Of a stretch of 46,987 nt of DNA, positions 1-46,987 are shown piece after piece. Made by a program: the position numbers and the translations under genes. Below the pieces are notes generated by a model. It was not told the origin of the DNA. It made no database searches and worked only from the letters and a program-made list of their open reading frames with translations. Position 1 is the stretch's first letter, and every line of letters begins with the position of its first letter. The DNA comes from a virus (lineage: Duplodnaviria; Heunggongvirae; Uroviricota; Caudoviricetes), in the IMG/VR virus record IMGVR_UViG_2526164667_000034. The stretch is one strand, 5' to 3'.

Positions 1-1158
1 ATGCTCACCGTTAAGCAGATTGAAGCAGCAAAGCCGAAAGAAAAACCATACCGCCTTCTCGATGGTAATGGCCTGTACCTTTATGTTCCTGTATCCGGGA
101 AAAAGGTATGGCAGCTTCGCTACAAGATTGACGGTAAGGAGAAAATCCTGACCGTCGGAAAATATCCGCTAATGACTTTGCAGGAGGCAAGGGATAAGGC
201 ATGGACTGCGAGGAAAGACATCTCGGTTGGCATCGATCCGGTAAAGGCGAAAAAGGCTTCGTCTAACAACAATTCCTTTAGTGCGATTTACAAGGAATGG
301 TACGAGCACAAGAAGCAAGTATGGTCAGTAGGGTATGCGACTGAACTTGCAAAAATGTTTGATGACGACATTTTGCCTATCATCGGCGGCCTTGAAATTC
401 AGGATATTGAGCCGATGCAACTGCTGGAAGTAATCCGCAGATTTGAAGATCGCGGTGCAATGGAGCGAGCAAATAAAGCCCGCAGAAGATGCGGCGAGGT
501 TTTCCGTTACGCTATTGTCACCGGCAGGGCTAAATATAACCCGGCACCTGACCTTGCTGACACCATGAGGGGATACCGCAAGAAGAACTTCCCGTTTCTT
601 CCTGCAGACCAGATCCCGGCATTCAATAAAGCACTGGCAACATTTTCAGGAAGTATCGTATCGCTCATTGCCACCAAGGTTTTACGCTACACAGCCCTAA
701 GAACAAAAGAGCTTCGTTCCATGCAATGGAAGAACGTCGATTTTGAAAACAGGATTATCACCATTGACGCCAATGTGATGAAGGGACGCAAAATTCATGT
801 TGTCCCGATGTCGGACCAGGTGGTTGAACTTCTCACTACGTTAAGCTCCATCACCAAACCAGTATCAGAATTTGTTTTTGCCGGGCGCAACGATAAGAAG
901 AAGCCAATCTGCGAGAACGCGGTGCTACTTGTGATCAAACAAATCGGCTATGAGGGTCTGGAAAGCGGTCACGGATTCAGGCATGAATTCAGCACGATTA
1001 TGAACGAGCACGAATGGCCTGCTGACGCTATTGAAGTGCAACTGGCACATGCCAACGGCGGATCTGTGCGCGGTATTTACAACCATGCTCAGTATCTCGA
1101 TAAGCGCAGAGAAATGATGCAATGGTGGGCGGACTGGCTTGATGAAAAGGTGGAGTGA
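1..1158 (+). CDS. int: Tyrosine integrase, P4 family (IntS-like, argW-integrating type)
   Basis: 385-aa ORF from the track. N-terminal arm-binding region plus C-terminal catalytic domain (HGFRHEF, RGIYNHAQY). Recalled as close to E. coli CPS-53 IntS; not verified by search. Lies at the prophage end opposite attR. Confidence 0.9.
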   Translation: MLTVKQIEAAKPKEKPYRLLDGNGLYLYVPVSGKKVWQLRYKIDGKEKILTVGKYPLMTLQEARDKAWTARKDISVGIDPVKAKKASSNNNSFSAIYKEWYEHKKQVWSVGYATELAKMFDDDILPIIGGLEIQDIEPMQLLEVIRRFEDRGAMERANKARRRCGEVFRYAIVTGRAKYNPAPDLADTMRGYRKKNFPFLPADQIPAFNKALATFSGSIVSLIATKVLRYTALRTKELRSMQWKNVDFENRIITIDANVMKGRKIHVVPMSDQVVELLTTLSSITKPVSEFVFAGRNDKKKPICENAVLLVIKQIGYEGLESGHGFRHEFSTIMNEHEWPADAIEVQLAHANGGSVRGIYNHAQYLDKRREMMQWWADWLDEKVE

Positions 1159-1402
1159 ACCACCTTAACCACTATCGAAGTGCACAAAGCCTTGCAATCC
1201 AGTGCAAAGCTTGTGTGTCTTAGATTTCAGGGTTGCTTTCTTAGGCGTACAGGTTAATGAAATGCATCAAAATACCATTCACATCCACCTCACCCAGTAC
1301 TTCATAACCAACTGTTATCAGTGTATTTCCTCTCAGTTTGGTAAAGTGACAACCCTATGAGTACGAAATCGGTTAGGTGCTATCTGGCTATTGCTCTATT
1401 TA

Positions 1403-2545
1403 TCAAGGTGCTTCTCTAACGGATTCAGTTTTAATTGAAGATACATCTGATTTTTTTTGCATTCTACGAGCGATGGCATGCCCTATGGATACTGATGGTT
1501 TTTCAATAAAGTTATAAGATATGATTGATATAATAAAAGTAGCGCAAATCATAGCTAGAAAAACACCAAATCCTTTACTATCCAATACCCCGTACGGTTT
1601 GAGATATAAAACAGCAAGACTGTATACAACCATATGATTAATGTAAAGTGAATAGGATATTTCACCAACATACGTTAGAATTTTATTTCTATATACATCC
1701 CTACACTTAGAAATAAGGACTATTGGGGCTATAATCATAAATGAATAAGCCCCCCATGCTACAATTCCAGGTCCATTCCTTAACCCTAGGCATAAAAAAA
1801 GCAAGGCAATCGCTAATGTAATATTAAGAAATTGAACAACAGGCATTTTATTTATAAGTCTAGAAGGTAGCCTAATGTAGGCCTCTGCAATAATCATCCC
1901 CAAAATAAAGTCATATATTATTGGATTTGATACAAATACCAGATTACGAATAATTCCATCACCAGATGGCGGTTGCGCGATAGGATTTAGAAAAACATCT
2001 CCGTGAAAGTACAGTTGACCAAGAACGCAAATAATGATGAGAAGAAATGATGCGATCGCAGTTCTATATTTATGGCTGATGCATAATGAAAAAAAGAAAA
2101 CCACATAGAACCAAATTTCATACGTTAGTGTCCATGCAGGTATTATTATACTATAACCTGACCATGGCCCTATAAAATTATAGTCAATTGGTATGAGCAA
2201 GTAGCTCTTTATTATTTGTGATGATGTATATATTGCCTCATAGTTGAGGTATATAGCCAGAGTAAGGATTATAAAGTAAACAGGGTACAACCTAAAAAAA
2301 CGCTTAGCAGCAAACACCATTGGCCGGTTTTTTGCCTTATTCATTGAAGAATAAGTAATGATAAATCCACTTATAACAAAGAATATATCAACACCAACCT
2401 CACCTATACCAAAAAGAATGTCGCCCAAGTCCTTTTGGGCATACACTCCATTTAAATATACTCTAAAGTGAAACGCAATGACTAGAAGTACCGCGATCCC
2501 TCTAAGGACTTGAATAGAGTCTAACTTATTTGTTTTTCTTTCCAT
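1403..2545 (-). CDS. Acyltransferase family 3 membrane protein, putative O-antigen O-acetyltransferase (lysogenic conversion)
   Basis: 380-aa ORF, multi-TM, with N-terminal motif LRGIAVLLVIAFHF typical of OafA/Oac acyltransferases. Very AT-rich (roughly 32% GC). Sits between int and tailspike, where P22-like and Shigella phages carry serotype-converting genes. Confidence 0.75.
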   Translation of the reverse strand: MERKTNKLDSIQVLRGIAVLLVIAFHFRVYLNGVYAQKDLGDILFGIGEVGVDIFFVISGFIITYSSMNKAKNRPMVFAAKRFFRLYPVYFIILTLAIYLNYEAIYTSSQIIKSYLLIPIDYNFIGPWSGYSIIIPAWTLTYEIWFYVVFFFSLCISHKYRTAIASFLLIIICVLGQLYFHGDVFLNPIAQPPSGDGIIRNLVFVSNPIIYDFILGMIIAEAYIRLPSRLINKMPVVQFLNITLAIALLFLCLGLRNGPGIVAWGAYSFMIIAPIVLISKCRDVYRNKILTYVGEISYSLYINHMVVYSLAVLYLKPYGVLDSKGFGVFLAMICATFIISIISYNFIEKPSVSIGHAIARRMQKKSDVSSIKTESVREAP

Positions 2546-2615
2546 ATCAAAATGTGTTTTACTGATTTTTTTTAAACATACCAGATCAAAGTAATCATTT
2601 CAATACATAGGTCTT

Positions 2616-4489
2616 TTAAAAGTTTCCCTCTGATAAGAAAGAATAGGTTCCTGGCCCACCTGGAATATTGCATGTCCATGCCTTTGGTTGTCCTGAAGCA
2701 GGTGCGCTATTGATAACACGCTCACCTATATCCCAGAAACCGGATGTAGGTACTGACGAAAGATAAAATGTTGTTTTTTCAACTTGCAACGCGTTTGATG
2801 GCATTCCATATGCACATAGAGAAGGTGAGTTTATGAGTACATTTCCTGAACCATAATTTCTTATACCAACATTTATAGCTGTATCAGTTTCGTATATATA
2901 CACACCACAACTAACATAGCTCCATTTCCCATTACCAGCTAAAGGTGCTGTAGAGTCTGTTTGTCCTGCACCATTAATTATAAACATAAGTTTTGACGCT
3001 GATCCCTGGTCATTGACCCACGCACCAAACCATACAAATTTCCCTTTTAGTTCTGGTGATTTGTTGAGGTCTATCGTTCGTCCCCAAACTCTATCTCCTG
3101 TCGTAACTAAGAATGAATAATTACCAGCATAGATGTTTTGAGTTTTTATCAATGTTCCTGTAGTTCCAGATGCCGCAGTCCAGAGCAACATATTTCGATC
3201 AAGATAGTTAGCAGTTAACTCTCTGTTCGCAATATCTATTAAATGCGCAGTGTCAGGGTTTTGTGTCGCCGGGTCATAACTACCAACGTATCCGATGGAG
3301 TTCACTGTGTTGTTGGCAAGATATAGCCTGTCAGTAACTTTGGACGAAAGATTATTGTGGTACATTGCTAATAAATTATTCACTTTCGATGCGTCTAATA
3401 ACTGATTATTTTCAATCGTCAGGTTTTTCGCATAGTTCGTGAAAATAAATCCGTCTTGGTTAGGTAGCGCGCTGGCGTAGCCAATCGCGGTCTGCTGATT
3501 CCCGCGAATAGATACGGTATCATTAATTTTTGAAAGGTCAGGAATTAATGTAAAATTGTTCGCGATAAGGTGGATATCCGCACGTACTGTAATAGACTCA
3601 GGTACTCTATACTGGTAACCAATCTCACCGTTGCGTTCCCAATAGTTATCATCAAGGTTAAGGCCTTTAACCCCGTAAGCCAAAAGTCCGTAGAACTTAT
3701 TTTGCTCTATATTGTTGCCATTAACTCTGACGCTCATACCGCCCTCAGCGTAAGCTGGCGTAAGTAAAACTCCACCGGCTCCGTTACCATAGATACGGCT
3801 GTTGATTATATTAATATTATTGCAGTAACCACCAACATTAATACCGTTACCGGCGTTTTGAAACAACCGGCACCCAATGATGTCAATGGAGTAACCGTTA
3901 ACTAATATTGCGTTGTTATTAGTATTAACCACGTCAATATTTTCTATTTTAATGTGGTTGGCTTCAGTAAGACTGATGCCGTTAGCTGCGTAGCCATTTC
4001 CGTCAAGACCAAAGTCCCTGAACTCGCAGAACGTAATTACCCCATCTTGTTGCGTGATTATCGGTGCCGCTGTACCCGTAGAGAAAATTCTGGACTGATA
4101 TGCGCCAGCACCTCGTATCATGGTGACAGTATTCTTAATCGTAATACCAGGGTCAACAATGAACGCCCCCTCTGGTATAACAATCTCAGTTGGCAACGTA
4201 GCATCATCAATAGCCTTCTGAAATGCAGCTTTGTTCTGAGCACCGGTGTTTCCCTCAGCAAACCCGTAGTCTGTAAGCGTCCTCAGGTCGATAGTTAGCT
4301 TTTTTGAGAGAATGGTCGATGTGCTATCGACAAACTGTGGGTTATGCATGACTAGAGAGTCGCCAAGTGAGTGATCTTCGCTCAGGAGATTGCCCTTAAA
4401 CTGATCTGGATCATACTTTAGCACATTCGGAAAATAGAACTGCTGCGCACCGTATGCATCATAAACAGCCATAGAATGGCCTTGCACAG
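2616..4489 (-). pseudogene. Tailspike, C-terminal receptor-binding part (gene interrupted by IS2)
   Basis: Track ORF 2616..4517; its first 9-10 codons (MSGDSGGQS) are translated IS2 terminal sequence. The genuine part starts at [11 protein letters not shown], which continues the P22 gp9 head-binding domain. The long Asn/Gly-rich body fits a beta-helix tailspike and is not P22-like. Confidence 0.85.
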
Positions 4490-4580
4490 TAGACTGGCCC
4501 CCTGAATCTCCAGACAACCAGTATCACTTATTTAAGTGATAGTCTTAATACTAGTTTTTAGACTAGTCATTGGAGAGCAG

Positions 4581-4946
4581 ATGATTGATGTCTTAGGACC
4601 GGAGAAACGCAGACGGCGTACCACACAGGAAAAGATCGCAATTGTTCAGCAGAGCTTTGAACCAGGGATGACGGTCTCCCTCGTTGCCCGGCAACATGGT
4701 GTAGCAGCCAGCCAGTTATTTCTCTGGCGTAAGCAATACCAGGAAGGAAGTCTTACTGCTGTCGCCGCCGGAGAACAGGTTGTTCCTGCCTCTGAACTTG
4801 CTGCCGCCATGAAGCAGATTAAAGAACTCCAGCGCCTGCTCGGCAAGAAAACGATGGAAAATGAACTCCTCAAAGAAGCCGTTGAATATGGACGGGCAAA
4901 AAAGTGGATAGCGCACGCGCCCTTATTGCCCGGGGATGGGGAGTAA
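4581..4946 (+). CDS. insC: IS2 transposase OrfA (InsC)
   Basis: Track ORF 4536..4946; true start taken at [18 protein letters not shown]... (121 aa), recognised as IS2 InsC. Confidence 0.85.
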
Positions 4947-5809
4947 GCTTAGTCAGCCGTTGTCTCCGGGTGTCGCGTGCGCAGTTGCACGTCATTCTCA
5001 GACGAACCGATGACTGGATGGATGGCCGCCGCAGTCGTCACACTGATGATACGGATGTGCTTCTCCGTATACACCATGTTATCGGAGAGCTGCCCACGTA
5101 TGGTTATCGTCGGGTATGGGCGCTGCTTCGCAGACAGGCAGAACTTGATGGTATGCCTGCGATCAATGCCAAACGTGTTTACCGGATCATGCGCCAGAAT
5201 GCGCTGTTGCTTGAGCGAAAACCTGCTGTACCGCCATCGAAACGGGCACATACAGGCAGAGTGGCTGTGAAAGAAAGTAATCAGCGATGGTGCTCTGACG
5301 GGTTCGAGTTCCGCTGTGATAACGGAGAAAAACTGCGAGTCACGTTCGCGCTGGACTGCTGTGACCGTGAGGCACTGCACTGGGCGGTCACTACGGGCGG
5401 CTTCAACAGTGAAACAGTACAGGACGTCATGCTGGGAGCGGTGGAACGCCGCTTCGGCAACGAGCTTCCGGCGTCTCCAGTAGAGTGGCTGACGGATAAT
5501 GGTTCATGCTACCGGGCTAATGAAACACGGCAGTTTGCCCGGATGTTGGGGCTTGAACCGAAGAGCACGGCGGTGCGGAGTCCGGAGAGTAACGGCATAG
5601 CAGAGAGCTTCGTGAAAACGATAAAGCGTGACTACATCAGTGTCATGCCCAAACCAGACGGGTTAACGGCAGCAAAGAACCTTGCAGAGGCGTTCGAGCA
5701 TTATAACGAATGGCATCCGCATAGTGCACTGGGTTATCGCTCGCCACGGGAATATCTACGGCAGCAAGCCAGTAATGGGTTAAGTGATAACAGGTGTCTG
5801 GAAATATAG
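4904..5809 (+). CDS. insD: IS2 transposase OrfB (InsD), DDE catalytic domain
   Basis: 301-aa ORF overlapping orfA in the -1 frame (frameshift fusion architecture of the IS3 family); recognised as IS2 InsD. Confidence 0.85.
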
Positions 5810-5820
5810 GGGCAAATCCA

Positions 5821-6078
5821 CACAGTTACGAACTTGGCAATCTGTCCGTTATATACAGGGTAACCAGCAGCGTTAATGATGATTGGTTGCGAAACAGGAA
5901 CGTGAGAACCATCTTCGTTCTCTACATAAACCTGAATCTGGTTTTCAGGATTTACCGGGTCAGTGTCAATTTTACCGATATAAATTTTGCCATTGGCTAC
6001 AGCTTTAAAAGAACGCGCCATAGTGAAGAGTTGCGAAGGCATCGATACGATCACATTGGCATTTATTGAATCTGTCAT
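5821..6078 (-). pseudogene. Tailspike, N-terminal head-binding domain fragment (P22 gp9-like)
   Basis: [62 protein letters not shown]...KFVTV matches the P22 tailspike N-terminus as recalled. Fragment lengths minus the duplication give an in-frame 708-codon ancestral gene. Confidence 0.85.
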
Positions 6079-6136
6079 TTAATTTGCTCCAGATACAAGG
6101 AATCGCCGCAGCGTGGCTACGGTGAATTTTGGGCAT

Positions 6137-6159
6137 AAAAAAACCCAGCCGAAGCTGGG
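6137..6159 (-). terminator. Rho-independent terminator downstream of ant
   Basis: Hairpin CCCAGC-CGAA-GCTGGG followed on the minus strand by a 7-U run. Confidence 0.6.
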
Positions 6160-6200
6160 TCGTTGCGTTGGTTATTGACCTACACTTTTCGTGCAGGTAG

Positions 6201-7136
6201 TTAAAGTTTTATTGAGTGGCACGCTCTATCACGTATCGCTGCGAATGAAGCTATCTCTTTAAGTGCCCAGCTTTGCTCAGCCATTAAATGGCGAAGTGCT
6301 TTTAGTTCAGCTCTTACTGCTGAAACGTCATACCCCGCTTTTGTCAGAATATTGATTAGTTTATACGCCGGACTGCATTCAACGAGTGCGCTGCGGTCAA
6401 GAGCAACAGTATCACCGCATTGCTGCCTGATAATGGCGTAAGGTGCATTTTCAGCAAACCATGAAATCGGGAAGTTAATATCCAGTTTTGGCGCTGGTAA
6501 CTCTTCTTGTTTGCCAATGAACTCACCTTCAAGTGGAACTCGAGCTGCAAGTGACAGTGCTTCGGTGAACTGCTCCTCACTGATTTCTTTGTACGAACAT
6601 CCAAAATGGGATTTCAGTGAGGACCACATGGTGATCATCGCCTTAGCCTGTTTTTCTTTTGGCAGAGACTGACCACGACTCATGACGAGTTGTTTAATGG
6701 CTTCCTGCTGTTCAGTGGTGATTTTACCCGGCAACGCCTTTTTAGCTTTGCGTGGGTTAAATACATGACCTTTAGTCCAGTAGTCATGCAGCACGCTAAA
6801 GCATTCTTCCTGGTACTGAATCAGTTTATCACGGATGTCAGCACGAACTTTCTCAGGGTTGATGCTGAACAGCCATCCATTTAACTTCTTCAGCGGGATG
6901 CATAAAAGCTTACGTAACTTGCCATCAGCAGCAACCATAGAGATATCTCTACAGTTGAATTTGTCCTTCATTTTACGCAACTTAACAGATTGACCAGTCC
7001 AGTCGATACCAATGTTTTCCACAATTTGACGCATCGCTACATAAGTCACTCCGGCAGCCACAGCGGTTAAAATCTGCTGACCATTGAAAGGCACGTAAGA
7101 GGTGTTCACTGCTTCTAAAATTGCTATACTATTCAT
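6201..7136 (-). CDS. ant: Antirepressor Ant (P22 immI-type)
   Basis: Start trimmed to [21 protein letters not shown]... with GGAG RBS; track ORF extends to 7202. Recognised as P22-type antirepressor; adjacent to arc and mnt. Confidence 0.85.
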
Positions 7137-7204
7137 GTTGGTTTTTCTCCACGAATTTACCGACAACCGAAGCCCTGACTGTTCCAGCAGTTGGGGCTTC
7201 AACT

Positions 7205-7366
7205 TTACGCGCCAATGCGCCCTTCCTTCTTAAAGCTGTCCATTACTCTCTGATAAATCTCAGAGTTAACAGACCGACCATTCTCTTCCGCCACCTTGCG
7301 TACCAAATCCAATACTTCTTTAGGCCACCGCAAATTGAACTGCGGCATTTTTCTTGCGCCTTGCAT
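7205..7366 (-). CDS. arc: Arc repressor (ribbon-helix-helix)
   Basis: ...[48 protein letters not shown] is near-identical to P22 Arc as recalled. Start chosen at [10 protein letters not shown] (track ORF begins upstream at 7396). Confidence 0.9.
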
Positions 7367-7396
7367 ATTCCACTCCATTCCATTAAATGATAGCAC

Positions 7397-7459
7397 CGTA
7401 CTACTATTGAAAGCGTACTACTACCGTTCTAGCATGTCAACAAATAACAGGAGAGCGAC
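7397..7459. promoter_or_regulatory. Divergent Pant/Pmnt promoter-operator region of immI
   Basis: Intergenic between divergent arc and mnt. Contains ATGATAGCACCGTACTACTAT, resembling the P22 arc operator, and a direct repeat CGTACTACTA x2. Confidence 0.5.
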
Positions 7460-7699
7460 GTGGCTAGAAACGATCCACAATTTAACGTAAGAATGCCAAG
7501 TGAAATCAAGCAGCAGCTTACTCACATTGCGGCAACAAACAGGCGCTCTATCAATGCTGAAATCATAGCTGCAATACAGCTATGGATTAAGATTAACAGA
7601 GAAAAGGTCATACCATCGACATCTCAAGATCTCACAAAAACAGAGAAGGAAGCAATGGATATTGCAATTAGCGTACTTAAGAAGATTCGAGGCCAATAA
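7460..7699 (+). CDS. mnt: Mnt repressor (ribbon-helix-helix)
   Basis: MARNDPQFNVRMPSEIKQQL...RRSINAEIIAAIQ: Arc/Mnt RHH N-terminus, divergent from arc as in P22 immI. Confidence 0.8.
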   Translation: MARNDPQFNVRMPSEIKQQLTHIAATNRRSINAEIIAAIQLWIKINREKVIPSTSQDLTKTEKEAMDIAISVLKKIRGQ

Positions 7700-8046
7700 T
7701 GAGCAGTAAGGAGCAATACTTAAAAGTTACTTTTGAGTCTTTTAGTAATTACTTGACTTCATTCAAAAAAACTTATGTATGCCCAATATGCAGCAATACA
7801 AACTGGACTCTTTTAGCACCGGAGCATCTTAAAAAAGATGATGGTGTTGAAGTTATAGGCCCATCCATACCAGGTAAAAGCTTGCCTAATAATCCTGTTA
7901 ATCAAGATACTTATAGCAACGATAGTCTTAACATGGTAGCCATGCAATGCACCACTTGCGGTTTCTTCCACTTTTTTAGTTTAAACAAAGTTAGTGAAAA
8001 TATCTCTTCTGGAAAATTCGTAAAGGGTGATGGAGATAATGTTTGA
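7699..8046 (+). CDS. Hypothetical protein, Cys-pair (zinc-ribbon-like), low-GC accessory gene
   Basis: 115-aa ORF whose ATG overlaps the mnt stop (TAATG). Motifs CPIC and CTTCG. No family recognised. Confidence 0.6.
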   Translation: MSSKEQYLKVTFESFSNYLTSFKKTYVCPICSNTNWTLLAPEHLKKDDGVEVIGPSIPGKSLPNNPVNQDTYSNDSLNMVAMQCTTCGFFHFFSLNKVSENISSGKFVKGDGDNV

Positions 8047-8539
8047 CCAACATGTTCACAATAAATCACCTAGTATTTATGGAGATGCTCAAAGCCAACA
8101 TGAAAACCTTGACTTTGACAAATCGTTATGGAGTTCAATAGAGAACGCTAAATATTCAGAGTATTACAGACCAACTGGCAGAAATCCGTCAAAGGAACCA
8201 CAAATATTTAGCCTACAAGAAGAGCAACACAAAGAAGAAGGTCGTGATACCGTGAAACGTTTAGAGCTATACGGGGTTGCAGTTGCTATCATTGGTTCTA
8301 TCGTTGCCGCCACATGGACGATTCGAGGCACTATAGATGATAAAGTTGAATCATCACGACAAGAGCTAACAGGAAACATCCAAACCAGTAAGGCAGAGAT
8401 AATGGCTACTATCCAAAACAACCAATCAGTATTACAGTCAAGGATTGATAACACTGATCAAAAATTAGACTCAACAAACCAATCTCTTTATAAGGTATTG
8501 GCTATATTAGAGTCTCAAAAAGACAAACGTTCTCAATAG
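8039..8539 (+). CDS. Hypothetical single-pass membrane protein with C-terminal coiled-coil-like region
   Basis: Track ORF 8027..8539; start chosen at MFDQHVH with GGAG RBS, overlapping the upstream stop. TM helix LYGVAVAIIGSIVAATWTI; Q/S/T-rich heptad-like C-terminus. AT-rich. Confidence 0.55.
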   Translation: MFDQHVHNKSPSIYGDAQSQHENLDFDKSLWSSIENAKYSEYYRPTGRNPSKEPQIFSLQEEQHKEEGRDTVKRLELYGVAVAIIGSIVAATWTIRGTIDDKVESSRQELTGNIQTSKAEIMATIQNNQSVLQSRIDNTDQKLDSTNQSLYKVLAILESQKDKRSQ

Positions 8540-8560
8540 TTTCTTGATTTATTACCTATA

Positions 8561-8595
8561 GCTGCATGATTGATGTCTGTTGAAAATCATGCAGC
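8561..8595. repeat. Perfect 11-bp inverted repeat (hairpin) between accessory genes 2 and 3
   Basis: GCTGCATGATT...AATCATGCAGC with a 13-nt spacer, 25 bp upstream of the next start codon. Confidence 0.6.
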
Positions 8596-8619
8596 ATTGA
8601 TAAATCTAAGGAGATCGGC

Positions 8620-8940
8620 ATGTACATATCGCTCTCTACCATTTTTTTCATCTGCTTAGCTATTTGGCTTTTAAGAATATGGCAGGATTGCTCTGTCAGC
8701 CATGCTGCTGCGGTGAGAAATAAAAACGCCCTCATAAAAGAAGCTGAAAACGTTGTCTTATCAATGGATCACCTTTCATGGACCGAGATGACTACAGGGC
8801 AACAAGAGGTTTATGAGTGTGCGATTGAGCGGTTAAGGCTGCTTAAATCGTACAAAAAGAACCACGCTCCCGACTCATTCCCATTCCTGAAAGAATGGCC
8901 GAGATGGTATGACCCGAAAAAAGCAACCATCAACCGCTAA
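8620..8940 (+). CDS. Hypothetical small membrane protein
   Basis: 106-aa ORF with AGGAG RBS and N-terminal hydrophobic helix (ISLSTIFFICLAIWLLRIW). Convergent with gp16-like gene. Confidence 0.5.
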   Translation: MYISLSTIFFICLAIWLLRIWQDCSVSHAAAVRNKNALIKEAENVVLSMDHLSWTEMTTGQQEVYECAIERLRLLKSYKKNHAPDSFPFLKEWPRWYDPKKATINR

Positions 8941-8948
8941 CCAACTTT

Positions 8949-20893: not shown

Positions 20894-22110
20894 GGCTGTG
20901 TATATCCTGCCGGGGTAGCTCCAGCGATAATGTTGCCAGATTTATCTCTCACTTCGCGCAACGGCAAGAACGCTGGGCGTTTCTTGTTGCGAGCCTCCCA
21001 GTGCTTCTCAAGTCCACGAATTTGCTCCATGCCAACTATAGGGATCTGACCGGGGTCTTGCGCTGCAGTATCAGCCAGCATTGATACCTGAAGGTTATAC
21101 AAACGCTGTGGATCCATTGCTTTTGCAATATGTCCTTCGACACGCTCAATGTCATCAATGAACCAGCGTTTTCCATAAACCGGGATGAGGGGGATATGCT
21201 CACCAGGAATACGTCGAGGTTTCTCAAGGAAACCATCACCATCCACTACGGATACATACACACGACGGCGCTTCACTGAGCGCCTTGCCACTTCCTGAAA
21301 TCCAGCTATTGCCAGTTCATCTTCAATATCTTCAACCTGATCACTGTCGTATGTTGCAATCTCTCCAGTGATTGGATGTCGATAACTGATGACGTCAACA
21401 GACTCTTTACGAACTTCGTAATACTTCGCTATGTAAATAACATCTGCATCAAACCAGTCATATTCCCAACTGGTCATAGACGTTACATCCAGAGAAGCAG
21501 GAGGTTTCTTTCCGTATTCAGCCTCATATTTTTCAGGTGACAACGAATACATGCAGAACGCCCACAACGCGTCAGATTTGTCGTACTTCTTAGCGTCAGG
21601 GTCAAACCACACAGAGCGCGACGGGTCGTATATTGGTTCAATAGCAATACGCTGACGATCGTCCATGGGGTCGTATTCATTGACCAGCATCGACGTCAAA
21701 CGGAAGCAACCGAAACCACCAGTAGCAGCGTCGTCAAATGCATTATCGCAAGCCTCACCGCCATCGGTTTCTTCGTAGTCAGCACGGAACAGACCATTTA
21801 ATTTATTGGCTAACTCTTCGCTTGCCTCTCTGTCACCAGGACGAAACTTAACAGTGATTCTGTTATTGCGGTATTCTGCAATGATGCGGTTAAGTTCAGT
21901 TGCTACCTTATTGATTTCAAACTTAGGATACTTCTCGAACTGCTCATCAAGCTTAGTTCCAGCCGCCGTTGCTCCTTCCCATTGACCTCCGGGGACACGA
22001 GCAAACCTCGTAGCTTCAATGCACTTTTCGCGCACTTCCTGCTGTGGAGAATAGGCGCGGTCAAACCTGAGCATGATCCGCTCATGTTTTTTCTCTAATG
22101 TCTCTGCCAT
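20894..22110 (-). pseudogene. Portal protein, N-terminal fragment (gene interrupted by IS629-like element)
   Basis: Track ORF 20659..22182; start trimmed to MAETLEKKHERIML. The C-terminal 78 residues of the track ORF (PEPPRVPGECF...) are translated IS sequence. Body aligns to P22/Sf6 portal. Confidence 0.8.
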
Positions 22111-22112
22111 GT

Positions 22113-23525
22113 TTACCAACCGGAGGATGAGGGAACGTATATTTCTGTTTCTTCGCGGACCAATGCCGGGCAATGCATACACATCATCAGCGCATCAGCC
22201 AGGTTAGGAGATGGGATACCGAGCTTCTGCTTCATTTCGACCTTAGTCATAAGCTCCAGCTTCCCGTTATTATTGAATTTGCGCTGAATCTGCGTCAGTT
22301 CTGCAAACAGCTTCTCCAGCATCTTCTCGCCTATCGCTTCTTTGTCGAAGCTCAGCATGTCGTCGGGGTCTGCATACTCACCGTGGACAACCGCCCGATA
22401 TGTCAGATACAGCCTGTCAGCCAGCGCGTAATAGAATTGCGCTCGCTTATTGCGGAATACATCGCCAATAGTGCGAACGTTGTCGCCCTGTACGACTTCA
22501 TCAGCCCATGCTCCGGCCTGATAAGGCCCATCTTCATCGAATGGCGATTCGCTGCCCTTGAACATCGTGGCGGTAATTTTCTTGCCGGAGAATGCTTCCG
22601 TTGTCTGTCTGCGTAGGCCCGCACCGACGCCATCACCGTCCCACAGGTAATGGTCAGCGCCGTCTTCAATCGCCAGCGAAGTAGCCCAGTCAGCACCCTC
22701 GTTGATGTCCATCAGCAGACCTTCGGCAATGCGCTTAACTACCGAACCGTGACGCGATGCATAACCTTTAGCATCTGGCCCTGTATCTGATGGGTCATGC
22801 GCAGAAACAACCGCACCTTTCGCTTTCCACCCGAGTTTCGTGTGCGCATCGGTTGCGGCTTCAAGCCATTCACGTTTGATGATTGCCATATCACTTGCGC
22901 TTACCGGCTCACCAAGCCAGATGTGACGATACAGTGTCGGATTTCTGCGTTTACACTCTTCCATCTCCAGACGGAGGACTTCAGGAAAATGCGGGTTGTC
23001 GGTGTAGTTCACCGTCAGCAGGCAAATATCATCGGGAGGATTTACGACGAATCGCTGATAGGTATCGTCGAGGATGTTTTTCGGGTTGAAACTTACCCAT
23101 ATTTCAGAGAACGGCTTACGGATGGTTGGAATCAGGATATCCCACGATTCCTTCGTTACCGCTTCCGCTTCTTCCACCCAGCAGATATCAATGCCTTCGA
23201 GCGATTTAATCTTCGTCGGGTTGTTTTTGATGCCGTAGAACATGAATTCAGCATTCGTTCCGAGATGACGAATCATTGAACGCTGAATTTCAAACTCAGC
23301 CGAATACCCTTCACGCTCGATGGTGTCTTCAAGCAACCTGATTACCGAATCGCTGATACTGTTTTGCAGCTCACGAGCGCAAAGAATACGCACAGGCTGC
23401 CGACGCGCCGCTTCAACAAGAAGCCTCGCAATTGCCCATGACTTACCGCTACCTCGACCGCCTTTAGCGACTTTGTAGCGATGCGCCTCAATGAACGGTT
23501 CAAAGATAGGATTAATCGAGGTCAT
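22113..23525 (-). CDS. terL: Terminase large subunit (Sf6 gp2-like)
   Basis: 470-aa ORF with Walker A (KGGRGSGKS) and C-terminal nuclease region; upstream of portal, downstream of terS. Confidence 0.9.
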   Translation of the reverse strand: MTSINPIFEPFIEAHRYKVAKGGRGSGKSWAIARLLVEAARRQPVRILCARELQNSISDSVIRLLEDTIEREGYSAEFEIQRSMIRHLGTNAEFMFYGIKNNPTKIKSLEGIDICWVEEAEAVTKESWDILIPTIRKPFSEIWVSFNPKNILDDTYQRFVVNPPDDICLLTVNYTDNPHFPEVLRLEMEECKRRNPTLYRHIWLGEPVSASDMAIIKREWLEAATDAHTKLGWKAKGAVVSAHDPSDTGPDAKGYASRHGSVVKRIAEGLLMDINEGADWATSLAIEDGADHYLWDGDGVGAGLRRQTTEAFSGKKITATMFKGSESPFDEDGPYQAGAWADEVVQGDNVRTIGDVFRNKRAQFYYALADRLYLTYRAVVHGEYADPDDMLSFDKEAIGEKMLEKLFAELTQIQRKFNNNGKLELMTKVEMKQKLGIPSPNLADALMMCMHCPALVREETEIYVPSSSGW

Positions 23526-23947
23526 TTTCCGAATAGAGTGCTCATCGGTGATGTTTCAATCTGGATTGCGCCGCCGTCTTTGCCGACAAGCTCGTTAGTT
23601 ACCTTGTCGCCATACTTACGGGGATTCATTCGGGCCAGCGCCCATTTGCGGGTATCAACGCGAAGTCTTGCCTTTGCCACCTCGGCGGCATCAGGGATTA
23701 CGTCGTCAGCAATTTCGAATATCTCTTCGAAAATAGAGTCGGCCCGAGTCTCTGTTGCCTTCGCGTACTGGTCACGAAACTCCTGATGTTCAGCCAGCCA
23801 GCGAAAAACTGATGTTTTGCTCGGCATTCCTGGGCGTTCGCAAACTTTGCGCAGACTCTCACCGGAGGAAAGCAATGCGCAAATGTCATTAGCCACCTCC
23901 GGCATATAATCAGAGGGGCGACCACCTTTCTTTTTCTCAGTCGCCAT
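23522..23947 (-). CDS. terS: Terminase small subunit (Sf6 gp1-like)
   Basis: 141-aa MATEKKKGGRPSDYMPEVANDICALLSSGESLRKVCERPGMPSKTSVFRWLAEH..., recalled as highly similar to Sf6 gp1. Confidence 0.85.
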   Translation of the reverse strand: MATEKKKGGRPSDYMPEVANDICALLSSGESLRKVCERPGMPSKTSVFRWLAEHQEFRDQYAKATETRADSIFEEIFEIADDVIPDAAEVAKARLRVDTRKWALARMNPRKYGDKVTNELVGKDGGAIQIETSPMSTLFGK

Positions 23948-24026
23948 ATTGATTATTTCCCTTCTGCTTGCTTATCCCATTCATCGCGGAATTTGGATGG
24001 GTTGTCGAAACCTTGAGTTGCCATGT

Positions 24027-24269
24027 TTACGCTCCGGTAGTGAACAGGTCTAACGCTTCCTTCGATTTACGCACCGCTTCGATTGTGCGGGTCGTGATAT
24101 CTGAATTAGCGCCACCTGACTGGAAGTGAATTTTGAATAGCTCAAGCTTCAGCTCGTCAGTGCCAATGAACTGAAATGCTTCCTCCGCGGCTGCGTTCTG
24201 GTTCATGACCAGTTTGTAAATCTCTAACTGGAATTTCTGTTCTTCAGTCATGGGAATAATCTCTGCCAT
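24027..24269 (-). CDS. Hypothetical phage protein
   Basis: 80-aa ORF upstream of terS; no family recognised. Confidence 0.45.
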   Translation of the reverse strand: MAEIIPMTEEQKFQLEIYKLVMNQNAAAEEAFQFIGTDELKLELFKIHFQSGGANSDITTRTIEAVRKSKEALDLFTTGA

Positions 24270-24372
24270 TGTTGGCTCCGTTTATCCGTTAAAAGGGATA
24301 TCAGTTAAGTTATCCCGTGTAGGGTATAAGCCATTATCAAAGCCACTCAGTAAGGAATGGCTTTTGTAATAA

Positions 24373-24744
24373 CTACTGTTCGCTTAGCTTCTGCTTCAGC
24401 AAGTAACCTTCGAGCATCCAGATTTTGTTTACAGCATTCTGCCGGGCAATCTTCCGACCAATTTCTGCATCAAAATTTTCCTGACTTGCACAGGCACTCT
24501 CTCCGGTGACGGTGAAGCCGTTGCGCAGCACCAGGACGCAGAACGTCAGCAGAGAAAGTGATTCGTGCGACTGGTAGTTTACCTCTCCGCCAGTATGTTT
24601 CGCTTTTATGGCTTTGCCAAAGGCACCATCCTCTGCTGTGAAATATGCCTCCTGAGCAATAATTCCTTCGATATGGTCTGGCGTAACTCGCGGTGCCGTT
24701 TTGCCTTTCTCAACGATTTCTTTTTCGATTTGCTGGTCGTTCAT
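24373..24744 (-). CDS. Conserved hypothetical phage protein
   Basis: 123-aa ORF between lysis and packaging modules; no family recognised. Confidence 0.5.
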   Translation of the reverse strand: MNDQQIEKEIVEKGKTAPRVTPDHIEGIIAQEAYFTAEDGAFGKAIKAKHTGGEVNYQSHESLSLLTFCVLVLRNGFTVTGESACASQENFDAEIGRKIARQNAVNKIWMLEGYLLKQKLSEQ

Positions 24745-25027
24745 AATTATGACCCTGTAGAGTGGTTGCTTGATTAGGATGTCTTTCCATCAGTTCGCCA
24801 CCACAAAGAATCTTTTTTGCCATAAGGCTGGAGGTTCATCTTTCAGTGGCTGCCAGTGTTATTTCCCCACTTACTGGCTTGGGTTGTTTCGCGGTACTGC
24901 CGTAACTGGTGGTGCACAGATTTAGTTAAATCTGTTCTCGCCTGAACTATCTTTTACATACCCGGATTGTGGGGATGTAAATCACGGTTTCATTATCAAG
25001 CCCACCCGTAGATGGGCTTTGGAATGG

Positions 25028-27459
<2,432 letters not shown>

Positions 27460-27651
27460 CAACCACCATGTCCCGGAAATCGAGATTAGCCAATTGATGA
27501 TTCATAGCGTCTTTACCTTTTAGAAAGTGAGCCTGTCTCACAGAAAAGCCGCCCCGAGATGGTCGCCACCATATACGGCAGTTCTCAGGCTCAACTTTCT
27601 GAAAGGCTCGGGTGATGTAATATGCGCGTGAGATGCGCTGTGAAATTCAGA

Positions 27652-27680
27652 TGTAAAAAAAGCCCCGCATCGCGAGGCTC
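27652..27680 (-). terminator. Rho-independent terminator downstream of lysis operon
   Basis: Hairpin GCCTCGCGATGCGGGGC (one G-U pair) followed by a 7-8 U run on the minus strand, just after the Rz stop. Confidence 0.6.
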
Positions 27681-27710
27681 ATTAAATGGACTTTGTGATT
27701 TGCAAAAAAA

Positions 27711-28148
27711 TTATTTCAGGCACTGAGTCCTGATGTACTCCTGCAGGTAGTTAACCTGCGCGGTTATCCTGTCGATTCCACTTCGGAGACGGTAATAATT
27801 GAGTTCAGCATCTGCTGTAAGTCTTGGGCTTTCTCCATCGCCCATGCTGCTGGCTCCGGTCGTTGACTTTGCACAGGTGGCGGCGACTTGCAGGCGCTTA
27901 CGACCAGCAGAAACATCAGCACGAAGGCTTTCGATAGTAGCGTTAGCATCAGCAAGCTCCTTTGTGTATCTGGCGTCGAGTTCTGCTACATCACGTTGAC
28001 GCTTCTGCATATCAGCGATGATGGATGTGGCTTTATCGCGCTGCTCTTTGTAGGTCATGGCGTTATCACGGTAATGATTAACAGCCCATGACAGGCAGAC
28101 GATGATGCAGATAACCAGAGCGGAGATAATCGCGGTGACTCTGCTCAT
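27711..28148 (-). CDS. Rz: Spanin, inner-membrane subunit Rz
   Basis: 145-aa ORF with N-terminal TM and coiled coil, downstream of endolysin; lambda-type lysis cassette. Confidence 0.85.
27764..27955 (-). CDS. Rz1: Spanin, outer-membrane lipoprotein subunit Rz1 (embedded in Rz, +1 frame)
   Basis: 63-aa ORF entirely inside Rz; lipobox LVVSAC followed by a Pro-rich segment. Confidence 0.75.
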
Positions 28149-28621
28149 ACCTCAATCTCTCTGACCGTTCCGCCCGCTTCTTTGAATTTTGCAATCAGGC
28201 TGTCAGCCTTATGCTCGAACTGACCATAACCAGCGCCCGGCAGTGAAGCCCAGATATTGCTGCAACGGTCGATTGCCTGACGAATATCACCGCGATCAAT
28301 CATCGGCAAAGCGCCACGCTCTTTAATCTGCTGCAGCGCAACAGCGTCCTGGCTTTTGGGAGAGAAGTCTTTCAGGCCAAGCTGCTTACGATAGGCATCC
28401 CACCAACGGGAAAGAAGCTGGTAACGTCCGGCGGCTGTTGATTTGAGTTTTGGGTTTAGCGTGACAAGTTTGCGAGGATGATCGGAGTAATCAGTGAATA
28501 GCTCTCCGCCAACAATGACGTCATAACCATGATTTCTGGTTTTCTGCCGTCCATTATCTGTTCCCTCTGACCACGCCAGCATATCGAGGAACGCCTTGCG
28601 TTGATTATTGATTTCCACCAT
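28145..28621 (-). CDS. R: Endolysin, lambda R-type lytic transglycosylase
   Basis: 158 aa [39 protein letters not shown]..., recalled as near-identical to lambda R. Confidence 0.95.
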
Positions 28622-28928
28622 CTTCTACTCCGGCTTTTTTAGCAGCGAAGCGTTTGATAAGCGAACCAATCGAGTCAGTACCGATGTAGCCGATGAACAC
28701 GCTCGTTATATAAGCGAGATTGCTACTTAGTCCGGCGAAGTCGAGAAGGTCACGAATGAACCAGGCGATAATGGCACACATCGTTGCGTCGATTACTGTT
28801 TTTGTAAACGCACCGCCATTATATCTGCCGCGAAGGTACGCCATTGCAAACGCAAGGATTGCCCCGATGCCTTGTTCCTTTGCCGCGAGAATAGCGGCTA
28901 ACAGGTCATGTTTTTCTGGCATCTTCAT
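28605..28928 (-). CDS. S: Holin, lambda S-type (dual-start MKM motif)
   Basis: 107 aa [41 protein letters not shown]..., recalled as near-identical to lambda S107/S105. Confidence 0.95.
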
Positions 28929-29732
28929 GTCTTACCCCCAGAAGGGGATCTGTTCAAATTAGGAATTATGGATATGGTCGCTTGAACAAATCCGGGTTAC
29001 GGTTGATTTGTAACGGGTTTGTTCGTGACCGCATTCATGAGCAAATCAGGCGTGGATTGCGCCAACAATACATGCCGCTCATATCACGAAGCCCAGCCAT
29101 TGATGCTGGGTTTTCTTTTTTAAAGCGTACTAGACAACCGTATCCACAGAGTGTCAGCAATGAGTTGGTTAGGTCTGGTTCTTGGTGGAAGTACGCTTTA
29201 AAAAATGGGCTGAGGGTGTAGCACAAAATACTGAGTGAATGGTAAGGATGAACAACGGTTTTGCTCTGGGTGGATTTGGCTGTGGTGGCCGGCGCTGATC
29301 TCCGGCTTGTATACAGGCACCTTGTTCTTCCGAAGCTCTCCTGCGCGCATCAGCCTGCGCATTCACCACACCGGAAAGAGCACTCAGTTGTACCGGCCAG
29401 TTGTGCCACTAAGAAATGCTTTCGCAGACCGTTAAGCTCTTTGCCAGTTCTTTAATGCTCTTACCTGTTGTGTGCCCATTATTAATCACACCGGGCCAGT
29501 GCGCCGAATTTGTTTACAAGGAGTCGGAAGACTTTGCTGACTTACAGGCTATTACGCCGCCATCAGAACAACATCATCGTTTGCATTTATCTTTGTGGTC
29601 AGTTTCTAAAAAACCGCAAAGTCGCCAACTCTGACGAAAACTATCGTTGTGCTGCCACAACGATAAGAGCACTCGGTGCATTTAAGCCAAGCCCCATAAG
29701 GGAGAATGCTCTTACCTGTTACACAGATATAA

Positions 29733-29790
29733 AAAATCCCGAAACCGTTATGCAGGCTCTAACTATTACCTGCGAACTGTTTCGGGATTG
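29733..29790 (-). terminator. tR'-like terminator (end of 6S-type pR' leader RNA)
   Basis: Minus-strand sequence ...CCCGAAACAGTTCGCAGG...GCCTGCATAACGGTTTCGGGATTTTTTAT matches the lambda tR' hairpin plus U-run as recalled. Confidence 0.8.
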
Positions 29791-29929
29791 CATTTTGCAG
29801 ACCTCTCAGCCTGCGATGGTTGGAGTTCCAGACGATACGTCGAAGTGACCAACTAGGCGGAATCGGTAGTAAGCGCCGCCTCTTTTTATCTCACTACCAC
29901 AACGAGCGAATTAACCCATCGTTGGGTCA

Positions 29930-29958
29930 AATTTACCCAACTTTATTCAATAAGTCAA
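29930..29958 (-). promoter_or_regulatory. Late promoter pR' with overlapping qut region
   Basis: Minus strand TTGACT-17 bp-TAAATT, about 45 bp downstream of the Q stop, matching lambda pR' as recalled. Confidence 0.8.
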
Positions 29959-30000
29959 TATCATGCCGTTAATATGTTGCCATCCGTGGCAATCATGCTG

Positions 30001-30624
30001 CTAACGTGTGACCGCGTTCAAAATGTTGTCTGCGATTGACTCTTCCTTGTGGCATTGCACCACCAGAGCGTCATACAGCGGCTTAACAGTGCGTGACCAG
30101 GTGGGTTGAGTAAGGTTTGGGATTAGCATCGTTACAGCGCGATATGCGGCACTTGCTGGCATCCTTGAATAGCCGACGCCTTTGCATCTTCCGCACTCTT
30201 TCTCAACAACTCTCCCCCACTGCTCTGTTTTTGCTATATCAACCGCACGGCCTGTACCGTGACAATCTCTGCATCTTGCGCCCGGCGTCGCGGCACTACG
30301 GCAATAATCCGCATAAGCGAATGTTGCGAGCACTTGCAGTACCTTTGCCTTAGTATTTCCTTCAAGCTTTGCCACGCCACGGTATTTCCCCGATACCTTG
30401 TGTGCAAATTGCATCAGATAGTTGATAGCCTTTTGTTTGTCGTTCTGGCTGAGTTCATGCTTACCGCAGAATGCAGCCATTCCGAATCCGGCTTGTGATT
30501 GCGCCATCCCCATAGCAGCCATCACATCAGTACCGGAAAGAGAGTCAGAAGCCGTAGCCCGTGGTGAGTCACTCATCATCGGGCTTTTTGGCGAATGAAA
30601 TTTAGCTACGCTTTCGAGTCTCAT
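30001..30624 (-). CDS. Q: Late antiterminator Q (lambda-type)
   Basis: 207 aa MRLESVAKFHSPKSPMMSDSPRATASDSLSGTDVMAAMG... with zinc-binding CRDCHG...CGRCKG, recalled as near-identical to lambda Q. Confidence 0.95.
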   Translation of the reverse strand: MRLESVAKFHSPKSPMMSDSPRATASDSLSGTDVMAAMGMAQSQAGFGMAAFCGKHELSQNDKQKAINYLMQFAHKVSGKYRGVAKLEGNTKAKVLQVLATFAYADYCRSAATPGARCRDCHGTGRAVDIAKTEQWGRVVEKECGRCKGVGYSRMPASAAYRAVTMLIPNLTQPTWSRTVKPLYDALVVQCHKEESIADNILNAVTR

Positions 30625-30809
30625 CGTCTTCCCTTTTTGCCTGGCGTGACCATCAGGACGCCGTTAACTATTACGTGACGCTCGCCTTTGCTGTCTCGGT
30701 TGTACTTGAGCACTGTTCCTCTTGCGCAGGAAAGCATCCTTGCCACTTCGGTCTGATTTCCTCGTGTCTGGATAAGAAGCTCTGGTATCGTTTGAATTGT
30801 GGCGTTCAT
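30621..30809 (-). CDS. ninH: NinH-like protein
   Basis: 62-aa ORF with ...GNQTEVAR...RGTV.KY...IVN.VLMV motif shared with lambda NinH; directly upstream of Q. Confidence 0.75.
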   Translation of the reverse strand: MNATIQTIPELLIQTRGNQTEVARMLSCARGTVLKYNRDSKGERHVIVNGVLMVTPGKKGRR

Positions 30810-31168
30810 ACGTTCTCCAGTTCGGTGATTTTTATTCCAAGCCTTCCGCCTGGTACTTTCACTCCACGAATTACGCGAATGTCATCGAATTGCTCGTCGT
30901 CTTCCGCAAATCCGGCGTGGATAAGTGAGTCGAGTAAACCTTTCAGGATGTTATCGAGGTCGCGGCGGCGGGAGTCTGGAACGTCTGCGATTACTTTGAT
31001 GCGGAGTCGTGATTTGGTGAAAATGTCTAACTTGAGTTGGCGGATGATTTTCTGAACGTCTTTTCGGTATTTCTGGCCTTTATCGCTGATGTAGTATTGG
31101 CTTCCCCGTCTTCGCCAGTAGGTATTCACCGACGGCGGGTATGGAAGCACAAACTGATATTCGTTCAT
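30806..31168 (-). CDS. rusA: Holliday-junction resolvase RusA
   Basis: 120-aa ORF; LPYPPSVNTYW, catalytic-region DSRRRDLDNILKGLLD and GGRLGIKITEL resemble E. coli RusA. Confidence 0.85.
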   Translation of the reverse strand: MNEYQFVLPYPPSVNTYWRRRGSQYYISDKGQKYRKDVQKIIRQLKLDIFTKSRLRIKVIADVPDSRRRDLDNILKGLLDSLIHAGFAEDDEQFDDIRVIRGVKVPGGRLGIKITELENV

Positions 31169-31455
31169 GGCTTAATCTTCCCCTCCTTCAGCAGTATCGC
31201 CTGCGTCCTGATCACGCCTTCGAGGTGGTAAAGTCTGGCGTCTTTGTTGTCGAGGTTATGGGTGCGTCGGTCGATTTCATCGTGACACGCGCTACAAGCC
31301 CATGCGCCGATCAGGTCGTCAGGCTTCATTCCCGTTCCGCAAATTCCAGCCATCCGGTAATGTGCCAGAACTGTAGTTTCAGGATTGCCATTGCATATGC
31401 CGTAAATACGTACCTGGCATTCTCTGCCGCGCGCTTCTTTGCGTAGGTTAGCCAT
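31165..31455 (-). CDS. DUF1364/YbcO-like nin-region protein (Cys-rich)
   Basis: 96 aa MANLRKEARGRECQVRIYGICNGNPETTVLAH...CSACHDEIDRRTH, recalled as similar to DLP12 YbcO. Confidence 0.7.
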   Translation of the reverse strand: MANLRKEARGRECQVRIYGICNGNPETTVLAHYRMAGICGTGMKPDDLIGAWACSACHDEIDRRTHNLDNKDARLYHLEGVIRTQAILLKEGKIKP

Positions 31456-31724
31456 TATGGTTCACTCCAGTAATTCTCAATTGCAGCAGCCATTCTCTGC
31501 ATCCACTCAGCCAGCTTTAACGCGGCTTCTCTTTCAGAACCACATTTAGGGAAATCCTTCATTTCCATGCTGGCCTTATATGTTCTGAATGCCAGGTCTC
31601 CGGTAATAACCAGCTCCTGATCAAGCACCGAGCGTTTATTCCGGTGTTGAACGTAATAGACAGATTCAGTCCGCATTTCTTCTCTGTCTTTTTTGAAGGA
31701 AATAAGCTCAGAGAAATCACTCAT
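31455..31724 (-). CDS. Hypothetical nin-region protein
   Basis: 89-aa ORF tightly packed between neighbours; no family recognised. Confidence 0.5.
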   Translation of the reverse strand: MSDFSELISFKKDREEMRTESVYYVQHRNKRSVLDQELVITGDLAFRTYKASMEMKDFPKCGSEREAALKLAEWMQRMAAAIENYWSEP

Positions 31725-31893
31725 CGTCTTCTTCCTCGTACATTGAGCTATTCGGATCGCTCATCAGTTCTGCGCAGCAGTACTCACACACGTGAACTTC
31801 CAGCACATGCAGCTTCTGACCGCAGTTAGCGCACGTTAAAGCCCGCTCGACGCTTTCTTTCTGGTATTGAATGGATTGGGATGGGCTAAGCAT
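31717..31893 (-). CDS. ninF: NinF-like small zinc-ribbon protein
   Basis: Hand-translated 58 aa, below the track threshold: [58 protein letters not shown]. Start overlaps upstream stop (TAATG). Coordinates +/-2 nt. Confidence 0.6.
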   Translation of the reverse strand: MLSPSQSIQYQKESVERALTCANCGQKLHVLEVHVCEYCCAELMSDPNSSMYEEEDDE

Positions 31894-32258
31894 TATTGGA
31901 TTCTCTGCATCATGAGAAAGACAATCATGGCGGCTCGGAGGGGATTTTCATGTATAGCTCGCTTAGATTTACAGTAGGCCACACCGCGTGCACCCCACTC
32001 ATCTTCATCGAGATTGATAATGCTAATCCTGTATTTTTCAATAATCGGCCATGCGTCTGCTGGGTTTGCGCATGGGTTAAAGGAACCGCGCTCAACTTCT
32101 ACTTCAACTGCGTCTCCGTTTACAATGTCTCCCTCAAATGAGACAAACACCATCGCGCCATTCTCACCTTCTTTGTAATCCGGTGATCCGTTATGAATGG
32201 CTTCGAATACCGCCACGTTAATTTCAAAATCACTTAACTGTGAATAATCCATTGTCAT
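31893..32258 (-). CDS. Hypothetical nin-region protein
   Basis: Track ORF 31893..32294 (GTG); start trimmed to MTMDYSQL, whose ATG overlaps the ninE stop (ATGA). Confidence 0.55.
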
Positions 32259-32431
32259 TTCCTCGCACGATGTCTTAGCCACCGGATATCCCACAGGTGA
32301 GCCGTGTAATTGAAGGTTTTTACGTCAGATTCTTTTGGGATTGGCTTGCGTTTATTTCTGTAGCGTTTCGTTGGAAGGTATTTGCAGTTTTCGCAGATGA
32401 TGTCGGTGAAACTTCGTCGCTGTCGCCTCAT
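32255..32431 (-). CDS. ninE: NinE
   Basis: [58 protein letters not shown], recalled as near-identical to lambda NinE. Track ORF extends to 32521. Confidence 0.85.
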
Positions 32432-32955
32432 GCCGCCCTCCTGACGCCCTGCCCGATCGCCATCAATGCCGCTTTGGATACGGTAGTAAACATCCGTCGA
32501 GGACTGATGAACGGTCGCCAAATCAGCAGCATGGAGCCTTTACTGTTTCCCTTCTTCTCCAGCCCTGTCGATGGTTCGATAAAATTAATCCGTCCATCAG
32601 TGATAATGCGAACTTCGTCAACACTCTCCAGAGCCTTGCTGAACCATCCGACAGACATATCCTCTGGCACAAGCATCACTACCGTCTGTCGCTGTTGTAT
32701 GCACTGCTCAGCGGCTTTTTCCACCCACGGCCTGATATTGCTGTACGGTGGGTTATTCCAGATTGCACCGTGGCTTATCCACTCAGAATTGAGTGCGTCG
32801 TCGGCCTCAGTTAGCCAGTGAGCGCACAGAGCATTTTTGTCGCTCGCAGCTGAATCCAGCCAGAATCCAAACTCAATATCCAGCGCATCAAAAAGCCAAA
32901 GCGGCGTTTGCCAGCAGTCCTTGTCGTGTGCTGGTGTATTTGATTTGATAGTCAT
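32428..32955 (-). CDS. Phage DNA N6-adenine methyltransferase (orphan Dam-like)
   Basis: 175-aa ORF with catalytic motif NPPYS and a C-terminal AdoMet-binding-like region; occupies the ninC/ninD slot. Confidence 0.8.
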
Positions 32956-33404
32956 GCAGCCCTACCTTTTCGTTGTGACCATTCATACTCTCGCCGGGAG
33001 TCATCACTCCACCGCACGTTGCGCTCTGAGCCGAACCAAAACATGATTTCGATAAGCTCAGTCATGCTGGCCTTTCGCATTTTGCTGGTACGCACGCCAA
33101 GCATGACAACGCCACCATCGATACCAGGCACACTTCGTTGCTCCAGTTTTTTGGTCTTAAGCCACAGGGCAGTGAACAGGTCTTTCCAGTCCTCCGGCGC
33201 AAGTCTCTGTCCATGCCAAAGCACCTGACGTGATACGTCCTGCAATAACGCCCACATAAGGCGGTTTTGAGGATTGCTCCGCTTTGGTTCTTTAATGTGG
33301 ACTTCGTGAGGTGACTTGTCGTCGATCGGAAGTGAGAGTATTGCGTCTATGGCGTTGTTTCTGATTGCTTCGTTGCGAAGCATGTATATTTGCTTCATTG
33401 TCAC
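32952..33404 (-). CDS. ninB: NinB (Orf) recombination mediator
   Basis: 150-aa ORF; ...QNRLMWALLQDVSRQVLWHG...WKDLFTA and C-terminal [21 protein letters not shown] parallel lambda NinB. Confidence 0.85.
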   Translation of the reverse strand: MTMKQIYMLRNEAIRNNAIDAILSLPIDDKSPHEVHIKEPKRSNPQNRLMWALLQDVSRQVLWHGQRLAPEDWKDLFTALWLKTKKLEQRSVPGIDGGVVMLGVRTSKMRKASMTELIEIMFWFGSERNVRWSDDSRREYEWSQRKGRAA

Positions 33405-33405
33405 C

Positions 33406-33612
33406 TCAACTCACAAAACGCCACGCCATTTTTGCTACAGCGACAGGCGCAACACCGATAATCACCCACAGGAAAATGCTACCGAAAAGCACACCAACCA
33501 GGTCTTTACCTTCGCCTACCAGCCGGACAAAACTGCTGGCAACCACAATGAACGTCGCCACCATCCACATAGCACCGAGAATCCTCAATGCAGAAAAAAT
33601 CAACTCAACCAC
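33406..33612 (-). CDS. Hypothetical small two-TM membrane protein
   Basis: 68-aa hydrophobic track ORF between orf96 and ninB; no RBS assessed. Confidence 0.35.
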   Translation of the reverse strand: MVELIFSALRILGAMWMVATFIVVASSFVRLVGEGKDLVGVLFGSIFLWVIIGVAPVAVAKMAWRFVS

Positions 33613-33684
33613 GATTTACTCTCCCCCAAATAAAAAGGCCTGCGATTACCAGCAGGCCTGTTATTAGCTCAGTGATGTAGATGG

Positions 33685-33975
33685 TCATCTTTTAACTCCA
33701 TATACCGCCAATACCCGTTTCATCGCGGCACTCTGGCGACACTCCTTAAAAATTAGGTTCGTGCTCATCTTTCCTTCCCGTTCTTCCTTGGTAGCAAACC
33801 GGTAATACACCGTTCGCCAGACCTTACCTTCGATAACCAGAAGACCTGCCCGTGCCATTTTAGCCGCGGCCTGATTTATGCTGGTTACTGTTGCGCCTGT
33901 TAGCGCGGCAACGTCCGGCGCACAGAAGCTATTATGCGTCCCCAGGTAATGAATAATTGCCTCTTTGCCCGTCAT
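33685..33975 (-). CDS. Hypothetical phage protein downstream of P
   Basis: 96-aa ORF whose start overlaps the P stop; no family recognised. Confidence 0.55.
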   Translation of the reverse strand: MTGKEAIIHYLGTHNSFCAPDVAALTGATVTSINQAAAKMARAGLLVIEGKVWRTVYYRFATKEEREGKMSTNLIFKECRQSAAMKRVLAVYGVKR

Positions 33976-34673
33976 ACACTTGCTCCTTTCAGTCCGAACT
34001 TAGCTTTGAGTTCTGCGATCTTCGCCAGAGCCTGTGCACGATTTAGAGGTCTACCGCCCATGACAGGAAGTTGTTTTACTGGTTCAGGGATCGCCTCACC
34101 ACGGTTAATTCTCGCAGTCATATGGACAAGCTCATCTGCGGCCTTACGGCGTAATTCCGCATCAGTAAGCGCATTGGCCCGCATGTTCTGATACAGGTTG
34201 GTAACCAGCCAGTAGTGCGCGTTTGATTTCCACGGATAAGACTCCGCATCCGGATACAGGCCTCGCTTCCGGCAATACTCGTAAACCATATCAACCAGCT
34301 CGCTGACGTTTGGCAGTCCGGCGATAACGGATGCTTCTTCCCGGCACCATGCAACAAACTGCCCGGGTGATGGCAGGAATGGTCGATTCTGCCGACGGGC
34401 TACGCGCATTCCTGCGTTAACCTGTTCCATTGTGGTGATCCCGTTTTCCCGGAAAGCCAGAACCCACTGGCGGCGGATTTCGTTCAGTTCGTTCTGGTCA
34501 CGGTTAGCCAGGCTCGCCGGGAAAGTTGCCAGTAACTGGCTGAACACACCGTTGATGATCTGCGCTACCTGTTGTACCTGCGGCTTTTCGTCGTACTGTT
34601 CCGGCATGTTGTTGGCGATCCGACGCATCTGCTCACGGTCAAAGTTAACCATCTGTGCGGCGATGTTTTTCAT
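33972..34673 (-). CDS. P: Replication protein P (DnaB helicase loader), lambda-type
   Basis: 233 aa MKNIAAQMVNFDREQMRRIANNMPEQYDEKPQVQQVAQIING..., recalled as near-identical to lambda P. Confidence 0.95.
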   Translation of the reverse strand: MKNIAAQMVNFDREQMRRIANNMPEQYDEKPQVQQVAQIINGVFSQLLATFPASLANRDQNELNEIRRQWVLAFRENGITTMEQVNAGMRVARRQNRPFLPSPGQFVAWCREEASVIAGLPNVSELVDMVYEYCRKRGLYPDAESYPWKSNAHYWLVTNLYQNMRANALTDAELRRKAADELVHMTARINRGEAIPEPVKQLPVMGGRPLNRAQALAKIAELKAKFGLKGASV

Positions 34674-35608
34674 AAATCCACCCCGTAAATCCAGTCAGTG
34701 TTTGTCAGGTCGAGTTTTGGTTTGCTGGCTGTCACGCCTGCCTGTTGCTTGTTACGGTTGATTTCGAGCTGGGTCCACTTGTCGCGGAGTTTGGCCGGAC
34801 TCAGCACGTTACCGGACCAGAAGTTGTCCTGGCAGGCCCAGCGGAAAAGCACACACATATCGCGGTGGTTACGTCCGTCACGTTCACGCATCAGGCGGAT
34901 ATCGTTAGCCCACCCTGCAAAATTCGGTTTTCTGGCTGATGGTGCGATGGTCTTCACCATGTCAAACATCCACTCTGCGGCGGTCAGGTCTTCTGCTGTT
35001 CCCCACTTGCTGCCGCTCTGAATTGCAGCATCCGGTTTAACCACAGAAAGATCGTTTTCTGGCTGGTCAGAGGATTCGCCAGAATTCTCGGACGAATAAT
35101 CTTTTCTTTTTTCTTTTGTAATAGTGTCTTTTGTGTCCCCCTGTTTTGAGGGATAGCAATCCCCTAATTTGAGGGATGTTTTATCCCTCGTTTTAGGGGA
35201 TTTTCCCTCGTTTTGAGGGATCTCCCTCATTTTAGGGGAACCTCCCTCGTTTTGAGGGATGCACCATTCTGAGATGTTTTTATTTGGTCCAAACATGCCG
35301 CCTTGCTGCTTGATAATATTCATTCTGACGAGTTCTAACTTGGCTTCATTGCACCGTTTGACAGGTAACTTTGTAATCTCGCTAAGTTGAGAATCGGTGA
35401 TTCTGTCCATTGGTTTATTCCACCCATAGGTTTTACGCAGAATGGCAAGCAGCACTTTAAACTGTCGCTTGGTCAGATCTGCGCCTGAATAGGCCTCAAG
35501 CAGCATATTTGATAGTCTGGCGTAACCATCATCGAGATCTGCCACATTACGCTCCTGTTCGGCAAAGTTACCTCTGCCGAAGTTGAGTATTTTTGCTGTA
35601 TTTGTCAT
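34670..35608 (-). CDS. O: Replication initiator O, lambda-type, with expanded iteron-encoded repeat
   Basis: 312 aa MTNTAKILNFGRGNFAEQERNVADLDDGYARLSNMLLEAY..., recalled as lambda O (299 aa). Contains tandem IPQNEGGSPKMRE / IPQNEGKSPKTRD encoded by the iterons. Confidence 0.95.
   Translation of the reverse strand: MTNTAKILNFGRGNFAEQERNVADLDDGYARLSNMLLEAYSGADLTKRQFKVLLAILRKTYGWNKPMDRITDSQLSEITKLPVKRCNEAKLELVRMNIIKQQGGMFGPNKNISEWCIPQNEGGSPKMREIPQNEGKSPKTRDKTSLKLGDCYPSKQGDTKDTITKEKRKDYSSENSGESSDQPENDLSVVKPDAAIQSGSKWGTAEDLTAAEWMFDMVKTIAPSARKPNFAGWANDIRLMRERDGRNHRDMCVLFRWACQDNFWSGNVLSPAKLRDKWTQLEINRNKQQAGVTASKPKLDLTNTDWIYGVDL
35137..35260. repeat. Replication origin iterons (about 6 copies, TCCCTC-N-GAGGGA type) with adjacent AT-rich tract
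   Basis: Repeats CCCCTGTTTTGAGGGA, CCCCTAATTTGAGGGA, ATCCCTCGTTTTAGGGGA, TCCCTCGTTTTGAGGGA, CTCCCTCATTTTAGGGGA, CTCCCTCGTTTTGAGGGA inside O; AT-rich region at about 35085-35135. Confidence 0.85.
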
Positions 35609-35640
35609 AATGACTCCTGTGGATTGATCCAGTAATTCCC

Positions 35641-35937
35641 TCAGAATTGCATATCAATTTGCTTAGAGTCCCCGGCGGCCACCGGGGATTTTTTCTTTGT
35701 GATTTCATCAAGCGCATACTTAAAAGCCCTGCTAATCGGACTGATGTCTGATGCCATTCCGAAAGCACACAAGACCGAAGCAATAAATCTCCAGTCCGTT
35801 CTGCTTATCTTCGATTCATGACAGCCAATCATCTTTGCCAGACCGCGCTGGGTAAGCGTTGACAGGTTGATGAGTAAATCTGTTTCTGCGCGATCAATTT
35901 CTCGCTGTGTTAGCTTGCTGTAACTTGCTTGTTCCAT
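35641..35937 (-). CDS. cII: CII-like lysogeny activator
   Basis: 98-aa ORF with HTH (GLAKMIGCHESKISR) and C-terminus KKKSPVAAGDSKQIDMQF paralleling the lambda CII C-terminal degradation tag region. Confidence 0.8.
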   Translation of the reverse strand: MEQASYSKLTQREIDRAETDLLINLSTLTQRGLAKMIGCHESKISRTDWRFIASVLCAFGMASDISPISRAFKYALDEITKKKSPVAAGDSKQIDMQF

Positions 35938-35989
35938 TTCTTATGATTTCCAATAGTGAATATTACGCATCTGTTGATGCGTTTTTTGT

Positions 35990-36006
35990 GGGGACGAATC
36001 ATCCCC
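35990..36006 (-). promoter_or_regulatory. nutR boxB-like hairpin
   Basis: Minus-strand GGGGATGATTCGTCCCC (5-bp stem) between cro and cII, identical to the nutL copy; followed by a second hairpin CGCATC-AACA-GATGCG. Confidence 0.65.
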
Positions 36007-36034
36007 GACCTGATTGTTTAAAGAGCGGTGTTAC

Positions 36035-36259
36035 TTATGCTGCCTGATTCGGTTTTGGAAACAGGTGTGGCAAATCGGGGCGAATTTCGTAAGCCTTGAT
36101 CTGCCCTCCAGTGGCGTTAACGATGGCGGTAACTTTCTCTGGAGAGACCAACCCGCCTTTCAGCCATTTGTGTACTGCTGGCTGCGTTACACCACACTTG
36201 TCGGCAAGGCGCTTTTGGCTACCGACAATTTTCAAGGCTCGTTGAATTACTAAATTCAT
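36035..36259 (-). CDS. cro: Cro-like repressor (HTH)
   Basis: Start at MNLVIQRALKIVGSQKRLADKCGVTQPAVHKW... with AAGAGG RBS 7 nt upstream; divergent from cI across the operators. Confidence 0.8.
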   Translation of the reverse strand: MNLVIQRALKIVGSQKRLADKCGVTQPAVHKWLKGGLVSPEKVTAIVNATGGQIKAYEIRPDLPHLFPKPNQAA

Positions 36260-36295
36260 GAGCATACCTCTTGTGGTCATTACTTATAACCAAAG

Positions 36296-36358
36296 ATAAC
36301 TCAAGTTATAAAAAATAGCAATAACCTTTGTTATTTTACTTTGGATAACCGTAGTTAT
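36296..36358. promoter_or_regulatory. Right operator OR (three ATAAC-N4-GTTAT palindromes) with divergent pR/pRM
   Basis: ATAACTCAAGTTAT (36296-36309), ATAACCTTTGTTAT (36321-36334), ATAACCGTAGTTAT (36345-36358), spaced about 24 bp, between cro and cI. Confidence 0.75.
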
Positions 36359-36370
36359 AGATTTGTGGGT

Positions 36371-37078
36371 ATGAAAACATTCGCAGAAAGACTAAATGCA
36401 GCCATGAGCTCAGCAGGGGTATCACAATCACAGCTTGCTGACATGGTTGGAATATCTCAGCCAGCCATACAGAAGATGTCGTCCGGTAAAACAAACGGAT
36501 CTCGCAAGATGGTTGAATTAGCCAATGCTTTAAAAGTGCGCCCTGAATGGCTTAGTTCTGGTATTGGTGAAATGAGGGATGGTGCACATGAAGAACCATC
36601 CAATGTCCGTGAGTCATCTTTAAAAGCTGTGGTATGGGAAGACATTAAAAGAAACGATGACGAGTTTGTTGCGTTGCCTCTTCTTAACGTTTCGCTTTCA
36701 GCTGGAAGCGGTAGCTGCGAGCTAGAGGAATCATCGGAGTTCTCTTTGGTTTTCAGAAAGCACTATCTGAAAAAGATGGGAGTATCTGAAAGATCAGCCA
36801 AGCTAGTTAGGGTTGTAGGGCAAAGCATGGAACCAACGCTTCACGATGGCGATGTTGTTGGTGTTAACACGCAAGATACCACCATCAGAGATGGTAAAAC
36901 CTACGCTATTTGCCAGTCTGATTTGTTACGAGTAAAAACATTAATCGCCACCCCTACATCGGTGATAATCAGATCAATAAATCGCGAAGAGTACCCGGAT
37001 GAAGTAATGGATAGAGATGAATTTCATGAAACCGTAAGGATTATTGGCAGAGTATTCTGGTCGTCTCATAGTTGGTAA
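36371..37078 (+). CDS. cI: CI-type prophage repressor (HTH plus LexA-like S24 peptidase domain)
   Basis: Track ORF 36341..37078; start chosen at MKTFAERLN. HTH QSQLADMVGISQPAIQKM and C-terminal autoproteolytic domain GQSMEPTLHDGDVVGV. Confidence 0.9.
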   Translation: MKTFAERLNAAMSSAGVSQSQLADMVGISQPAIQKMSSGKTNGSRKMVELANALKVRPEWLSSGIGEMRDGAHEEPSNVRESSLKAVVWEDIKRNDDEFVALPLLNVSLSAGSGSCELEESSEFSLVFRKHYLKKMGVSERSAKLVRVVGQSMEPTLHDGDVVGVNTQDTTIRDGKTYAICQSDLLRVKTLIATPTSVIIRSINREEYPDEVMDRDEFHETVRIIGRVFWSSHSW

Positions 37079-37118
37079 CCGATAATCAGAAGAAGACTTA
37101 CGGAAGTGCGGAGGGATA

Positions 37119-37415
37119 ATGGAATTTCTGATAGTTTTTGTTGTTGTTTTGGTCATCATTCTTTTTGTTTTGCTAAGCATTAGTAAAAAGCTATCTCAAG
37201 TGATTGAACATAGCTCTAATCGCGCAAAAGAAGAAGAGCATCTAATTGATATAAAAGAGATTCTCTCTGATATAAAAATCACATTAGATGAAATAAAATA
37301 CACAACAGATCTAATTGAACAGTATAAAATACCAACCCCAAACGAGAGAAAAGCAATAGATCAATATCGTATTGACTTAGAAATCGACGAAATGCTAAGC
37401 AAAAGAAAAGACTAA
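37119..37415 (+). CDS. Hypothetical small membrane protein co-transcribed with cI (rexAB position)
   Basis: 98-aa ORF 40 bp after the cI stop with GGAGGG RBS. N-terminal TM EFLIVFVVVLVIILFVLLSI, charged helical remainder. Very AT-rich. Followed by a strong terminator. Confidence 0.6.
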   Translation: MEFLIVFVVVLVIILFVLLSISKKLSQVIEHSSNRAKEEEHLIDIKEILSDIKITLDEIKYTTDLIEQYKIPTPNERKAIDQYRIDLEIDEMLSKRKD

Positions 37416-37420
37416 AAACA

Positions 37421-37448
37421 CCCGGCCTCAGCGCCGGGTTTTCTTTTC
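37421..37448 (+). terminator. Rho-independent terminator ending the cI operon
   Basis: CCCGGC-CTCAGC-GCCGGG hairpin followed by TTTTCTTTTCC. Confidence 0.85.
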
Positions 37449-37589
37449 CTGCCGTCCCCCACCCAATCAACCATCCTCATCATAGACAAGCATCAAGCCA
37501 AAGGTAGCACTTTCACCCCGCACGCAAGCCCTCAAACACCAATCAATCAGCAACATTTACAAAAATAAAATACCTTTGTTATCCATCAC

Positions 37590-37654
37590 TTATAACTTAT
37601 TTACCATAAAATATAAACTAAGTTATTGACCGCGCCTATAACCTAAGTTATCTT
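37590..37654. promoter_or_regulatory. Left operator OL and promoter pL
   Basis: ATAACCTAAGTTAT (37638-37651) and ATAAACTAAGTTAT (37612-37625) match the OR half-sites. Putative pL TTGACC-17 bp-TATCTT reads rightward toward N. Confidence 0.65.
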
Positions 37655-37721
37655 TAAGCCATCAGCAGGACGCAGGAAGCCAAACGGAACAGATTGGCAG
37701 GCTCTTTAACATTGATGGAAT

Positions 37722-37738
37722 GGGGATGATTCGTCCCC
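37722..37738 (+). promoter_or_regulatory. nutL boxB hairpin
   Basis: GGGGATGATTCGTCCCC in the pL leader, identical to the nutR copy. Confidence 0.65.
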
Positions 37739-37893
37739 ACCAAAGAGAGGTTGGCTTTGGGATTTGATGAATGTGCAGGTCGATGCACTAACGCTTAGCG
37801 GTGAGCACCTGCCTTTGGGGCAGGATGGGTAGCCGCAATCAGGAGATCGACACCTGACATCAAATCACCAAAGTCAATCATCGGAGGTATCCA

Positions 37894-38100
37894 GTGAAAG
37901 CAAGAGAGATTCGCAAACTCAAACGCGCTCGTAAGCACAAAGAGGCGACAGCAAAACGTAAAAATATTGACCGTGTTTCAATGGTGGTTTCGCTAGCAGG
38001 AGCGAATAGGAAGAAGGTTGAATGTGGTTCGTGCTGCCTGCCAAACGTAGCCATTTACGCGGCAGGCTACCGGAAATCAAAACAACTGACGGCGAGGTAA
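37894..38100 (+). CDS. Early antiterminator N, P22 gene 24-like
   Basis: 68-aa ORF (GTG start, GGAGG RBS) with Arg/Lys-rich N-terminus. C-terminus RVSMVVSLAGANRKKVECGSCCLPNVAIYAAGYRKSKQLTAR matches the P22 gp24 C-terminus as recalled. Confidence 0.75.
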   Translation: MKAREIRKLKRARKHKEATAKRKNIDRVSMVVSLAGANRKKVECGSCCLPNVAIYAAGYRKSKQLTAR

Positions 38101-38102
38101 TT

Positions 38103-38465
38103 ATGGGTCAGGAAGAAAAATATGAGCTTAAAAAGCTCATTGGAGAAGACGCCATAGAAGAAATTGCAGCATTAACAACAGCTATAAAGAATATTAGGTA
38201 TGCGCTAAATACGCTTATCTCCTCATGCGACAAAAATAGCAGGGAATTTTTGATACTTGGCGCAGCTCTAGGAATAGTTGATGCGGCAACGCTTCACCTA
38301 ATTACTCATGACGATATTCTTATTGAGCCGTATGAAACATTACTGCTTGTCAGGCAAAAAATGGCTGATGCCGCAGCAAATGGAGACCTTCAACTTTACA
38401 TCGACTTAAGGAAAGTATTAAGGCGAATGGTCAAAACTGAAGGAGATATCCCCCTGACAAAGTAA
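38103..38465 (+). CDS. Hypothetical protein (AT-rich early-left accessory gene)
   Basis: Track ORF 38022..38465; start chosen at MGQEEKYELKK, whose ATG overlaps the N stop (TAATTATG) with GAGG RBS. No family recognised. Confidence 0.55.
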   Translation: MGQEEKYELKKLIGEDAIEEIAALTTAIKNIRYALNTLISSCDKNSREFLILGAALGIVDAATLHLITHDDILIEPYETLLLVRQKMADAAANGDLQLYIDLRKVLRRMVKTEGDIPLTK

Positions 38466-38495
38466 GGGGGTGAAGAGGCCATTTCAGGAATAAAA

Positions 38496-38990
38496 TTAAT
38501 AATTTGTCAGCGGCGGTACATATACAGGCTTAGGGTCTGGCGCTCTATACATCCGGTATTCATTCTTACAGCGAGGACATGAATGCACAAAGAACCCATT
38601 AGATTTTATAGTAACCGTGCTTGGTTGAAGTATCGATATTTTATGTTCGCCGAAGCAATGTGCACAAAGGTTATGCTGCTGAATAGAAGGATCGGAATGA
38701 CTCTTAGGTCGATACACGACAGAACCACCTTCAGTTGTATGAAGTTCATAATTCTCAGCTTGCACAACAAACATCTTGATTTTTCTATTTTCATCTCGAA
38801 GCTTCATTGCGATCTCCTTCTCGGCCTGATAAAGGCCAGAGAGCTCCGCATTAAGCATCTGTAAGTCAGTTATTCTTTGGTGTAGATCACCAATAGCTTT
38901 AGCGATAACAGCATCGTCTCTGGTTTCTTTTATTGTCTTCAGCAGATCATAAGCCTGTTTCGCGGCAGTTATACCAGATAACACATCCAT
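38496..38990 (-). CDS. Hypothetical coiled-coil plus C-terminal zinc-ribbon protein, opposite strand to the pL operon
   Basis: 164-aa ORF; N-terminal heptad-rich region and C-terminal CAHCFGEHK...CPRCKNEY. AT-rich. Upstream region carries direct repeats. Confidence 0.6.
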   Translation of the reverse strand: MDVLSGITAAKQAYDLLKTIKETRDDAVIAKAIGDLHQRITDLQMLNAELSGLYQAEKEIAMKLRDENRKIKMFVVQAENYELHTTEGGSVVYRPKSHSDPSIQQHNLCAHCFGEHKISILQPSTVTIKSNGFFVHSCPRCKNEYRMYRAPDPKPVYVPPLTNY

Positions 38991-39001
38991 ATAAATTACT
39001 C

Positions 39002-39056
39002 TCTTACTGTAGGGGTAAGAGGATTTTACTATTTTTCTCGCTGTAGGGGTACACGA
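39002..39056. repeat. Direct repeat CTGTAGGGGTA x2 upstream of opposite-strand gene
   Basis: TACTGTAGGGGTAAGAGG (about 39002-39021) and GCTGTAGGGGTACACGAG (about 39038-39056), 36 bp apart, in the 200-bp region between divergent genes. Confidence 0.5.
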
Positions 39057-39190
39057 GAACCACCGAGCCTGATGTGGTTAAAAGACAGGCACAATCTTTA
39101 CTACCGCAAGCCACGCAGTGAAATGGGTGTGACTTGTGTTGGTCGCCAGAAAATGAAATTAGACAGCAAACCACTTATTTGAGGTGAGAT

Positions 39191-39661
39191 ATGACAAAAT
39201 CATGGAGCGTACCTTTTCCTGAATCAGAAACTGAACATGATGGAATGCCTGTTTTCTGGAGATTCCAGGCGACAGTTGAAGAAGATGGAATCAAAATATT
39301 CGCACTTCAATATATAGCTTTTCATCAGACAGAGCATTATGCATGGTTGGTTCCTGCGTATTGGATTGTTAATTTTAAACCAGCACCAAATCAGTGGTTA
39401 CAGGAATGGAAACAAAAGAGAAATAGATATGCAATTAAGAAAGTAGCAAAAAATGCAGAAAGATCTTTTGCATTCCCAACGAAGAAACTTGCTATTGAAA
39501 GTTTATTGCGCCGGAAGAAATACCATTTAATGAGAATAAAACAAGATTTGGCTGTTGTATCAACTCTTGTTGATGGGATGAAAAATATTGATACATCAAC
39601 ACCAGATATTGAATATAACTTTGGACACAACCAAGAAACAGAAAATTGGGTATTCTACTAG
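39191..39661 (+). CDS. Hypothetical protein (AT-rich accessory gene)
   Basis: 156-aa ORF with GAGGTGAG RBS, Trp/basic-rich; no family recognised. Followed by a terminator. Confidence 0.55.
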   Translation: MTKSWSVPFPESETEHDGMPVFWRFQATVEEDGIKIFALQYIAFHQTEHYAWLVPAYWIVNFKPAPNQWLQEWKQKRNRYAIKKVAKNAERSFAFPTKKLAIESLLRRKKYHLMRIKQDLAVVSTLVDGMKNIDTSTPDIEYNFGHNQETENWVFY

Positions 39662-39687
39662 GCCGCATAGTCGGCCTTTATTTTTGG
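39661..39687 (+). terminator. Rho-independent terminator after orf156
   Basis: GGCCG-CATAGT-CGGCC hairpin overlapping the stop codon, followed by TTTATTTTTGG. Confidence 0.6.
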
Positions 39688-39707
39688 CATAAACAACAGA
39701 GGCTAAC

Positions 39708-39998
39708 ATGGAATTTAAAGGTACTGAAGGTAAGTGGGAAATAATGATGGATGGCGATGAGATTAAAATCATCCAGGCAGACTCACTTGAAAATGGCGCA
39801 GGCTGGCGTTCGTATATTGCAATCTGTGAGGAAGTTCAATGTATTGAAGATGCCAATCTAATAGCGGCAGCACCTGACCTTTTAAATGCCCTGAAAGCGA
39901 TGCTAAACAAGGCATACAAGCAAAACTGGAATGACCATTATCCTGATGAAGTATCGAAAGCACAGTCAGCAATTAGCAAAGCTCTTGGGGAAGAATGA
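39708..39998 (+). CDS. Hypothetical protein
   Basis: 96-aa acidic ORF with GAGG-type RBS; no family recognised. Confidence 0.5.
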   Translation: MEFKGTEGKWEIMMDGDEIKIIQADSLENGAGWRSYIAICEEVQCIEDANLIAAAPDLLNALKAMLNKAYKQNWNDHYPDEVSKAQSAISKALGEE

Positions 39999-40156
39999 TG
40001 AATAAGAAATACATTGTTGAAGTTATAGAGCGAGAAACGAAAGAAGTAATTAAACATTTCGAATTTGATAATTATAGAAAAGCTGACCACGTCGAAGAAG
40101 GATTGTTGCGACAAAGTAATCTCGAAAAATTTGATGTTGTCATGCGATGCGAATAA
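39995..40156 (+). CDS. Small hypothetical protein
   Basis: Hand-translated about 53 aa (MMNKKYIVEVIERETKEVIKHFEFDNYRKADHVEEGLLRQSNLEKFDVVMRCE), ATGA overlap with upstream stop. Coordinates +/-2 nt. Confidence 0.4.
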   Translation: MMNKKYIVEVIERETKEVIKHFEFDNYRKADHVEEGLLRQSNLEKFDVVMRCE

Positions 40157-40249
40157 GCGCCTATAGCAGATTTACGAGTCTGCTATGTGAGCAATGTCGC
40201 TCGTAACTAAACAGGAGCCGACTTGTTCTGATTATTGGAAATCTTCTTT

Positions 40250-40275
40250 GCCCTCCGATGTGAGGGCTTTTTTAT
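40250..40275 (+). terminator. Rho-independent terminator within the early-left operon
   Basis: GCCCTC-CGATGTG-AGGGC hairpin followed by TTTTTTAT. Confidence 0.7.
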
Positions 40276-40339
40276 ATGCATACCAATAACGCTTCACTCG
40301 AGGCGTTTTCGTTATGCAATCAAATATAAGGAGTTACCC

Positions 40340-40474
40340 ATGATGCACTTTCAGCTCGCGGGTAGCGGCGTCATGTCCGCTTTCTACCCGCACGAATCTG
40401 AATTATCACGCCGAGTTAAACAATTAATTAGAGCAGCAAAGAAACAACTGGAGGCGTTATGCGCAATGAAATAG
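40340..40474 (+). CDS. cIII: CIII-like protein (putative FtsH/HflB inhibitor)
   Basis: 44 aa MMHFQLAGSGVMSAFYPHESELSRRVKQLIRAAKKQLEALCAMK with AAGGAG RBS. Shares the x-A-G ... SE-L ... amphipathic helix pattern and operon position of lambda CIII. Confidence 0.6.
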   Translation: MMHFQLAGSGVMSAFYPHESELSRRVKQLIRAAKKQLEALCAMK

Positions 40475-40611
40475 CCATTAATCACCAGATGCTTCGTGCG
40501 GCACAAAACAAAGCAGTAATAGCCAGATTTATTGGTGATTCAAAAATGTGGCTTGAAGCAAATAAAGCGATGAAATCAGCTATCAACCTTCCGTGGTATC
40601 GCAGGAAATGA
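40459..40611 (+). CDS. Small hypothetical protein (kil-position)
   Basis: Hand-translated about 50 aa (MRNEIAINHQMLRAAQNKAVIARFIGDSKMWLEANKAMKSAINLPWYRR...), overlapping the cIII end. Coordinates approximate. Confidence 0.35.
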   Translation: MRNEIAINHQMLRAAQNKAVIARFIGDSKMWLEANKAMKSAINLPWYRRK

Positions 40612-40778
40612 GTTTCACAGATAACTGGTCAGACGAAGAATTCATTCGTCAGATGAAAGAATTAATCGGTAACGAAGGAGATATTCATGTCACTTGCAAC
40701 CACAGTGAAGGAGAGCAAGTTACAGAGACGCATGTACACGCAGCAGGCGTTAATGTATCGCCAGAAGGGAGATCGTGA
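40608..40778 (+). CDS. Small hypothetical protein
   Basis: Track ORF 40593..40778; ATG at MSFTDNWSDEEFIRQ overlaps upstream stop (ATGA). Confidence 0.35.
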   Translation: MSFTDNWSDEEFIRQMKELIGNEGDIHVTCNHSEGEQVTETHVHAAGVNVSPEGRS

Positions 40779-40867
40779 AGGTGTTCGCGTATTTTTAAAT
40801 GCGGCAAAGACTGAAGTATTAAATCAGCGTTATTTCCTTGGGCCATGCCCATTCTGAGAACAAACAT

Positions 40868-41473
40868 ATGAGCAAAGACTTTTACGCAAGACTGGCAGCT
40901 ATTCAGGAGAACTTGAACGCGCCAAAGAATCAGTACAACTCATTCGGTAAATATAAATACAGAAGCTGCGAAGACATTCTTGAAGGCGTTAAGCCGTTAC
41001 TGAATGGCCTGTTTTTATCAATCAGCGATGAAGTTGTGTTGATTGGTGATCGGTATTATGTGAAAGCCACGGCAACTATTACCGATGGCGAAAACAGTCA
41101 TACGGCAACCGCTCTTGCACGAGAGGAAGAAAGCAAGAAAGGAATGGATTCTGCACAAGTTACGGGAGCTACAAGCTCTTATGCACGCAAGTATTGCCTC
41201 AATGGTTTATTCGGCATTGATGATGCGAAAGATGCAGATACCGACGAGCATAAACATCAGCAGAACGCAGCAGCAAAGCAGTCAAAACCATCACCTACAC
41301 CTGAACAGGTTCTAAAAGCATTCACTGACGCAGCATTGCAGAAAAACACCGTGGAAGAGCTTAAACAGGCGTTCGCCAAAGCGTGGAAGATGCTCGAAGG
41401 CACACCGGAGCAGCACAAAGCGCAGGACGTTTACAACATCAGACGAGACGAATTAGAAGGAGCTGCTGCTTAA
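40868..41473 (+). CDS. erf: Erf-family single-strand annealing protein (P22 Erf-like)
   Basis: Start at MSKDFYARLAAIQENLNAPKNQYNSFGKYKYRSCEDILEGVKPLLNGLFLSISDE..., recalled as near-identical to the P22 Erf N-terminal domain. Confidence 0.9.
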   Translation: MSKDFYARLAAIQENLNAPKNQYNSFGKYKYRSCEDILEGVKPLLNGLFLSISDEVVLIGDRYYVKATATITDGENSHTATALAREEESKKGMDSAQVTGATSSYARKYCLNGLFGIDDAKDADTDEHKHQQNAAAKQSKPSPTPEQVLKAFTDAALQKNTVEELKQAFAKAWKMLEGTPEQHKAQDVYNIRRDELEGAAA

Positions 41474-41856
41474 TGGCACATTCGATTACTGTAAGACTAA
41501 ACAAGCCCGCAAGAGAGTTTCAGGCCGGGGAAAATATCGGATTCAACATCCGTGCTGGCGTTCAGTATTACGATCGCCAGACAAAAAAGAAAGAATGGAC
41601 AAACTACAGCGCCGTTGTATTTGCCAAGCCGGGAGCGCAAGCGGATTACTACCGTAGTGTTCTTGTTGAAGGTGGCATTGTGGAAATTACCGGAGAAAAC
41701 ATCAGGGTTGATGTTTATCAGGGGCAAAATGGTCAATCAATCACTCTTGAATTACTGAATGCAAAGATTGGATTTGCAGCTTCAGGAAATGGCCCGCAGC
41801 AGCAAAGTAGTAACCAGCAGAACACTCCTGTATACGACGATTCCATCCCATTCTGA
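41473..41856 (+). CDS. Single-stranded DNA-binding protein-like (OB fold with acidic DDSIPF tail)
   Basis: Track ORF 41383..41856; start at MAHSITVRLN (TAATG overlap with erf). Gln-rich linker and C-terminal ...DDSIPF typical of SSB tips. Confidence 0.7.
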   Translation: MAHSITVRLNKPAREFQAGENIGFNIRAGVQYYDRQTKKKEWTNYSAVVFAKPGAQADYYRSVLVEGGIVEITGENIRVDVYQGQNGQSITLELLNAKIGFAASGNGPQQQSSNQQNTPVYDDSIPF

Positions 41857-41879
41857 TTTAGAAAAATAAGGATTTAATT

Positions 41880-42173
41880 ATGCCAGCGCCTCTGTATGGT
41901 GCGGATGACCCACGCCGCTGTTCCGGCAATTCCGTATCGGAGGTGCTGGATAAATTCAGAAAAAACTACGATCGGATAATGTCGCTACCGCAGGAAACGA
42001 AAGAGGAAAAGGAATTTCGCCATTGTATATGGCTTGCAGAGAAAGAAGAACGCGAGCGAATTTACCAGACATCAATCCGACCATTCCGCAAAGCCACATA
42101 TACCCACTTCCCTGAAATTGACCCGCGCCTGCGTAATTACCGCTCACGCTATGGCGCTATCAGTAATGACTGA
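41880..42173 (+). CDS. Hypothetical protein (position of P22 abc anti-RecBCD genes)
   Basis: 97-aa ORF with AAGGA RBS; function inferred only from position after erf/ssb. Confidence 0.4.
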
Positions 42174-42344
42174 GGAATTTACCATGAGAGGACTTGCATA
42201 CAATCCCGGCATTCTTCCGGCAGAAATGATTATTCGCCAACGCGTAAAGCCAATGCCATCGAGAGAGTAATTGCTTAAGAGAAAGAGTTTCGGTTCTGTT
42301 AATGACAACAAATATCTGAATGCTATGTGGCGGAGTGGGAAAAA

Positions 42345-42932
42345 ATGAAACAAATGTCACTAATTGAGATGGATGGTTTTCTGAAAGGTAAATGCATCCC
42401 ACGAGATCTAAAGGTTAACGAAACAAACGCTGAATATCTTGTCCGTAAGTTCGGTGAACTTGAATCAAAACTGGAAACGGCGTTGCGGGAGTGTCGTTCT
42501 GCTGGAATCACGATTGATAACCTTGAGGCCAAGTGCGCGGCGCTGGCAGCGGAGAGTGCGGGGATGAAGAAGTTCTGCAAAGACGCTGCATTCGATGCCG
42601 ATTACGAAGCAGAGCTAGGTATGGAGCGTGGTTTATTCAGTGATGCGCTTAACGAAATCAAAACCCCAGCCACCGATGCTTTCCTGGCTGAAGTACGTGC
42701 GGAAGCACGCAACGAGGGTATTAACTATGCCGCAAGCCGTCTTGCTGCTGCTTTCAACCACGGATTTATCAATAAGTCTTTACGTGAAGTTTTCGATGTT
42801 ACGCGCATGATTCTGTCAGCGAAAGAAGAGTTGGCTAATGAACCGCATCCGATTGATGGCCTGTCTGGTGAATATGCGGAGAAATCCCTTGAAGAATGGG
42901 CGGAACAGATTCGCAAAGGAGGCAACCAGTGA
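42345..42932 (+). CDS. Hypothetical early-left protein
   Basis: Track ORF 42327..42932; start chosen at MKQMSLIEMDGF with GGAGTGG RBS. Confidence 0.5.
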   Translation: MKQMSLIEMDGFLKGKCIPRDLKVNETNAEYLVRKFGELESKLETALRECRSAGITIDNLEAKCAALAAESAGMKKFCKDAAFDADYEAELGMERGLFSDALNEIKTPATDAFLAEVRAEARNEGINYAASRLAAAFNHGFINKSLREVFDVTRMILSAKEELANEPHPIDGLSGEYAEKSLEEWAEQIRKGGNQ

Positions 42933-43669
42933 GCAAGATTGACTATCAGGCACTGCGTGCCAAGGCAGAAAAAGCAACGTGTGGTGTATGGTCGCTCGAA
43001 TATGGAGAGAGCCGATTTGATTGTGATGATGCGTTAATTCATCGTGAAGTTGTTGGATATCTTCCCATTTGCAGAATTGAAGGAGCACATCCAGAAAGCG
43101 GTTTCGATGAAGATTTCCAAATGGAACAGCAGGCCAATGCTGAATTCATCGCCGCAGCCAATCCGGCTACTGTGCTGGCATTACTGGATGAACTGGAAAG
43201 AAACCAGCAATACATCAAACGCCGCGATCAGGAGAACGAGGAAATTGCGCTAACGGTAGGGAAGCTGCGTGTTGAGCTTGAGGAAGCAAAATCAAAACTC
43301 AACGAGCAGCGTGAGTATTACGAAGGTGTTATCTCGGATGGGAGTAAACGTATTGCTGAACTGGAGAAAAGCGAAGAGCAACTCATTAACGAGCGTGACC
43401 ATGCTGAGTCTGCTTTAGCTGATATGTACTTCGCAACAACCGGGGATAGGCCTGAGTGGAGTAACTGTTTCAGTTTTTCAGATGCTGTCGATGCCGTAGT
43501 TGACAGAATTGCTGATTTAGAAGCCAAACAGCCATCGCCAGTAGTACCGGAAGAAAAACCAATGCCTAACCCTCTTAGCATGTACACAGTTGATGCTGTT
43601 GCAGCTATTGCAGAGGTGAGAGGCTGGAACGCCTGCCGTGCAGCCATGCTTAAGGGAGATAAATCATGA
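42929..43669 (+). CDS. Ead/Ea22-like protein
   Basis: GTG start overlapping upstream stop. VSKIDYQALRAKAEKATCGVWSL...ANAEFIAAANPATVLALLDELE resembles lambdoid Ea22-family proteins. Confidence 0.65.
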   Translation: MSKIDYQALRAKAEKATCGVWSLEYGESRFDCDDALIHREVVGYLPICRIEGAHPESGFDEDFQMEQQANAEFIAAANPATVLALLDELERNQQYIKRRDQENEEIALTVGKLRVELEEAKSKLNEQREYYEGVISDGSKRIAELEKSEEQLINERDHAESALADMYFATTGDRPEWSNCFSFSDAVDAVVDRIADLEAKQPSPVVPEEKPMPNPLSMYTVDAVAAIAEVRGWNACRAAMLKGDKS

Positions 43670-44016
43670 TTAATCGAACCAAACTGGAGCACATCCTCGA
43701 GTATGCCAGGCAGCAGAGGCGCTTTGGCCAGCTTTGTAAAATTCTGCCAGGAGATATGGTTGAAATCGTGGAGATTGCCATGCGTAAGACTGGCAACTCT
43801 CCGGTAAGTCCGGGTGGTTGGATAAGCTGTAGTGAGCGAATGCCCGCTCAAGATGATTGGATTTTAATTTATTCAAAGCACGGTGAGTATATGGCAGGAC
43901 AGGTACAAGAGGAATACGTGGAGTTGAGCGACGGCACTTTATCGTGGTTAGGGAACGCCTTGTACTGGATGCTGCTACCAGAACCGCCGCAGGGAGTGAA
44001 TGATGAATTGGCCTGA
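43666..44016 (+). CDS. DUF551-like phage protein
   Basis: 116-aa ORF; ...WISCSERMP...DGTLSW...ALYWMLLPEPP matches the conserved DUF551 C-terminal pattern as recalled. Confidence 0.6.
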   Translation: MINRTKLEHILEYARQQRRFGQLCKILPGDMVEIVEIAMRKTGNSPVSPGGWISCSERMPAQDDWILIYSKHGEYMAGQVQEEYVELSDGTLSWLGNALYWMLLPEPPQGVNDELA

Positions 44017-44084
44017 AGCATTCACCGCTGTAGGAGTTGCAATCGCGGTGGCATTTATTCTGTATTCGCTTTTCCGCTGGGGAT
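43997..44084 (+). CDS. Very small hydrophobic peptide (about 28 aa)
   Basis: Hand-translated MMNWPEAFTAVGVAIAVAFILYSLFRWG; single TM. Below track threshold; speculative. Confidence 0.25.
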
Positions 44085-44090
44085 AAAGGA

Positions 44091-44333
44091 ATGTTCGCTC
44101 TGATTCAACGTGGTCAGATATACACCGATAGCGCCGGCTACCCGATAAAAATTCTTCGCTGCATAAACAACACTGTGTTGTACAGAAGAATGGATGGGCG
44201 AACACAGTCGGTAAAAATAAACGATTTTAATGAACTGTTTGAACGGATCGATCACCAGGAATACCGACAAATTCTGGCTGAAACAGAGCAGGAGAACCAT
44301 CTGAAAAAATTACGCGCCATGCAAAGGAGATAA
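44091..44333 (+). CDS. Hypothetical protein
   Basis: Track ORF 44037..44333; start chosen at MFALIQRGQIY with AAGGAATG context. Confidence 0.45.
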   Translation: MFALIQRGQIYTDSAGYPIKILRCINNTVLYRRMDGRTQSVKINDFNELFERIDHQEYRQILAETEQENHLKKLRAMQRR

Positions 44334-44450
44334 ACCGGTAAAGGTGTTCGCGATAAAGGTGAATATCGGCAATGAATAACAATCCTCGCACTGACGGGGA
44401 TTTCTTTTATCTGAACTCGCTACGGCGAGTTTTGTTTTATGGAGATGATT

Positions 44451-44750
44451 ATGGCCTGTTCAACATTCAACCCTTTAACGTTACAGAAATACCAGCCAGA
44501 CCCTGAAGATTTATGCTCACTGTGTGGCGGAAATCATGGTAAAGCTGCCATGATCGAATGTAAGGACAAAATCCACATATGCCTTAATTGCGTTGATGTC
44601 CTCGTTGATATCAAAAATGAAAGAGAAGATAAAAAGCGTAGCGAGGCTATTCGCGCCTTAGATTCATGGATGCGAGATGGGTATAGTGCTGCGCAAATTT
44701 ATGACTTAGCCATTTCAAAAGGCGAAATACCAGGTGTGCGAATCGAATAA
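44451..44750 (+). CDS. Hypothetical Cys-rich (zinc-binding-like) protein
   Basis: Track ORF 44439..44750; start at MACSTF with GGAG RBS. Cys pattern C..CGG...C...C..C. Confidence 0.5.
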   Translation: MACSTFNPLTLQKYQPDPEDLCSLCGGNHGKAAMIECKDKIHICLNCVDVLVDIKNEREDKKRSEAIRALDSWMRDGYSAAQIYDLAISKGEIPGVRIE

Positions 44751-44770
44751 GAAGCGCACTCAAGCATCTT

Positions 44771-44953
44771 TTGGGGAAATCACAAATGCACTTCCGAGTC
44801 ACAGGTGAATTGAATGGAGAACCATTCAACAGAGTTATCGAAGCAGAGGACATCAACGACTGCTATGACCACTGGATGATATGGGCGCAGATAGCACATG
44901 CAGACGTAACCAATATTCGAATTGAAGAACTGAAAGAACACCAAGCCGCCTGA
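44771..44953 (+). CDS. Small hypothetical protein
   Basis: 60-aa track ORF (possible internal start MHFRV) ending in a terminator hairpin. Confidence 0.35.
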   Translation: MGKSQMHFRVTGELNGEPFNRVIEAEDINDCYDHWMIWAQIAHADVTNIRIEELKEHQAA

Positions 44954-44968
44954 TGGCGGTTTTTTATT
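44945..44968 (+). terminator. Rho-independent terminator upstream of xis
   Basis: GCCGCC-TGATG-GCGGT hairpin followed by TTTTTTATT. Confidence 0.7.
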
Positions 44969-45010
44969 GCCTGATTTGCAGGTTCGATTCCCTATTCGGA
45001 GATAGCACTC

Positions 45011-45211
45011 ATGCAACACGAACTACAACCTGATTCACTGGTTGATTTGAAATTCATCATGGCTGATACTGGCTTTGGTAAAACCTTCATCTACGACCGG
45101 ATTAAGTCCGGCGACCTGCCTAAAGCCAAAGTTATCCACGGTCGAGCAAGATGGTTATATCGTGACCATTGTGAATTCAAAAATAAGCTCTTAAGCCGCG
45201 CTAATGGGTAA
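45011..45211 (+). CDS. xis: Excisionase / AlpA-family DNA-binding protein
   Basis: 66-aa ORF; ...LKFIMADTGFGKTFIYDRIKSGDLPKAKVIHGRARW... is a typical AlpA/Xis winged-helix motif. Last phage gene before attR. Confidence 0.75.
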   Translation: MQHELQPDSLVDLKFIMADTGFGKTFIYDRIKSGDLPKAKVIHGRARWLYRDHCEFKNKLLSRANG

Positions 45212-45284
45212 AATAGCGGGTAAAATATTTCTCACATCTAAAAAATACCATTCTAATCAATCCCCTGCCACTCTAAGTAGATGT

Positions 45285-45299
45285 CTGCAGGGGACACCA
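45285..45299 (+). other. attR core: 15-bp copy of the tRNA-Arg (argW) 3' end
   Basis: CTGCAGGGGACACCA equals the 3' acceptor/T-arm end of argW as recalled. Upstream sequence diverges from the tRNA, so this is the partial copy. Exact core extent not determinable from one junction. Confidence 0.6.
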
Positions 45300-45739
45300 G
45301 ATACCCTTCAAACGAAATCTACCTTCACCCCGTAAAAGATAGGTTTGGCAGCACACTTGCCTTATATCTACTCATTTTTACTGCAACAGGTTGAAATCTC
45401 AGCACTGTCAGAAAGCGCTGATGACTAAACAGCCCTGGGCCGGGCGATGTAACCATCACACAGAATCCTGATAGCGAAATATGGCGTGACTCGATACTTC
45501 ACTCCGCAATGCATTCCTTGATGAATTCGCAGGACCGTGATACACGGGACAGGTCGCTGAATGACGACAATGTCCTGGAAATCAGCGAACCGCGCATCTG
45601 AAGTACATTTGAGCGACTGTACCAGAACATGAATGAGGCGTTTGGATTAGGTGATTATTAGCAGGGCTAAGCACTTTAGTATTATTATTTTCCGGTTGAG
45701 GGATAGGGAGATATCGACAACAACCGGAAAAGTTTACGT

Positions 45740-46987
45740 CTATATTGCTGAAGGTACAGGCGTTTCCATAACTATTTGCTCGCGTTTTTTACTCAGGAAG
45801 AAAATGCCAAATAGCAACATCAGGCAGACAATACCCGAAATTGCGAAGAAAACTGTCTGGTAGCCTGCGTGGTCAAAGAGTATCCCAGTCGGCGTTGAAA
45901 GCAGCACAATCCCAAGCGAACTGGCAATTTGAAAACCAATCAGAAAGATCGTCGACGACAGGCGCTTATCAAAATTTGCCACGCTGTATTTGAAGACGGA
46001 TATGACACAAAGTGGAACCTCAATAGCATGTAACAGCTTCACTAATGAAATAATCCAGGGGTTAACGAACAGCGCGCAGGAAAGGATACGCAACGCCATA
46101 ATCACAACACCGATAAGTAATGCATTTTTTGGCCCTACCCGATTCACAAAGAAAGGAATAATCGCCATGCATAGCGCTTCGAGTACCACCTGGAATGAGT
46201 TGAGATAACCATACAGGCGCGTTCCTACATCGTGTGATTCGAATAAACCTGCATAAAAGACAGGAAAAAGTTGTTGATCAAAAATGTTATAGAAAGACCA
46301 CGTCCCCACAATAAATATGACGAAAACCCAGAAGTTTCGATCCTTGAAAACTGCGATAAAATCCTCTTTTTTTACCCCTCCCGCATCCGCCGCTACGCAC
46401 TGGTGATCCTTATCTTTAAAACACATGTTGATCATCATAAATACAGCGCCAAATAGCGAGACCAACCAGAAGTTGATATGGGGACTGATACTAAAAAATA
46501 TGCCGGCAAAGAACGCGCCAATAGCATAGCCAAAAGATCCCCAGGCGCGCGCTGTTCCATATTCGAAATGAAAATTTCGCGCCATTTTTTCGGTGAAGCT
46601 GTCAAGCAAACCGCATCCCGCCAGATACCCCAGGCCAAAAAAGAGCGCCCCCAGAATTAGACCTACAGAAAAATTGCTTTGCAGTAACGGTTCATAAACG
46701 TAAATCATAAACGGTCCGGTCAAGACCAGGATGAAACTCATACACCAGATGAGCGGTTTCTTCAGACCGAGTTTATCCTGAACGATGCCGTAGAACATCA
46801 TAAATAGAATGCTGGTAAACTGGTTGACCGAATAAAGTGTACCTAATTCCGTCCCTGTCAACCCTAGATGTCCTTTCAGCCAAATAGCGTATAACGACCA
46901 CCACAGCGACCAGGAAATAAAAAAGAGAAATGAGTAACTGGATGCAAAACGATAGTACGCATTTCTGAATGGAATATTCAGTGCCAT
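45740..46987 (-). CDS. cscB: LacY-family oligosaccharide:H+ symporter, sucrose permease CscB-like (host gene)
   Basis: 415-aa 12-TM ORF starting at the window edge. LacY-family motifs (GLKKPLIW..., FEYGTARAWGSFGYA). Recalled as CscB of the csc regulon, which maps next to argW; not verified. Confidence 0.75.
   Translation of the reverse strand: MALNIPFRNAYYRFASSYSFLFFISWSLWWSLYAIWLKGHLGLTGTELGTLYSVNQFTSILFMMFYGIVQDKLGLKKPLIWCMSFILVLTGPFMIYVYEPLLQSNFSVGLILGALFFGLGYLAGCGLLDSFTEKMARNFHFEYGTARAWGSFGYAIGAFFAGIFFSISPHINFWLVSLFGAVFMMINMCFKDKDHQCVAADAGGVKKEDFIAVFKDRNFWVFVIFIVGTWSFYNIFDQQLFPVFYAGLFESHDVGTRLYGYLNSFQVVLEALCMAIIPFFVNRVGPKNALLIGVVIMALRILSCALFVNPWIISLVKLLHAIEVPLCVISVFKYSVANFDKRLSSTIFLIGFQIASSLGIVLLSTPTGILFDHAGYQTVFFAISGIVCLMLLFGIFFLSKKREQIVMETPVPSAI

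Follow-up and report, generated by a model that had tools for sequence, protein, structure and literature searches.

The closest described counterpart of the locus considered here is KplE1 (CPS-53), the prophage of E. coli K-12 studied by Panis, Mejean, Ansaldi and co-workers, which targets the 3' end of argW, a tRNA gene. The KplE1 core measures 16 nt, and its recombination module is common to HK620, Sf6 and CUS-3 (PMC2951348). In this module, IntS occupies sites of the arm and core types, attR is bent by IHF, TorI binds five sites on attL and so steers the reaction to excision, and strand exchange takes place within the shared core (PMC2951348, PMC3509656). A 135-bp attR fragment was the substrate of in vitro excision in Ansaldi's group (PMC3509656). 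The attR of lambda (POB') is built along similar lines, with a heterobivalent tyrosine integrase acting on arm-type and core-type sites, bending by IHF, plus an RDF (recombination directionality factor) that sets the direction. However, the KplE1 literature places the RDF sites on attL and not on attR, describes separate transcription of int and xis from opposite prophage ends, and names a tRNA 3' end as the target (PMC2951348, PMC3509656).

Kapi1, likewise integrated in argW, has the same att sequence within a 17-bp duplication, AATGGTGTCCCCTGCAG (PMC8787464). Its int and xis genes stand at opposite ends of the prophage, and its neighbours belong to the dsd/csc region (PMC8787464), as is the case here. 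The csc regulon itself has the argW variable region on one side and dsdX on the other (PMC3032704). Between the KplE1 module, the att site of Kapi1 and the insertion beside csc, the attR described below has already been published in full; the only local difference is the length of its repeat, 15 nt.

The prophage and its right end

The window, that is, the whole stretch of DNA analysed, comprises 46,987 nt of one strand (IMG/VR record IMGVR_UViG_2526164667_000034). Its positions 45188-45299, together with a few tens of base pairs of flanking DNA, are almost certainly the attR of a P22-like prophage inserted into the 3' end of argW by an IntS-TorI module of the KplE1/HK620/Sf6 type. KplE1 is a remnant of 10.2 kb, its duplication measures 16 nt, and its right flank is of the K-12 type (..ACCATCCTTGTG..); the element described here is a prophage of ~45 kb with a csc flank and an exact duplication of 15 nt. 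Its P22-like (Lederbergvirus-type) character is seen in the P22-type capsid, the portal, the gp4, gp10 and needle proteins, the ejection proteins, the tailspike and a lambdoid early region, a gene content taken from the RefSeq annotation of a locus that is 99.97-100% identical to the window except for two insertion sequences (IS).

The virion genes are broken by three such elements, which leave the prophage defective in three places: an IS2 (about 4536-5809) interrupts the tailspike gene, an IS3-family element (19587-20891) splits the portal gene, and an IS21-family element occupies 25505-27457. The closest genome compared has neither the IS3-family nor the IS21-family insertion. The genes and sites for recombination, on the other hand, look intact, and excision may therefore still be possible, as it is for KplE1, with an argW-cscB junction restored.

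The attR core and its identity with argW

The core consists of the 15 nt CTGCAGGGGACACCA at 45285-45299 on the + strand. This is the sole match in the window, even when two mismatches are tolerated, where 0.06 matches would be expected by chance. It is identical to nt 61-75, i.e., the last 15 nt, of argW, a tRNA-Arg gene with the anticodon CCT (tRNA-Arg(CCU)). The argW reference was taken from NZ_CP074756.1 (2765-2839 of locus L002), where the RefSeq annotation and the ARAGORN call agree, and the identity proposed in the sequence-only reading is exact. The HK620 record annotates an 'attP core' on CTGCAGGGGACACCAT, and the published 16-nt core of KplE1 coincides with the same segment (PMC2951348).

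To the left of the core, attR reads AGATGT where the tRNA reads CGATTC, so that the copy at attR is partial. The same reading had stated that the upstream bases do not continue the tRNA, and this holds. ARAGORN finds zero tRNA genes in the window, and an E-value scan of 44700-45760 with Rfam gives no tRNA match. Instead of a complete cloverleaf, the window contains only nt 61-75 of argW and, apart from these, nt 46-61. The copy had also been called 'phage-side'; partial it is, but that wording is loose, since the attR core is a hybrid, with a left arm from the phage and a right arm from the bacterium.

The 15-mer could in principle be a fortuitous match or a degenerate tRNA pseudogene, in either case unrelated to integration. 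The empty ARAGORN result fits such a view, as does a third argW-like match, 14 nt at 9757-9770 within the coding region of an ejection-protein gene, which was itself judged to be due to chance; matches of at least 14 nt arose in 4 of 100 shuffles. However, the match at the core is exact, 15 nt long and unique, it recurs at the other end of the prophage as the end of a genuine tRNA gene, and the junction resolves exactly into natural attB and attP sequences. This explanation is refuted by the last point and keeps a negligible probability.

The attL end and the reconstructed sites

Position 1 of the window is the first base of the intS start codon, and attL, with argW, lies just beyond the window edge. 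The intS gene (1..1158, + strand) encodes a tyrosine integrase with the Pfam domains Arm-DNA-bind_3, Phage_int_M and Phage_integrase, and it is named 'prophage integrase IntS' by RefSeq in the 100%-identical genomes. An IntS-type integrase with an N-terminal arm-binding domain thus stands beside attL, at the end opposite attR, in the same orientation as the tRNA. The left 2.6 kb and the right 2.1 kb of the window match several complete E. coli genomes at 100% identity, NZ_CP074756.1 and NZ_CP074760.1 among them. In the matching genomes, yfdC and intS flank an intact tRNA-Arg gene whose end is 161 bp upstream of the intS ATG. An intact argW just to the left of int, outside the window, had been predicted, and it is present in two genomes that share the left 2.6 kb at 100% identity. 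The attL of the source genome is modelled on genomes that are 100% identical at both ends but do not carry two of the three IS insertions of the window; on that model, the order to the left of the window would be argW ending in CTGCAGGGGACACCA, then TTTATCAG, with the intS ATG 161 bp on.

The two ends can therefore be set side by side: attR reads ..AGATGT CTGCAGGGGACACCA GATACC.., and attL, in the 100%-identical genomes, reads ..GATTC CTGCAGGGGACACCA TTTATC... The core CTGCAGGGGACACCA(T) is the 3' end of argW and is found at both prophage ends. The exact direct repeat is 15 nt long; the published one has 16 nt, and the difference is due to the flank on the csc side, which starts with G instead of T. 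Similarly, the exact duplication of Kapi1 has 17 nt where this one has 15, the length being set by the flank.

Excision was carried out in silico by joining argW to the window from 45300 onward (attB), and the window up to 45299 to the arm between argW and intS (attP). Both products exist in nature. The attB is present in one piece, at 100% identity, in many prophage-free csc+ E. coli, and a query made from it is covered to at least 80% in 1414 of 5426 complete E. coli genomes; in strain 503025, for example, the annotated order is yfdC, tRNA-Arg, 440 bp and an MFS transporter. Free phages carry the attP (torI-P arm-core-P' arm-intS) without a break at 96-97% identity, namely HK620, Sf6, Louie, HF4s, N7, HK633 and IME10, with ~97% for HK620 and Sf6 (Lederbergvirus). 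The annotations of these two phages coincide with the reconstruction: the HK620 record has the 'attP core' named above and 'attP' repeats on stretches containing GGGTAAAA, and the Sf6 record marks the same core. In silico, attL and attR thus resolve into a natural attP and a natural attB. Whereas HK620 and Sf6 are free phage genomes, the site is here split between attL and attR, and the virion genes are cut by the IS2, IS3-family and IS21-family elements.

Integration and excision

According to the mechanism proposed, the phage attP carries the last 15-16 nt of argW, and IntS exchanges strands inside this identity. As the phage supplies the last 15-16 nt of the tRNA, argW is intact before and after integration. 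After integration, the whole argW is found beside intS at attL, and what remains at attR, between torI and the csc flank, is a copy of the last 15 nt of the tRNA. By analogy with KplE1, excision would require IntS bound to the core and to the GGGTAAAA arm-type repeats at 45206-45225, bending of the P arm by IHF near 45256-45268, and TorI, which, bound to attL, would steer the reaction towards excision. Excision is expected to release a torI-P-core-P'-intS circle and to re-form the argW-cscB junction. The assignment of individual bases to proteins is deduced from these parallels, and that of the P-arm sites was read from the nucleotide sequence.

The core 45285-45299 is, by the same analogy, the probable site of strand exchange. 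Some natural attR copies part from the tRNA sequence, immediately after GGGGACA in one case (L007) and after ACAC in two others (L034 and L092), which suggests that the strands are exchanged to the left of these divergence points. An imperfect inverted repeat, GATGTC / GACACC, surrounds a 7-bp TGCAGGG and fits this presumed crossover position. Across genera, the covariation of GATGTC|TGCAGGG|GACACC with the discriminator base is mixed, and the element is best regarded as a putative core-type inverted repeat. For annotation, the right boundary of the prophage is fixed at 45299, and argW stays intact.

The bacterial flank and the csc locus

The DNA to the right of the core is bacterial. The B' flank (45300..45739) is the 440-bp spacer that separates argW from the 3' end of cscB in prophage-free strains; in genomes with an empty site, argW runs into it without a break, at 100% identity to the predicted junction. 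Beyond it, cscB (45740..46987, - strand) encodes a sucrose:H+ symporter (Pfam LacY_symp, 2.6e-193; TIGR00882, 1.7e-178). The gene is convergent with torI, and its start codon coincides with the end of the window. RefSeq names the open reading frame cscB in some records and oligosaccharide MFS transporter in others. In the best-matching genome, the genes after cscB are cscK, cscA, cscR, a dsdX remnant and dsdA, so that a LacY-family oligosaccharide:H+ symporter stands in the csc gene order beside dsd. A CscB-like permease as neighbour and an insertion in the argW/csc hotspot had both been proposed from the letters of the window; the Pfam and TIGR00882 matches, the gene order and the published map (PMC3032704) agree with this. 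The alignment to csc-positive E. coli that had been recommended returns the argW-440 bp-cscB junction at 100% identity and in one piece. The element is thus placed in the known argW-csc/dsd variable region.

A query spanning the torI-attR-cscB junction is covered to at least 80% in 2622 of 5426 complete E. coli genomes; this junction is occupied in about half of them. Coverage of at least 80% of the left-end query is found in 105 genomes. The difference between 2622 and 105, and the fact that argW is a hotspot with many remnants, would be in keeping with an arrangement in which an older element in tandem with the P22-like prophage, such as the remnant of a KplE1-like cryptic prophage, is the source of the core and of torI, and attR is not the prophage's own. 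However, there is one core copy only in the 47-kb window, even at two mismatches. The early-left genes lead directly into torI. This arrangement is shared with HK620, Sf6 and Louie, in which it is the phage's own attP, and the equivalent annotated locus contains no second integrase. A tandem remnant is therefore very improbable, and attR is taken to be that of the P22-like prophage.

The torI gene and the P arm

The conserved integration module begins at TTTTTATTGCCTG. A terminator-like hairpin with a T run (44943..44966, + strand), found in a terminator scan, marks the end of the preceding early-left gene, and to the left of it the phages differ. Sub-threshold Rfam matches in 44700-45760, namely STnc130 (24 bits against a gathering score of 55 bits), STnc420 and isrK, were set aside, as their alignments look mainly driven by the terminator hairpin.

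The torI gene (45011..45211, + strand) lies directly inside attR and encodes the RDF (excisionase) of the module. Its product agrees with PDB 1Z4H (Tor inhibition protein), the TorI of KplE1, at 100% of the 66 aa, and RefSeq likewise names the gene torI; in searches with TorI against Pfam and NCBIfam, none of the families matches at E <= 0.001. As in KplE1, torI is directly beside attR and intS is at the other end. The P arm here is nearly identical to that of a copy with a K-12-type flank (L005), and the primer used for attR in vitro maps to it. This primer, attR-IHF2 (PMC3509656), falls on 45188-45207 with 1 mismatch. The functional attR would therefore extend from about 45188 to some 20 bp past 45299, and the P arm and core (45188..45299, + strand) correspond to the phage-derived part of the 135-bp KplE1 fragment.

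The layout of the P arm was compared in 16 cross-genus sequences from Escherichia, Enterobacter, Serratia, Citrobacter, Dryocola, Pantoea, Tatumella, Rouxiella, Edwardsiella and Arsenophonus. The distance between the torI stop codon and the core is constant across the genera compared, with zero indels. Two direct GGGTAAAA repeats (45206-45213 and 45218-45225, + strand) overlap the torI stop codon and are invariant in 16/16 sequences. The window has five copies of GGGTAAAA, where 1.3 would be expected, and inverted copies occur in the attL arm. In HK620, the GGGTAAAA stretch is annotated as an attP repeat. Arm-type repeats are thus present at the sequence level, and those at 45206-45225 are read as putative IntS arm-type sites.

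Further to the right, AATCAATCCCCTG (45256..45268, + strand) matches the IHF consensus, WATCAANNNNTTR, at 12 of 13 positions. The ATCAA within it is semi-conserved between genera, and the TTR position reads TTG in two Pantoea outgroups. A single functional IHF site has reportedly been found in the attR of KplE1, and AATCAATCCCCTG is a candidate for it. Such small conserved features of the P arm could help to take the IntS intasome apart in more detail; the overall picture would be unchanged.

An inverted repeat facing the core

The phage sequence upstream of the core had been noted as able to pair with it, and this is the case: TCCCCTGC (45261..45268, + strand) forms 8/8 Watson-Crick pairs with GCAGGGGA at 45287-45294, across a spacer of 18 nt. 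At least 7 of the 8 pairs are kept in 13 of the 16 cross-genus sequences. The repeat is real and constrained. It could act either as DNA or as RNA, and a hairpin of RNA or DNA fits the data as well as two half-sites for one protein do. As duplex DNA, it could combine an IHF half-site with an additional core-type half-site for IntS. As RNA, it could form a hairpin at the 3' end of the torI transcript, serving as a stabiliser, an insulator or a mimic of a tRNA minihelix ending in ACACCA.

The predicted single-strand fold of the region is stable, at -16.7 kcal/mol (z -2.8) as RNA and -9.2 kcal/mol (z -3.0) as DNA, and in other genera the loop carries TTCGAT, which is T-loop-like. In addition to the conservation in 13 of 16 copies, compensatory changes are seen in Rouxiella (CCCCTAC/GTAGGGG) and Edwardsiella (TCCCTGC/GCAGGGA). 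These observations speak for RNA. However, two half-sites for one protein would be equally expected to covary if the specificity of that protein followed the host tRNA. The compensatory events number only two, a count of double changes that is also reached in 28 of 500 shuffles, and the statistical support is modest. The left arm TCCCCTGC overlaps the sequence that resembles the IHF consensus, and Rfam gives no match above threshold. Finally, three more distant copies (Arsenophonus and two Pantoea) are without the repeat and yet retain the core and the arm repeats. An RNA hairpin is accordingly a possible but somewhat unlikely explanation.

Duplicated and variable elements around torI

A second piece of argW is found upstream of torI. 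The T-arm-like box TTGCAGGTTCGATTCC (44976..44991, + strand), detected by an exact-match scan against argW, is identical to nt 46-61 of the gene. In tRNA coordinates, it abuts the core copy (nt 61-75), and the two pieces, which flank torI and the P arm, together tile the last 30 nt of argW. The match is 16 nt long, while the longest exact match to argW in 100 shuffles was 15 nt, reached once. The 12-nt centre of the box, AGGTTCGATTYC, is kept upstream of torI homologues in several genera and is cleanly missing in others; the Dryocola copy, for instance, has a natural deletion of the 24-nt box (about 44974-44997). The HK620 record labels the region a promoter and cII site, and the box is not part of the 135-bp attR fragment that served in vitro.

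Conceivably, the argW-like pieces and the complement in the P arm are undescribed functional elements of this attP family, either as extra 'B-like' or core-type IntS sites that would couple torI expression to integrase occupancy, or as a tRNA-minihelix-like RNA that would process or insulate the torI transcript. We consider this doubtful. Alternatively, the pieces could be evolutionary debris of a longer identity in an ancestral attP. Several routes to the split arrangement were considered, namely a tandem lysogen followed by deletion, an aberrant excision event, and a longer ancestral attP into which torI was inserted, and none of them simply yields the observed order.

Separately, a short stretch of the otherwise conserved P arm is hypervariable. 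Among 50 unique E. coli-phage copies, the 7-nt patch at 45269..45275 (+ strand) has a mean column entropy of 0.55 bit. For torI, the upstream leader and the initial 57 nt of the P arm, the corresponding values are 0.05-0.09 bit, and for the stretch between the patch and the end of the core the value is 0.17 bit; the variability of the patch is thus 3- to 10-fold above that of the other parts of the module.

Organization of the torI-attR module

Upstream of the excisionase gene torI (45011-45211), the plus strand carries an argW-like box, TTGCAGGTTCGATTCC (44976-44991), with exact identity to nt 46-61 of the tRNA gene. These nucleotides form the stretch of argW located directly 5' of the att core, so that the box (nt 46-61) and the core (nt 61-75; 45285-45299) together tile the last 30 nt of the gene. 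In the window the two elements are separated by 293 bp containing torI and the P arm. Enterobacter, Serratia, Citrobacter, Pantoea, and Edwardsiella conserve the box centre, AGGTTCGATTYC, 5' of their torI homologues; it is cleanly absent from this position in Dryocola, Tatumella, and Rouxiella. In the record of HK620, a free phage with the same attP core, the annotation of the box region gives a cII site and a promoter termed 'phage integration'. A further argW-like 14-mer, GCTAATTGCAGGTT (9757-9770, plus strand; argW nt 41-54), lies within an ejection-protein gene and probably reflects chance, since 4 of 100 shuffles yielded argW matches of at least 14 nt.

At least 10 genera share exactly the same spacing (45212-45299 in the window) between the torI stop codon and the core, and no indels are found across these genera in the 87-nt P arm (cross-genus alignment A1). 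Despite this fixed length, the sequence diverges between genera over much of the P arm. Across 50 unique E. coli-phage module copies, column entropy identifies a hypervariable 7-nt patch (45269-45275), which lies 3' of the inverted-repeat left arm and 5' of the core. The patch averages 0.55 bit. Lower means are seen for torI, the leader, and the initial portion of the P arm (0.05-0.09 bit) and for the stretch that extends to the end of the core (0.17 bit). The patch may represent a mutational hotspot or a spacer free of constraint.

In some attR copies from other genomes or viral contigs (L007, L010, L018, L034, and L092), identity to the tRNA end is lost early, after GGGGACA or ACAC. This pattern points to integration at secondary sites or to deletions at the junction, and it also suggests that crossover takes place to the left of the divergence points. 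Two TorI-module loci, L010 and L027, were matched in MAGs labelled Actinomycetes and Parachlamydiaceae. They lie on short contigs (5,057 and 3,426 bp) and most likely represent enterobacterial contamination or mis-binning.

Insertions and accessory genes of the prophage

The prophage contains three IS elements: an IS2 inside the tailspike gene (4536-5809), an IS3-family element that splits the portal gene (19587-20891), and an IS21-family element encoding istA/istB (25505-27457). Given these insertions, the prophage is defective for virion production. The IS3- and IS21-family insertions are not present in the closest genome compared. Between the integrase gene intS and the tailspike gene, the minus strand encodes an acyltransferase-family protein (1403-2545), which is likely a seroconversion gene product because its gene occupies the position of the O-antigen acetylase gene oac in the free phage Sf6.
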